A stretch of 64,000 nt of DNA, taken from the NCBI GenBank assembly GCA_964505265.1, contig CAZDGN010000006.1, positions 24,214 to 88,213 of the forward strand, given 5' to 3'. The notes under the pieces are model-generated. The model saw nothing but the letters and a program-made list of their open reading frames with translations, made no database searches and had not been told where the DNA came from. The translations under genes were made by a program, and so were the position numbers. The stretch is from an uncultured Rickettsia sp. (lineage in GTDB: Bacteria; Pseudomonadota; Alphaproteobacteria; Rickettsiales; UBA1997). Numbering within the stretch: position 1 is the first letter of the stretch; each line of letters opens with the position of its first letter. Of this stretch, positions 1 to 64,000 are shown piece after piece.

Positions 1-39
1 GAAAATCATTAGCTTAGTTAAAAATTTTGAAAATTTCAT
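1..39 (-). CDS. 5' end of a second VirB2/TrbC-like pilin gene (runs off the window start)
   Basis: Bases 1-39 are identical to 691-729 and encode MKFSKFLTKLMIF, the same N-terminus as the pilin at 373-729. Not in the ORF track because it is truncated. Confidence 0.65.
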   Translation of the reverse strand, partial: MKFSKFLTKLMIF

Positions 40-66
40 AAGAAAAATATTATTTGATGTTTAAAT

Positions 67-360
67 TTAAGAATTCACAGTATTTAATTTGTTTTTAATT
101 TTAAATCTAATTAATTGACCCTCTGGTGTTAATTTATTAAATCTAAAATTTAGAAGAAAATTATCGATGTTGCCATATTTATTAATTGTTCTGATTGTTG
201 AGGTGGCAACTTTAAGTTTTAAGTTAATTTTTAATATATCGCTGTAAAAGGACATAGATTTTAAGTTTGGCAAAAATCTTCTGCGAGTTTTTCTGTTTGA
301 GTGGGAAACTTTGTTTCCAGTAGTTACAGATTTATTTAATAATTCACACTTTTTAGACAT
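67..360 (-). CDS. rpmB: 50S ribosomal protein L28
   Basis: MSKKCELLNK..GNKVSHSNRKTRRRFLPNL, typical L28. Confidence 0.95.
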   Translation of the reverse strand: MSKKCELLNKSVTTGNKVSHSNRKTRRRFLPNLKSMSFYSDILKINLKLKVATSTIRTINKYGNIDNFLLNFRFNKLTPEGQLIRFKIKNKLNTVNS

Positions 361-372
361 TTTTTTAAATAT

Positions 373-729
373 TTAGTTAATAGCACATTGCATATCTGTA
401 TTTTGACCAGAAATAGCAGCAACAATCGAAGGGGCACCGAACATAGAGGCGATACCAGCAGCAACACCGATCATCAAACCCCAAGAAACTTTACCTGAGA
501 AGAAACCAATACCTACGGCAATAATTGCAAATGCAGCAAAGGTTTTACCTGCAGATCCGGTTACTATTCGTAAAGCATTACACATAACTCTTGTTAATGA
601 GTTTGAGCTGGTATTATATGAAGCATCAGATATATTTGCATGAGCTGGTTTAGATGCCACAATTGCAATTGTTGAAAAGGTTAAAAAAGAGAAAATCATT
701 AGCTTAGTTAAAAATTTTGAAAATTTCAT
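373..729 (-). CDS. virB2: VirB2/TrbC-family type IV secretion pilin
   Basis: Long signal peptide ending PAHA, then MCNALRIVTGSAGK and two Gly-rich hydrophobic helices (AIIAVGIGFFSGKVSW..GIASMFGAPSIV). Confidence 0.8.
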   Translation of the reverse strand: MKFSKFLTKLMIFSFLTFSTIAIVASKPAHANISDASYNTSSNSLTRVMCNALRIVTGSAGKTFAAFAIIAVGIGFFSGKVSWGLMIGVAAGIASMFGAPSIVAAISGQNTDMQCAIN

Positions 730-841
730 AAGAAAAATATTATTTGATGTTTAAATTTATTAAGATTGTATTTTTTGAAAATAATATATCAAGCATTTTT
801 TTAAAATATTTTTTAGCTTATCATTTTGAGATTAACAGAAA

Positions 842-2329
842 TTAATTCTCAGTGGTATAATTTGGCGACTCGCTTGTTATGGTAATTGAGTGAGGGTGAG
901 ATTCTCTCAAACCAGAGTTAGTAATTCTTACAAAACTACAATTATTTCTCATATTTTGCAAACTTGCATTCCCAGTATATCCCATTGCCGATTTTAAACC
1001 ACCAACTAGTTGATGAATTACATCAACAACCGAACCTTTATAAGGAACTCTTCCTTCCACGCCTTCTGGAACTAATTTCATTTTATCCATAACATCTTGT
1101 TGAAAATATCGATCAGCTGAACCTCTTGCCATTGCTCCTAGCGAGCCCATTCCGCGATAAATTTTATATGATCTTCCTTTAAATAATACAATTTCCCCAG
1201 GGGTTTCTTCGGTTCCAGCAAGCAATCCTCCAAGCATCACTGCACTTGCTCCACCGGCTATCGCCTTAGCTAAATCACCCGAAAATCTAATGCCACCGTC
1301 AGAAATAACCGGAAGATTCACCTTGTCGCAAAATTCCATTACGTCAAGCAGTGCTGATAATTGAGGAACACCAACTCCAGCGATAACTCTAGTTGTACAA
1401 ATTGAACCTGGACCAATCCCAACTTTAACTGCATCGGCACCAGCATCATATAGCATTTTCGCCCCCTCTTTGGTAGCAATATTTCCAGCAATAAAATTTT
1501 GTTTTGGGTATGATTTTTTTAAATCCTTTAGCATTTTTACAACTCCAGCTGAATGACCATGGGCAGTATCAATTACAATAATATCTGCGCCAGCCTCGAT
1601 TAATCCATCACATCTTTTAATGCCATCTTTACCAACACCAGTTGCGGCGGCAACCAATAATCTTCCCTCCTCATCTTTGGAAGCAAGAGGATATTGTTTA
1701 GTTTTTTCGAGATCCTTACCCGTCATCAAGCCAATGCAGTTGCCTGAATTATCGACTATAATAATTCTTTCAATTTTATTTTTATGTAACAAATTTTTAG
1801 CTTCCGATCTTGAAATATTTGATTTAGCAGTGACTAAATTATCTTTGGTCATTAAATCTTTTATCAATTGTTTTTTATCGGTTGCAAATCTGACATCACG
1901 ATTAGTAAGGATTCCCACTAATTTATTGGTGCCATTTTTTACCACAGGAATTCCAGAAATACCATAATTATTCATTAAATTCAAGGCTTCGGCTAAGGTT
2001 TGATTTGGATTTATAGTAACAGGATTTAAAACAATTCCTGACTCAAATTTTTTTACCTTTCTTACCTCATCCGCTTGTTCTTTAATCGATAAATTTTTAT
2101 GTATACAACCAATACCTCCGCTTTGAGCCATTGCTATTGCTAATCTGCTTTCGGTTACAGTATCCATTGCGGCAGAAATAATTGGAATTTCGATTGAAAT
2201 ATTTTTAGTAATTTTCGTTTTAGTTTGAACATCACTAGGTAAAACCTCAGAGTATGAAGGCTTGAGCAAAACATCATCAAAAGTTAATGATGGATTTTGT
2301 GATTCAATAATTTTGCGATTTGTTTTCAT
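842..2329 (-). CDS. guaB: IMP dehydrogenase
   Basis: [19 protein letters not shown] pair, [11 protein letters not shown] active-site loop. Confidence 0.98.
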
Positions 2330-2451
2330 GGGCTACCAGAATTAAATTTTATAATTATTCAAAATAAAGCTAGAATTTTTTTTTAAACAATTTATTGTTT
2401 TAGTAGCAAGTTATTATCCCACATTTAAAAATAAATTACAACCTAATAATT

Positions 2452-2868
2452 ATGATTTCGCAAATTGAAAAACTCTGCAATGAAAAAAATATTAAACTTA
2501 CAGAAAATCGAAAAATTATTGCCAAGGTTATTTCCAAAAGCACAGATCACCCCGATGTTGAGGAGTTATACAAAAGAGCTTCAAAATTAAATAAAAACAT
2601 CGGAATTGCAACGGTTTATCGAACAGTTAAAATGCTTGAAGAGGCCGGAATTATAACCAAGCATGACTTCTTTAATGAGGGTAGGGGACGCTATGAAATT
2701 CTGGAGCAAGATGAGCATCACGATCACATCGTTGATATAACTTCCGATCAAGTAATTGAATTTTTTAATCAAGAAATTGAAATCCTTAAAGAAAAAATTG
2801 CACGAGAACATGGATATGAACTAGTTGGACATAAGCTAGAATTATATTGTCGACCTTTAAAAAAATAA
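2452..2868 (+). CDS. fur: Fur-family transcriptional regulator
   Basis: HPDVEELY, GIATVYRTVKML, EHHDHI motifs. Metal specificity (Fur vs Mur) not determinable. Confidence 0.85.
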   Translation: MISQIEKLCNEKNIKLTENRKIIAKVISKSTDHPDVEELYKRASKLNKNIGIATVYRTVKMLEEAGIITKHDFFNEGRGRYEILEQDEHHDHIVDITSDQVIEFFNQEIEILKEKIAREHGYELVGHKLELYCRPLKK

Positions 2869-2869
2869 T

Positions 2870-3856
2870 ATGGCAGTTTATACAAAGATTACTCAAACAG
2901 ATTTGTCAAATCACTTAAAAACCAATTATGAAATAGGCGATTTGATTACTTTTGAAGAAATTGTTGATGGTGTCGACAATTCGAATTTCATAATTCACAC
3001 CGAAAATCAAAAATATATTTTTACTATTTTTGAAAGCAGGATAAATAAAGATGACTTGCCTTTTTTTATTAATTTTAAAGAACATCTTTTTTTAAATGAA
3101 ATAGCTTGCCCAAAGCCAATTCGAACAAAATCAGGTCAAGTAATACTCGATTTTTATGGCAAAAAATCTATTATTGTAAGTTTTTTAAATGGCAAAACTT
3201 TAAAGCCCAAAGATGATGGTTTTTATTACAATATTTCCGCAAATAAATGTGCATTAATTGGCAATAATCTTGCAAAAATCCATTTGGCATCAATTAAATT
3301 TTCGCAATCCAAAACCAATGATTTAAATATTTTTGGCATCGAAAAATTATTTTTAAAATTTCAAAATCATTTAGAATCATACGATCCTAGCTTGTTAAAA
3401 ATTATTCCGAAACAAATTGAATTTGTTAAAAGCAGATGGAATTCATCTTTGCCTTCAGCGCCTTGTCATCTTGATTTATTTCCAGATAATGTTTTTTTCA
3501 ATGATAACGAAAGTTTCGCTGGAGTCATAGATTTTTACTTTTCCGCCAATGATTTGCTTGTATATGATTTTGCAATTGTGGCAAATGCTTGGTGCTTTGA
3601 TAAAACCATTTTTAATACTGAAAAATTTGCAAATCTTTTAAATTCCTACCAGAAAATTAGACGCTTTAACATTGACGAGTTAAAATTTATGCAAACCGCA
3701 TTTATAATGGCCTCATTGCGCTTTTTATGCACCAGACTTCACGATTATTTTTTTACCCCTAAAGACTCAATTGTTAAGGTAAAAAACCCAAATGAATATA
3801 AAGAAAAACTCCTATTTTTTATTAATAACAAAATTTTAAATAATGATATTATATAA
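2870..3856 (+). CDS. thrB: Homoserine kinase type II (APH-like)
   Basis: MAVYT start, GVDNSNF, HLDLFPDNVFF, GVIDFYF, LRFLCTRLHD, KNPNEY. Confidence 0.92.
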   Translation: MAVYTKITQTDLSNHLKTNYEIGDLITFEEIVDGVDNSNFIIHTENQKYIFTIFESRINKDDLPFFINFKEHLFLNEIACPKPIRTKSGQVILDFYGKKSIIVSFLNGKTLKPKDDGFYYNISANKCALIGNNLAKIHLASIKFSQSKTNDLNIFGIEKLFLKFQNHLESYDPSLLKIIPKQIEFVKSRWNSSLPSAPCHLDLFPDNVFFNDNESFAGVIDFYFSANDLLVYDFAIVANAWCFDKTIFNTEKFANLLNSYQKIRRFNIDELKFMQTAFIMASLRFLCTRLHDYFFTPKDSIVKVKNPNEYKEKLLFFINNKILNNDII

Positions 3857-4535
3857 TTTTTTTGGCAGAGATGCCAGCCTTCCAAGAAATCTTAGCGACA
3901 ATTCAATTTTATTTCAAAAATTACAAGAATTAAATTTCCAATTCAGCGAAATTTTTTTAGTTAATCAATTTCATAGCAATCAAGTTTATGTTCTTGATTC
4001 TGCCGATAAAATTTATACAAGTAACGATATGCCAAAAGCAGATGGAATTGTTACGAATTTAAAAAACTTACCAATCGGAATTTTAACCGCGGATTGTGGT
4101 CCAGTTTTATTTTTAGATGAAGATAAAAAAATTATCGGGGCTTGTCATGCTGGTTGGAGAGGAGCTAGGTCTGGTATTATTGCAAACACTATTTTAGAAA
4201 TGCAAAAACTTGGTGCAACCAATATCAAAGCAATAATAGGACCAACCATTCAACAATATTCTTATCAAATTTCTAAAGATTTTTATGACGATTTCTTAAG
4301 CGAATCATCGCAAAATATTAAATTTTTTAAAATAGGGAAGGAGGCAGATAAATGGCAGTTTGACCTACCTTCTTACATCTCTGAGAAAATTGTAAAGGCT
4401 GGAGTTTATGATATTGAAAATTTAGAAATCGATACTTATACCAATCAAAGCAAATATTTTAGTTATCGTAAATATTGCCACGAATCAAAAGCTCTTGACG
4501 GCAGTAATATCGCCATTATTTCAATTAACAGTTAG
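3843..4535 (+). CDS. pgeF: PgeF/YfiH polyphenol-oxidase-like protein
   Basis: NQFHS, ADG, TADCGPVL, HAGWRG, FSYR. Confidence 0.9.
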   Translation: MILYNFFGRDASLPRNLSDNSILFQKLQELNFQFSEIFLVNQFHSNQVYVLDSADKIYTSNDMPKADGIVTNLKNLPIGILTADCGPVLFLDEDKKIIGACHAGWRGARSGIIANTILEMQKLGATNIKAIIGPTIQQYSYQISKDFYDDFLSESSQNIKFFKIGKEADKWQFDLPSYISEKIVKAGVYDIENLEIDTYTNQSKYFSYRKYCHESKALDGSNIAIISINS

Positions 4536-5385
4536 AAATAAATTCATTATATTTTTTGGTTAGCAATTTGGCGATTCTAAAATTATCGCCACCTTCGATA
4601 TAATTTATTAAAATATTATTAATCGACTTTACTGGACGAATCAACAAGCTAGAGCTGGTCAAAAACACTTCTTTTGCATTTAAAACTTCATCAACATCGA
4701 AATTTTTTTCAATTACACTTAAATTATTTTCTTTTGCAATCATAATTAAACGATTTCTAGTGATGCCAGCCAATATGTTATTGTTGGCAGGGTGTGTGAT
4801 TAAATTATCATTATTATCAACCATAAAAACATTAGCATAAGTGGCTTCGGTTACAACATTATTGCGTACAAAAATTGCATCATCAAATCCCGAGTCCTTA
4901 GCTTTTTGATTTACCAAGGTAGAGGCTAATAAATTTACAGTTTTGATATCGCATCGATGCCAGCGAATATCATCATGGGTCATAATTCTAAAACCATTTT
5001 TAAATTCATCTTTACTAACCATTTTTCTTGGCAAAACAGTAGCACAAATAGTTGGTTCAAGATTTTTTGGGCAATATGGAACTCTATTATTTACCCCACG
5101 AGTTATTTGAAGATAACAAGTTGCCTTATCTTGAAAATTATTTTTTTTGAATAATTCCAATTGAATTTCTAGAATTTGCTCGATAGTAAATGAATGATTT
5201 ATGTTTAGCTCACTAAGGCTTCTCATCAATCTTTTGGCATGAAACTCGCCATCAATCAACTTATTATTTTCAAATAAAGTTACTTCATAAGCACCATCAG
5301 CGAATTGGAAGCCCCGATCCTCAATGTGAACAAAACATTTCTCATGTGGTAAAAATTTTTCATTTAAATAGGAAATTCTAGTCAT
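4525..5385 (-). CDS. dat: D-amino-acid transaminase (class IV PLP)
   Basis: DRGFQFADGAYEV, RWHRCDIKTVNLL, ILAGITR. Confidence 0.85.
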   Translation of the reverse strand: MTRISYLNEKFLPHEKCFVHIEDRGFQFADGAYEVTLFENNKLIDGEFHAKRLMRSLSELNINHSFTIEQILEIQLELFKKNNFQDKATCYLQITRGVNNRVPYCPKNLEPTICATVLPRKMVSKDEFKNGFRIMTHDDIRWHRCDIKTVNLLASTLVNQKAKDSGFDDAIFVRNNVVTEATYANVFMVDNNDNLITHPANNNILAGITRNRLIMIAKENNLSVIEKNFDVDEVLNAKEVFLTSSSLLIRPVKSINNILINYIEGGDNFRIAKLLTKKYNEFISNC

Positions 5386-5386
5386 A

Positions 5387-6664
5387 TTATTTTTTTAAAA
5401 TTGTGGTTCCAGCATATTTGGCTCTGGTTCCAAGATAGTTAGAAATTCTAAGTAATTCATTGTATTTTGCAGTTCTATCGGAACGACATAGTGACCCCGT
5501 TTTGATTTGACCAGCATTGGTGGCAACTGCAATGTGAGCAATTGTTGAGTCCTCAGTTTCGCCAGAGCGATGCGAAATAATATTTTTATAACCCGATAAA
5601 TTTGCAATATCAATTGCTTCTAAAGTTTCGCTTAAAGTGCCGATTTGGTTGACCTTAATCAAAATTGCGTTTGCCATCTTTTCTGCAATTCCCTTTTTTA
5701 AAATTTCTGGATTAGTAACAAATAAATCATCGCCAACCAACTGAATTTTGTCACCTAATTTTTGAGTAATGAGCTTCCAACCCTCATAATCATCTTCGGC
5801 GCAAGGATCTTCAATGGAAAATATCGGATAAGAATTCACCAAATCTTCATAAAAATCGACAATTTGTTTTGAATTAAAATTCTTTTCTTCACCAACCATT
5901 TTATAAATGCCATTTTCATAAAATTCTGAAGAAGCACAATCAAGCGCCAAATAGATATCCTTGCCAATTTTGTAACCCGATTTAACAATCGCTTCAGAAA
6001 TAAAATCTAGAGCTTGTTTGCTTGAATTAAGATTTGGAGCAAATCCACCTTCATCGCCAACATTGGTGTTAAAATTTTGTTTTTTCAAAATTGATTTTAA
6101 GTTATGAAAAACTTCGCAACCAGCTTGAATAGCCTCTTCAATTGAGTTAAGTCCAATTGGCGCAATCATAAATTCTTGAATATCAATTTTATTATCGGCA
6201 TGCTTTCCACCATTGATAATATTCATCATTGGCACCGGCAAAACATTGCCATTTTTATTGCCCAAATGCTCAAAAAAAGGGATTTGTTTTGAATTAGCAA
6301 CGGCCTTAGAGCAAGCTATAGATACAGCTAAAATCGAGTTTGCTCCGAGTTTAGATTTGTTTTTTGAACCGTCTAAATCAATTAAAATTTGATCAATTAA
6401 TTTTTGATTCGAAGCATCTTTGCCAATCAAATTTGCATTGATAATATTATTAACATTGTCGATGGCTTTTAGCACTGATTTGCCTAGATATTTCGAGCTA
6501 TCTCCATCGCGAAGTTCATGAGCTTCAAGCCTTCCAGTTGAAGCACCAGAAGGAACGGCACAATTTCCAACAACACCATTTTCTAGCTCTATTTTGGCTT
6601 CAACAGTTGGAAATCCTCGTGAATCCAAAATTTGTAAAGCACTAATTTTTCTAATTTTAAACAT
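5387..6664 (-). CDS. eno: Enolase
   Basis: [32 protein letters not shown]. Start set at MFKIRK (6664); the ORF track extends to 6679. Confidence 0.97.
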
Positions 6665-6700
6665 TTGAATAAATTGCAATTAATTTTGATAATGACTAAT

Positions 6701-6729
6701 ATTTAAAAAAAAATTTTAGTTATTGTCAA
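6701..6729 (-). promoter_or_regulatory. Putative sigma70 promoter for eno
   Basis: TTGACA (6724-6729), 17-bp spacer, TTAAAT (6701-6706) on the minus strand. Confidence 0.4.
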
Positions 6730-6740
6730 TTTACAAATTT

Positions 6741-6902
6741 ATGTTTTTACTAAGGGTATTGTTTTTTATTATAATTTTACTTTTGGCCTATCCTTTCATT
6801 TCGGATATAACCAACAAAGCACTTAACAAAACTGGGATCTCAAGACAAATCAACAATGTCTCCAACAAAGCCAAGAAGAAAATCAAAGACTTAAAAGATT
6901 AA
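6741..6902 (+). CDS. 53-aa single-TM small protein (below the ORF-track cutoff)
   Basis: MFLLRVLFFIIILLLAYPFISDITNKALNKTGISRQINNVSNKAKKKIKDLKD. Fills the intergenic gap; stop overlaps the convergent gene stop (ttaa at 6899-6902). Confidence 0.6.
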   Translation: MFLLRVLFFIIILLLAYPFISDITNKALNKTGISRQINNVSNKAKKKIKDLKD

Positions 6903-7480
6903 TTCTGAGAAATTGTTTTTTCATCAGCCTCAATTTTACTTAAATCTTCAGCAACTTTAAAAATTGAAAAATTCTTTTTGAAAATCGCTTTCATTTGGCT
7001 TGCTCTTTCTGTTTCATTTTTATTATAAGTTTTTCGAAACTTTATAATTTCAATCTTAATTAACTTCTGTTTGTTTGTGGGTAATTTAGAATATTCCAGA
7101 AAAACTTTATTGGATATTTCGTTATATGGAGTTGAGTTTGCATTTTGCTGAGTATGGCTCGGAAATATTCTATTGACAATGGAAAGTATATTAGAGATTT
7201 TAGCGATTCTATTTACTTCATGGTTTAAGCTATTAACGGCTTCCATTGATCTTTTAAAGAATTCCCTATTTATTTGATCAAATTTAGTTTTTTGCTCAGG
7301 AGTTAAGTTTTTAAAAATCTTTTCATATTCAATTTGCTCTGGGGTCTTTTCTGAATTAATATTCGGCAATTTAGGAGCAACGGGTTTTTTTGTATCGCCC
7401 TTGGCAATATTTTGGGCAAATGCATTAAAAATTCCAAAATTTATAAATAAAAATCCACAAATTAATATTCTTAATCTCAT
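6899..7480 (-). CDS. Exported alpha-helical hypothetical protein (LTPEQ motif)
   Basis: Signal peptide ending AFA; paralogous to 9493-10119. Confidence 0.75.
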   Translation of the reverse strand: MRLRILICGFLFINFGIFNAFAQNIAKGDTKKPVAPKLPNINSEKTPEQIEYEKIFKNLTPEQKTKFDQINREFFKRSMEAVNSLNHEVNRIAKISNILSIVNRIFPSHTQQNANSTPYNEISNKVFLEYSKLPTNKQKLIKIEIIKFRKTYNKNETERASQMKAIFKKNFSIFKVAEDLSKIEADEKTISQN

Positions 7481-7653
7481 AATAATTTTTTAAAGTTGAT
7501 CTTTGGTTAACTATTTTAATATTATTAAATTAGATTGTAATTTTAAGACTTTTTAACATTTAAAAAATAAAATATAAAAATTTATTCAAATTCGGAATTA
7601 AAAATCTCTAAAATTTTAATTAATAATCCTGAAAATTTTTTTAAAAATTTAGT

Positions 7654-8775
<1,122 letters not shown>

Positions 8776-8782
8776 TTATTTT

Positions 8783-9376
8783 ATGAAAAAATTTATACCT
8801 CTTGGCATTTTATTGCTTTTTATTTATATAATTTCTTTTGCGATTTACAATCTTAACCAAAAACAAAATATTGAAGGTCAAGAAATGCTTGAACAAGAAA
8901 CCTCGGGTGATAATGATAGCTCCAAATCAGAGCTCGAAGATGACATTAATTTTATAAGTGTAAAATTAGATTTGCCAGAATTTTCACTACCAGAATTATA
9001 CGATAAAACAAAAGATTTTAGCAAAAAAGATTTAAAAGGCAAATATACCATCGTAAATTTTTTCGCATCTTGGTGTTCAACTTGCCATGCTGAGCATGAT
9101 ATTTTATTAAGAATTCAAAGCGAAGCTGTTGCCGATTTATATGGAATTTCGTGGCGCGATATCGATGAAAACACTATAAAATATTTACAACAAAGTGGCA
9201 ATCCATTTTCTAAAATCGGTGTCGATAGCAAAGGAATTTTTAGCAAAATAGCCAATATTGAAGCAGTTCCAGAAACATGGTTGGTAAATCCAAAAGGCGA
9301 GGTGGTTTTACGATTAAAAGGAAATTTACAGGAATTTTCAGTCGATGAAATTAAGCGCTATATCAGGCTTCATTGA
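8783..9376 (+). CDS. DsbE/CcmG-type periplasmic thioredoxin
   Basis: N-terminal anchor, VNFFASWCSTC, AVPETW. Confidence 0.85.
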   Translation: MKKFIPLGILLLFIYIISFAIYNLNQKQNIEGQEMLEQETSGDNDSSKSELEDDINFISVKLDLPEFSLPELYDKTKDFSKKDLKGKYTIVNFFASWCSTCHAEHDILLRIQSEAVADLYGISWRDIDENTIKYLQQSGNPFSKIGVDSKGIFSKIANIEAVPETWLVNPKGEVVLRLKGNLQEFSVDEIKRYIRLH

Positions 9377-9399
9377 TTTTAATTTAAGATAAATTTTAT

Positions 9400-9474
9400 G
9401 CTCTCGTAGCTCAGGGGATAGAGCAGTGGTTTCCTAAACCATGTGCGCATGTTCAAGTCATGCCGAGAGCACCA
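9400..9474 (+). tRNA. tRNA-Arg(CCT)
   Basis: Acceptor GCTCTCG/CGAGAGC, anticodon arm GTGGT-TTCCTAA-ACCAT, T arm GCATG-TTCAAGT-CATGC, encoded CCA. Confidence 0.93.
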
Positions 9475-9492
9475 ATTAACTCTATTTGTAAC

Positions 9493-10119
9493 CTATTTCT
9501 TTTTAATTATTTCATTTGGATTGTTTATTTCTGGCAAATCCATATCTTCTAATTTTTCATCATTGACAATCTCAGAGACATCTTCGGATTCTTTAAACAT
9601 TTCAAAATCCTCTTTGAGCAAATTCTTCAAGGCAATTCTTCTTTCTTTTTGTGCCCTATTCATAGCTTTACGGTAAATTATAGCTTCTTGTTTAATTTTT
9701 TTACGCTGATCAGGGGTAAGTTTTTTATACTCATTACTTACTTTTTGATTATAAGCTTTAATATTTTCTGGAAGCTCCCCCCTATCTCTTTTAGGCTCCT
9801 GTTTTGAAAAAATTGTATTAAAATTCATAACCACGACTGTTCCTTTAGAAATTTCCTTATATTTTTTTTGATACTCATTGTTATTCTTGGTAAGTTCCTG
9901 AAAATATTTATTATTAATTTCAGAAAATTTTTTTCTTTGCAATGGGGTAAGTTTTGCAATAGCATCATCAAAATTTTGATATTGAGCTGGTTTTTTGGGT
10001 TTTTGATTAGGAGTTTCTTTTTTATTATTTAAGTTCGCTTGAATTGGCAAGGAATTAACATTTTGTGCGCAAACACTATCTGTTAGCAAAAAAAGAGTAA
10101 AGATGAGAATATTTAGCAT
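9493..10119 (-). CDS. Exported alpha-helical hypothetical protein (two LTPxQ motifs)
   Basis: Signal peptide; KLTPLQRKK and KLTPDQRKK; paralogous to 6899-7480. Confidence 0.75.
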   Translation of the reverse strand: MLNILIFTLFLLTDSVCAQNVNSLPIQANLNNKKETPNQKPKKPAQYQNFDDAIAKLTPLQRKKFSEINNKYFQELTKNNNEYQKKYKEISKGTVVVMNFNTIFSKQEPKRDRGELPENIKAYNQKVSNEYKKLTPDQRKKIKQEAIIYRKAMNRAQKERRIALKNLLKEDFEMFKESEDVSEIVNDEKLEDMDLPEINNPNEIIKKK

Positions 10120-10125
10120 AATTTA

Positions 10126-10437
10126 TTATAATTCATTAACTTCAAATCCGGTAATTTTTTTTATCTCTTGGCGATGACGCTCATTTTCTTGCTTTAAAAG
10201 CTCTCTTTGTTCTTTACTTAATTTTTTAAACATCTCTTTTCTATTATCCATTTTTTGCTTAACCTCGGGAGAGGAGCTTTCATAAAGCTTTTGTCTTAAT
10301 TGGCGCCTAGAAGAAGCTTCTTTATCAATCTTATTTTCAATGACCGCACCTTCAATAGCTTGAGCAAAACTATAATTTGAAAAATTGATTGAAAAAACTA
10401 TCAAAAATAGAAGAAAATGTTTGCGATATTTATTCAT
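10126..10437 (-). CDS. Small exported charged helical protein (Spy/CpxP-like motif)
   Basis: Signal peptide ending SFA, KLSKEQRELLKQE. Confidence 0.7.
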   Translation of the reverse strand: MNKYRKHFLLFLIVFSINFSNYSFAQAIEGAVIENKIDKEASSRRQLRQKLYESSSPEVKQKMDNRKEMFKKLSKEQRELLKQENERHRQEIKKITGFEVNEL

Positions 10438-10714
10438 AAAAATTATATTTTAATATTTGTTTTTTTTAAATTTTTTTAGCTTATTTTTTATAAGAATTAT
10501 AAGCAATTTTTTTAATTAAATTTTTACTTATTTTTCAATTTTATTCAAAAAAAATTCAAAAAAACCCAAAAAAAACCTATTTTTTTAAAAAAGTTAATTT
10601 TTTTTGTGGACAAATAAAAAAATTTTTTTATTGTTCCGCCCCTCTTATTATTTTTTTTCAAAAATTTTGTATAAGTTTTTTGTTTTTTATTAATTTATAT
10701 TTTACTAAAAAGAA

Positions 10715-12058
10715 ATGGAACCAGAACAAGAATATGACCGAAGAGTCTCTTCAAAAATTTATTATCTTCATAATAGCAATAAAAAAGCTAATAAAAATAA
10801 TAAACCAGATAACCACTCCATCAAACCAAGTGAAGATTTATCTTCGACCAATAATCTTGTTGCGATAGATGATTATATCAAATTAAACTCACCTACAATT
10901 CCAGTATATTGTATAAGACCAAATTCAATAAAAAAAGCTGTGAATTTTTTTCAAAAAGAATTTGTTTCTAATAATAATCCAACAGAAATTTTATATTCTG
11001 TAAAAAGCAATCCAGATCGTCAAGTTTTAAGGCACTTGTTTAATAATGGCATCAAGCATTTTGATGTCGCTTCCCTTTCAGAAATAAATTTAATTGACGA
11101 GTTATTTGGCAATAAAAATGTCAAGATGTATTTTATGCATCCAATTAAATCTCCAGAATCAATTGCCGACGCTTATTTCAATTATGGAATAAAAGATTTT
11201 TCTTTAGATTCTTTTGACGAGCTAGACAAAATTCTTAAAGCTACAAAAAATGCAAAAGATCTTGGCTTACACATTAGATTATCAATTCCAAATTCGCATT
11301 CGGCGATTGATCTATCTGGAAAATTTGGCATTTTACCATCTGACTCAGCTGGTCTCTTGAGAAAAGCTAGAGCCATCGCCAAAACCCTTGGTATCTGTTT
11401 CCATGTTGGCTCTCAATGTATGGATCCAGTTGAATATAGAAATGCAATCATAATTACCAAAGAAGTCCTCGAGGATTCTGAAGTAAATATTGATGTGCTT
11501 GATATTGGAGGCGGTTTTCCATCAATTTACCCAACAATGACTCCGCCAAATTTAACTCATTATTTTGATGAAATTTTTGATGCAATTGAACATCTAAATT
11601 TATCTAATAACTGCAAAATATGGTGCGAACCCGGAAGAGCATTAGTAGCCGAATCTGGCTCACTAATAGTTAGAGTTGAGGGCAGAAAAAATCATATGCT
11701 TTACATTAATGATGGAACCTATGGTGGATTGTTTGATGCTGGCTATCCCGGCTTTATTTACCATACCAAGGCTATTAGAATTAAAAATGAATCAAAATTA
11801 TCTTCGGAAAAAATTGCCTTTGGATTTTATGGTCCAACTTGCGACTCACTTGATACTATGAAGGGTCCGTTTTATTTACCAGAAAATATTCAGGCTGGCG
11901 ATTACATTGAAATTGCTCAACTCGGAGCTTATTCTCGAAGCATTAGAACTGAATTTAATGGTTTTAATAAAAACTTACAAATCGAGGTAAAAGACCTTCC
12001 AATTGAGTCAATGTATCCCGATATTCAAAATCAAAATATAAAAAAAATTAATTCATAA
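10715..12058 (+). CDS. Ornithine decarboxylase (fold-type III PLP, alanine-racemase fold)
   Basis: YSVKSNP, FHVGSQ, DIGGGF, EPGR, GPTCDSLD, GAYS. N-terminal extension, so the start is uncertain. Confidence 0.88.
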   Translation: MEPEQEYDRRVSSKIYYLHNSNKKANKNNKPDNHSIKPSEDLSSTNNLVAIDDYIKLNSPTIPVYCIRPNSIKKAVNFFQKEFVSNNNPTEILYSVKSNPDRQVLRHLFNNGIKHFDVASLSEINLIDELFGNKNVKMYFMHPIKSPESIADAYFNYGIKDFSLDSFDELDKILKATKNAKDLGLHIRLSIPNSHSAIDLSGKFGILPSDSAGLLRKARAIAKTLGICFHVGSQCMDPVEYRNAIIITKEVLEDSEVNIDVLDIGGGFPSIYPTMTPPNLTHYFDEIFDAIEHLNLSNNCKIWCEPGRALVAESGSLIVRVEGRKNHMLYINDGTYGGLFDAGYPGFIYHTKAIRIKNESKLSSEKIAFGFYGPTCDSLDTMKGPFYLPENIQAGDYIEIAQLGAYSRSIRTEFNGFNKNLQIEVKDLPIESMYPDIQNQNIKKINS

Positions 12059-12061
12059 TTT

Positions 12062-13096
12062 ATGGTAAATAAAAAAATTTCAAAAAAAGATTTACTTAAA
12101 AAACAAGTAGAGCATATCGACATTACCTCCTTTGATGCAAGACCAATCATATCACAAATGGACAAAATGTCATTTACCTCAAGAGATTTGGCAAGAGCTA
12201 CTGAAATTTTTAATATGATGTTAGCTGACAAATCATGTTCGGTTATTTTAACTCTTGCTGGTTCAACTTCGGCGGGCGGATGTATGAAGCTTTATGCCGA
12301 TATGATTAAATACAATATGGTCGATGCCATAGTGGCAACCGGAGCCTCAATTGTTGATATGGATTTTTTTGAAGCCTTAGGTTTTAAACATTACCAAGGT
12401 ACTCCTTTCATTGATGACAAGTTCTTGCGCGATAATTACATCGATAGAATTTACGACACCTATATCGATGAAGAAGACTTGCAAAAATGTGATCATGCTA
12501 TTTTTGAAATTGCCAATTCACTTAAAGCAAAACCATATTCATCGAGAGAATTTATTGCCGAAATGGGCAAATTTTTGCAAAAAAAAGCCAAAAAGAAAGA
12601 TTCATTAATTCAGCTTGCTTATGAAAATAATGTACCGATTTTTTGCCCAGCCTTTACCGATTCATCTGCGGGATTCGGTTTGGTTTTACATCAAGTCAAA
12701 AATCCAAAATCACATATTACTATCGACTCAATTCGTGATTTCAAAGAATTAACTGATATTAAAATTAAAGCTGGAACCACTGGATTGCTAATGATTGGTG
12801 GAGGAGTTCCAAAGAATTTCGTTCAAGATACCGTAGTTTGTGCTGAAATTTTAGGTAAGGAAGTTGATATGCATAAATATGCAATTCAAATCACAGTAGC
12901 TGACCAAAGAGATGGAGCTTGCTCATCTTCAACTCTAAAAGAGGCTTGCTCTTGGGGTAAGGTAGATGTAGCTTTTGAACAAATGGTTTATGCCGAAGCT
13001 ACTTCAGTTATTCCATTACTAGCATCATGTGCATATCACGATGGCAAATGGAAAAAAAGAGTTAGAAAAAATTTTAGCAAATTATTTAAGGGATAG
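12062..13096 (+). CDS. Deoxyhypusine-synthase-like protein (probable homospermidine synthase)
   Basis: VDAIVATGA, CPAFTDSSAG, GGGVPKN, DGACSSSTLKEACSWGK. Starts 3 bp after the decarboxylase. Confidence 0.88.
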   Translation: MVNKKISKKDLLKKQVEHIDITSFDARPIISQMDKMSFTSRDLARATEIFNMMLADKSCSVILTLAGSTSAGGCMKLYADMIKYNMVDAIVATGASIVDMDFFEALGFKHYQGTPFIDDKFLRDNYIDRIYDTYIDEEDLQKCDHAIFEIANSLKAKPYSSREFIAEMGKFLQKKAKKKDSLIQLAYENNVPIFCPAFTDSSAGFGLVLHQVKNPKSHITIDSIRDFKELTDIKIKAGTTGLLMIGGGVPKNFVQDTVVCAEILGKEVDMHKYAIQITVADQRDGACSSSTLKEACSWGKVDVAFEQMVYAEATSVIPLLASCAYHDGKWKKRVRKNFSKLFKG

Positions 13097-13236
13097 TTAA
13101 TTTTAATATTGATTTAACCATAAATCATCTTAAAATTAGTTAGCAAAATTATTCGATTTTAATCTTGTACATTAAATTATGTTTAATAAATTGATTGAAA
13201 TTCATTAATATTATTAAATCGCAATCTTAATTCAAT

Positions 13237-13737
13237 TTGATGTTAGAACAGAAATCAATTTTTAAAATCTCGTTTATTTATTTTTTTGCCGCAATATTAA
13301 CGGCGATGAATCTTACCAACATAAGAGTTGCCGGAATTAACAATTTGTGGCCTCTTTTTGACCTAATGGCAATTTTTTACTTTGGAATCTTTAAAAATCG
13401 CTTCGGCTTGGCATTTATTTTTTTTCTTGGAATTTGGAATGATGCCATCAACGGCAATCCTTTGGGTCTTACTTCTCTAAGCTATATTATGCTTATAAAA
13501 ATATTTTCAATTATCAATCAAAGGATTTTATCTAAGGAAAATTTCATTCATATCTGGAAACAATTTGTGGTTTTTTTAATTCTGTTTTTAATCTTTAAGC
13601 TTGTGCTTTTTGTGATAATTTCTGGAAATTTTATTTCAATTAAAATTATGCTGTTTCAATTTGTAATTTCAATTTTTGTTTACATTCCAATCCATGTATT
13701 TTTTGATTATTTAAGCAAAAAATTATTAGAAGAATAA
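13237..13737 (+). CDS. mreD: Rod shape-determining protein MreD
   Basis: Highly hydrophobic 166 aa with GIWNDAINGNPLGLTSL, directly upstream of PBP2. TTG start. Confidence 0.75.
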   Translation: MMLEQKSIFKISFIYFFAAILTAMNLTNIRVAGINNLWPLFDLMAIFYFGIFKNRFGLAFIFFLGIWNDAINGNPLGLTSLSYIMLIKIFSIINQRILSKENFIHIWKQFVVFLILFLIFKLVLFVIISGNFISIKIMLFQFVISIFVYIPIHVFFDYLSKKLLEE

Positions 13738-13738
13738 T

Positions 13739-15544
13739 ATGCTTCGAGATATTAGAAAAAACAAAATTTTCAATAGACGTGCTATGATACTTGGAGTCAC
13801 CCAATCGGCTTTGTCAGGAATTTTAGTGCTTCGCCTTGGATATTTGCAAATCTGGAAATATGACGAATATAAAAATCAATCGGATAGTAATCGCATTAAA
13901 CCCGTAATCAATCCAGCGGGCAGGGGAACAGTTTTTGACCGATATGGTCTCCCATTAACCAGAAATGAAAGCAATTTTAGGCTTTTAATTTATCTTGATA
14001 AAAAAAATAATATAGAAAAATCTTTGGATAAAATATGTCAAATCCTTGAAACCAGCGAAGAAACTAGAAATCTTTTTTACGCCAAAGTTAAAAATGCCAA
14101 ACGCAAAAATGTTATTTCACTAATCGACAATCTTGGTTGGGACGACCTCGCCAGAATTGAAACAAACTTTCATTCATTACCAGGCGTTTCAATTGAAAGT
14201 GGCATCATCAGAAAATATCCCTACCCTGCAGAAACCTCTCATTTCCTTGGATATGTCTCATTGCCAGCTGAAAAAGAAATTGATGAAAACGAACAAAACC
14301 TATTTATGCATCCGGATTTTCGTATTGGAAAAAGCGGAATCGAAAAAACTTTTGACACAGTTTTGCGGGGTAAATATGGAGTAAAATATGTTGAGGTGAA
14401 TGTTCACGAGGTTCCACTACGAACCTTGTCAATTAAACAACCATCCGAAGGCTCTAGAATAAATTTAACTATTGATTTTGGTTTACAAAAATTTATTACC
14501 GAACGCATCAAAAACGATGTTGCATCGGTTGTAGTTATGGATGTCAAAACTGGAGAAATCCTCGGTTATTGTTCCTCACCGACTTTTGATCCAAATAATT
14601 TTGTAGAAGGCGTATCTAAAGATTATTGGAAACAATTAAATGAAGATCCAAAAAAACCATTAAATAATAAGCCCATCTCGGCACTTTACCCACCAGGGTC
14701 AACTTTTAAACTTATGGTTGCCCTAGCGGCACTTGAAACAGGTTTCAATCCAGCCACAAGATTTTATTGCAACGGCTCTTATCAGCTCGGCAAAAGAACT
14801 TTTCATTGCTGGCAAGAAAAAGGGCATGGCTCTCAAGATTTAATTGGGGCAATTAAACATTCTTGCAATGTTTATTTTTATAACTTGGCAAGTCAAATTG
14901 GCCACGAACGATTCAATGATGTAGCCAGAAGATTTGGCTTTGGTGAAAAATTTGATATTAGTCTGTACGGATCAAAATCTGGACTTCTTCCAAGTGACGA
15001 GTGGAAGAAAAAAACCTTCAACCAGCCTTGGGTAAAGGGCGACACTTTAAACACCGCAATCGGTCAAGGAAATGTTCTTGGCACTCCTCTTCAACTTGCA
15101 GTTGTTGCCTCAAGAATTGCAAATGGCGGAATTCCTATCAAGCCATATCTTGTAAGAAATAGCAATATTTTTAAACAATATGATGCTTTAAAAAATGAGC
15201 CAATAGTTGATAATAAATTTTTGAAATTAATACAAGAGGGCATGAAAAAAGTAGTAAATGAAGCAGGGGGAACTGCCTTTGGCAAAAAGATTTTAACTCC
15301 TGGATATGAAATGGCCGGAAAAACTGGAACATCACAAGTTATTTCTAAAAGAGAAAAGGAAATGTCCAAAGCCGAAATTGAAAATAACGCTAACCATGCA
15401 ATTTTTATTGGCTATGCCCCAATTCACGACCCAAAATATGCGATTTCAGTTGTTGTTGAGCACGGAAAAAGTGGCTCAATGGCGGCGGCACCAATTGCCA
15501 AAGATGTCTTGATGCAAGCACAGGGTCTTAAAATAAATTTATAA
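13739..15544 (+). CDS. mrdA: Penicillin-binding protein 2
   Basis: RGTVFDR, YPPGSTFK (SxxK), SCN, KTGT. Confidence 0.95.
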   Translation: MLRDIRKNKIFNRRAMILGVTQSALSGILVLRLGYLQIWKYDEYKNQSDSNRIKPVINPAGRGTVFDRYGLPLTRNESNFRLLIYLDKKNNIEKSLDKICQILETSEETRNLFYAKVKNAKRKNVISLIDNLGWDDLARIETNFHSLPGVSIESGIIRKYPYPAETSHFLGYVSLPAEKEIDENEQNLFMHPDFRIGKSGIEKTFDTVLRGKYGVKYVEVNVHEVPLRTLSIKQPSEGSRINLTIDFGLQKFITERIKNDVASVVVMDVKTGEILGYCSSPTFDPNNFVEGVSKDYWKQLNEDPKKPLNNKPISALYPPGSTFKLMVALAALETGFNPATRFYCNGSYQLGKRTFHCWQEKGHGSQDLIGAIKHSCNVYFYNLASQIGHERFNDVARRFGFGEKFDISLYGSKSGLLPSDEWKKKTFNQPWVKGDTLNTAIGQGNVLGTPLQLAVVASRIANGGIPIKPYLVRNSNIFKQYDALKNEPIVDNKFLKLIQEGMKKVVNEAGGTAFGKKILTPGYEMAGKTGTSQVISKREKEMSKAEIENNANHAIFIGYAPIHDPKYAISVVVEHGKSGSMAAAPIAKDVLMQAQGLKINL

Positions 15545-15549
15545 AAAAT

Positions 15550-16326
15550 ATGTTTATAAAAATCCCTTTTAAAAATCAAAAAATTGAATTTTGGGAAATA
15601 AAAAACAATGCAAAACTTCTCGTAAAAAAAATCTTTTTTAAGAACGATATTTCAAGAAAAATTATAAGTTATTTGATTTATTTTTACTTATTTTTTGTTT
15701 ATAAAACTTGCAGAAAAAAATTTATCGGCTTTGAAAATCAGACTAATTTTATTGAAAAAAATTCAATAATTTTTTCATTTTGGCATAATCGTTTAATGAT
15801 GATTCCATTTTTATCAAGAAAGATTAAGAAAAAAATTAATAATTTCAACCTAATGACCCTAGCTTCAAGACATGGTGACGGCAGAATAGTGGGTGAGGTT
15901 ATGGAAAAATTTGGCCTAATCTCAGTGCTTGGATCAAGCAAAGACAAAAGAGGGTCGCACAAGGGTATTGAATATTCAAATTTAAAAAAAATAATTAATG
16001 GCTTAAAAAATGGCTACTGCCTAGGCATTACCCCAGATGGTCCTCGCGGACCCAATCAAGAGATTAACGGCGAAATTATTAATATCGCCAAATTAACTGG
16101 CGCTTCATTAATAAATGTTTCTTATTCTTGTTCAAGATTTATTGTAATCAAAAAAAGCTGGGATAAATTTAAAATTCCCCTTCCATTTTCACGCTTATGT
16201 TTTGTGGTTTCAGATAATATATATAAGGTCGATAAAAATATGAGTGAATCGGATTTAGAATCTTTAAAATTTCAAATTCGTGATGATTTAAATCACACTC
16301 AAAATCTCGCAGACTCTTCCTTATAA
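15550..16326 (+). CDS. DUF374 / lysophospholipid acyltransferase-family protein
   Basis: FWHNR, SRHGDG, ITPDGPRGP, WDKFKIPLPF. Confidence 0.8.
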   Translation: MFIKIPFKNQKIEFWEIKNNAKLLVKKIFFKNDISRKIISYLIYFYLFFVYKTCRKKFIGFENQTNFIEKNSIIFSFWHNRLMMIPFLSRKIKKKINNFNLMTLASRHGDGRIVGEVMEKFGLISVLGSSKDKRGSHKGIEYSNLKKIINGLKNGYCLGITPDGPRGPNQEINGEIINIAKLTGASLINVSYSCSRFIVIKKSWDKFKIPLPFSRLCFVVSDNIYKVDKNMSESDLESLKFQIRDDLNHTQNLADSSL

Positions 16327-16383
16327 ATTAATATTTTTGCATAAAATATTAGTGCAATTCGCGGTTTTAAAATTTTTATAATC

Positions 16384-17115
16384 CTATTTGCTAGCAACAA
16401 TAGCCAATTTATTTGACGCATCTTCGATGGCTGAAATTAGTTTTTTGTTAAAATCATCTTTGGATAATCCTTGATTAATTGCTGGCAAAAACTCAATGAT
16501 TATTACTCCGGGTTTTTTTAAAATTTTATGTTTTGACCAATATAATCCAGAGTTTAAGGCAACAGGAACAATTTTTGTTTCGCAAGAATTATACAAGGCG
16601 GTAATGCCTGCTTGATAGGGAAAATCTTTGGGGCTTCCAGCAATCGGAACTCTTGTACCTTGCGGAAAAATCACCACACTTTGACCCAAATTTAAATAAA
16701 ATCTTGCTTGGGCAATCACATTTTTTAAAGACTTCATGCCACCTTTGCGATCAACGCTGATACCGCTCATAAATTTCAAAAACCAGCCATAAAACGGAAT
16801 TTTTTCTAACTCCTTTTTATATGCATATACAGGCCGATTTAAAATTAAGTGCATTACCACCGTTTCCCACATCGATTGATGCTTACAAGCATAAATACAA
16901 GGCTCCTTGAGAATATTTTCTTGGCCTATAATTTTATACTCTATTTTGCACAATTTTTTTAGGACATAAAATGAAAATTGTGACCAAATTTTGGCACCAA
17001 AATCGCCAATTTTCTTACTTTTAAAAATAAAGGCGGGTGGCAAAAAAATAATTGGAATAATCGCTCCCCAACTATTGATAAATACGACAAACAATAAGGA
17101 TTTTAGATACTGCAT
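16384..17115 (-). CDS. plsC: 1-acyl-sn-glycerol-3-phosphate acyltransferase
   Basis: KHQSMWE, FPQGTR, IVPVALNSG. Confidence 0.88.
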   Translation of the reverse strand: MQYLKSLLFVVFINSWGAIIPIIFLPPAFIFKSKKIGDFGAKIWSQFSFYVLKKLCKIEYKIIGQENILKEPCIYACKHQSMWETVVMHLILNRPVYAYKKELEKIPFYGWFLKFMSGISVDRKGGMKSLKNVIAQARFYLNLGQSVVIFPQGTRVPIAGSPKDFPYQAGITALYNSCETKIVPVALNSGLYWSKHKILKKPGVIIIEFLPAINQGLSKDDFNKKLISAIEDASNKLAIVASK

Positions 17116-17189
17116 TAAAATATATTTTATTGCCTAACTGGATAAGTAAAAGCTTATTTTGAATTTAAGGATTTTATTTTGTGTTATGG

Positions 17190-17264
17190 TGGTGCCGGAT
17201 GTCGGGTTTGAACTGACGACCTACTGTTTACAAGACAGTTGCTCTACCGCTGAGCTAATCCGGC
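17190..17264 (-). tRNA. tRNA-Thr(TGT)
   Basis: Acceptor GCCGGAT/ATCCGGC, anticodon arm ACTGT-CTTGTAA-ACAGT, CCA end; one A-C mismatch in the T stem. Confidence 0.9.
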
Positions 17265-17370
17265 TTTATTTAAAAAAATTGTAGAATTTTAAAGTTAATT
17301 TTACAATAAAAAAATTAAAAATATTCGGATTACAACTTTTTTTAAAAAGCATAATCCGAATATTTGGCAC

Positions 17371-17634
17371 CTATTTTTTAACAGGAGCTGGAGCTGGAGC
17401 CGGAACTGCAACTGGAACAGCTGCTGGAGCGGTTGCAGCATTTTCTTGAGCTTTCGCTTCAGCTTTTTTAGCTTTTTTAGCTTTTTTAGCTTTTTTTTCA
17501 GCTTTAGGGGCTTCAGCTGGAGCTGGAGCATTAGCAACTACTGGAGCATTAGCTGGAGCGGTAGCTGGAGTTTGAGCATTAGCAACTGATGCAAACATTG
17601 CAAAGATTGCCACGATTAGTGAAAATTTTTTCAT
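17371..17634 (-). CDS. Small exported Ala/Pro/Lys-rich low-complexity protein
   Basis: Signal peptide ending ANA; APA repeats flank a (KKA)4 core. Confidence 0.8.
   Translation of the reverse strand: MKKFSLIVAIFAMFASVANAQTPATAPANAPVVANAPAPAEAPKAEKKAKKAKKAKKAEAKAQENAATAPAAVPVAVPAPAPAPVKK
17461..17496. repeat. Four tandem 9-mers AGCTTTTTT (KKA codons on the minus strand)
   Basis: Read directly from the sequence. Confidence 0.85.
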
Positions 17635-17729
17635 ATTTTTAAAAATTATTTTGTTTTAAGATAATGCTTTTTTATAAAGCCAACATAAATTTTTTAGGTT
17701 TACATCACTGCTTTTTTAATAGCCTAAGA

Positions 17730-17757
17730 ATTTTATTTTTAAAAAAAAAATTGTCAA
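17730..17757 (-). promoter_or_regulatory. Putative sigma70 promoter for the Ala/Pro/Lys-rich gene
   Basis: TTGACA (17752-17757), 16-bp spacer, TAAAAT (17730-17735) on the minus strand. Confidence 0.4.
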
Positions 17758-17799
17758 TATATCAATTAATAAATTACATTAAAAATAAATAGAATGAAT

Positions 17800-18687
17800 T
17801 TAATTCAATAAATAATCAGTTAAGTCATTTAATAATTGGGCTTTTTGACCAAATATTTTTAAATGAGATTTTGCCTGCTCCCTTAAAAGAACCAATTGCT
17901 TTTCGCAATTATTAAGACCAATTATATCGACAATGCTGGTATTTTTTTTTGGTTTTTTGTGAGCAATTTCATCAATTTCAGTTTTGCCAATATCCACTCC
18001 CCGATGATCCAAAATATCGTCCTTAATTTGAAATGCCAAGCCCAAATCATTTGCAAAAAATCTAATAGTTTTTCTTTCGCTTGAACTAGCATTTGCAATA
18101 ACTCCACCAAGTTCAGATGATGCCATAAACAACTCTCCCGTCTTGAGGCGGTGAATATTGGCAATTAATTCTTTAGAAATAACTTTACTAGAATTTTCAA
18201 TATCAATCATTTGTCCACCCACCATTCCACGGTAGCCAATGGCATTTGATAAAACTTTTATCATCTCAATTTTGATATTATTATCTTTAATTTCGTTGGT
18301 AGAGGCAATAATTTCAAAAGCTAATGTAAGTAATCCATCGCCAGCAAGAATTGCGGTAGCATCGTCAAATTTCTTGTGATTTGATAATTTACCTCTTCGA
18401 TAATCATCATTGTCCATCGCAGGCAAATCATCGTGAATTAATGAATACACGTGAACAAATTCTATAGCACATGCAACATCAAGGCAGGAAGCAGTTGGAT
18501 AATCAAAAATATTTGCTACCGCCATCAATAAGAACGGGCGAATCCTCTTGCCTGTAGACAAAGCGGAATATCTCATTGCTTCCATAATTTTAGAATCTTC
18601 ACCATCAATCGACAATAACTCATCCATTCTTTTATTTAGATGGTAGCTTGATGCAAGCATTGCTTCTTTTAAATTTGCGAACTCCAT
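17800..18687 (-). CDS. ispA: Geranyltranstransferase (FPP synthase)
   Basis: GKRIRP, LIHDDLPAMDNDDYRRG, GGQMID, FQIKDD. Confidence 0.93.
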   Translation of the reverse strand: MEFANLKEAMLASSYHLNKRMDELLSIDGEDSKIMEAMRYSALSTGKRIRPFLLMAVANIFDYPTASCLDVACAIEFVHVYSLIHDDLPAMDNDDYRRGKLSNHKKFDDATAILAGDGLLTLAFEIIASTNEIKDNNIKIEMIKVLSNAIGYRGMVGGQMIDIENSSKVISKELIANIHRLKTGELFMASSELGGVIANASSSERKTIRFFANDLGLAFQIKDDILDHRGVDIGKTEIDEIAHKKPKKNTSIVDIIGLNNCEKQLVLLREQAKSHLKIFGQKAQLLNDLTDYLLN

Positions 18688-18689
18688 AT

Positions 18690-21614
18690 TTATTTTAATA
18701 ATTTTGCTAAATATTTTCCAGTAACCGAGTTTTTATCTTTAGCAATTTTCTCTGGCGTGCCTTCGGCAACAATATATCCACCTTTTTCACCACCACAAGG
18801 TCCGATATCAATAATCCAATCTGCGGTTTTTAAAACATCTAAATTATGCTCAATAACTAAAATAGAGTTGCCAGACTCAACCAATTTATGCAACACTTTT
18901 AACAATTTATTAATATCTTCAAAATGCAATCCAGTTGTTGGCTCATCAAGAATATATAAGGTATCGCCCGTGGCTTTTCTACTTAACTCCTTAGCTAATT
19001 TTATTCTTTGAGCTTCGCCACCGGATAGAGTTGTGGCACTTTGCCCAATCTTAATATAACCCAAACCCACATCACATAAGGCTTTGAATTTATCTTGAAT
19101 ATGGGGCATTTGAGCAAAAAAATTATAAGCATCTTCCGCGGTCATTTCTAAAATATCTGAAATTGATTTATCCTTATATTTTATTTCTAGAGTTTCGCGG
19201 TTATAACGCTTGCCATGACATGTTTCGCACTTAACATAAACATCTGGCAAGAAATGCATCTCTATTTTTATTACCCCATCACCTTGGCAGGTTTCACACC
19301 TTCCGCCCTTAACATTAAAAGAAAATCTGCCAACCTTATATCCCCTAGCTTTTGACTCTGGTAAATTAGCATAAAATTCACGAATAAAACTAAAAGCTCC
19401 AATATAAGTACATGGGTTAGAGCGAGGAGTTCTGCCGATTGGCGATTGGTCAATTTCAATAATTTTATCAATAAAATGATGCCCAAACAAACCCTGATAA
19501 GGTCCCGGCATAACTCTTGCTTTGTTGACAATTTTGTTTAAGGCTGGATATAAAGTTTTAATAATCAAGCTGGATTTTCCACCACCAGAAATTCCCGACA
19601 CTGCAACAAATACTTTTAAAGGCAAATTTAGATCAACATTTTTTAAATTATTTAAAGTTGCCCCTTTTAATTTAATCATTTTTTGAGCATCGATTTTTCT
19701 TCTTTTGGCTGGAATTTCAATGTTTTTTTTGCCACTCAAATATTGACCAGTAATACTATTGTCGTCGGCAACAACATAATCTGGCTTACCCTGAGAAATT
19801 ATTTTTCCACCGTGAATACCAGCACCCGGCCCAACATCGATAAGATACTGAGCCTCTCTCATCATTTCTTCGTCATGCTCAACAACTATAACCGAATTAC
19901 CAAGATCACGTAAATTTTTTAGGGTCTGAATCAATTTATTATTATCAGATTGATGAAGTCCAATAGAGGGTTCGTCAAGAACATATAAAACCCCCGACAA
20001 ACCCGAACCTATTTGCGAAGCCAATCTAATACGCTGGGCTTCACCACCAGATAACGTTCCGGCTTCACGATTTATAGTTAAATATTCTAATCCAACATTT
20101 GATAAAAATCCAAGCCTACGCGATATTTCTTTAAGCAATCTTTCAGAAATTTGTTTTTGCATTGGTGTTAGATATTTTGGCAAGTCGGTAAACCATTCAA
20201 TAGATTTTTCTACCGACATTGCGGTGACTTCGCCAATATGCTTTCCGGCAATTTTTATTGACAATGCCTGTTCATTGAGTCTATATCCATTGCAAGAGTC
20301 GCATTTTTTATTAGCTTGATATTTCAAAAATTCATCACCCTCATCTTCTGCAACTTTTTCTTCGAGTCGTTTTTTTAAATTATTTACTATACCATCAAAA
20401 GTCTTTTTTACCTTAACTGACTTAAGTCCATCTTCAATTTTTAATTCAATTTCTTCGCCTCCAGTGCCATAAAAAATTTTATCTTTTATTTCTTTAGAAA
20501 GCGATTTAAAAGGAACATCGAGGCTAAATTTATAGTGATTTGCCATTGCTGTTAAAATCTGCATATAAAACCTCTCTTGAACACCTTGCCAGATGGAAAT
20601 GGCGCCTTGCCTTAAGGATAAATTCTCATCCTCAACCAGCAAATCAACATTAAAATACTTTTCGGTTCCAAGGCCGTCGCATTTTTTACAAGCACCAAAT
20701 GGCGAATTAAAAGAAAATAATCGTGGTTCGATTTCGGCAATTGTAAAGCCCGATTCTGGACATGAAAATTTTTCACTAAATAAAACAATATTATCAACTT
20801 TTGCCGTTAACAGTTCGTTATTGTCGATATTTTCAGGTTTTTTTGAAGTTTTTTTAGTTTTTTCTTTTACTAAATTTTCTTCTTCAGGCAAACTTACAAT
20901 TTCAACATAAATTAGACCGTCGGCAATTTTCAAAGCATTTTCAACCGAATCTGAAACCCGATTTCCAAGGTCTTCAGAGATTACAATTCTATCGACAACA
21001 ATTTCAATATTATGTTTTTTATTCTTATCAAGCTGAGGCAAAACTTCGTTTAAATCGTGAATTTTACCATCGATTTTAATACGCTGAAAGCCTTGCTTTC
21101 TAGCTCCCATCATTTCTTTGCGAAACTCGCCTTTGGTGCCACGAACTATCGGGGCTAAAATATATATTCTAGTTTTTTTGGGAAGTTGTAAAATTTTATC
21201 AACTATTACCGAAGCCGACTGGCTTTGAATGGGTTTGCCAGTAACTGGAGAATATGGCACACCAATTCTAGCAAATAATAATCGATAATGATCATATATT
21301 TCTGTAACAGTTCCAACGGTTGAGCGCGGATTTCTTGAGGTGGTTTTTTGATCAATAGCAATAGCTGGTGATAGCCCCGTGATTGACTCTACATCAGGCT
21401 TATCCTGCATATCTAAAAATTGTCTAGCATATGAAGAAAGACTTTCGATAAATCTTCTTTGACCTTCAGCATAAATAGTATCAAACACTAAAGAAGATTT
21501 TCCTGAACCGCTTAAACCCGTGACTACAATCAATTCATTTTTTGGAATTTCGATATTAACATTTTTCAAATTATGTTCTTTGGCGCCAACAACTTTAATA
21601 AATTTCTCTTCCAT
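18690..21614 (-). CDS. uvrA: Excinuclease ABC subunit A
   Basis: GAKEHNLKN, two Walker A motifs, two LSGGEAQR signatures, zinc fingers. Confidence 0.98.
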
Positions 21615-21708
21615 TTTTTAAGATTTTTTAATTTTAATTTAAGGGATATATTTTTATAAATTATATTAATAACATATAGCAAAAAAATATGCTATTAATT
21701 TTTTAGAT

Positions 21709-22329
21709 TTATAAAGTTAAAATTAGTTTCTCTCGATAAAATTCATATTTGTAAAATCGCTTTAAAAAACTCATACCAAGCAACGGAACCGACAAATCTG
21801 ATTCAGTAATTGAAGCCTCAACATTATAAAATTTAACCCCCGAAACATCAATTTCATCAATATTTACACTTGCCCCCCGCACTTTACCATTGGCTGTTTT
21901 AAATATTTTATCATAATATAAATTTCTAAAATCTATGCCGATTTCTTCGGCAATTTTTTTATCAATTACGGTTTCGCTTGCTCCGGTATCAATCATAAAA
22001 CGAATATTTTTATTATTTAATTTTAAATCAATATAAAAATGACTATCAGCTGAAATAGCAATAATAATTTGTTCGTGATTTTTTATTATTGCTTTTGACG
22101 GAAATATTTCTGAAGATACACGATTTTTGACATCGCCAAATTCATATCGAAAACTATATAAAATTATTGCAAATAATATTATAACCGTCCAAATTAAAAT
22201 ATATTTTAAAACTATTTTACCAGGCATTTCTTTACGAGAAAAACCCATTGCAATTAAGGCAATAACAATGATAATATAAATAACATTAGCTATTTGCGAT
22301 CCAGAAAAATCATTATAACTATTTAGCAT
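21709..22329 (-). CDS. TIGR02281-type clan AA aspartic protease
   Basis: Two N-terminal TM helices, FMIDTGAS, TANG, LLGMSFL. Confidence 0.88.
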   Translation of the reverse strand: MLNSYNDFSGSQIANVIYIIIVIALIAMGFSRKEMPGKIVLKYILIWTVIILFAIILYSFRYEFGDVKNRVSSEIFPSKAIIKNHEQIIIAISADSHFYIDLKLNNKNIRFMIDTGASETVIDKKIAEEIGIDFRNLYYDKIFKTANGKVRGASVNIDEIDVSGVKFYNVEASITESDLSVPLLGMSFLKRFYKYEFYREKLILTL

Positions 22330-23411
22330 TTTAATAATTTTTTTAAATTTTCTAAAACTATGGAATTTTCTTCATCATTCCCGATACTTAATCTTAAGAA
22401 AGATGGTAATCCATAGCCAGCAACTTCTCTTAAAATAATACCTTGTGACAATAAATCTTGGTTAATTTTTTGTGAATTCTGGGCCGAAAAAAAATCTATT
22501 AATATAAAGTTTGCTATTGATGGATAAGCCTCCAAATTGGCAATTTGTTTAAATTCGTCGCTAAAAATTTTAAGCCATTTAGAATTATGCTGTTTTGAAG
22601 CTAAAGTAAAATCATCATCATCTAAAGCATTTAAAGCTGCGATTTGAGCTGGTCCAGAAACATTAAAAGGTCCACGAACTTTATTTAAAACCTTAGCAAT
22701 TTCAAGTGATGAATAGCTCCAGCCAATTCTTAATGATGCCAAACCATATATTTTAGAAAATGTTCTTGTCAAAACCACATTTGGAAATTTATCAACTATT
22801 TCAAAACCATTATAAAAATCCGAAACATCAACATATTCTTCATAAGCATGATCTAAAACCAATAAAATATTAGATGGAATTTTGGTAATCAATTCTAAAA
22901 TTTCAGTTTTATTTAAATATGAACCCGTTGGATTATTTGGATTTGCTAAAAAAATAATTTTAGTTTTTTTGGTAATAGCATTTAAAATATTGTTAATATT
23001 GGTTTTTAAGTTTTTTTCCAAAACCTTTATTGCTCTAGCTCCAACCCTTTGTGCGGAAATTGGATACATTAAAAAACCATGTTCAGTATAAATAATTTCA
23101 TCATCAACCGAGGCAAAAGCCGAAGCAATAAGAGCTAAAATCTCGTCTGAGCCAGCTCCGCAAACAATTTTATTAGCATCAATTTGATTTTTATGTGCTA
23201 ATTTTTCTCGCAAATTTGCACATGATCCATCTGCATATCTAAACACATCTTTTGCATGTTCAATATATTTTATTAAGGCTTTAGGACTTGCTCCAAGAGC
23301 ATTTTCGTTGGATGATAATTTAATGATGTTTTTATTTTTTGATTTTACTTGAGACTTACCCGGAACATAATTATTGATATCAAGTAAGTATTTATGAGGC
23401 TTTGGATACAT
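22323..23411 (-). CDS. hisC: Histidinol-phosphate aminotransferase
   Basis: KLSSNEN, ANPNNPTG, RTFSKIYGLASLRIG. Confidence 0.92.
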   Translation of the reverse strand: MYPKPHKYLLDINNYVPGKSQVKSKNKNIIKLSSNENALGASPKALIKYIEHAKDVFRYADGSCANLREKLAHKNQIDANKIVCGAGSDEILALIASAFASVDDEIIYTEHGFLMYPISAQRVGARAIKVLEKNLKTNINNILNAITKKTKIIFLANPNNPTGSYLNKTEILELITKIPSNILLVLDHAYEEYVDVSDFYNGFEIVDKFPNVVLTRTFSKIYGLASLRIGWSYSSLEIAKVLNKVRGPFNVSGPAQIAALNALDDDDFTLASKQHNSKWLKIFSDEFKQIANLEAYPSIANFILIDFFSAQNSQKINQDLLSQGIILREVAGYGLPSFLRLSIGNDEENSIVLENLKKLLKC

Positions 23412-23412
23412 A

Positions 23413-24444
23413 TTAATTGCGAATTAATTTTAATAAAAATTCAACATTTTCAATTGGAGTTTGCGGTAAAATTCCATGACCTAAGTTAAAGATAAAAGGT
23501 TTATTTTCAAAGGTTTTAAGGATTTTTCTTACTTCATTTTCGATGATTTTTTTATCACCAAAGGCCAAGATAAAATTATCAAGATTTCCTTGAATTATTC
23601 TATTATTTTTTTCGTAAATATTTTCTATTGCCCAATTTAAATCAAGATTTTGATCAATTGCCAAGCCATCGCTATTAACCTTTTTTGCAAAAACCTCATA
23701 ACCGTTTCCAATTGCTTTTGGAAAATAAATTACAGGAATTTCAGGATGATTTAATTTTAGATAATTAACAATTTCAATTGCTGGATTTATTACCCATTTT
23801 TCTAGGAGAGTTGGTGGTAAAATTCCTGCCCATGAATCAAAGATTTTAACAATATTTGCTCCAGCTTTAATTTGTGAAGTTAAATATATTTTTAAACTTT
23901 CGGTTAAAATTTTTATAAGATTACCAAAATCTTCTTCGTTTTTTAAAGATATTTGACGGATTTTTTCAAAATTTTTCGAGCCTCCACCTTCAAGCATATA
24001 ACAAGCTAAAGTCCAAGGAGCTCCACAAAAACCGATTAAATCAATAGCTTTATCTAATTTTGATCTAGTGAGGTTTATAGCTTCGTAAACTGGATTTAAA
24101 TTTTTATTAATATCTTGAGTATTTAATTTTAAAAGATCGCTTTCTAGATTAAAATTAGCCAATTTTGGACCATGATTTTTAACAAAATCAACTTTAAGTC
24201 CTAAAGCATCTGGAATTACTAAAATATCAGAGAAAATAATTGCTGAATCAAAATTAAATCTGCGAATTGGTTGTAAAGTTACTTCACAAGCTAATTGGGG
24301 ATTATAACATAAATCTAAAAAATTGTTAATTTTAGAGCGGACTTCTAAATATTCTGGTAAATATCTACCAGCTTGCCTCATTATCCAAATTGGTGGTTTA
24401 GAACATGATTTTTTATCTTTTAAAATATTAAATAATTTATTCAT
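23413..24444 (-). CDS. hemE: Uroporphyrinogen decarboxylase
   Basis: WIMRQAGRYLPEY, IFSDIL, FNLGHG. Confidence 0.96.
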   Translation of the reverse strand: MNKLFNILKDKKSCSKPPIWIMRQAGRYLPEYLEVRSKINNFLDLCYNPQLACEVTLQPIRRFNFDSAIIFSDILVIPDALGLKVDFVKNHGPKLANFNLESDLLKLNTQDINKNLNPVYEAINLTRSKLDKAIDLIGFCGAPWTLACYMLEGGGSKNFEKIRQISLKNEEDFGNLIKILTESLKIYLTSQIKAGANIVKIFDSWAGILPPTLLEKWVINPAIEIVNYLKLNHPEIPVIYFPKAIGNGYEVFAKKVNSDGLAIDQNLDLNWAIENIYEKNNRIIQGNLDNFILAFGDKKIIENEVRKILKTFENKPFIFNLGHGILPQTPIENVEFLLKLIRN

Positions 24445-24717
24445 TATATTTAGATGTAATTAATAGGTGATGTTAATATTTTAATAAACATTTATTAACA
24501 AGTTATTAACAATTTTACCAACATTAAAATTATTGTAAATAATGCATTTAATAAAGTTATTAACAATTTTAAAATGGTTAAAAAAAGGTTATTAACATTA
24601 ATAAATTTGTTGATAAAATGTTAATATTGTTAATAAGTTTTTCTTTAAAAAAAATATGTTTAATAAGTTCACTTTTATTAACAAGTTATTAACATTTTAT
24701 CAACATAGTTATTAACA
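24445..24717. other. Putative chromosomal replication origin (oriC)
   Basis: Extremely AT-rich 273-bp gap upstream of hemE, the known origin position in Caulobacter and Rickettsiales. Dense with DnaA-box-like and CtrA-like repeats. Confidence 0.75.
24492..24717. repeat. Array of TTAT(T/C)AACA 9-mers
   Basis: TTATTAACA forward at 24492, 24503, 24557, 24589, 24675, 24686, 24709 and reverse at 24628; TTATCAACA forward at 24697 and reverse at 24608. Confidence 0.9.
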
Positions 24718-24975
24718 ATGGAAAAAATAATATTTAAAAAACTACAAGAAGCCTTTGAACCAGAGTTATTGAAGGTTGTTAATAATTCTCATCTTCATAG
24801 CGGACATTTCGCCGTTGAAAATCCTAAGCATCATAATCAAACACATTTTTTAGTTAAGATTTCTGCAAAATCTTTTGCCAATAAATCAAAAATTTCAATT
24901 CATCGCGAAATAAATAATTTACTCAAAGATGAATTTAAAAACGGTCTTCATGCTCTTGAAATCAAAATAATATGA
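24718..24975 (+). CDS. bolA: BolA-family protein
   Basis: NNSHLHSGH, HREIN, GLHAL. Confidence 0.88.
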   Translation: MEKIIFKKLQEAFEPELLKVVNNSHLHSGHFAVENPKHHNQTHFLVKISAKSFANKSKISIHREINNLLKDEFKNGLHALEIKII

Positions 24976-25931
24976 ATAAAAAAAATAAATTATTTCTTTT
25001 TTTGTTGTTTTTAACTTCGTCATGTTCAAGTTTACAGAAACAAAATCCAATCATCGAAGAAGCCCCGAAAAAAAATAATGTTTATTTTAAAATTAAACCA
25101 AAGAAATTATTGGATTTAAAAGATGGGGTAAAGCCTGCAATTTTGCAAATAAAATGGTGTAATTTAAATTCAGGAAAATGTCAAGGCGGTTTTACTAGTT
25201 ATCATTGTAGTTTTGATGATGATAAAAGCTTATGCGGTGATCTCGAAAAAGAATTTAAAGAAGCTAAAATTATGAAAGAATATGAAAGTTTTGATTATAC
25301 AAAACTTTTTTTAAAAAGCGGAATATGGTACATAGATAGTATTCAAGAAATTTCAAATAATAAATTCGATAAAAAAATATCTAAAATAAAAAATCCTAAC
25401 GACAATTTATATTTTAATAATCAAAAATTTTTGACAAACCCAACTTTAGATTTAAAAAAAGATAATCAATTTGCAAGGATGGTTGATTTAATTGGTTTTG
25501 GAAGTATAGTTTTTGCAGAAAATATTAAGCCTTCCACCTCTGAACAGTTCATAGTAGAGGGATTTTTTTTGATTAATGGGGTGTTTTTTATGTCAGTTGG
25601 TCGATCGATAAATTATATCAGCACAAAAGATTTTGGTTTTATTAATAATTTTACAACCGCTCTAAATAAGGATACAAATAAAAATATGGATAGGTTTCTA
25701 AGTTTTGAGGTCAAGGAAAATCAAGTTATAAATTTAGGAGATATTGAAATACTTATAAGAATTCGTGGTGGCAAAGGAGAAAAAAGAAGAGAGGGTTTGG
25801 TTGATTTAGAATTTAAAAATGATTTAGAAAAAATTTTAAAAAATGATGTAGATTTGAAAAAAATCAAAATCATTTACCAAGAGCCTAAAACTGGTAATTT
25901 GATAGGTAAATTTGGTGGTGGATATTTTTAA
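24972..25931 (+). CDS. Hypothetical lipoprotein
   Basis: Basic N-terminus, hydrophobic stretch, LTSSC lipobox-like motif; overlaps the bolA stop. Confidence 0.65.
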   Translation: MNKKNKLFLFLLFLTSSCSSLQKQNPIIEEAPKKNNVYFKIKPKKLLDLKDGVKPAILQIKWCNLNSGKCQGGFTSYHCSFDDDKSLCGDLEKEFKEAKIMKEYESFDYTKLFLKSGIWYIDSIQEISNNKFDKKISKIKNPNDNLYFNNQKFLTNPTLDLKKDNQFARMVDLIGFGSIVFAENIKPSTSEQFIVEGFFLINGVFFMSVGRSINYISTKDFGFINNFTTALNKDTNKNMDRFLSFEVKENQVINLGDIEILIRIRGGKGEKRREGLVDLEFKNDLEKILKNDVDLKKIKIIYQEPKTGNLIGKFGGGYF

Positions 25932-25934
25932 AAT

Positions 25935-27236
25935 CTACTTTTTATTCTTGGAATCAAGTAAAGAAATTTCTTTTTTCCTTTCTCTTTCTTCAATTTCTCT
26001 GTCAGTTAAATAATCAGTTTTAACATGTTTAGAGTTCTTCAAAGCATCCTTATTAATCGATATTGATTTAATATTTTTTTGTGAGGGAATTTCAAACATT
26101 GAATCAAGTAAAATATTTTCAACTATGGCTCGAAGACCTCTGGCTCCAGTTTTTCGCTCAATAGCATTTTTGGCAATTTCATCAAGAGCATCATCTTCAA
26201 AATTTAATTCAACTCTATCCAAGTTAAATAATTTTTGATATTGTTTTACAATAGAATTTTTCGGTTCAACTAAAATTTGTTTTAAATCTTCTTTGGTTAA
26301 GCCGTCAAGAGGTGAGATGATTGGGAGTCTACCGACAATTTCAGGAATCAAACCAAACTTAATCAAATCATCGGGTTCAACATTGCGAAAAATGTCTTTT
26401 CTTGCATAATCTTCCTTTTCTCTAACATCGGCACCAAAGCCAATTGAAGAGCCGGCTCCTCTTTTAGAAATAATTTTTTCTAAGCCTGAAAAAGCTCCAG
26501 CACAAATAAATAAGATGTTTTTAGTATCAATTTGTACATATTCTTGTTGGGCTGATTTTCTACCTGGTTGGGTCGGAACTGAAGCAACGGTTCCTTCAAT
26601 AATTTTTAATAAACCTTGTTGAACACCTTCTCCTGAAATATCTCGACGAGAATTATCTTCAACTTTTCTGGCGATTTTATCAATTTCATCAATATAAACT
26701 ATACCTCTTTGAGTTTTTTCGATGTCATAATTTGCAGATTGTAAAAGCCTAGAGATGATATTTTCAACATCGTCACCGACATATCCAGCCTCGGTTAATG
26801 AAGTGGCATCGGCCATAGTAAAAGGAACATCTAAAATTCTGGCAAGAGTTTGAGCAAGAAGAGTTTTACCACATCCAGTTGGTCCAATCATTAGAATATT
26901 TGATTTAGCAATTTCTACCCCGTCGGAACCCAAGAAAGTATTATCTATTCTTTTATAGTGATTGTATACAGCAACCGCAAGAACCTTTTTAGCATAATCT
27001 TGACCGACAACATAATCATTTAAAATTTTAATTATTTCTTTTGGGGTGGGTTTTTCACCAGTATTTTTATGAAGTGGTGAGCGCTTATTTTCTTGCTTTA
27101 AAATATCCATGCCAAGCTCAATGCATTCGTTGCAAATAAAGGCTGTAGGACCTGCAATTAGTTTTTTTACCTCATGTTGAGATTTGCCACAAAAAGAGCA
27201 GTGCAAATCTTTTTCGTCGTCATGTTTTTTAACCAT
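25935..27236 (-). CDS. clpX: ATP-dependent Clp protease ATP-binding subunit
   Basis: CSFCGKS..ICNEC zinc finger, [23 protein letters not shown]. Confidence 0.97.
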
Positions 27237-27251
27237 TTTATATAAATTAAA

Positions 27252-27893
27252 TTAATCTTTTTTATGTAAATCTTTATTAGAATCCGGTCTTTTTTCAATT
27301 ACTTTATCAATAATTCCGAATTCCTGAGCTTTTTGCGGAGACATAAAATTATCTCTTTCCATTGATTTTTCAATAACTGCAATTTTTTGCCCAGTATGTT
27401 TGGCATAAATTTCATTCAGTCTTCTTTTTAGAGCCAAAGTTTCTTGAGCATGGATTTCAATATCAGTAGCCTGACCTTGATATCCGCCACTTGGCTGGTG
27501 AATCATAATTCTTGAATTTGGTAGACAGAATCTTTTGCCTTCAGCTCCAGCGCAAAGCAACAAAGAACCCATTGATGCTGCTTGACCAATGCAAACGGTG
27601 TTAACATCAGGAGTTATATATTGCATAGTATCATACATCGCCAAGCCAGAAGTAACAATTCCCCCAGGAGAATTGATATAGAAGTAAATATCTTTTTTCG
27701 GATCTTCCGATTCTAAAAATAACAATTGAGCTACAATTAAAGAGGATACTTGGTCGTTCACTGGACCGCATAAAAAAATAATTCTTTCTTTTAAAAGTCT
27801 AGAATAAATATCAAATGAACGCTCGCCTTTAGGGGTTTGTTCAATGACCATAGGCACTAAATAATTTGCAAGATCTGGAGTTTTATCAAACAT
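27252..27893 (-). CDS. clpP: Clp protease proteolytic subunit
   Basis: [30 protein letters not shown]. Confidence 0.97.
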
Positions 27894-28020
27894 ATTTTCA
27901 AAATTAAATTTAAAGGTATAACTAAATTATAAAGATTTTTTTTTATTGCAACCTTGAAAGTCTTTTTTTTAAAAATTAAATGTTTTATTATTTTAAAAAA
28001 TTAAATCTAATATTAAAATT

Positions 28021-28629
28021 ATGACTGAAAACAATCAAAATAATAATGCAGAATTTTCTGAAGTTAATTCTAAAAACTCACCCGAAAATCAAGAAAACAA
28101 TGCCTCAAGCAATAGCTCAAATAATGGCAACGAACAAAATTTAATAAATAAAATTCAAGAATTAGAACAAAAAAATTTAGAATTAAACGATAAGCTTCTT
28201 CGAACTTTGGCTGAGGCGGAAAATATTCGTAAAAGAGCTCGTGAAGAAAGCGATAAAGCCTCAAAATATGCCATTTCTGGCTTTGTTAGCGACTTAGTTG
28301 TGGTTTGTGAAAATTTTTTTATGGCTCAAGAAAATTCCCCAAAAAACGAAATTGAAAATAACATAGCGATTAAAAATTATGCCACCGCAATCGAGATGAC
28401 TCAAAAAGAATTGTTAAAAGTTTTAGAAAAAAATAATGTAAAAAGAATTTTTCCACTTAATCAAGATTTCGATCATAACTTTCACGAGGCAATTGCTCAT
28501 ATTGAATCTGATTCTAAGGCGGGTTCGGTAGTTCAGGTTATTCAGGCAGGATATTCAATTGCCGAGCGATTGATTCGTCCAGCCTTGGTTGGAGTTGCTA
28601 AAGAAAAAACTCCAGAAAATAATCAATAA
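28021..28629 (+). CDS. grpE: Nucleotide exchange factor GrpE
   Basis: AEAENIRKR, FDHNFHEA, RLIRPALVGV. Confidence 0.93.
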   Translation: MTENNQNNNAEFSEVNSKNSPENQENNASSNSSNNGNEQNLINKIQELEQKNLELNDKLLRTLAEAENIRKRAREESDKASKYAISGFVSDLVVVCENFFMAQENSPKNEIENNIAIKNYATAIEMTQKELLKVLEKNNVKRIFPLNQDFDHNFHEAIAHIESDSKAGSVVQVIQAGYSIAERLIRPALVGVAKEKTPENNQ

Positions 28630-28683
28630 AGATGCTTGCAAAAATAAAATAAAATTGAATAATTTAAGCATAAGTTGTTTAGT

Positions 28684-28759
28684 GGGATTGTAGCTCAGCG
28701 GTCAGAGCAGGACGCTCATAACGTCTTGGTCGTAGGTTCAATCCCTACCAATCCCACCA
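28684..28759 (+). tRNA. tRNA with CAT anticodon, most like tRNA-Ile2 (lysidine type)
   Basis: Acceptor GGGATTG/CAATCCC, anticodon arm GGACG-CTCATAA-CGTCT, CCA. Paired G1 excludes initiator tRNA; Ile2 versus elongator Met is inferred. Confidence 0.88.
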
Positions 28760-28918
28760 CTAAATTCCTTAAATTTTTTATGCTTGTAATTTCAAAATTA
28801 CTTGACTAAAATTAACAAAATCAAATTTAAATTTATTTAAGTTTGAATTATTTTAACTAGATTTGTAGGTTCAAAACAGATGTAAATCTTACCTATTTTT
28901 CTGCAATTTATTTTCAAA

Positions 28919-29122
28919 ATGCCTAAAGTAAAAACAAATAGCGGTGCAAAAAAACGCTTTCGCGTTACCGGAACTGGCAAGTTAAAACACAAACAAGCTG
29001 GTAAAAGACACAATCTTGGCAAAAAAAGCCAAAGACAAATCAGAAATCTTCGTAAAAGTGCATCGCTTTCAGAGGGTCATAGCGCTAGCATCCTGAAGTT
29101 CAAAATGCCTTATGATCGTTAA
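28919..29122 (+). CDS. rpmI: 50S ribosomal protein L35
   Basis: [14 protein letters not shown]. Confidence 0.96.
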
Positions 29123-29157
29123 TCGGTAACAAATTTAAAATAAAATTAGGAGAAATT

Positions 29158-29517
29158 ATGAGTCGTGTAAAAAGAGGTGTAACCAAAAAAGCTCGTCACA
29201 AAAAAATATTAAAAATGGCAAAAGGCTACAGAGGAAGAGCCAAAAATTGTTTTAGAATTGCCATTCAAAAAGTAGAAAAAGCCCTAAGATATGCATATAG
29301 AGACCGTAAAGCTCGCAAAAGAGATTTTCGTGCCTTATGGATTCAAAGAATTAATGCCGGAGTTAGAGAGCATAATCTTGTATATTCAAAATTTATTAAT
29401 GGCCTAAAATTAGCCAAAATCGATCTAGATCGTAAGGTTTTGTCGGATCTTGCTATACATGACAAAAATACTTTTGCTAAAATTGTCGAAAAAGCTAAGA
29501 AAGCTCTTGAGGCATAA
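29158..29517 (+). CDS. rplT: 50S ribosomal protein L20
   Basis: [31 protein letters not shown]. Confidence 0.98.
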
Positions 29518-29540
29518 ATAAATTAAATTGATTCAATTCA

Positions 29541-29960
29541 ATGAAGCTTTATAACGGACTTATCAAATATGGTAACAAAGATCAGATTGATGATGTTATC
29601 ATAATTGATAATTCCTTTTCTTTTAAGGCTTTAATTTTTAATCCGTTGTGGTTTTTTTATCATCGTATGTGGCAAGAATTTTTTTTGCTCATCGTTATGT
29701 CGGTGCTACTTACCTACCTTCCTCTTGCTCAAATCGATGTTGTTTTTATGCAATTTGCTCTTTATATAATGGTTGCCTTAAATTCAAGATCTTGGCTCAT
29801 TGACCATTTAATTAAGCATAAAAAATATCAACAATTAGCTATGGTTTTTGCAACAAATGCCACAGAAGCAAAATTAAAATTTATCAATCAAATTATTGCC
29901 AAAAAATCCATTCAAAATGAAGATGCTTTCGAACAAATTATAAAAAATATAAAAAAATAA
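29541..29960 (+). CDS. DUF2628-like membrane protein
   Basis: FSFKALIFNPLWFFYHRMW followed by hydrophobic helices. Confidence 0.65.
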   Translation: MKLYNGLIKYGNKDQIDDVIIIDNSFSFKALIFNPLWFFYHRMWQEFFLLIVMSVLLTYLPLAQIDVVFMQFALYIMVALNSRSWLIDHLIKHKKYQQLAMVFATNATEAKLKFINQIIAKKSIQNEDAFEQIIKNIKK

Positions 29961-30017
29961 TTTCCATATTTTAATTATTAATTTAAGATTAAATCATAAA
30001 TTAAATTAATATAAAAC

Positions 30018-30647
30018 ATGAAATTAATTGTTATAGATTACGGTGCTGGTAATGTTCAATCAGTGATAAATGCCATCAATCAAATTGATAATTCCCTTCA
30101 AATTATTGTTTCTAAAGAAATTTCCGATTTAAAGTCGGCAAATTATTTTATATTACCTGGTGTCGGTGCCTTTGGTGATTGTATGGAGGCACTAAAATCA
30201 ATAGATGGTTTCATTCCAGAGCTTAGAAATCAGATTTTAAATTACAAAAAGCCCTTTCTGGGTATTTGTGTTGGAATGCAGGTTTTAGCAAGTATCGGCT
30301 ATGAAAATGGCGAGCATCAAGGACTTGGTTTTATTAACGGAAGAGTCGAAAAAATCCCTGCCAATGATGGTTTAAAAATTCCACATATGGGCTGGAATAA
30401 TATCAAATTAAAAAATAATCGTCACCCAATTTTAAAAGATATTAATGAAGATGAGGATTTTTATTTTGCAAATTCATATCATTTTGTCTGTCAGAATGAA
30501 AATAATGTTTTGGCTTATGCAGATTATGGTCATAGAATCAATTCTATTTTAAATAAAGATAATATTTTGGCGATGCAATTTCATCCAGAAAAAAGTGGCG
30601 AAGCGGGTCTTAGAATTTTGAAAAATTTTATTAATTGGCGCCCATAA
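30018..30647 (+). CDS. hisH: Imidazole glycerol phosphate synthase glutaminase subunit
   Basis: DYGAGN, PGVGAF, GICVGMQ, QFHPEKS. Confidence 0.9.
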   Translation: MKLIVIDYGAGNVQSVINAINQIDNSLQIIVSKEISDLKSANYFILPGVGAFGDCMEALKSIDGFIPELRNQILNYKKPFLGICVGMQVLASIGYENGEHQGLGFINGRVEKIPANDGLKIPHMGWNNIKLKNNRHPILKDINEDEDFYFANSYHFVCQNENNVLAYADYGHRINSILNKDNILAMQFHPEKSGEAGLRILKNFINWRP

Positions 30648-30676
30648 TCTCTTGACCCCCCATTAAGTTTTTAACC

Positions 30677-31717
30677 ATGAAAATTTCCGATGTAATTGCT
30701 AAAAGTTTATATAATGCAGAAAACGGATACTACATCCATAAAAACCCACTTGGAAAAGAAAATGATTTTATAACCGCACCAGAAATTTCGCAAATTTTTG
30801 GCGAGGTGATGGCGATATATTTGTTGCATATTGCACAAAATTTTGATGGAAAAATTGCCCTGGTTGAGATGGGAGCGGGCAGGGGTGTGTGGTTTTACGA
30901 CATATTGTTTACCATTCATAAATTGGCAGAAAATAATGCAAAAATTGCCATAGATTTTTTACAAAAAAGCAATTTTAATATTATCGAAATTAATCGCGAA
31001 CTCACTAAAATTCAGCAACAAAAACTTAAAAATTATAATATTAATTGGTTTCAAAATTTTACAGAATTTGAAAATAATAATTCTCTGCCAATTTTTTTTA
31101 TCTCCAACGAATTATTTGATTGCTTTCCAATTGATCAATATGTTAAGACTGAGGCGGGTTGGCAAGAAAGATTGGTAGTTTTTGATGATAAGCAAAACTT
31201 ATCAATAGGGCGGTTTGTGATAAGAAATTTTGATAAAAAAATTGATGATTTTGTGGTCAATCAAATCGGCAATTATAATGCCAACAAAGCTAGAGTTGGA
31301 GCGGTTTTTGAGTATAGTGAAATGGCACAGAATTTGATGAATTCGTTGTGTATGGCAATAAAACAGCGAGGTGGAATTTTAATAAATTTCGATTATGGTT
31401 ATAATTTTTACGAATTTGCTAATACCTTACAAGTCGTAAAAAATCATCAAAAGATTGATTTCTTTCAAGGGCTTGGAAATGCCGACATTACTGCTTTGGT
31501 AGATTTTGTGGCTCTTGATAAAATTGCTAAAAAATATCAATTAAAAACCTCGTTAATATCGCAACGAGAATTTATTTTAAATCTAAATGGTGATGAGCGT
31601 TTGCAAAATTTGATTAAAGAAAATCCTGCACAAAAAGTTGATTTAATAAAGAGATTTAATCGATTAATCGATAAAAATCAAATGGGCGATCTTTTTAAGG
31701 CAATCATAGTCTGGTAG
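30677..31717 (+). CDS. NDUFAF7/MidA-family SAM-dependent methyltransferase
   Basis: FITAPEISQIFGE, VEMGAGRG, SNELFDCFP, DITALVDF. Confidence 0.88.
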   Translation: MKISDVIAKSLYNAENGYYIHKNPLGKENDFITAPEISQIFGEVMAIYLLHIAQNFDGKIALVEMGAGRGVWFYDILFTIHKLAENNAKIAIDFLQKSNFNIIEINRELTKIQQQKLKNYNINWFQNFTEFENNNSLPIFFISNELFDCFPIDQYVKTEAGWQERLVVFDDKQNLSIGRFVIRNFDKKIDDFVVNQIGNYNANKARVGAVFEYSEMAQNLMNSLCMAIKQRGGILINFDYGYNFYEFANTLQVVKNHQKIDFFQGLGNADITALVDFVALDKIAKKYQLKTSLISQREFILNLNGDERLQNLIKENPAQKVDLIKRFNRLIDKNQMGDLFKAIIVW

Positions 31718-31719
31718 CA

Positions 31720-32976
31720 TTATTTTCGTTTCGCTTTTTCCATATCCCTTGAAATTTTTTCTGCTATTGCATATCCAACAACCCCTCCAGCTGTAATTCC
31801 GGCTATGGATGCCAAAACTGGTGCACTTGGAACTGATACCGCTGCTAAGGCGCCAAAAGCTAAACCGCTAGTTAAGGCACTATATATTTTTACTTCATCT
31901 GGGCTACCAAATAAATCCCATAGATTTTGATTTTGTTGTGCAGGAGTGGATGTGGAATTATTGTGATATGATGATGAATTGAAGGAGGGTGTTGCGTTTG
32001 GGCTTGGTTCGTCTTCTGCAAGAATCATTTGGCTTGAAACATGGTCTGTGCCAACTTCTCCAGGTGGTGATCCAAGTTGTTTATCTGGTAATTTATTTTG
32101 TTGGGGGGGCGAGTTTCTGCAAACCAATGCAGCTTGGTTCCTTGGCGGTGTTTCGTTTGTTTTTTTTGTTCCATCTTCGCCTACGTGTTTTGAGTCTGAC
32201 GCGCTACGATGTTGGGGATTGGATTCAGGCTCATGATCTCTTTCGGTCCTGTAGACATTTCCTGTTGTTATGACAGCAGGGCTCGGAGGAGGGCAACCCA
32301 ATCTAGCTCTTGCTGGCGGAGGAGGTGGAGTTGATTGCTTGCTTAGTGGCTGATCATCTGGGGGTCGGGTAAACAAACTACTGCAAGTTAGGACACTATC
32401 TGTATTTATATTTGTAAGAGGAGCCTCTGATAAATTAGCTGCCCTAGTAGATACATGGCCTTTGGATCCTGATCCTGAACCGGATGTTGGAACAAAGGAA
32501 TCTAACCGAGGTGTCGGCATCACTGAAGTTCTAGCATCGAAAACGAGATTTGTTTTTATTGTTAGAACAGAATCGTGGGTAGGACATCTTGTGGGATTTG
32601 GTTTAGATTCATTATTAGGTTTATCAGGTTCAAATGATCTTCTTATACGCGAAACTGCTCCAGGGCGTATTACATTTTTTGCATCATTAGAGCTCGTTGA
32701 TCCAGAATTTGATCTCGGCGAATGATTTTTTTGGATGGGCAAAACTTCTGTACCCAATGGTAAGTAATTGACATTTTTGATAGATTGATTAGAATCCAAA
32801 GGGTCGAGGGGAGGGGGATGAACAAAAACAAGAGTTGCAGTGGTGGTGATACAATTATCAAGTAATTTCTTCTCCAGAGTCAAAGGTTTCATTCCAGCTC
32901 TTAATCCAGTATATAACTCATTTTTAATAATCCCAAGTTCTGCACTAACACTATCAGCAATCATACAAATCAACAA
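31720..32976 (-). CDS. Pro/Ser-rich disordered protein with C-terminal hydrophobic hairpin
   Basis: 418-codon ORF whose stop lies 2 bp from the convergent gene; PPPPP tract; two Gly/Ala-rich helices at the C-terminus. Start uncertain. Confidence 0.65.
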   Translation of the reverse strand: MLICMIADSVSAELGIIKNELYTGLRAGMKPLTLEKKLLDNCITTTATLVFVHPPPLDPLDSNQSIKNVNYLPLGTEVLPIQKNHSPRSNSGSTSSNDAKNVIRPGAVSRIRRSFEPDKPNNESKPNPTRCPTHDSVLTIKTNLVFDARTSVMPTPRLDSFVPTSGSGSGSKGHVSTRAANLSEAPLTNINTDSVLTCSSLFTRPPDDQPLSKQSTPPPPPARARLGCPPPSPAVITTGNVYRTERDHEPESNPQHRSASDSKHVGEDGTKKTNETPPRNQAALVCRNSPPQQNKLPDKQLGSPPGEVGTDHVSSQMILAEDEPSPNATPSFNSSSYHNNSTSTPAQQNQNLWDLFGSPDEVKIYSALTSGLAFGALAAVSVPSAPVLASIAGITAGGVVGYAIAEKISRDMEKAKRK

Positions 32977-33284
32977 AGGAAAAATTTGTCATAAACTAAT
33001 AATTGGTTTAAATTTTTTAAAACTCCATTATTATAAGCAAAATTATATATTTTATCAAGAATTATTCATAGATAAATAAATAACTAAAATCAATATAAAT
33101 CTATAATACATAGTAAATTTAAAAAAAGAAAACCCCTTAATTTCAAAATGAGAAATTATTTTTAAGATTTATAAATTTATGAGTCAATTAATATAGCTAA
33201 AGATGTTAATTTGAATAAATTTTTGGGTTGATTAAATTAATATATCTAGGAAATGCAGAAATTTATAATTAAATTTTTAACTAT

Positions 33285-33563
33285 TTACAAAGGCGGTATA
33301 GCGTGCCTAAATGTTATGGTGGCAGTAACTTCAGGCCTAATGGTCGGAGATGGAGGAGTTGGGTGTGTTGAAGGTGAGGAATTTTGTACTTGAGTAATAA
33401 TTGACGAACCATGGGCAAGATTTTGAAGGTTTGGAGGAGGGGCAGAAGTATCATTGGAAGAGCCTTCTTTTTCTAGTAGATTTTGGAATAATCCATTTGG
33501 ATTGGAAAAACATAACATTGTAACATCATATTGATCTTCATTAGAGTGAGTAGGTTTATTCAT
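33285..33563 (-). CDS. Small Pro/Ser-rich hypothetical protein
   Basis: 92-aa ATG-started ORF; a GC-richer island between AT-rich spacers. Confidence 0.55.
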   Translation of the reverse strand: MNKPTHSNEDQYDVTMLCFSNPNGLFQNLLEKEGSSNDTSAPPPNLQNLAHGSSIITQVQNSSPSTHPTPPSPTIRPEVTATITFRHAIPPL

Positions 33564-33840
33564 AAAATTAAATTATATAAAAATTTAAACCTTATTTTTT
33601 TAAAAAATATAAAAAAATTAGGTCATAGGACATTAAGATTTTGTTTTATAATATTTTACTTTGAAAAAATTTAATTGCAGTGAATATTTTTTTACAAGTA
33701 AAAATTTAATATTTTGTTAAAGAAGTAAAATAAACTTTATATTTCTCAAAATGAGAATATATAATTTATAATACAAAAAAAAGTTGTGTATTATTTTAGT
33801 ATAATTAAATTAAGTAATCGTAAAATAATATTTTACAAAA

Positions 33841-33914
33841 CCCACGCAAACCGGTTAACAGCAAGCCACTTGTGCGGTAAAGCAAGCTTCTTCCCGACCA
33901 GCTCTTTACCGCAC
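33841..33914. other. GC-rich intergenic hairpin, identity unknown
   Basis: Perfect 11-bp stem GTGCGGTAAAG (33872-33882) / CTTTACCGCAC (33904-33914). Confidence 0.5.
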
Positions 33915-33969
33915 TTTAAAAATAAATTTAGAATTTTCTTAGATTAAATCACAAAATATTTAAGAAAAG

Positions 33970-34115
33970 ATAGTTTTAAGACTACTTGCCTACTGTTGTC
34001 TTATGCATTTAGATCGTCCAAAAAAAACATAGGGGCGTATGCTCTACTAAGGAATATTACCCTCTAAGTGAGAGCGAGGATGAAGGCACCAGTTGAGTTG
34101 CCAGCATATTTTACT
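33970..34115. ncRNA. Putative structured RNA (6S RNA is one candidate)
   Basis: Nested pairings TGCCT/AGGCA, TCGTCC/GGATGA, GCTCT/AGAGC, ACT/AGT in a GC-richer intergenic block. Identity and strand unverified. Confidence 0.3.
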
Positions 34116-34197
34116 AAGAAAATTATTTAAATATTTCATCAAAATTAATTTATAATCTAGCAAAAAAATCTTAAAAAAAAACAATTTAAGCCTATAA

Positions 34198-35058
34198 TTA
34201 GATATTAATTTTAAATTTTAGTGCTCGAATAATTCCTGCTAAATCCTTTTGATGCTTCTCAAAATGCCAACCTTCTTTTTCAAAAATATCTCTTATTGCT
34301 GTAAATTGATTTACCCCAATTTCTAAATATAAGGAGCCGTTTTTTTGCAAATAATTTCTAGATTTTTTGGCAATTGATCGATAAAAATCAAGCCCATCTT
34401 TTCCGCCGTCGAGAGCTAAAATTGGGTCGTAATTTTGGACTTCCATAGCTAGTAATCCTATTTCATTAGATGGTATATAGGGCGGGTTGGAAAGAATGAT
34501 GTTAAATTTATTATTGGTGGCAAGTCTTTCAAATAAATCGCTTTGTAGCAATTTAATTTTGGTTGATAATTGATGTTGTGAAATATTTTTTTCTGCAATT
34601 TGCAATGCTTTGTCGCTAATGTCTATGGCGGTTGCCGATGCATCTGATAAAGCTTTTACTAAGGCAACAATTAAGCAAGAAGATCCCGTCCCGATTTCAA
34701 GTAAGTTTAAATTCTCAATATTTTTATAATCAGAAAGAATCAATTCGACGATAATTTCGGAATCTGGCCTAGGATCTAGGACATTCTCATCGACATAAAA
34801 ATCCAAACCAAAAAATTCCTTGTGATTAATTAATTTAGCAATTGGTTTTTTTTCAATTGCTCTTTCTAATACTAGTTTTTTGAAAATTTCATATTGATTC
34901 TCTGTAAGCAATAATTCGTCATTTTGAAGTAAAATTTGGCTTTTGTTATAATTGCTTACATAAGATAGGAGTATTCTGGCATCTAAAAAAGGAGAGGCAA
35001 TTGAATGCATTTTTAGCATATCAACTGCCTCTTTAATGGCAAATGAAATAGTAATCAA
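34198..35058 (-). CDS. prmC: Release factor glutamine methyltransferase
   Basis: VLDPRPDSE, IGTGS, SNPPY, DGGKDGL. Confidence 0.93.
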   Translation of the reverse strand: MITISFAIKEAVDMLKMHSIASPFLDARILLSYVSNYNKSQILLQNDELLLTENQYEIFKKLVLERAIEKKPIAKLINHKEFFGLDFYVDENVLDPRPDSEIIVELILSDYKNIENLNLLEIGTGSSCLIVALVKALSDASATAIDISDKALQIAEKNISQHQLSTKIKLLQSDLFERLATNNKFNIILSNPPYIPSNEIGLLAMEVQNYDPILALDGGKDGLDFYRSIAKKSRNYLQKNGSLYLEIGVNQFTAIRDIFEKEGWHFEKHQKDLAGIIRALKFKINI

Positions 35059-35069
35059 TTTAAACTAAT

Positions 35070-36728
35070 TTATAACTTACCAACAATTTCACGAACTGGA
35101 ATTTCGTTAATCATAAATTCAAGATTCTTCTCTCTTCTAACATCGAATTGAGAAACATCATCTTTGGTAACTGAGTTTTTTGAAGCAATTTCCACAGCAA
35201 CAATAGGTAGAGATGAGGCAATGTTGTTAAGGAAGATTTCATAATTTTGTATGTAGCTAGCATTAGCTTGCTCAACACTAACCTCATTGCCTTGGGCGGG
35301 GGCGCTAGGTTTTTTTGTTTCAGCATATTTTCTGAATTGACCCGAAAGTTGTTGGATTAGGTTGCCAATTTTTTCAATTTTAACTGTAATACCGCCCGAT
35401 GGATAATTGTCGTCAGATGATGAAGAAAAGTCTCCAGTTACATTGATTTTATATAGTGGATTTGAAAGTTCAAAATTTTCAATTTTAACATTGTGAACAT
35501 ATTGAATTGGTAATTCTTGAATTTGTGTTGGGTCTACTGGCTCAGATTCATCTTGCTTGATTGATGGGGTTAGAGTAATTACTAAATCCATAATAATATT
35601 GCTTTTAATAATGCTAGTATCAACAATAGCATCTACAATATTCGGAGTTGGTTGAGCAATTTCGGCCGCGACATTGTTTGGTGCTGACGATGGATCGACA
35701 ATAGTAGGTGGCTGAATTTGTGGATTTGATGGGTCATTAGCTGCGACTTGATTGGCAATAACAACGGCTTGTCTCATTGCATCAACTGAATTTGTTGCAA
35801 CAATTGATGGATTGTTTGGTTGATTTGGGTTATACGGCACTCCAGCTTCGACAGGAGTTGGCGAAGGGGCGGTTGCAGTTTGTGGCTTTGCAGGATTGGC
35901 AGCTGATACAGCTGTAGCAGAAGGCGGAGTAGCTGGGTTTGCAAGAGGAGCTGGTTGAGCCTGAATTACAACATCACCTGGTTGAGTTCCAATAGCTTGT
36001 GGATTGGTTGGGGGGAGTTGGCTTGGGTCGGGAAATACATTGCTAATTACCCCAATTTGATTGGGCTGATTATCAGATAATCTAACTTTGATCTCTTCGG
36101 TTTTGATTCCTTCGATAACCTTTTTTTCGAGTATGTTTTTGTAAAAGTCAATTAAGGCATAGCCCTCAACCTCATTAAGAGAGATTGAAACTTTGCTGGT
36201 TTTTTTGTCGGTTTCATCAACTGTAGTTTCAGATGAGATTGATGTTCCTTTGGTAGAATTGATAACATTTTTTTCGCCATCTAAAACTTTAAATCCGCCA
36301 TCAGAATATTTGAAGTTGGATATAAATCCGTCATTTAGAGAAATCAAAATTTCTGGTTGATTAGCAAACTCAATATCATAAATATCACCTTCATTATCTT
36401 GGGTTTTAACTACATCAAGAATATTTATTTTAAATTCGCTGGAAAAAATTCCAGCACTCGCTTCGATTTTTTTAAGAATAAAAGTTTTTTTGGAAACTAA
36501 ATTTACAGGAATAGTTATTTTTAAATCATTGATTGTGATTTTTTGATTTAATGGAAAACCAGCTACAGATACCTCGCCAATATTAATATAATTTGAGTTT
36601 TCACCAATTAATTTGTTAATTTGCTTTTCAGTTTGACCAGCTTTAAAGAACCAAAAAACACAATAGGACAACCCTATTACAATTAAGACAATGGCTAATT
36701 TAATTATAAGACCTTTTTTCATAAACAA
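35070..36728 (-). CDS. Membrane-anchored periplasmic protein, DUF2125-like N-terminus with a Pro/Ala/Gln/Asn-rich insertion
   Basis: N-terminal TM helix ending YCVFWFF, VSVAGFP motif, about 130 aa of central low-complexity sequence. Confidence 0.65.
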   Translation of the reverse strand: MFMKKGLIIKLAIVLIVIGLSYCVFWFFKAGQTEKQINKLIGENSNYINIGEVSVAGFPLNQKITINDLKITIPVNLVSKKTFILKKIEASAGIFSSEFKINILDVVKTQDNEGDIYDIEFANQPEILISLNDGFISNFKYSDGGFKVLDGEKNVINSTKGTSISSETTVDETDKKTSKVSISLNEVEGYALIDFYKNILEKKVIEGIKTEEIKVRLSDNQPNQIGVISNVFPDPSQLPPTNPQAIGTQPGDVVIQAQPAPLANPATPPSATAVSAANPAKPQTATAPSPTPVEAGVPYNPNQPNNPSIVATNSVDAMRQAVVIANQVAANDPSNPQIQPPTIVDPSSAPNNVAAEIAQPTPNIVDAIVDTSIIKSNIIMDLVITLTPSIKQDESEPVDPTQIQELPIQYVHNVKIENFELSNPLYKINVTGDFSSSSDDNYPSGGITVKIEKIGNLIQQLSGQFRKYAETKKPSAPAQGNEVSVEQANASYIQNYEIFLNNIASSLPIVAVEIASKNSVTKDDVSQFDVRREKNLEFMINEIPVREIVGKL

Positions 36729-36732
36729 TTAT

Positions 36733-37077
36733 TTATTTGTTATTGATTGAAATATTGCGAGTTTCGTTTGGCACTATAAGTGTTATTCCGTCTAACTCTT
36801 TAGTTAATAAAATTTGACATCCAAGTCTTGAAGTTGGAGCCAAACCAAAAGCTAAATCAAGCATATCTTCTTCGTCTTCCGAAGGAGGATTCAGCATATC
36901 ATAAAATTTTTTATCAACGATAACATGGCAGGTGGAGCATGCCAAGGAGCCTTCGCAGGCACCTTCTAAGCTAATGTTATTATTATGTGCTATTTCCAAA
37001 ATTGAAGACCCAATTGGAGCTTCAAATTCTTTTCTTTCTCCATTTTCAATGAAAATGATTTTGGCTTTATCTGTCAT
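36733..37077 (-). CDS. fdx: 2Fe-2S ferredoxin (ISC/adrenodoxin type)
   Basis: [18 protein letters not shown]. Confidence 0.93.
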
Positions 37078-37288
37078 CTAAAATAAAATATAAATTTTAA
37101 TTTGCAAAAAATTTTTTAATAATTTTTAATATTGCAACATATCTACTCAATAAACCTTAATATATTGTATTAATAGACCATAAAGGTTAATATATTTGTA
37201 AAAATTTATAGGGTAAATTTAAAAAAATTGCACTAATTTTTGAAATTATAAAAAATTTATTTTAAAAAATAAACTTCTTTTTTAATCT

Positions 37289-37741
37289 ATGTTAAAAATT
37301 GTTTTATTTCAACCTGAAATTGCTGGAAATGTTGGAGCTATTATTCGAAATTGTGCCGTATTTGGTGCCGATTTACATATTATTGAACCTTGTGGTTTTC
37401 CATTTGATATCAATAGGATTAAAAAATCAGCTTTGGATTATTTGCAATATGTAAAAATTTTTCGACATCAATCTTTTGATATTTTTTTAAAAAATTATTT
37501 TTTAAAAGAGTCGTCAAGACTTATTCTGGCAACAACTAAAGCCAGCGAAAACCTTTTCGATTTTAAATTTACCGAAAATGATTTTATAATTTTTGGCACT
37601 GAAAGTTCTGGAGCCCCTGATTATGTTCATAATTCAGCAGATTTTAGAGTTAAAATTTTTATGAAGGGAGCCTTTAGATCGATAAATATCGCAACTTCTA
37701 CTGGGATCTTTTTGGCAAAAGCAAGAAATGATATTGGTTAA
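37289..37741 (+). CDS. trmL: tRNA (cytidine(34)-2'-O)-methyltransferase, SPOUT family
   Basis: QPEIAGNVG, FGTESSG, RSINIA. Confidence 0.9.
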   Translation: MLKIVLFQPEIAGNVGAIIRNCAVFGADLHIIEPCGFPFDINRIKKSALDYLQYVKIFRHQSFDIFLKNYFLKESSRLILATTKASENLFDFKFTENDFIIFGTESSGAPDYVHNSADFRVKIFMKGAFRSINIATSTGIFLAKARNDIG

Positions 37742-39339
37742 TTTTTTTCTGAATTTGTTTTTTTGCTTTCCCCTTCAGATTTTGCTTTAATTGATAATAG
37801 CGGAGCAATATTTTTGATTACTCGACCCGCAACCGGAGCGGCGACCATACCGGCAGTGTTGAAGGTATAATTTGGCCTGTCAAATACTACATAAACCAAA
37901 TATTTTGGTTCAAAAATTGGAAATGCTCCAACAAATGAAGCTAAGGTTTGACCTTCATTATACCCTCCCATTTCAGCTCTATCTGCCGTTCCAGTTTTTC
38001 CACCAACTTCGTAACCTTTGATATTGGCATATTTTCCAGTTCCTTCCTCCACCACATTTCGCATCAAAATTTTCATTTTTTCAACGGTTTCATCTTTAAT
38101 TAATTTTTGAGGAATCTTTGGAGGCTCTTCGAGTTTTAAAAATGATGGCTTGTAAAGATATCCGCCATTAACTATAGCCGAAGTTGCCAATGCAAGGTGA
38201 AGTGGGGTTGAGGCGATGCCGTGCCCATATGATATGGTATATAGACTAATCTCGCTCCAGTTTTTTATTGGTGCCATAATTCTGCCTAAACCTGGAAAAT
38301 CAGCTTCAACTTTTTTAAGAAATCCAAATTTTCCCAAAAATTCCTTTTGATTATAAATGCCGATTTTTTCAGCAATCTTTATGGTTCCTATATTTGAGCT
38401 TTCCGCAAAAATTTCTTTTACAGACATTTGATCTTTGTGTCGGTCGTGATCCTTAATCGAGAATTTTCCATATTTAATTGGCTCTCCAACAAAAAAAACA
38501 TCGTTTAAATCAACTAAATTATGCTCAAATGCCATGGCATTGGTAAAAATTTTCATAACTGAACCAAGTTCATAACTCCCATTAGTAACCATATTGAATC
38601 TTTGTTCGGGAAGTGCTTCGCTTTGTATGTTGGCATCAAAAGAAGGAAGTGAAACCAGCCCTAAAATTTCACCATTATTAACATTCATCACGATTCCAGA
38701 GGCTGATTTTGCTCGAAATTCTTCTTTGGCTTTGGAGAGTTCGTCAAACAAAATATCTTGAATCCTAACATCCATTGCTAAGGTTAAATTTTCATTCATC
38801 ATTAATTTGCGATCATATTGCATCTCGATACCAGAAAGACCTTTTCGGTCAAGATCGACATACCCAACATAATGGCTTGCAATATTTTTTTGCGGGTAGA
38901 CTCGAATTAGATCATCTTCAAAAATTAGGCCAGCAATTTGTAATTTTTCTACCATTTCTACTTGAGATGGAGTAAGGTTGCGACGGATTAAAATCCAGTG
39001 TTTGCTGTGCTTGCCTTCAGTAATTTTTCTTAGAATTTCATCGTAAGATAAATCTCCAAAGCTAGTGGTGATTGCTTTGGCAACCAGTTTTGGATCGCGA
39101 ACTAAAACCGAACTTACATAAAGCGATTTGGTTTTTAAATCAGTGGCCAATAAAACACCGTTTCTGTCAAAAATATCAGCTCTTTTTAAATTATGCTTTG
39201 ATTCGTAAAGGTTTCCGATGTTATTTGCATCTTTTGAGGAGGCAATGTAAATCAAGCGAAAAATAATAAAAAGGAATATCAAAATTATTATGAAAAATAA
39301 TAACTTTAACCTGCCATATGGAATTTTTGCTTGTTCCAT
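37738..39339 (-). CDS. ftsI: Penicillin-binding protein 3
   Basis: RADIFDRNG, ELGSVMK (SxxK), SSN, KTGT. Confidence 0.88.
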   Translation of the reverse strand: MEQAKIPYGRLKLLFFIIILIFLFIIFRLIYIASSKDANNIGNLYESKHNLKRADIFDRNGVLLATDLKTKSLYVSSVLVRDPKLVAKAITTSFGDLSYDEILRKITEGKHSKHWILIRRNLTPSQVEMVEKLQIAGLIFEDDLIRVYPQKNIASHYVGYVDLDRKGLSGIEMQYDRKLMMNENLTLAMDVRIQDILFDELSKAKEEFRAKSASGIVMNVNNGEILGLVSLPSFDANIQSEALPEQRFNMVTNGSYELGSVMKIFTNAMAFEHNLVDLNDVFFVGEPIKYGKFSIKDHDRHKDQMSVKEIFAESSNIGTIKIAEKIGIYNQKEFLGKFGFLKKVEADFPGLGRIMAPIKNWSEISLYTISYGHGIASTPLHLALATSAIVNGGYLYKPSFLKLEEPPKIPQKLIKDETVEKMKILMRNVVEEGTGKYANIKGYEVGGKTGTADRAEMGGYNEGQTLASFVGAFPIFEPKYLVYVVFDRPNYTFNTAGMVAAPVAGRVIKNIAPLLSIKAKSEGESKKTNSEKN

Positions 39340-39344
39340 ACTTG

Positions 39345-40295
<951 letters not shown>

Positions 40296-40916
40296 TTATA
40301 TATTTTGGTTAATAATAGTTAAAATTTGTTGAAAAACTTCATCGCTATTTTTCATTCCATCGATTATTTTAATTCGCGAATTATTTTTCGCCAACTTAAA
40401 ATATGAATCATAAATTTTTTGATGAAATTGTAAACCGAGTTTGTCGTAGCGATTGTTTTCGGTGCGCTTTGCAGTTCTTTTTAAACCTTCTTGTAAAGAA
40501 ATATCGATGAAGAAAGTTATGTCTGGAGCAAAATCATTTAAAACCAACTTATTTAGTTGACTAACATAATCAAAACCTAGCTCCATAGCACCTCCTTGGT
40601 AAGCGTAGCTGGAATCAAAAAAACGATCGCAAATAACGATTTTTCCTTGGTCAATTGCTGGTTTAATAATTTTTTCAATATGCTCAATGCGAGAAGCATA
40701 ATTTAATAATAATTCGGTTTTGGCTTCAAGCTTGTCAATTTCTTCATCCATTAAAATTGTACGAATTTTTTCTCCAGCTTTTGTTCCCCCAGGTTCTCGA
40801 GTTAAAATAGAATTAGTTTGATTTGTTAAAAAATATTCGTAAAGTTTTTTGGCTTGAGTTGATTTGCCGCAACCTTCAATGCCTTCAAATGTAATAAAAT
40901 TTAATGGTTTTGCCAT
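40296..40916 (-). CDS. tmk: Thymidylate kinase
   Basis: FITFEGIEGCGKST, TREPGG, CDRF. Start placed at MAKPLNF (40916); the ORF track extends into the opposite gene. Confidence 0.93.
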   Translation of the reverse strand: MAKPLNFITFEGIEGCGKSTQAKKLYEYFLTNQTNSILTREPGGTKAGEKIRTILMDEEIDKLEAKTELLLNYASRIEHIEKIIKPAIDQGKIVICDRFFDSSYAYQGGAMELGFDYVSQLNKLVLNDFAPDITFFIDISLQEGLKRTAKRTENNRYDKLGLQFHQKIYDSYFKLAKNNSRIKIIDGMKNSDEVFQQILTIINQNI

Positions 40917-41697
40917 GATTTCAAAATTTAAAAATATTGTAATAACGGGAGCCAGTTCTGGTATTGGCAGAGCATTGGCTATAGAATTTGCAAAAAAATC
41001 ACAAAATTTATTTTTAGGCGCTAGAAATTTAGAAAATTTAGAGCAAACTAAAAATTTATGCAAAAATATAAATGATAAAATTAATATTTACATCAAAATT
41101 TTAGATGTCAAAAATGAAATTGATTGTAAAAATTGGATTGACGAAATAGAAAAAGATTTCGCTATTGATTTGGTGATTGCTAATGCTGGAATCTCCGCTG
41201 GAACAGCCGGAGGAGTTGAAGATTATTTTCAAATAAAAAATATTTTTGATACTAATTTATACGGAGTAATAAATATTATACAGCCTGTAATTCCGTATAT
41301 GCAGACCAGAAAATCGGGGCAAATTGCTATTATTTCTTCTTTGGCAAGTTTTGTATCTTTGCCAAGCTGTCCGAGTTATAGTGCCAGCAAATCTGCCGTT
41401 AGAATATATGGCGAAGCTCTTTATAATTCGCTTTATGAAGATAATATTGGTATTAACATTATTTGCCCTGGATATATTAAAACACCGATGACTGCGGTTA
41501 ATAATTTCAAAATGCCATTTTTAATGGAAGTTAAATATGCCAGTAAAATGATAATAAAAAAACTTGAGCAAAATAAATTTTTAATTATTTTTCCTAAGCG
41601 ATTATTTTTGGCGATAAAAATTTTAGGATTTTTGCCTTTGCCAATAAAAAATTTTATTTTAAGAAAATTACCCAAAAAACCAAATTTAGTAAATTAA
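40915..41697 (+). CDS. Short-chain dehydrogenase/reductase
   Basis: TGASSGIG, NAG, YSASK. Start placed at MISKFKN (40915). Confidence 0.9.
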   Translation: MISKFKNIVITGASSGIGRALAIEFAKKSQNLFLGARNLENLEQTKNLCKNINDKINIYIKILDVKNEIDCKNWIDEIEKDFAIDLVIANAGISAGTAGGVEDYFQIKNIFDTNLYGVINIIQPVIPYMQTRKSGQIAIISSLASFVSLPSCPSYSASKSAVRIYGEALYNSLYEDNIGINIICPGYIKTPMTAVNNFKMPFLMEVKYASKMIIKKLEQNKFLIIFPKRLFLAIKILGFLPLPIKNFILRKLPKKPNLVN

Positions 41698-41700
41698 AAT

Positions 41701-52393: not shown

Positions 52394-53041
52394 ATGGCCG
52401 AAAAGGATAAGAAAATAAAAATTAAAAGTTGGTATTCTAATCGCTATCAGATTGTTGCAGTGCAAAGGAATGTCTTACTTTTATTAACGGCAACTTCAAT
52501 TATAATGGTGGCGATTGCGGTTTTTTTTGTAAAAAATTTTATGTCTTCAAAATCGCTTGAACCTTATGTTATAGAGATTAACGAAAAAACCGGAACAGCG
52601 GTTGTTGTTCAGCAAATTACTTCACAAACTTTTACTGCCAACGAAGTTATGAAGAGATATTTTATTAATAAATATGTTCAATCTGCCTTAACTTACAATC
52701 CCAGAAATTATAAAGAAAATTCTGAAGAGGTGAGATTATTTTCAACATCGCAAATTTTTAATGAATATCGAAATCGCATTAATCCTTATTCCCTTGGTTC
52801 TGAATCACAAATTGAACTAAAAATTCGGTCATTGCTTTTTAAAGATAATATGAATGTTGAAATTAGAACCACAAGAGAAATCAATATTGTTGGTCAAAAA
52901 TCGACTACAAAAAATGAAATTATTTATATGACTTTTTATTTTGCACCTGAATTAAATTTATCAATTGAAGAGAGGTTAATCAACCCACTTGGTTTTCAAG
53001 TCTCTAAATTTGAGGTCGCTGAAGAGATTATTAATCAATAA
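52394..53041 (+). CDS. virB8: Type IV secretion VirB8-family protein
   Basis: Single N-terminal TM, LEPYVIEINEKTG, C-terminal INPLGFQV. Confidence 0.88.
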   Translation: MAEKDKKIKIKSWYSNRYQIVAVQRNVLLLLTATSIIMVAIAVFFVKNFMSSKSLEPYVIEINEKTGTAVVVQQITSQTFTANEVMKRYFINKYVQSALTYNPRNYKENSEEVRLFSTSQIFNEYRNRINPYSLGSESQIELKIRSLLFKDNMNVEIRTTREINIVGQKSTTKNEIIYMTFYFAPELNLSIEERLINPLGFQVSKFEVAEEIINQ

Positions 53042-53043
53042 CT

Positions 53044-53913
53044 ATGAAAAATTTTTTTGTAAAATTTATTTCTAAATTCTTAATTTTATCGAATATTTTT
53101 TTGATAAATTCTTTAGTATTTGCTCAAACTCCAATTACCACGGACTCACGAATTAGAACCTTGGTTTATAATCCAAATGAAGTTTATGAGTTAAAATTTT
53201 ATTATAATTATCAATCTTTTATCGAATTTGCTAATGACGAAGAAATTGAAATGATCTCGGTCGGTGAGGCTTTTTCATGGCGACTTACTCCAGCTGGAAA
53301 AAGATTGTTTGTGCGTCCGCTTGAAATTGCTGCTCATACCAATATGACTATAATCACGAATAAAAGAATTTATCACTTCGATATTCGTTCTGATGAATTT
53401 ACTGGGAAGGCTGATGAAGACTTGGTTTACACTGTAAGATTTTTTTATCCACAAATTGGTCAACCTTTGCCAATTCCTCCTCAACTTGCCGTGCCTAATG
53501 TTGCTTCTAAGCCTCGTCAATTGCAAGAACCAATTGCTCCTCTTCCAGAATTGTCTGGAATTATTAAAACCCCAATTCCAAAAGCTAGAGTTGACCAAAA
53601 GTTGCCTGGAATTATTGAACGCAATCCAGAGGATGCGGTTTTAAATTTTGACTATCGTTTTTCTGGAGAATCCGACAATATTATGCCTTTGAAAGTTTAT
53701 GATGATGGCAATGAAACCCATTTTCAATTTGCTAATGATAATTTGGTAATCCCAACTATTAGCGCTGTTGATCCTTACGGCATTGAAACCCCAGTCAATT
53801 ACACTATTCGTGACCGATATGTGGTGGTGCCAATTGTAGCTCGTCAATTCACTTTAAGATTGGCTGACAGTATGCTTTGCATCTACAATGCTAAAAATCT
53901 TCTTCCAGAGTAA
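53044..53913 (+). CDS. virB9: Type IV secretion VirB9-family protein
   Basis: Signal peptide, DSRIRTLVYNPNEV, NMTIITNKRIY, VYDDGNETHFQF. Confidence 0.9.
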   Translation: MKNFFVKFISKFLILSNIFLINSLVFAQTPITTDSRIRTLVYNPNEVYELKFYYNYQSFIEFANDEEIEMISVGEAFSWRLTPAGKRLFVRPLEIAAHTNMTIITNKRIYHFDIRSDEFTGKADEDLVYTVRFFYPQIGQPLPIPPQLAVPNVASKPRQLQEPIAPLPELSGIIKTPIPKARVDQKLPGIIERNPEDAVLNFDYRFSGESDNIMPLKVYDDGNETHFQFANDNLVIPTISAVDPYGIETPVNYTIRDRYVVVPIVARQFTLRLADSMLCIYNAKNLLPE

Positions 53914-53921
53914 TTTTTACT

Positions 53922-54743
53922 ATGAACATATTTAAAAATATCGCTGATATTAAAAAATTTATTGGTGATGCAAAAAATAAAAATTTAAAAATCGCTTTTG
54001 TTCCAACCATGGGAGCATTGCATTTAGGACATTTATCGCTAGTAAAAAATGCTCAAAAATTTTCCGATATAGTTATTGTGAGTATTTTTGTAAATAAATT
54101 GCAGTTTAATGACCAAAATGATTTTGCTAAATATCCAAGAAATTACGATAACGATATTTTGATGCTCAAAAATCAAGGGATTGATGCGGTTTTCTTGCCA
54201 AGTGATGATGAATTGTACCCAACCAAGCCTAACTTCAAAATCATCGCTCAAAATTATGCAGATTGTTTGTGTGGAAAATATCGGGCAGGGCATTTTGATG
54301 GGGTTTGCATGGTGGTTAGTAAATTATTTAATATTGTTGAGCCTAATGTTGCCTTTTTTGGTTTAAAGGATTATCAGCAATATTTAATTATAAAAAAATT
54401 AGTTGATGATTTAAATTTTAACACCGAAATTATAGGCGTTGAAACTTATCGTCAAGATAATGGCTTAGCCATGTCGTCTCGAAATGAATTATTATCGCCA
54501 TCAGCTAAAATCAAGGCAGGCTTAATTTATAAAACTTTACAAGAAATAAAAAATAATCCAGATTTAATTGAGGATAAAAAAATCGAATTGCTAAAAAATG
54601 GTTTTGAGCGAATTGATTATATCGAGATTCGCAATGCTTTAAATTTACAAATTGAAAACCCAAGAAAAACTGACCAAAAATATCGTATTTTTATTGCTCT
54701 TTATCTTGAGGGCGTTCGGTTAATTGATAATATTGAGTTATAA
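53922..54743 (+). CDS. panC: Pantoate--beta-alanine ligase
   Basis: VPTMGALHLGH, RAGHFDGV, FGLKDYQQ, AMSSRN, RLIDN. Confidence 0.96.
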   Translation: MNIFKNIADIKKFIGDAKNKNLKIAFVPTMGALHLGHLSLVKNAQKFSDIVIVSIFVNKLQFNDQNDFAKYPRNYDNDILMLKNQGIDAVFLPSDDELYPTKPNFKIIAQNYADCLCGKYRAGHFDGVCMVVSKLFNIVEPNVAFFGLKDYQQYLIIKKLVDDLNFNTEIIGVETYRQDNGLAMSSRNELLSPSAKIKAGLIYKTLQEIKNNPDLIEDKKIELLKNGFERIDYIEIRNALNLQIENPRKTDQKYRIFIALYLEGVRLIDNIEL

Positions 54744-55120
54744 TGATATATTTAGCAATATTTAATGTGGCTTTGATAGTAACGATAATTTATCTTTACT
54801 ATCATTATCGCCAAACCAAAAAAATCTTGTTAAAAGAATTAAAATTATTGCGCAATAGAAATTTAAAACAAGAGCACGACCTAAAAAATTTTGAAAAGAA
54901 ATTTTTACAAGTAAACAATGAGTTTCATCTGCGTATCGAATCATTATTGGTTGATATGTTGAAATTAAAGCAAGAAAAGGAAAGAGAGACTGAACTTAAA
55001 AATGATTTTGAGCAAAAATATAAAATTTTACAGCAAAAAAATATTGATTTTGAATCTGTTCATCAAGAGTTTAATGAGGCAATATATAAACTTGTAAAAG
55101 ACATTGCGAAATATAAATAA
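54743..55120 (+). CDS. Membrane-anchored coiled-coil hypothetical protein
   Basis: N-terminal TM followed by a charged heptad-like sequence; start overlaps the panC stop. Confidence 0.65.
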   Translation: MIYLAIFNVALIVTIIYLYYHYRQTKKILLKELKLLRNRNLKQEHDLKNFEKKFLQVNNEFHLRIESLLVDMLKLKQEKERETELKNDFEQKYKILQQKNIDFESVHQEFNEAIYKLVKDIAKYK

Positions 55121-55188
55121 TACCATCTATTGCAAAATTTTTGTCTAGCTTTAAGATTATTTAAAAATTAATCAAAAAATAATTAAAT

Positions 55189-55461
55189 ATGAATGATTCT
55201 CTCCCTAAAATTGCCCAAAAACAACCCTACAAAGTTGATGTTGTTGAGGGTCAAAAATATTCTTGGTGCTCTTGTGGCTTATCTTCAAATCAACCATTTT
55301 GCGACGGTGCCCATAAAGCCTTTAAAAATGCCGATGGTAGCAGTGTAATGAAATCGGTTTCCTATATAGCGAATGAAACCAAAACTGTATTTTTTTGCGG
55401 TTGTAAACATAGCAAAAATGGTATGTTTTGCGATGGTTCACATAATTCTTTAAAAAATTAA
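55189..55461 (+). CDS. Double CDGSH iron-sulfur domain protein
   Basis: WCSCGLSSNQPFCDGAH and FCGCKHSKNGMFCDGSH. Confidence 0.92.
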   Translation: MNDSLPKIAQKQPYKVDVVEGQKYSWCSCGLSSNQPFCDGAHKAFKNADGSSVMKSVSYIANETKTVFFCGCKHSKNGMFCDGSHNSLKN

Positions 55462-55472
55462 TTTTTGAAATT

Positions 55473-57242
55473 TTGAAAGAAAAAACTGCCAAAAAATCTA
55501 TAAATATCCGAAAATTTTTAGAGTTAATTCCTTATTTTAAGCCATATAAGAAAGATGTTATCTTGGCTCTGGTTGCTTTGTTGGTCACTGCTATGATGGT
55601 TTTGCTTTTTGGAAAGGGCATAAAATATTTGATTGATTTTGGTTTTGTGCCACGAGATAATATTGCCTTAACTTTGGTGTTGATTTTATTTATTGTTGCG
55701 ATAGGAATTATGTCAATTGCTGGCTATTACCGATCTTACTTAATAAATTCAGCTTCGGAAAAAGTTATTGCCGATTTACGCAAAAAAATTTACAATCACA
55801 TTATCCATGTTTCTGCTGAATTTTTTGAAATTACCAAAGCTGGAGATGTAGTCTCGAGGCTTACTGTAGATACCACTATAATTTATAATGTTTTAAGTAA
55901 CACCATTTCTTTTTTATTAAGAAATTTAATTTTATTTTTTGGTGGTTTAATTTTTTTATTTTTCACCAGTTTCAAACTTAGCATAATCTCAATTTTATTG
56001 ATTATAATTGCAATTATGCCAATTTTTATTTTAGGCAAAATTGTCAAAAATTTATCGCTAAAATCGCAATCTGGAATTGCCGAAGTCTCATCTCATATTG
56101 AGGAATCGGTTAACGGTATTAAAACAATCCAATCATATATTTGCGAAGAAAAAGAGGCTAGAAATTTTGCAAATTTTGTGGATAATTCATTGCAATACTC
56201 GCTTGAGAAAATCAAAATCAAATCTTTGATGGTGGCGATGGTAATATGCTTGGCTTTTGGCTCTATTGCTATTGTGCTATTTGTGGGCGGTCATGATGTT
56301 TTGAACAATAAAATAACTTCAGGAGAATTATCTTCCTTTATTTTTTATTCGATAATTTCAGCGACATCTTTGGTAGCTCTCAGTCAAATTGCTGGTCAGT
56401 TGCAAAGTGCTTCGGCATCAATTGAAAGAATTTTTGAATTATTAAAAATTTCTTCGCCCGTTCAAGAAAAGCCCATTCTAAAAAATCTTGAAAATACCAA
56501 GAATTTTGCAATAGAATTTATAAATATTGGCTTTTCTTATCCGTCGCGAGCGGATTTTGAGATTATAAAAGATTTTAGTTTAAAAATTTTGCCCAAAGAA
56601 AAAATTGCCATAGTTGGCTCTAGTGGTTCCGGAAAAAGCACTTTATTACAATTATTACTTAGATTCTATGATGTTAATCAGGGCGCTATTTTGATTAATA
56701 ATATTGATATTAGGGATTTAAGTTTTAAGGATTTGCGCCAAAATTTTGCTTATATTTCGCAAGATTGTTTTATTTTTTCTGGAACCATTTACGAAAATAT
56801 CGCTTATGTCGATAAAAATGTCACCAAAAAAGAAGTTGAAAAAATTATTGAAGAAAATTCCGCTCTTCAATTTATTAAAAATTTGCCAGATGGGATTGAT
56901 AGTTTTGTGGGTGAAAAGGGCATCAAACTCTCTGGCGGTGAGCGTCAAAGATTAGCCTTTGCTCGTGCTATTATCAAGGATTCGCCAATTTTGCTATTAG
57001 ATGAGGCGACCTCGGCACTCGATAATGAAAATGAGCAATTTTTGCAAAAATCGCTTTTGAATTATGCTAACGAAAAAACCGTTATAACAATTGCTCACAA
57101 ACTCTCATCCATCATTAATGTTGATAAAATTATTTTTGTAAAAGACGGGCGAATAGTTGAAGTTGGTAGCCATTTAGAATTGATAAATAGTAATGGTTTT
57201 TATCAAAAGATGTATGAGATGGAATTGTCAAAAAAAGATTAA
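55473..57242 (+). CDS. MsbA-like ABC exporter (fused permease and ATPase)
   Basis: Six TM region, GSSGSGKS, LSGGERQR, LLDEATSALD. TTG start. Confidence 0.92.
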   Translation: MKEKTAKKSINIRKFLELIPYFKPYKKDVILALVALLVTAMMVLLFGKGIKYLIDFGFVPRDNIALTLVLILFIVAIGIMSIAGYYRSYLINSASEKVIADLRKKIYNHIIHVSAEFFEITKAGDVVSRLTVDTTIIYNVLSNTISFLLRNLILFFGGLIFLFFTSFKLSIISILLIIIAIMPIFILGKIVKNLSLKSQSGIAEVSSHIEESVNGIKTIQSYICEEKEARNFANFVDNSLQYSLEKIKIKSLMVAMVICLAFGSIAIVLFVGGHDVLNNKITSGELSSFIFYSIISATSLVALSQIAGQLQSASASIERIFELLKISSPVQEKPILKNLENTKNFAIEFINIGFSYPSRADFEIIKDFSLKILPKEKIAIVGSSGSGKSTLLQLLLRFYDVNQGAILINNIDIRDLSFKDLRQNFAYISQDCFIFSGTIYENIAYVDKNVTKKEVEKIIEENSALQFIKNLPDGIDSFVGEKGIKLSGGERQRLAFARAIIKDSPILLLDEATSALDNENEQFLQKSLLNYANEKTVITIAHKLSSIINVDKIIFVKDGRIVEVGSHLELINSNGFYQKMYEMELSKKD

Positions 57243-57261
57243 TTTTGAAGAATATTGATGG

Positions 57262-57347
57262 TGGTGGAGAGGGCAGGATTTGAACCTGCGAACGCTTACG
57301 CGGGCAGATTTACAGTCTGCTGCCATTGACCACTCGGCCACCTCTCC
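57262..57347 (-). tRNA. tRNA-Tyr(GTA)
   Basis: Acceptor GGAGAGG/CCTCTCC, GCAGA-CTGTAAA-TCTGC, long variable arm, CCA. Confidence 0.95.
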
Positions 57348-57412
57348 AATATTACTTTGAAATATTTTAATTGTGCTTTTAATTATTACTTCAATAAAGC
57401 AATGAATTATAA

Positions 57413-57486
57413 TGGAGCGGGTGAAGGGAATCGAACCCTCACGGCTAGCTTGGAAGGCTAGAACTCTACCTTTGAGCTACACCCGC
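57413..57486 (-). tRNA. tRNA-Gly(TCC)
   Basis: Acceptor GCGGGTG/CACCCGC, CTAGC-CTTCCAA-GCTAG, CCA. Confidence 0.95.
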
Positions 57487-57567
57487 TTATAAAATACTTT
57501 TTTATTTTATTGAAATTTATTTTAAAAGTAAAATCTTATTTTTAATAAATTAGAATCAGCAAAATTA

Positions 57568-58323
57568 TTAAGCCTTTCCGCAAATTTCACAATTTTTATT
57601 TTTATTTAATTTGGTTTTACGAAAATTATTTTTTAAAAAATCGTAAAATAAAATCTGCCCAGAAATATCATTATCGATTTTTAAAATTTCTTTTATGGCG
57701 TAAATCGCCTGCATAGCTCCAATACTGCCGGCTACTGCTCCTAAGATACCCTTTTCATGAAGTGGTAATTGAAAATTTTCATCGACAATATTTGGATTAA
57801 AACATGTATAGCAAGGTTGATTTTCAAGGTAAGGTTTAAATACCGACAACTGCCCAAGAAATCCCTTCACCGCCCCGAAAATTAGAGGTTTTTTTTGCTC
57901 AAAACAAACCTGATTGATTATAAATCGAGTCGGAAAATTATCGGTGCAATCCATTACAATATCGTAATCATTAACCTCCTTTGATAATAAATCATAATTG
58001 GCTCGTTGATTAATTAAATTTATGGTTAAATGCGGAGATAATTTTTCTAATTTTTCTTTGGCACTAAGGATTTTTTCTTGCCCAAGATTATCAAAATTAT
58101 GAATAATTTGGCGTTGTAAATTTGAAATTTCTACCTTATCATCATCGATAATTCCAATTAAACCAATCCCTGCACAAGCAAGATATTGTAAAGCACTAGA
58201 GCCAAGACCGCCAGCACCAATTACTAAAATTTTTGCCTTAAGCAATTTTTCTTGACCAACTTCACCAATTTCTGGTAAAATAATGTTGCGAATATATAAA
58301 TCCTGTTGCTGTTTAGTTAGCAT
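57568..58323 (-). CDS. HesA/MoeB/ThiF-family adenylyltransferase
   Basis: IGAGGLG, SNLQRQ, DCTDN, CYTC and CEIC zinc ligands. Confidence 0.9.
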   Translation of the reverse strand: MLTKQQQDLYIRNIILPEIGEVGQEKLLKAKILVIGAGGLGSSALQYLACAGIGLIGIIDDDKVEISNLQRQIIHNFDNLGQEKILSAKEKLEKLSPHLTINLINQRANYDLLSKEVNDYDIVMDCTDNFPTRFIINQVCFEQKKPLIFGAVKGFLGQLSVFKPYLENQPCYTCFNPNIVDENFQLPLHEKGILGAVAGSIGAMQAIYAIKEILKIDNDISGQILFYDFLKNNFRKTKLNKNKNCEICGKA

Positions 58324-58327
58324 ATAA

Positions 58328-59887
58328 TCAAATTTTAATTTTTTTTAAAAATTTTTGTGCCGAGTCTCTAATTGCCAATATTTCCTTTTCGGTTTTGCGT
58401 TTTAAATTAGCGTATGGATAAAAAAGCCGACCATTATTTTTTAGTAATTCTTGGTTTTTAATTAAAAAATTCCAGTATAAATAATTAAAAGGGCAGGCCT
58501 TGTCTCCAGTTGTTAATTTGACATCATATTGACAGTTTTTGCAAAAATTTGACATTTTGTTAATATAATTTCCGCTCGAGCAATAAGGTTTTGAAGCTAC
58601 AATTCCGCCATCGGCAAATAGTGCCATACCTCGAGTATTTGGCATTTCTACCCATTCAAAAGCATCGGCATAAACTGCCAAATACCACTCCTCAACTTGA
58701 TCTGGGTCGATTTCTGCAAGAAGAGCAAAGTTGCCTGTAATCATTAGGCGTTGAATATGATGGCTGTAAGCGTGAAGTCGAGTGTGTTTGATGGCGGTTT
58801 TCAGACAATTCATTGTGGTTTCGTCTTCGTTCCAATAAAATTCTGGCAAGTTTCTTTTGTGATTGAAGTAATTTAATTTTGCGTATTTTGGCATAAAGTG
58901 CCAATAGATTCCACGAATATATTCTCTCCAGCCAATAATTTGGCGAATAAATCCTTCGGCACTGGCAATATCGCAATTTCCTAGATGATATTCAGCCTCA
59001 ACTTTTTTAGCGCAATCAAGTGGGTCAAGCAAGCCAATATTGATATACATTGAAATCACACTATGAAAGCCAAAATCAACATCTTCACGCATGGCGTCTT
59101 GATAAATTCCAAAATTATTTAAACGATTTTTTAGAAAGTCTGCGAATTGATTCTCAGCGTCTAAATGATTGGTTGCCAAGTTAAAATTTTCTAGTGAACC
59201 AAAATTTTCTGGAAAATTATTTTTGACTAAATCAATTACTTCTTGGGTATTTTTGTTAATTTTAATTTGTTGAATCTTTGGCTGGCGAACATCATTTGGC
59301 ATGGTTCTGCGATTTTCTTTATCGTAATTCCATTTACCGCCAACTGGTTTTAGAGTGCCAGAATTTTTTTTAGTATTTTTATTTTCTTCCATCAAAATTT
59401 TAGTTTTTTGACGCATTAAATGATAAAAATTTTCGAGTAGTAAATTTTTTTTATCCTTGGCATAGCTAGCAAATTCAAGGTGCGAGCAAATAAATCTTTC
59501 ATCATTGCGAATTTCATAATTAATTTTCTTTCTGGAAAAATAATTATTAAAAATTTGCAAAACCCTATATTCTGATGGTTCGGTGACGATAATTTTTTGC
59601 GGTTTTTGTTTGTCGATAAAATATTCAAGCTCTTTATCAAAGCTACCCAAATTGTTGGCATCATCTAATTTTTTGTAAAAAACTTTAAAATTATTTTGCC
59701 GAAGTAAATCAGCAAATTCACGCATTGCCGATAAAATCAAAACCAATTTCTTTTTGTGATGCTTGACATAATTGGTTTCGTCCCAAATTTCAGTCATTAA
59801 AATGACATCATGTTTTTTGTCAAAATTTTGTAAGGAAGAAATATTTAAATTTAATTGATCACCCAAGATGTAAATTAAATTACGCAT
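58328..59887 (-). CDS. Fe-S cryptochrome/photolyase (PhrB/CryB-like, probable (6-4) photolyase)
   Basis: ILGDQL, HHKKK, GGKWNYDKENR, HHIQRLM, DAFEWVE, FCKNC..CPFNYLYW cluster cysteines. Confidence 0.9.
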   Translation of the reverse strand: MRNLIYILGDQLNLNISSLQNFDKKHDVILMTEIWDETNYVKHHKKKLVLILSAMREFADLLRQNNFKVFYKKLDDANNLGSFDKELEYFIDKQKPQKIIVTEPSEYRVLQIFNNYFSRKKINYEIRNDERFICSHLEFASYAKDKKNLLLENFYHLMRQKTKILMEENKNTKKNSGTLKPVGGKWNYDKENRRTMPNDVRQPKIQQIKINKNTQEVIDLVKNNFPENFGSLENFNLATNHLDAENQFADFLKNRLNNFGIYQDAMREDVDFGFHSVISMYINIGLLDPLDCAKKVEAEYHLGNCDIASAEGFIRQIIGWREYIRGIYWHFMPKYAKLNYFNHKRNLPEFYWNEDETTMNCLKTAIKHTRLHAYSHHIQRLMITGNFALLAEIDPDQVEEWYLAVYADAFEWVEMPNTRGMALFADGGIVASKPYCSSGNYINKMSNFCKNCQYDVKLTTGDKACPFNYLYWNFLIKNQELLKNNGRLFYPYANLKRKTEKEILAIRDSAQKFLKKIKI

Positions 59888-59888
59888 A

Positions 59889-60623
59889 TTAAATTTTTAT
59901 TTTTGGCATTACCGAGCTAAGTCCACCGTCAACCGCCAAGACCTGTCCAGTGATAAAATCATTGTTGGTATCGAGTAAAAAATTTACTGCATTGGCTACA
60001 TCTTGAGCCTTGCCGATGCGAGCCAGAGCATGCATTGCCTTGGAGTAATTTAAGCTAGTTTCATTTTCGGTAATTTTTTGAGTTAATTTTGTTTGCGTTA
60101 ACCCTGGAGCCACAACATTGAAGCGAATATTTTTTAAGGCATAGCTTGATGAAGCTGATTTAGCGAGGGCAACGATTGCACCTTTAGCACTGGCAATTGC
60201 TTCATGATTGGCAAGACCATGCATCGCAACTGCTGACGCCAGTAAAACTACGCTACCGCCATTTTTGAAATATTTACCAGCACTTCGCACACAGGCAAAG
60301 GCGGGCGCTATATTTGAATTCATTGTATGTTGGTATTCTTCAAAACTGGTGAGGTGAGCGGGTTTAAGTAGAACGGAACCAGCAAAGCAGGCGACGCCAT
60401 CAACAGTGCCAAGCTCTTGGGTTGCTTGTTCAAAAGTTTTATCAACTTCACTGAAATTTGAGCAATCAAGAAGATTTCCGTTGCAATTAAATTTAGATTT
60501 GAGAGACTCTAATTTGTCGGAATTTCTGGCGGTGATAAAAATTTTATGATTATTTTCAACTAAATTTTTAGCTGTTAATTCGCCAATTTCGCTAGATGCG
60601 GATAGTATAAGATAATTTGCCAT
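59889..60623 (-). CDS. Atypical short-chain dehydrogenase/reductase
   Basis: SDR fold motifs (VVAPGLT, GQVLAVDGG) but SASSEIG instead of TGxxxGxG and IASAK instead of YxxxK. Start placed at MANYL (60623). Confidence 0.85.
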   Translation of the reverse strand: MANYLILSASSEIGELTAKNLVENNHKIFITARNSDKLESLKSKFNCNGNLLDCSNFSEVDKTFEQATQELGTVDGVACFAGSVLLKPAHLTSFEEYQHTMNSNIAPAFACVRSAGKYFKNGGSVVLLASAVAMHGLANHEAIASAKGAIVALAKSASSSYALKNIRFNVVAPGLTQTKLTQKITENETSLNYSKAMHALARIGKAQDVANAVNFLLDTNNDFITGQVLAVDGGLSSVMPKIKI

Positions 60624-60651
60624 ATTTTTTAATTTTAATTTTTTAACTATA

Positions 60652-61554
60652 ATGAAACTTTTACAACAAAAAAGCAAATTTTTAATCACTGGCGCTACTG
60701 GTTTTATCGGTAAAAGATTGGTCGATGAATTATTGCAAGATGGTCATCAAATTTTTGCCTTAACTCGAAAGAAAAATTTAAAATCTAAAAATAAAAATTT
60801 GCAATATATTAGTGATTTTGTCGATTTGGAATTTGATTTTGACATTATTATCAATTTGGCGGGAGCGCCAATTTCAGTGAACTGGAATGCTAAAAATCGT
60901 CAAGAGATTTACGATAGCAGAATTAATATTACAAAAAAAATTGTTGAAAAAATTTTAGCCACTAAAACTCCGCCAAAATTATTTATTAGTGGCTCAGCAA
61001 TTGGTTTTTACGGCACTTCCGAGACCACAATTTTTAGTGAAAATTCTTCGCCAACCACACAAAATTTATTTTCACAAAAACTTTGCAAAGATTGGGAATT
61101 TCAAGCGCAAAAAGTTGGTGATTCGACTCGTTTAGTTTTGCTTCGAACTTCGGTTGTAATCGGGCAGGGCGGTGGTATTATTAAAAAATTGACTCCGCCA
61201 TTTAAAATGGGTTTGGGTGGTAATATTGGCGATGGCAAGCAAATTATGAGTTGGATTCATCTTGATGATGCAATTGGAATTATCGAGTTGATAATTAATA
61301 ATTCTACCATCAAAGGTGCTATTAATCTATCTTCGCCAAATTCATGCTCCAATGCCGAATTTTCTGGGGTTTTGGCGAAAAAATTTAATCGACCATATTT
61401 TTTTCATATCCCAAAATTTGCAGTAAAAACTATTTTTGGACAAATGGGCGAAGAATTGCTCTTATCTTCGCAAAAAATTGCTCCGCAAAAGGCTCAGGAA
61501 AATGGATATGATTTTAAATTTGTTAATATTGCAGATGCTATTGCAACATTGTAA
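60652..61554 (+). CDS. TIGR01777/YfcH-family NAD-dependent epimerase-like oxidoreductase
   Basis: TGATGFIG, NLAGAPI, SGSAIGFYG, SWIHLDD. Confidence 0.9.
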   Translation: MKLLQQKSKFLITGATGFIGKRLVDELLQDGHQIFALTRKKNLKSKNKNLQYISDFVDLEFDFDIIINLAGAPISVNWNAKNRQEIYDSRINITKKIVEKILATKTPPKLFISGSAIGFYGTSETTIFSENSSPTTQNLFSQKLCKDWEFQAQKVGDSTRLVLLRTSVVIGQGGGIIKKLTPPFKMGLGGNIGDGKQIMSWIHLDDAIGIIELIINNSTIKGAINLSSPNSCSNAEFSGVLAKKFNRPYFFHIPKFAVKTIFGQMGEELLLSSQKIAPQKAQENGYDFKFVNIADAIATL

Positions 61555-61559
61555 ATATT

Positions 61560-62600
61560 TTAATACATTTCCAAATCTCTTCTTGAGGAATTTGTTTGGG
61601 AATTTATTGGTGATTGAAAAACCGTAGTTGCAACAATATTTTTTGGATGCAAAGAACAATCATCCCTTTTTATATTATCAATTTTTAATGCCCAAATACA
61701 TCCGAAAAAAGCTAAGCAAGAATTGCACAAATTTGATTTTTCTTCTTTATCAACAAATGCCCCGCTTGAGCTTAAATAAATAGTTTCCCTGGATTTTCTC
61801 GAAATATCCATTGAGGATTTCGGGGTGTAGCTAGAAAGTGAAATTCTAAAAATATCGTTGGAGTGTCTATTTAACTCGCTATTGCTCATAAATTCAAATT
61901 TAACCGAACCTTTAAGAAATTGCGCAATCAATTCTTTGTTATTTTGGTTTTGCATTAGGATAAAATCACGATTAATTTCGTTTAAAAAATCACGAAATCT
62001 TTTATTTTTGTCTAATAACCCCTCTGTAAATCTAGAATCTAATAATTTACTTGCATCAAAAAACTTAACTAAACCAAAAGAGGAAAAAAAATAAAATTCA
62101 TCTGAGTCAAGAGAAATCTTGAAGGAATTTTCTGGAGTCGAAATGTTTTGTTGAGTTTTGTAGATTTCATAATAATCAAGAATCTCTTGCAATGAACTAT
62201 TAAATTCTAAGCTATTTTTTATAGTAATGCTATTTTGATTTTTTAATTTTTTATAATTTGCTACCTTAATAAGCTCTGATTTATAAAATTTACTTTCACA
62301 ATATTCAAATTCAAAATCTGGAAAATCTTGAGGTGGAACCCAAAAATTAAATAACATCATTTTTAGCAATTTTTTGTCAGTATCGTTTAAAACCTCCAAT
62401 TCGCCAAAGTAAATATTCATTGATTCATAGATTTCTTTGCAATTTAAATCGTTAGTTAAAAGCATTTGATTTAATCTAAAAAAATCAGATTGAGAATGAT
62501 CTGCTTCCGTATCTTTATGAATTTCCTTAAGTGTCAAAATTTGGTGTGCAATCTTATGAGAGTGCTCTTTTGGATTGTTTTCGGCGGTTATTTCTGGCAT
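61560..62600 (-). CDS. Hypothetical protein with a C-terminal Cys cluster
   Basis: 346-aa ORF with no recognisable family; CNSCLAFFGC near the C-terminus. Confidence 0.7.
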   Translation of the reverse strand: MPEITAENNPKEHSHKIAHQILTLKEIHKDTEADHSQSDFFRLNQMLLTNDLNCKEIYESMNIYFGELEVLNDTDKKLLKMMLFNFWVPPQDFPDFEFEYCESKFYKSELIKVANYKKLKNQNSITIKNSLEFNSSLQEILDYYEIYKTQQNISTPENSFKISLDSDEFYFFSSFGLVKFFDASKLLDSRFTEGLLDKNKRFRDFLNEINRDFILMQNQNNKELIAQFLKGSVKFEFMSNSELNRHSNDIFRISLSSYTPKSSMDISRKSRETIYLSSSGAFVDKEEKSNLCNSCLAFFGCIWALKIDNIKRDDCSLHPKNIVATTVFQSPINSQTNSSRRDLEMY

Positions 62601-62621
62601 ATTTTTTTATAAAAATCTATT

Positions 62622-62677
62622 ATATTTTTTATAAATTTACAGAAATTTTGAAATTATTATAAATTTATAAAAAATAT
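62622..62677. repeat. 18-bp perfect AT-only inverted repeat with a 20-bp spacer
   Basis: atattttttataaattta (62622-62639) / taaatttataaaaaatat (62660-62677). Confidence 0.7.
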
Positions 62678-62811
62678 GTATTCTTATAAAATAATTTATA
62701 TTTTTAAGTTTTTTATTTTTAAATTTTTACTTGAACTTAAGAGCAAGTTAAGTTATTATCGTTAATTAATTTTAAGCGATAATTTATCGTTCAATACTCA
62801 CCAAATTTATA

Positions 62812-64000
62812 ATGACAAACGACAACAACATACCAAATATTATTGTTCCTGCTACTGGCAAGGATATTCAGCCAGTTTCACTAGTTGGTGAAATGCGTAA
62901 ATCTTACCTCGATTATGCTATGAGTGTTATAGTTTCGCGTGCTATTCCTGATGCTTGCGATGGCTTAAAACCTGTGCATAGACGCATTTTATATGCAATG
63001 CATGAGGGTAGCTATGATTATAACAAACCTTTCAAAAAATCCGCCAGAATTGTCGGAGAAGTTATGGGTAAATATCACCCACATGGCGACTCGGCAATCT
63101 ATGAATCCTTGGTTAGAATGGCTCAAGATTTTTCAATGAGAGTGCCACTAATTGACGGGCAAGGAAATTTTGGATCAATTGATGATGATCCTCCTGCGGC
63201 TATGCGTTATACCGAGTCGCGTTTGGAAAAAATCTCGCACACAATGCTTGATGATCTTGATAAAGACACCGTCGATTTTGTGCCAAATTATGATGGCAAC
63301 GAAAAAGAGCCAAAGGTTTTGCCCGCACGCTTTCCAAATTTATTGGTTAACGGTTCGGGTGGTATTGCGGTTGGAATGGCAACAAATATTCCGCCACATA
63401 ATTTGGGCGAAATGATAGATGGTTGCTTGGCTTTTATTGACAATAACGAAGTCACAGTTGATGAGCTTATCAAAATCATTCCGGGACCTGATTTTCCTAC
63501 TGGTGGTATAATTTTAGGGCGTTCGGGTCATGACTCTGCTTCTCGAACTGGAAGAGGTTCTATTGTAATGAGAGGTCGCCATAATATTGAAAAAAAGTCT
63601 GGTGGCAAAAATTCAATTGTTATTACCGAAATTCCTTATCAAGTTAATAAGGCAAAATTAGTTGAAAAAATTGCCGAATTGGTAAAAGAAAAAAAGATTG
63701 AAGGTATTACTGATTTGCGTGACGAATCTGACCGTGATGGCATTAGAGTTGTGATTGAACTGCGTAAAGATGCAATGGAAGAGGTTATTATCAATCAGCT
63801 TTATAGCTTTACCGAATTGCAATGTAATTTTAGCGTTAATATGCTTGCCTTAAATTATGGACAGCCAAAATTAATGAATTTGCTTGAGGTAATTAGTGTT
63901 TTCGTCGATTTCCGTTTCAATGTTACCACTAGAAGAACCAATTTTTTATTAAATAAGGCAAGAGACAAATCCCATATTTTAATTGGCTTGGCTGTAGCAG
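62812..64000 (+). CDS. gyrA: DNA gyrase subunit A (5' part, runs off the window end)
   Basis: Hand translation from ATG 62812: [52 protein letters not shown]. Absent from the ORF track because there is no stop in the window. Confidence 0.96.

Follow-up and report, generated by a model that had tools for sequence, protein, structure and literature searches.

Introduction

A route from arginine to homospermidine that runs through agmatine and N1,N9-bis(guanidino)homospermidine (G44G, also called diagmatine or caldomycin) has been described in work published from 2023 to 2026 (PMC13625781, PMC9992855, PMC10981699). All bacterial SpeY enzymes tested convert two agmatines to G44G, and a ureohydrolase has to be present for homospermidine to be obtained (PMC13625781; PMC10981699). 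When produced in E. coli lacking speB, SpeY from Ca. Fonsibacter ubiquis and from five other species yielded G44G. All SpeB homologues tested were able to hydrolyse G44G, and both SpeY-associated ureohydrolases that were tested (2/2) were G44G-specific (PMC13625781). In the older literature, putrescine was given as the substrate from which SpeY forms homospermidine (quoted in PMC9992855). The Thermus enzyme CdmS carries Phe204 and Leu286 in place of Asp243 and Asp316 of deoxyhypusine synthase (DHS), and keeps Lys299 (PMC10981699).

In alpha-Proteobacteria and Coxiella, a survey states, SpeY is found together with homologues of ornithine decarboxylase (ODC) that have the alanine-racemase (AR) fold (PMC13625781). 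[quoted passage not shown] The ODC/ADC-speY-speB cluster of R. salexigens and the speB-ODC/ADC-hss cluster of Rhodopila globiformis both contain such alphaproteobacterial arginine-specific ODC homologues (PMC13625781).

We analysed a decarboxylase gene (product P0001) and the DHS-like gene that follows it (speY, product P0002) in a 64,000-nucleotide stretch of DNA, hereafter the window. An earlier note on this DNA had read the pair as an ornithine decarboxylase and a DHS-like enzyme that together lead in two steps from ornithine through putrescine to homospermidine. We consider it probable, at roughly 85%, that the pair encodes steps one and two of the agmatine-dependent (SpeY) pathway to homospermidine and that the third enzyme is a ureohydrolase encoded on another contig, C2. 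The gene pair and the route are already known in the literature; with the present case, a Rickettsiales-like freshwater lineage would join the alphaproteobacteria whose homospermidine comes from the agmatine/SpeY route.

Results

The decarboxylase and speY genes form a conserved pair

The features discussed are collected in Table 1. The TAA stop codon of the decarboxylase gene (12056-12058) is separated by three thymines from the ATG of speY (12062), so that the 3-bp spacing reported earlier was found again, and the two genes are likely to be co-transcribed. The region upstream of the pair is far poorer in GC than the window as a whole (31.5%). Given that the gene on the far side of this gap lies on the opposite strand and is divergent, the promoter of the pair is presumably located within the 277 bp. 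Sigma-70-like hexamers were not enriched there (19, compared with 16.8 +/- 4.3 in shuffled sequences), and therefore no specific promoter was assigned. No terminator-like hairpin was seen in the 140-bp gap between the 3' end of speY and mreD, and the terminator scan likewise did not exceed its shuffled controls.

Table 1. Positions of the genes and intervals discussed (window coordinates unless a contig is given)
Feature	Position	Strand	Details
Intergenic region 5' of the pair	10438..10714	.	277 bp, 12.6% GC, flanked by divergent genes
P0001 decarboxylase gene	10715..12058	+	447 aa; Pfam Orn_Arg_deC_N 9.6e-36, Orn_DAP_Arg_deC 2.5e-11
P0001 N-terminal extension	10715..10860	+	about 48 aa, Asn/Lys/Ser-rich, precedes the fold
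Spacer between P0001 stop and speY start	12059..12061	+	3 nt, ttt
P0002 (SpeY) gene	12062..13096	+	344 aa; Pfam DS 1.4e-95
Agmatinase-like ureohydrolase gene	G000:C2:76145-77113		another contig than speY; TIGR01230 (agmatinase equivalog) 192.7, cut-off 174.3

In 73 of 80 related loci, speY is directly preceded by a decarboxylase homologue. We also searched a sample of 301 alphaproteobacterial genomes, 17 of which, counting our own, carry SpeY; the same decarboxylase-speY order was present in 15 of the other 16 (one unpublished genome, G240, is included in these tallies, and no individual claim depends on it). Because so many loci and genomes share the order, the pairing is far beyond chance.

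P0001 is probably an arginine decarboxylase

P0001 is a PLP decarboxylase of the AR fold and of the ODC lineage (PF02784 and PF00278), with an intact catalytic set consisting of K97 (the PLP lysine), H230, G265-G267, E305, R308, D333, C376-D377, and Y406. Its N-terminal extension is missing from the Pelagibacterales enzymes of 394-396 aa; tblastn alignments with the closest relatives begin at residue 1, and ten of the eleven other members of its 90% cluster also have 447 aa, the remaining one being a 133-aa fragment.

One could envisage P0001 as a genuine ornithine decarboxylase and P0002 as an enzyme that condenses two putrescines, or putrescine and another donor, directly to homospermidine with no third enzyme. 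In keeping with this, the best relatives of P0001 among solved structures are lysine/ornithine and ornithine decarboxylases, and D333 and D377 are equivalent to D332 and D361 of ODC, the residues that bind the distal amine, so that both aspartates are retained. In the chlorovirus arginine decarboxylase (ADC), an Asp has changed to Glu. This substitution was considered as a guide to specificity, but it is absent from P0001 and was not informative. The positions that differ between the clades include R68, M141, N332, and D341, none of which has a known role.

The phylogenetic placement points the other way. In a maximum-likelihood tree (a quick one with SH-aLRT support only, in which the composition of many rows is biased), P0001 groups with its nearest kin as the sister of the Pelagibacterales decarboxylases (SH-aLRT 94), one row of which, L027, carries the source name Ca. 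Fonsibacter sp. (a cluster look-up at genus level). P0001 falls inside a clade of 27 rows (support 98), 21 of them labelled speY-linked, and a sister clade is linked to Sacchrp_dh and agmatinase genes. Another clade, of 375-431-aa proteins about 30% identical to P0001, is far off on long branches; the four members that were looked up have 375-377 aa and bear the source name ornithine decarboxylase. The identity of P0001 to the assayed Pelagibacterales decarboxylases is about 50%.

Since the characterised orthologues (3/3 of the assayed speY-associated ODC homologues) are arginine-only and P0001 shares their clade, P0001 is probably an arginine decarboxylase, that is, an ODC neofunctionalised to ADC. 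The first gene had been called an ornithine decarboxylase in the earlier note, and related records label decarboxylases of this type 'ornithine decarboxylase' or 'type III PLP-dependent enzyme'; under either label, the enzyme should be read as a probable arginine decarboxylase. If the enzyme indeed prefers arginine, as we consider very likely by analogy, the two-step ornithine route fails.

Polyamine and arginine genes in the genome

Profile searches were carried out over the genome, which is 99% complete. The only AR-fold decarboxylases were P0001 and LysA, and neither an AAT-fold decarboxylase nor a pyruvoyl ADC was matched; with no other arginine decarboxylase found, P0001 is the only possible source of agmatine. 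There was likewise no match for SpeD (PF02675), for agmatine deiminase, or for Sacchrp_dh_C (PF16653; HSS/CASDH), and none of the triamine synthase partners that would use putrescine (HSS, SpeE with SpeD, or CASDH/CASDC) was found. A SpeE-like match (PF01564) on contig C24 was rejected as part of a spermidine pathway: what matches is an incomplete methyltransferase-fold domain of a 692-aa ORF, and it scored 54-60 bits, compared with SpeE cut-offs of about 250-260.

Matches above cut-off were obtained for argB, ornithine carbamoyltransferase, and argH, and the genome provides for the synthesis of ornithine as well as arginine. Ornithine synthesis, which the ornithine route needs, is not missing; with both amino acids synthesised, however, substrate supply cannot discriminate between an ADC and an ODC, and we treat it as neutral.

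P0002 resembles SpeY rather than DHS

P0002 scored 584.1 bits against NF002699 (cut-off 500), covering positions 1-337 of the 338 in the profile, but stayed below the cut-off of every DHS equivalog model (NF002006, 298.6 against 434; TIGR00321, 232.7 against 304.25; NF002630, 231.8 against 364). It is 73-76% identical to Pelagibacteraceae SpeY, and the members of its 90% cluster bear the corresponding name at NCBI. When aligned to human DHS, P0002 has F205 at Asp243, C287 at Asp316, and N252 at His288, and it keeps E294, W298, and K300, which are equivalent to Glu323, Trp327, and Lys329; K300, within an SWGK motif, corresponds to the catalytic lysine. The six sites checked were invariant across 82 SpeY sequences. 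Judged from this alignment, P0002 carries the published SpeY/CdmS pocket signature, and the view that it acts on small molecules is supported. The loss of both DHS aspartates that bind the amine ends is a further argument against a condensation of putrescines.

A DHS-like enzyme could in principle act on protein, and the earlier note had raised aminobutylation of EF-P. In this alternative, P0002 would place an aminobutyl or guanidinobutyl group on the lysine at the tip of EF-P, much as eIF5A is hypusinated. The EF-P encoded in the genome has a tip loop, KPGKGGA, with Lys33, and the catalytic lysine is kept in P0002. No EpmA was found above cut-off in the genome (the best match, 30.6 bits compared with 286.9, lies in an ORF of 592 aa, probably that of a tRNA synthetase), and an EarP search gave no match, although the controls of the same search were silent too. 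Lys-type EF-P without EpmA is common among alphaproteobacteria that lack SpeY. The genome contains no IF5A substrate: IF-5A models stayed below cut-off, and only EF-P was found (TIGR00038, 214 bits). Against protein modification stand the replacement of the spermidine-binding Asp243 and Asp316, the scores of P0002 under every DHS equivalog cut-off, and the failure to find a spermidine pathway that would provide the aminobutyl donor (no SpeD or CASDH, and a SpeE-like domain far below cut-off); moreover, the small-molecule activity of close orthologues fully explains the conserved neighbours.

A putative third enzyme is encoded on another contig

Because SpeY yields homospermidine only together with a ureohydrolase, the SpeY pathway needs a third enzyme, which here is encoded elsewhere in the genome. 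The agmatinase-like ureohydrolase on C2 is the sole arginase-family gene in the genome and has the Mn-ligand motifs GGEH (133-136), DAHAD (159-163), and DID (243-245). Among the 80 related loci, 38 have a gene directly downstream of speY with which it shares 52-62% identity; in a 39th locus, the gene at this place matches it at only 31%. By these identities, the C2 ureohydrolase is an ortholog of the speY-adjacent ureohydrolases, and the retention of such a gene argues against a route from ornithine that would dispense with it.

The 3' end of the C2 ureohydrolase gene overlaps an AstE/AspA-family gene by 35 nt. We considered this neighbour as a fourth member of the pathway and rejected it, as none of the 80 speY loci contained a match; nor is it associated with SpeY, occurring in 3 of the 17 genomes with SpeY, compared with 33 of all 301 alphaproteobacteria.

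The overlap, and the lack of linkage between the ureohydrolase and speY in this lineage, could mean that the ureohydrolase serves another pathway together with its AstE/AspA-like neighbour, and that the pathway ends at, or also yields, a guanidino-polyamine (G44G or N-aminobutylagmatine). There is a precedent in Thermus, where G44G builds up as the natural product 'caldomycin' (PMC10981699). However, the lack of any other arginase-family gene, the identity to speY-adjacent enzymes, the hydrolysis of G44G by all tested SpeB homologues (PMC13625781), and the absence of a SpeY association of the AstE-like gene all argue against this possibility, which we regard as improbable.

Discussion

The analysis suggests the following pathway. 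P0001 would decarboxylate L-arginine to agmatine. P0002 would then employ NAD and, like deoxyhypusine synthase, pass through a lysine-imine intermediate, here on K300, to move the 4-guanidinobutyl group of one agmatine onto the primary amine of another, with G44G as the product. Finally, the C2 ureohydrolase would strip two ureas from G44G to give sym-homospermidine. What we observed are the identities and families of the genes, their residue signatures, the conserved synteny, the position in the tree, and the gene content of the genome; the arginine specificity of P0001, the formation of G44G by P0002, and its hydrolysis by the C2 ureohydrolase are predicted by analogy with the tested enzymes. 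Given the biochemistry of the orthologs, the pocket residues, and the synteny, the pair very probably belongs to a homospermidine-making polyamine module, as had been proposed, with homospermidine as the end product. For annotation, it is of value to record that the pathway also requires an unlinked agmatinase-like gene.

Some observations count against this route. The C2 ureohydrolase is unlinked to speY and overlaps the AstE/AspA-family gene, and might have another role; P0001 retains the distal-amine aspartates of ODC and shares no more than about 50% identity with the assayed Pelagibacterales enzymes.

The ornithine route has on its side the structural relatives and aspartates of P0001, the synthesis of ornithine, and the older view of SpeY. 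Nevertheless, the tested SpeY enzymes all give G44G from agmatine and require the ureohydrolase (PMC13625781), and together with the arginine-only clade, the altered P0002 pocket, and the retained ureohydrolase this makes the two-step pathway through putrescine unlikely. The modification of EF-P, whether as the function of P0002 or as an addition of butyl-amine or butyl-guanidine to Lys33 besides G44G synthesis, is very improbable in either form, gaining no support beyond the bare tip lysine; if true, it would be a bacterial counterpart of hypusination in a Rickettsiales-like lineage that lacks EpmA.

Type IV secretion genes and a candidate effector elsewhere in the window suggest host association. 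If the organism is host-associated, it would produce a triamine of its own from arginine by the agmatine-dependent pathway, bypassing putrescine.

The locus can be compared with four described systems. Eukaryotic/archaeal DHS (human DHS, PDB 1RLZ/6XXJ; P0002 match 4e-27) shares with P0002 the fold and the NAD-dependent lysine-imine chemistry. The equivalents of K329, E323, and W327 are kept in P0002, whereas Asp243, Asp316, and His288 are replaced by Phe, Cys, and Asn, and the bacterium has no IF5A substrate. Thermus uses a canonical SpeA-type ADC and not an ODC-derived enzyme. CdmS/SpeY of Thermus thermophilus (Kobayashi et al. 2024, PMC10981699) is a DHS-fold enzyme of agmatine homocoupling, as P0002 would be: the catalytic Lys and the Glu323 equivalent are kept, neither aspartate remains, and the first site is Phe in CdmS and P0002 alike, but Leu286 of CdmS corresponds to Cys287 in P0002. 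The R. salexigens decarboxylase (444 aa) is similar in length to P0001, and the R. globiformis type fits the sister clade linked to Sacchrp_dh and agmatinase; the places of these two species in the tree are deduced from gene context.

The closest counterpart is the Pelagibacterales system (described in 2023, PMC9992855, and by Li et al. 2026, PMC13625781), in which a decarboxylase of the ODC lineage is also encoded immediately upstream of speY. The SpeY proteins are 73-76% and the decarboxylases about 50% identical, the decarboxylases form sister clades, and the P. ubique-type ureohydrolase is orthologous to that on C2 (52-62% identity). Unlike in that system, the ureohydrolase gene here is not directly downstream of speY, the agmatine deiminase/NCPAH of Fonsibacter was not found in the present genome, P0001 carries the additional N-terminal tail of about 48 aa, and the host is a Rickettsiales-like freshwater lineage rather than SAR11.

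The gene pair and its surroundings

Two neighboring genes had been proposed here in the earlier note, and this was borne out: P0001, a decarboxylase gene of the ornithine decarboxylase (ODC) lineage, and P0002, a deoxyhypusine synthase (DHS)-like gene, are same-strand open reading frames with 3 nt between the P0001 stop and the P0002 start. The window has a GC content of about 31%, and the genome that holds it comprises 1.53 Mb in 30 contigs and is 99% complete. The pair had also been credited with its own AT-rich promoter region; the gap upstream is indeed AT-rich, but a separate promoter is suggested by the divergent gene arrangement, and in consensus scans around the pair neither promoter nor terminator signals exceeded those in shuffled sequence. 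No terminator was predicted in the gap between speY (P0002) and mreD, and mreC was not seen directly upstream of mreD.

Features of the gene pair and of other genes considered (plain numbers, window positions; L, fetched loci; C, contigs of the genome of the window)
Feature	Coordinates	Strand	Description
P0001	10715-12058	+	447 aa; both Pfam domains of alanine-racemase-fold PLP decarboxylases
P0001 N-terminal extension	10715-10860		Asn/Lys/Ser-rich, about 48 aa
P0002	12062-13096	+	344 aa; full-length DHS family member
P0002 residue 252	about 12815-12817		Asn
Upstream gap			277 bp, 12.6% GC; common to P0001 and a divergent gene
Downstream gap			140 bp, AT-rich; followed by mreD and the PBP2 gene
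Genes after speY	13237-16326		mreD, PBP2-type transpeptidase gene, DUF374 gene
Ureohydrolase	C2:76145-77113		322 aa; arginase family
Ureohydrolase and AstE/AspA-family gene	C2:76145-78149; L001:1366-3370		35-nt overlap; AstE/AspA-family product 356 aa
EF-P	C3:9719-10291; L085:1489-2061		tip loop KPGK33GGA
692-aa ORF	C24; L086:554-2632		methyltransferase domain at residues about 273-398

P0002 is a SpeY/CdmS protein

P0002 scored below the cut-off of every deoxyhypusine synthase equivalog, and its family is SpeY/CdmS. Proteins of freshwater "Rickettsiales bacterium" MAGs share 92% identity with it, and Pelagibacteraceae SpeY 73-76%. From two agmatines, the Thermus enzyme forms N1,N9-bis(guanidino)homospermidine (G44G) (Kobayashi et al. 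2024, PMC10981699), as do the SpeY proteins of six phylogenetically diverse bacteria, among them Ca. Fonsibacter ubiquis, a freshwater SAR11 relative; G44G is not made by eukaryotic DHS or bacterial homospermidine synthase (HSS), and SpeY gives homospermidine only when an agmatinase-type ureohydrolase is present (Li et al. 2026, PMC13625781).

In the alignment with human DHS, K300, E294 and W298 of P0002 correspond to the retained Lys329, Glu323 and Trp327, while Phe205 and Cys287 occupy the positions of Asp243 and Asp316, and Asn252 that of His288. None of the six sites varies among 82 SpeY sequences of related loci. Thermus CdmS has been reported to differ from human DHS in this way, lacking both aspartates and having Phe at the first site (PMC10981699). 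The Asn found in 82/82 SpeY sequences aligns with a catalytic-site His, and no comment on it was found in the cited SpeY literature.

The earlier note's alternative, in which P0002 would modify the tip lysine of EF-P, we consider extremely improbable. The single EF-P does carry Lys33 at its tip, and nothing in the genome reached the EpmA cut-off; the EarP search gave no match, but its controls were also silent. On these grounds some unknown lysine modification of EF-P is a formal possibility, but nothing connects it with SpeY. A role for SpeY is opposed by the failure of P0002 in all DHS equivalogs, the loss of the spermidine-binding aspartates of DHS, and a genome in which no spermidine pathway was found; moreover, a small-molecule pathway fully accounts for the conserved neighbors of P0002.

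P0001 as a probable arginine decarboxylase

The best solved relatives of P0001 are lysine/ornithine and ornithine decarboxylases, and a chlorovirus arginine decarboxylase (ADC) and eukaryotic ODC reach similar scores. P0001 has the complete catalytic set of ODC, with counterparts of D332, C360 and D361 among its members. The substrate is not settled by residues alone; most of the weight falls on context and phylogeny. [quoted passage not shown] Given these three species and the context and phylogeny of P0001, the best reading from sequence is that it descends from ODC and decarboxylates arginine. The assayed enzymes are only about 50% identical to it. The N-terminal extension, lacking in the 394-396-aa Pelagibacterales ADCs, is present in its entirety in each of the ten full-length relatives within the 90% cluster of P0001.

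In 73 of the 80 loci recovered with P0002, the gene immediately upstream of speY encodes a P0001 homologue. Among 301 evenly sampled genomes of alphaproteobacteria (the tallies include one unpublished genome, G240, on which no claim depends), SpeY is present in 17; each of the 16 besides this one has a P0001-like gene (43-53% identity), directly upstream of speY in 15 and unlinked in G137. The sample also supplied fifty further loci, two of them from G137 and 48 from genomes lacking SpeY; with these, a maximum-likelihood tree was built for 73 decarboxylases, with the LysA of this genome as root. In it, the group of P0001 and its nearest relatives is sister to Pelagibacterales enzymes (SH-aLRT 94), one of which (L027) is called Ca. 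Fonsibacter sp. by its sources, and both lie inside a 27-row clade (support 98) with 21 rows labelled speY-linked. Genes of its sister clade (support 98) are linked to agmatinase genes and to genes of the Sacchrp_dh family (HSS-like), as is described for the Rhodopila globiformis enzyme, which is specific for arginine (PMC13625781). A distant, separate clade holds 375-431-aa proteins about 30% identical to P0001, whose genes adjoin speE or Sacchrp_dh genes; the four members looked up have 375-377 aa and the source name ornithine decarboxylase, and the clade agrees with what is described for the Brucella enzyme, which is specific for ornithine, 377 aa long and 33% identical to the ADC type (PMC13625781).

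Four loci from genomes without SpeY (L094, L096, L097 and L098, from G069, G178, G104 and G167) hold an ADC-clade decarboxylase and, no more than about 3 kb away, a second decarboxylase with about 30% identity to P0001, with a Sacchrp_dh-family gene between them in L096-L098 and an adjoining agmatinase-like gene in L098. Such polyamine clusters with two decarboxylase types may be worth a look.

A predicted route to homospermidine

LysA (462 bits, TIGR01048) is the only other alanine-racemase-fold decarboxylase of the genome, in which no AAT-fold decarboxylase, pyruvoyl arginine decarboxylase, SpeD, agmatine deiminase or Sacchrp_dh_C protein (HSS/CASDH) was matched. The only Spermine_synth match is a partial, spermidine-synthase-like domain in the 692-aa ORF. 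It scores 54-60 bits, far below the SpeE cut-offs of about 250-260, and the ORF probably does not encode a spermidine synthase. Exactly one arginase-family gene is present; its product scores above the agmatinase equivalog cut-off and has the Mn-ligand motifs. In 38 of the 80 loci, among them the three-gene clusters of Pelagibacteraceae, the gene that immediately follows speY encodes a protein 52-62% identical to this product; in a 39th, the match at that place is only 31%. From this inventory, P0001 is the only possible agmatine source for SpeY, the ureohydrolase is the only candidate to act on G44G, and no enzyme making a triamine from putrescine was found. A coherent reading of these genes is that P0001 would convert arginine to agmatine, SpeY would form G44G, and the candidate ureohydrolase would release homospermidine. 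The earlier note had the end product right, but not the route, which it had drawn through ornithine and putrescine. Since argB, ornithine carbamoyltransferase and argH are encoded, ornithine and arginine are both available, and their supply does not discriminate between the routes.

The ureohydrolase gene is not linked to speY and overlaps an AstE/AspA-family gene (succinylglutamate desuccinylase/aspartoacylase-like; best NCBIfam match DoeB, far below cut-off). An association of the latter with SpeY was ruled out, as it had no matches in the 80 speY loci and occurs in 3/17 SpeY genomes versus 33/301 overall.

Comparison with known clusters

Alanine-racemase-fold ODC homologues co-occur with SpeY in alpha-Proteobacteria and some Coxiella, and are likely ADCs (PMC13625781). 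The present locus is orthologous to the ODC/ADC-SpeY clusters described in Pelagibacterales and in other alphaproteobacteria (PMC9992855, PMC13625781). Unlike in the published clusters, the ureohydrolase is unlinked, the deiminase branch is absent, the decarboxylase carries an N-terminal tail kept in close relatives, and the host, judging from its nearest relatives, belongs to a freshwater lineage that is Rickettsiales-like. These differences are minor, and the gene pair is real but ordinary.

Follow-up and report, generated by a model that had tools for sequence, protein, structure and literature searches.

The hemE gene is the classical marker of the replication origin in the Alphaproteobacteria. 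The Caulobacter origin (Cori) and the predicted Rickettsia and Wolbachia origins are AT-rich gaps between hemE and a divergent gene, and these Cori-type origins contain promoters and several nonconsensus DnaA boxes (PMC6393856, PMC1914354). Their opposite flank is DUF299 or COG1253, their boxes are G/W boxes or TTATNCACA, and CtrA sites are known in Caulobacter and predicted in Rickettsiales origins, with one CtrA site overlapping a DnaA box in Cori (PMC6393856, PMC1914354). Most Rickettsiales are reported to have a CckA-CtrA system, and Pelagibacter yielded no ctrA ortholog (PMC2877005). The DnaA consensus is TTWTNCACA (PMC5835720); boxes in analysed origins range up to two mismatches from TTATCCACA, and the experimentally defined high-affinity boxes in the same review all end in CACA (PMC4285127). 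The gap described here resembles the Cori-type origins in its place beside hemE, its divergent gene opposite, its AT-richness, its several nonconsensus boxes, and its candidate promoters, but its flank is bolA and not DUF299 (COG1806) or COG1253, its boxes are of the TTATTAACA type, and an independent CtrA site, a conserved IHF site, and GANTC (CcrM) sites (0 in the gap) are all missing from it. We consider it quite probable that this gap is the chromosome replication origin (oriC) of an AT-rich, uncultured, Rickettsiales-labelled freshwater alphaproteobacterium, located at the ancestral hemE-linked position, and that its repeats are DnaA boxes with A at position 6 (A6 boxes, as opposed to C6 boxes with C at this position).

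The 9-mer TTATTAACA is already in the literature as a proposed DnaA box. It was predicted upstream of dnaA in Mycoplasma hominis, M. mobile, and M. arthritidis (PMC2751442), and TTATCAACA and TTATTAACA were noted as variant boxes ("DnaA*") paired beside consensus boxes in T5-like phages (bioRxiv 10.1101/866236). The M. hominis group has one or two copies upstream of dnaA, whereas about 15 boxes lie at the hemE-linked origin here, and the context in the phages is DNA injection or regulation and not a chromosomal origin. A lineage-wide, clade-conserved departure from the E. coli box has also been described in the Epsilonproteobacteria, where the core is TTCAC with T at position 5, was footprinted, and is linked to DnaA helix 5 (PMC5043019); in contrast, the change here is at position 6 and concerns predicted boxes. 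In E. coli oriC, same-orientation arrays of low-affinity sites guide cooperative DnaA-ATP oligomerisation between stronger sites (PMC4285127). The arrays described below would be similar in this respect, but the weak E. coli sites are heterogeneous and flanked by consensus R boxes, while here there is one homogeneous variant and no consensus box.

The window, that is, the whole 64-kb stretch of DNA that was analysed, contains a 273-bp gap (24445-24717, 85% AT) that separates divergent hemE and a BolA-family gene (Table 1). The preliminary description had counted ten TTAT(T/C)AACA 9-mers in these 273 bp, phased at 11, 11, 11, and 12 bp and with no canonical TTATCCACA among them, and the exact count, the start positions, and a search for TTATCCACA (0 copies in 24445-24717) bore this out. 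Eight exact copies of TTATYAACA are on the + strand (starting at 24492, 24503, 24557, 24589, 24675, 24686, 24697, and 24709) and two on the − strand (24608 and 24628), with start-to-start spacings of 11 bp for 24492/24503 and of 11, 11, and 12 bp for 24675/24686/24697/24709, the last of which directly abuts the bolA ATG. Five more copies have one mismatch (24471, 24479, 24515, 24534, and 24619). The ten exact boxes are one to two mismatches off TTATCCACA, and the other five carry one additional mismatch. When two mismatches are allowed, the gap holds a box cluster; by the stringent DnaA-box definition there are 0 qualifying boxes in 24445-24717, position 6 being A in all copies.

Table 1. Coordinates of the features in and around the gap between hemE and bolA (window positions).
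Feature	Coordinates	Strand	Basis
hemE (uroporphyrinogen decarboxylase), left flank	23413-24444	−	NCBIfam TIGR01464, E 2.9e-115; Pfam URO-D
Candidate DNA unwinding element, across the hemE start codon	24423-24466		Nearest-neighbour stability scan
DnaA-trio-like AAT TAA TAG, three NAN	24458-24466	+	Sequence pattern
Box ATATTAACA, beside the candidate unwinding element	24471-24479	−	Box alignment with relatives
Weak box TTATTAAAA, one mismatch	24479-24487	−	Motif scan, alignment
Box TTATTAACA, extra copy, only in the window and L002	24492-24500	+	
Box TTATTAACA	24503-24511	+	Exact match
Degenerate box TTACCAACA; TTATTAACA in 8 relatives	24515-24523	+	
Box-like TTATTTACA, overlapping −35-like TTTACA	24534-24542	−	
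Candidate hemE promoter, −35-like TTTACA (under box 24534-24542) and TAAAAT	TAAAAT at 24517-24512	−	Consensus match only
Box TTATTAACA; TGTTAATAA retained by 9 of the 12 genomes aligned	24557-24565	+	
Box TTATTAACA, overlapping −35-like TTAACA	24589-24597	+	
Candidate bolA-direction promoter, −35-like TTAACA	24592-24619	+	Consensus match only
Box TTATCAACA, overlapped by IHF-like match	24608-24616	−	
Box ATATTAACA	24619-24627	−	One mismatch
Box TTATTAACA	24628-24636	−	
Four-box same-strand array: 24675, 24686, 24697 (TTATCAACA), 24709	24675-24717	+	
BolA-family gene, right flank	24718-24975	+	Pfam BolA; NCBIfam match weak
Eleventh exact 9-mer, within bolA	24777-24785	−	

The whole window has 15 exact TTATYAACA copies, only 5 of them outside the gap, whereas dinucleotide shuffles average 3.8 copies and reach at most 11. 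The preliminary description had named equal density in other intergenic regions as a reason to doubt the site, but the 14 other intergenic regions of at least 100 bp in the window contain 0 exact boxes despite a similar AT content (70-90%). AT-richness alone was rejected as the cause of the boxes because equally AT-rich gaps in the window are without them and equally AT-rich origins outside the clade (L062, L041, and L072) use C6 boxes. The 9-mer within bolA is probably a coding coincidence and not a functional box since it encodes V-N-N-S of a BolA motif and is not kept in relatives. An Rfam search of the gap returned no noncoding RNA match.

The assignment of a probable oriC, which had been made in the preliminary description, is well supported by position, local skew, and conservation in the clade. 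Of the 64 other alphaproteobacterial loci, at least 46 have the order hemE-gap-DUF299, as in Caulobacter Cori and the predicted Rickettsia origin. In the 64-kb window, the cumulative GC skew was lowest at 25066, and a division into left and right parts fitted best at 24.0-25.1 kb. At third codon positions, the skew of + strand genes rose from −0.25 left of the gap to +0.11 right of it, and that of − strand genes rose from −0.04 to +0.22; the switch survived the control for gene strand, and within this window it has the polarity of an origin and not of a terminus. In 12 of 15 related loci, which are short, skew likewise passed from negative values left of the gap to positive values right of it. 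Gene orientation agreed with the earlier figure of roughly 60% of genes directed away on each side, as 15 of 24 genes left of the gap (62%) point leftward and 22 of 38 genes right of it (58%) point rightward. The proposed comparison of hemE-upstream regions revealed that the box cluster is kept in 15 related genomes (hemE 56-95% identical, GC 31-42%), whose origin gaps hold 67 exact and 79 one-mismatch boxes in 5.25 kb, while their flanks hold only 7 exact boxes in 217 kb, a clade-wide enrichment of about 400-fold. The bolA flank, which had been called unusual, is found at 14 of the 15 clade loci and at 0 of the 64 other alphaproteobacterial loci, where the flank is mostly DUF299; bolA in place of DUF299 is specific to the clade.

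The genomes nearest by hemE are freshwater metagenome-assembled genomes labelled "Rickettsiales bacterium," the hemE of L002 being 95% identical; a fully identical hemE protein was found only on a metagenome contig (Logan SRR8942238). The window also encodes scattered type IV secretion genes (virB2-like, virB8, and virB9) as well as hisC, trpE, panC, and lysC, a content that fits a Rickettsiales-like lineage with a richer metabolism. A Fur-family gene is present in the window too. One hemE homologue sits on a 1.09-Mb contig, which hints at a small genome.

Across the 15 gaps, the one-mismatch copies differ from TTATTAACA mainly by A to T at position 3 (21 cases) and T to C at position 5 (13 cases) and sometimes by A to C at position 6 (5 cases), and position 7 is never altered. 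Position 6 apart, this copy-to-copy variation mirrors the DnaA consensus. Orthology was taken from an alignment of 12 gaps and a box-by-box table. At four sites, relatives carry other boxes: box 24608-24616 aligns with TTATCCACA (L007, L010, and L011), TTTTCCACA (L006 and L009), and TTTTCAACA (L028); box 24619-24627 with TTTTCCACA (L010 and L011) and TTTTTCACA (L007); box 24471-24479 with TTATCCACA (L009), AAATCCACA (L008), TAATTCACA (L006, L007, and L013), and ATATTCACA (L004); and box 24503-24511 with TTATTCACA (L004 and L013) and, in most relatives, TTTTTAACA. The C/A swap at position 6 of orthologous sites points to one protein, DnaA. Because canonical boxes occupy orthologous positions and the degeneracy is DnaA-like, the comparison supports reading the repeats, as had been suggested for them earlier, as noncanonical DnaA boxes of the form TT(A/T)T(T/C)AACA, that is, ordinary TTWTNCACA boxes in which C6 would be replaced by A.

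The + strand boxes stay TGTTAATAA in nearly all relatives, including those with canonical − strand boxes (the array box at 24686 is TGTTAATAA in 11 of 12 genomes), so the variant is conserved in its own right and is not just a decayed box. Such constancy could be due to a separate factor or to selection for a class of low-affinity boxes. Given that the E. coli-derived consensus has C6 and that high-affinity boxes end in CACA, A6 boxes may bind weakly; binding measurements for the TTATTAACA-type variant were not found in the literature. Clade origins average 7.2 A6 and 0.9 C6 boxes each, compared with 0.17 A6 and 0.9 C6 boxes in the 64 other alphaproteobacterial hemE-upstream regions, and C6 boxes are entirely absent from the window, L002, and L003. 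Compared by eye, the 9-mer did not fit parS, a Fur box, or an extended −10 element.

Metagenome contigs were scanned for the exact pair TGTTAATAA-NN-TGTTAATAA, which gave at least 120 contigs from an arbitrary sample with no control pattern. Among the matches listed, at least 12 nonredundant contigs have the pair about 30-550 bp from a dnaA gene, mostly upstream of it and in two contigs between dnaA and dnaN; the GC content of these contigs is 0.23-0.54, and the DnaAs share only 35-50% identity among themselves and with E. coli DnaA. The dnaA-adjacent pair occurs in at least eight deeply divergent bacterial lineages, and the chance expectation is about 0.1 dnaA-linked case versus the at least 12 observed. 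The pair lies directly upstream of hemE in at least 11 contigs among the matches listed. Its orientation in this same set is consistent in 20 of 21 cases, TGTTAATAA reading toward the gene in 8 of 9 dnaA-upstream and 12 of 12 hemE cases. The DnaAs beside these pairs keep R399, the H434 equivalent, mostly D433/T435-like residues, and H439, so that their domain IV contacts are mostly ordinary. Similar arrays are carried by the phage-like contigs L143 and L104; in L143, a single 11-bp-phased array alternates TTCCACA, TTATCCACA, and TTATTAACA boxes.

Four of the hemE-adjacent contigs are Pelagibacter (SAR11), with a hemE 91-93% identical to NCBI Candidatus Pelagibacter sp. proteins. Like the window, the Pelagibacter hemE-DUF299 gap has a TGTTAATAA-NN-TGTTAATAA pair directed toward hemE as well as single TTATTAACA boxes, and its hemE-proximal TTATTCACA box leads, across a short spacer, into a ATAATACTAATA tract; in L085, TTATTCACA stands at the place of a single TTATTAACA box. 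Unlike the window, it has three to five boxes and keeps one C6 box and the DUF299 flank. No experimental characterisation of the Pelagibacter origin was found in the literature. Taken together, TTATTAACA appears to be a widespread variant and not a special DnaA/CtrA hybrid. Going further, we would suggest only tentatively, and regard as rather unlikely, that TTATTAACA, especially as the 11-bp TGTTAATAA-NN-TGTTAATAA pair oriented toward the gene or unwinding side, forms a second class of DnaA element across phyla that has completely replaced the canonical box here. If true, this element, which many phyla would use beside dnaA and AT-rich Alphaproteobacteria at their hemE-linked origins, might serve as a cooperative or nucleotide-state-selective nucleation site, and a change in DnaA domain IV, or CtrA competition, could have accompanied the replacement of the canonical box.

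The preliminary description had instead proposed that the repeats may be fused sites, with DnaA as activator and CtrA~P as repressor competing for the same bases of the 11-bp pairs. It had correctly located TTAA-N7-TTAAC at 24495-24510 and 24678-24693, and there is one further match elsewhere in the 64 kb, but the window total of 3 equals what shuffles give (3.3), and every TTAA-N7-TTAA(C) match inside the gap arises from a pair of boxes with 11-bp spacing, with no independent site. The CtrA motifs are therefore a by-product, as two boxes at this spacing automatically yield TTAA-N7-TTAAC. The 24675/24686 pair retains TTAA-N7-TTAA in 9 of 12 aligned relatives, which favors a role for CtrA, as do the CtrA sites of Caulobacter and of predicted Rickettsiales origins, the CckA-CtrA system of most Rickettsiales, and the Rickettsiales-style scattered secretion genes in the window. 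However, other arrays in relatives break the half-site (TGTTGATAA copies give TCAA, and L014 has a 12-bp TGTTGATAA pair), the pair nearest to hemE is spaced by N8 in most genomes, L008 is without any CtrA match, and conservation spans all nine positions, beyond TTAAC. Identical pairs are present in the Pelagibacter origin region, where no ctrA ortholog was found, so the pairs do not need CtrA, and they are present beside dnaA outside the Alphaproteobacteria. Neither ctrA nor dnaA was found in the 64-kb window (Pfam, about 60 ORFs), ctrA was not found in any retrieved locus, and dnaA was not found in the 82 retrieved loci (tblastn with E. coli DnaA). The lack of GANTC and of a conserved IHF site argues in the same direction. 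The IHF-like match reported before does exist at 12 of 13 positions, overlapping box 24608-24616, but the gap has no exact WATCAANNNNTTR, and in the alignment the match gives way to a stretch starting with TTATCCACAGG in relatives; it was rejected as an IHF site for want of an exact consensus and of conservation. The evidence does not support the fused-site proposal, and we judge dual use of the repeats improbable.

The preference for A6 could lie in DnaA itself, the alternative that the preliminary description had also named: a clade DnaA with an altered domain IV might have TTATTAACA as its own high-affinity box, lineage-specific as in the Epsilonproteobacteria. The high A6:C6 ratio of the clade and the three origins devoid of C6 boxes are what such a change would produce, and class-specific box cores with DnaA helix 5 changes have precedent (PMC5043019), but several clade members have canonical boxes at orthologous positions and the DnaAs beside A6 pairs in other phyla retain R399, the H434 equivalent, and H439, which leaves this reading unlikely. 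We find it still harder to believe, and think it very unlikely, that the conserved + strand TGTTAATAA is bound by another origin-associated protein and that only the − strand boxes are DnaA boxes. Box class does track orientation in the relatives that have canonical boxes (C6 on the − strand, A6 on the + strand), and the exact 20-mer pair persists beside dnaA in contigs of 50-54% GC, which suggests selection for a precise sequence. Against this, seven of the nine positions are those of a DnaA box and the degeneracy is DnaA-like, one + strand box is TTATTCACA in L004 and L013, L143 combines both classes in a single phased array, and no universal candidate but DnaA is consistent with an occurrence in genomes that range from Mollicutes-like to alphaproteobacterial. 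Finally, the boxes overlap −35-like hexamers and reach the bolA start, and a Fur-family gene lies within the window, so the gap could be a nonorigin operator of divergent hemE/bolA promoters, bound by DnaA or by a regulator such as a Fur-family protein. The origin-polarity skew switch falls exactly at the gap, however, the position is homologous to Cori throughout the Alphaproteobacteria, about 15 sites in 273 bp is far above any known operator, and an unwinding-prone AT tract adjoins the boxes; we give the operator reading hardly any credence.

If the repeats are DnaA boxes of an origin, as we favor, an unwinding element should lie next to them. By the nearest-neighbour stability scan, no 30-mer of the region is less stable than 24423-24452, which ranks within the top 0.1% of the window, and we propose with moderate confidence that this AT stretch is the unwinding element. 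The basal unwinding system (BUS) follows the rule box, spacer, DnaA-trios, with at least three NAN triplets no more than 16 bp from the box, on the strand that carries it as TGTGGATAA (PMC8287927); the strand for this order was assigned by analogy with E. coli oriC. Along the + strand, the trio-like triplets (24458-24466) are followed by GTGA (24467-24470) and TGTTAATAT (24471-24479). The BUS pattern is thus present at 24458-24479, though such a pattern arises easily by chance in 85% AT DNA. Relatives conserve ...CACA-GCCC/GCAC-CTAATA... at the trio site, and Pelagibacter does likewise. The central AT tract at 24637-24674 was also considered as an unwinding element and rejected, as it has the wrong geometry to nearby boxes and is less unstable than 24423-24452.

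We hypothesize that DnaA would occupy the roughly 15 boxes of the gap. The same-strand runs with 2-3 bp gaps (11-12 bp period) would place successive DnaA molecules on one helix face, which would make oligomerisation possible; a 2011 study by Rozgaja et al. is said to have found about 2 bp between same-orientation low-affinity 9-mers in E. coli oriC. The hemE-proximal box 24471-24479, the 4-nt spacer, and the trio-like triplets may then guide the oligomer onto the least stable stretch, and the AT-rich stretch spanning the hemE start would open. Since boxes overlap the candidate hemE and bolA promoters, DnaA probably affects the expression of both genes.

What is new here is a predicted origin whose boxes are all of the A6 class and whose bolA flank is peculiar to the clade. 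For origin-finding programs and in most reviews, CACA at positions 6-9 is the central part of the DnaA box that never varies. A clade-conserved origin with about 15 boxes that have no CACA core would mean that TTWTNAACA is needed in origin prediction for AT-rich uncultured bacteria, and the variant, conserved, oriented, often paired, and found across phyla, appears to be under-appreciated. It raises a biochemical question, namely with what affinity and in which nucleotide state DnaA binds TTATTAACA compared with TTATCCACA. For this lineage, the assignment would fix the origin for genome orientation and for coverage-based estimates of growth rate, and it documents a clade-specific change in which the DUF299 flank is replaced by bolA.

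The exact tandem pair TGTTAATAA-NN-TGTTAATAA, formed by two DnaA-box-like 9-mers with an A at position 6 (A6 boxes), was found approximately 30-550 bp from dnaA in metagenome contigs among the matches listed. Within these same matches, the GC content of the contigs with a dnaA-adjacent pair is 0.23-0.54, the DnaAs of the pair-bearing contigs are just 35-50% identical to one another, and the pair has the same orientation relative to dnaA in 8 of the 9 upstream cases.

The matches listed also place this pair in the Pelagibacter gap between hemE and DUF299 (L113, L085, L159, and L187). Single TTATTAACA boxes are present in the gap as well; L085 has TTATTCACA at the corresponding position. Next to hemE a TTATTCACA box is followed by a short spacer and then a ATAATACTAATA tract. 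Judged by its sequence, the Pelagibacter hemE-DUF299 gap looks like a putative SAR11 origin of the same design as the predicted origin in the window.

Box arrays were also seen elsewhere. The arrays of two phage-like contigs are phased at 11 bp; canonical boxes (TTATCCACA, TTCCACA) alternate with A6 boxes in L143, the L104 array contains TGTTAATAA and TGTTGATAA copies, and both recall the "DnaA*" boxes reported for T5-like phages. Downstream of an rpiB-like gene, two related contigs (L161 and L125) have an AT-rich gap where 8-9 TTATTAACA boxes cluster; these clusters may represent origins or sites of DnaA titration. The long satellite-like tandem array of L084 (24% GC), with about 24 TGTTAATAA/TTATTAACA copies, is probably unrelated repeat DNA.

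Features of the window and of the compared contigs
Feature	Location	Details
Pair upstream of dnaA	L158, L127, L123, L124/L170, L129, L174, L192, L117, L164	
Pair in dnaA-dnaN gap	L201, L195	
Further pair within ~30-550 bp of dnaA	L135	
Other DUF299-hemE loci grouped with Pelagibacter contigs	L101, L163, L200	
Arrays in phage-like contigs	L143:2700-2790; L104:2150-2240	
TTATTAACA clusters	L161:4200-4480; L125:2270-2560	
Satellite-like array	L084:8425-8964	
Type IV secretion genes (TrbC/VirB2 pilin, VirB8, CagX/VirB9)	window 373-729, 52394-53041, 53044-53913	
Decarboxylase and deoxyhypusine-synthase-family genes	window 10715-13096	
TTAA-N7-TTAAC motif	window 13103-13118	
Family-less ORF	window 13237-13737	166 aa
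Small ORF	window 17371-17634	87 aa; signal peptide, repetitive Ala/Pro/Lys-rich body
Predicted lipoprotein	window 24972-25931	319 aa; signal peptide + Cys

Outside the origin, the 64-kb window has a sole TTAA-N7-TTAAC match, in a 140-bp gap upstream of the 166-aa ORF, the first gene downstream, which is followed by a PBP2 gene; should the lineage possess CtrA, this match would count as a candidate binding site for it. An Orn/DAP/Arg decarboxylase-family gene is followed by one of the deoxyhypusine-synthase family, a combination suggestive of polyamine synthesis by a homospermidine-type pathway. The type IV secretion genes are scattered over separate places, like Rickettsiales rvh systems. Alongside them are the biosynthetic genes hisC, trpE, panC, and lysC, mostly missing from classical Rickettsiales.

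The large ORFs at 41701-44322, 35070-36728, 31720-32976, and 61560-62600 had no Pfam family at E <= 1e-6. One of these, 873 aa long, is located directly upstream of tonB-exbB-exbD and may encode a divergent outer-membrane receptor. The 535-bp stretch around the 87-aa ORF is otherwise featureless.

The predicted lipoprotein had no match in Pfam or NCBIfam. Since the start of its ORF overlaps the bolA stop (ATGA), the gene probably shares a transcript from the origin gap. In 14 of the 15 clade genomes (L003-L016, L028) the gene diverging from hemE is bolA, and DUF299 takes that place in most other Alphaproteobacteria (comparison loci L017-L081); one rearrangement at the origin is apparently a marker of the bolA-flanked clade.
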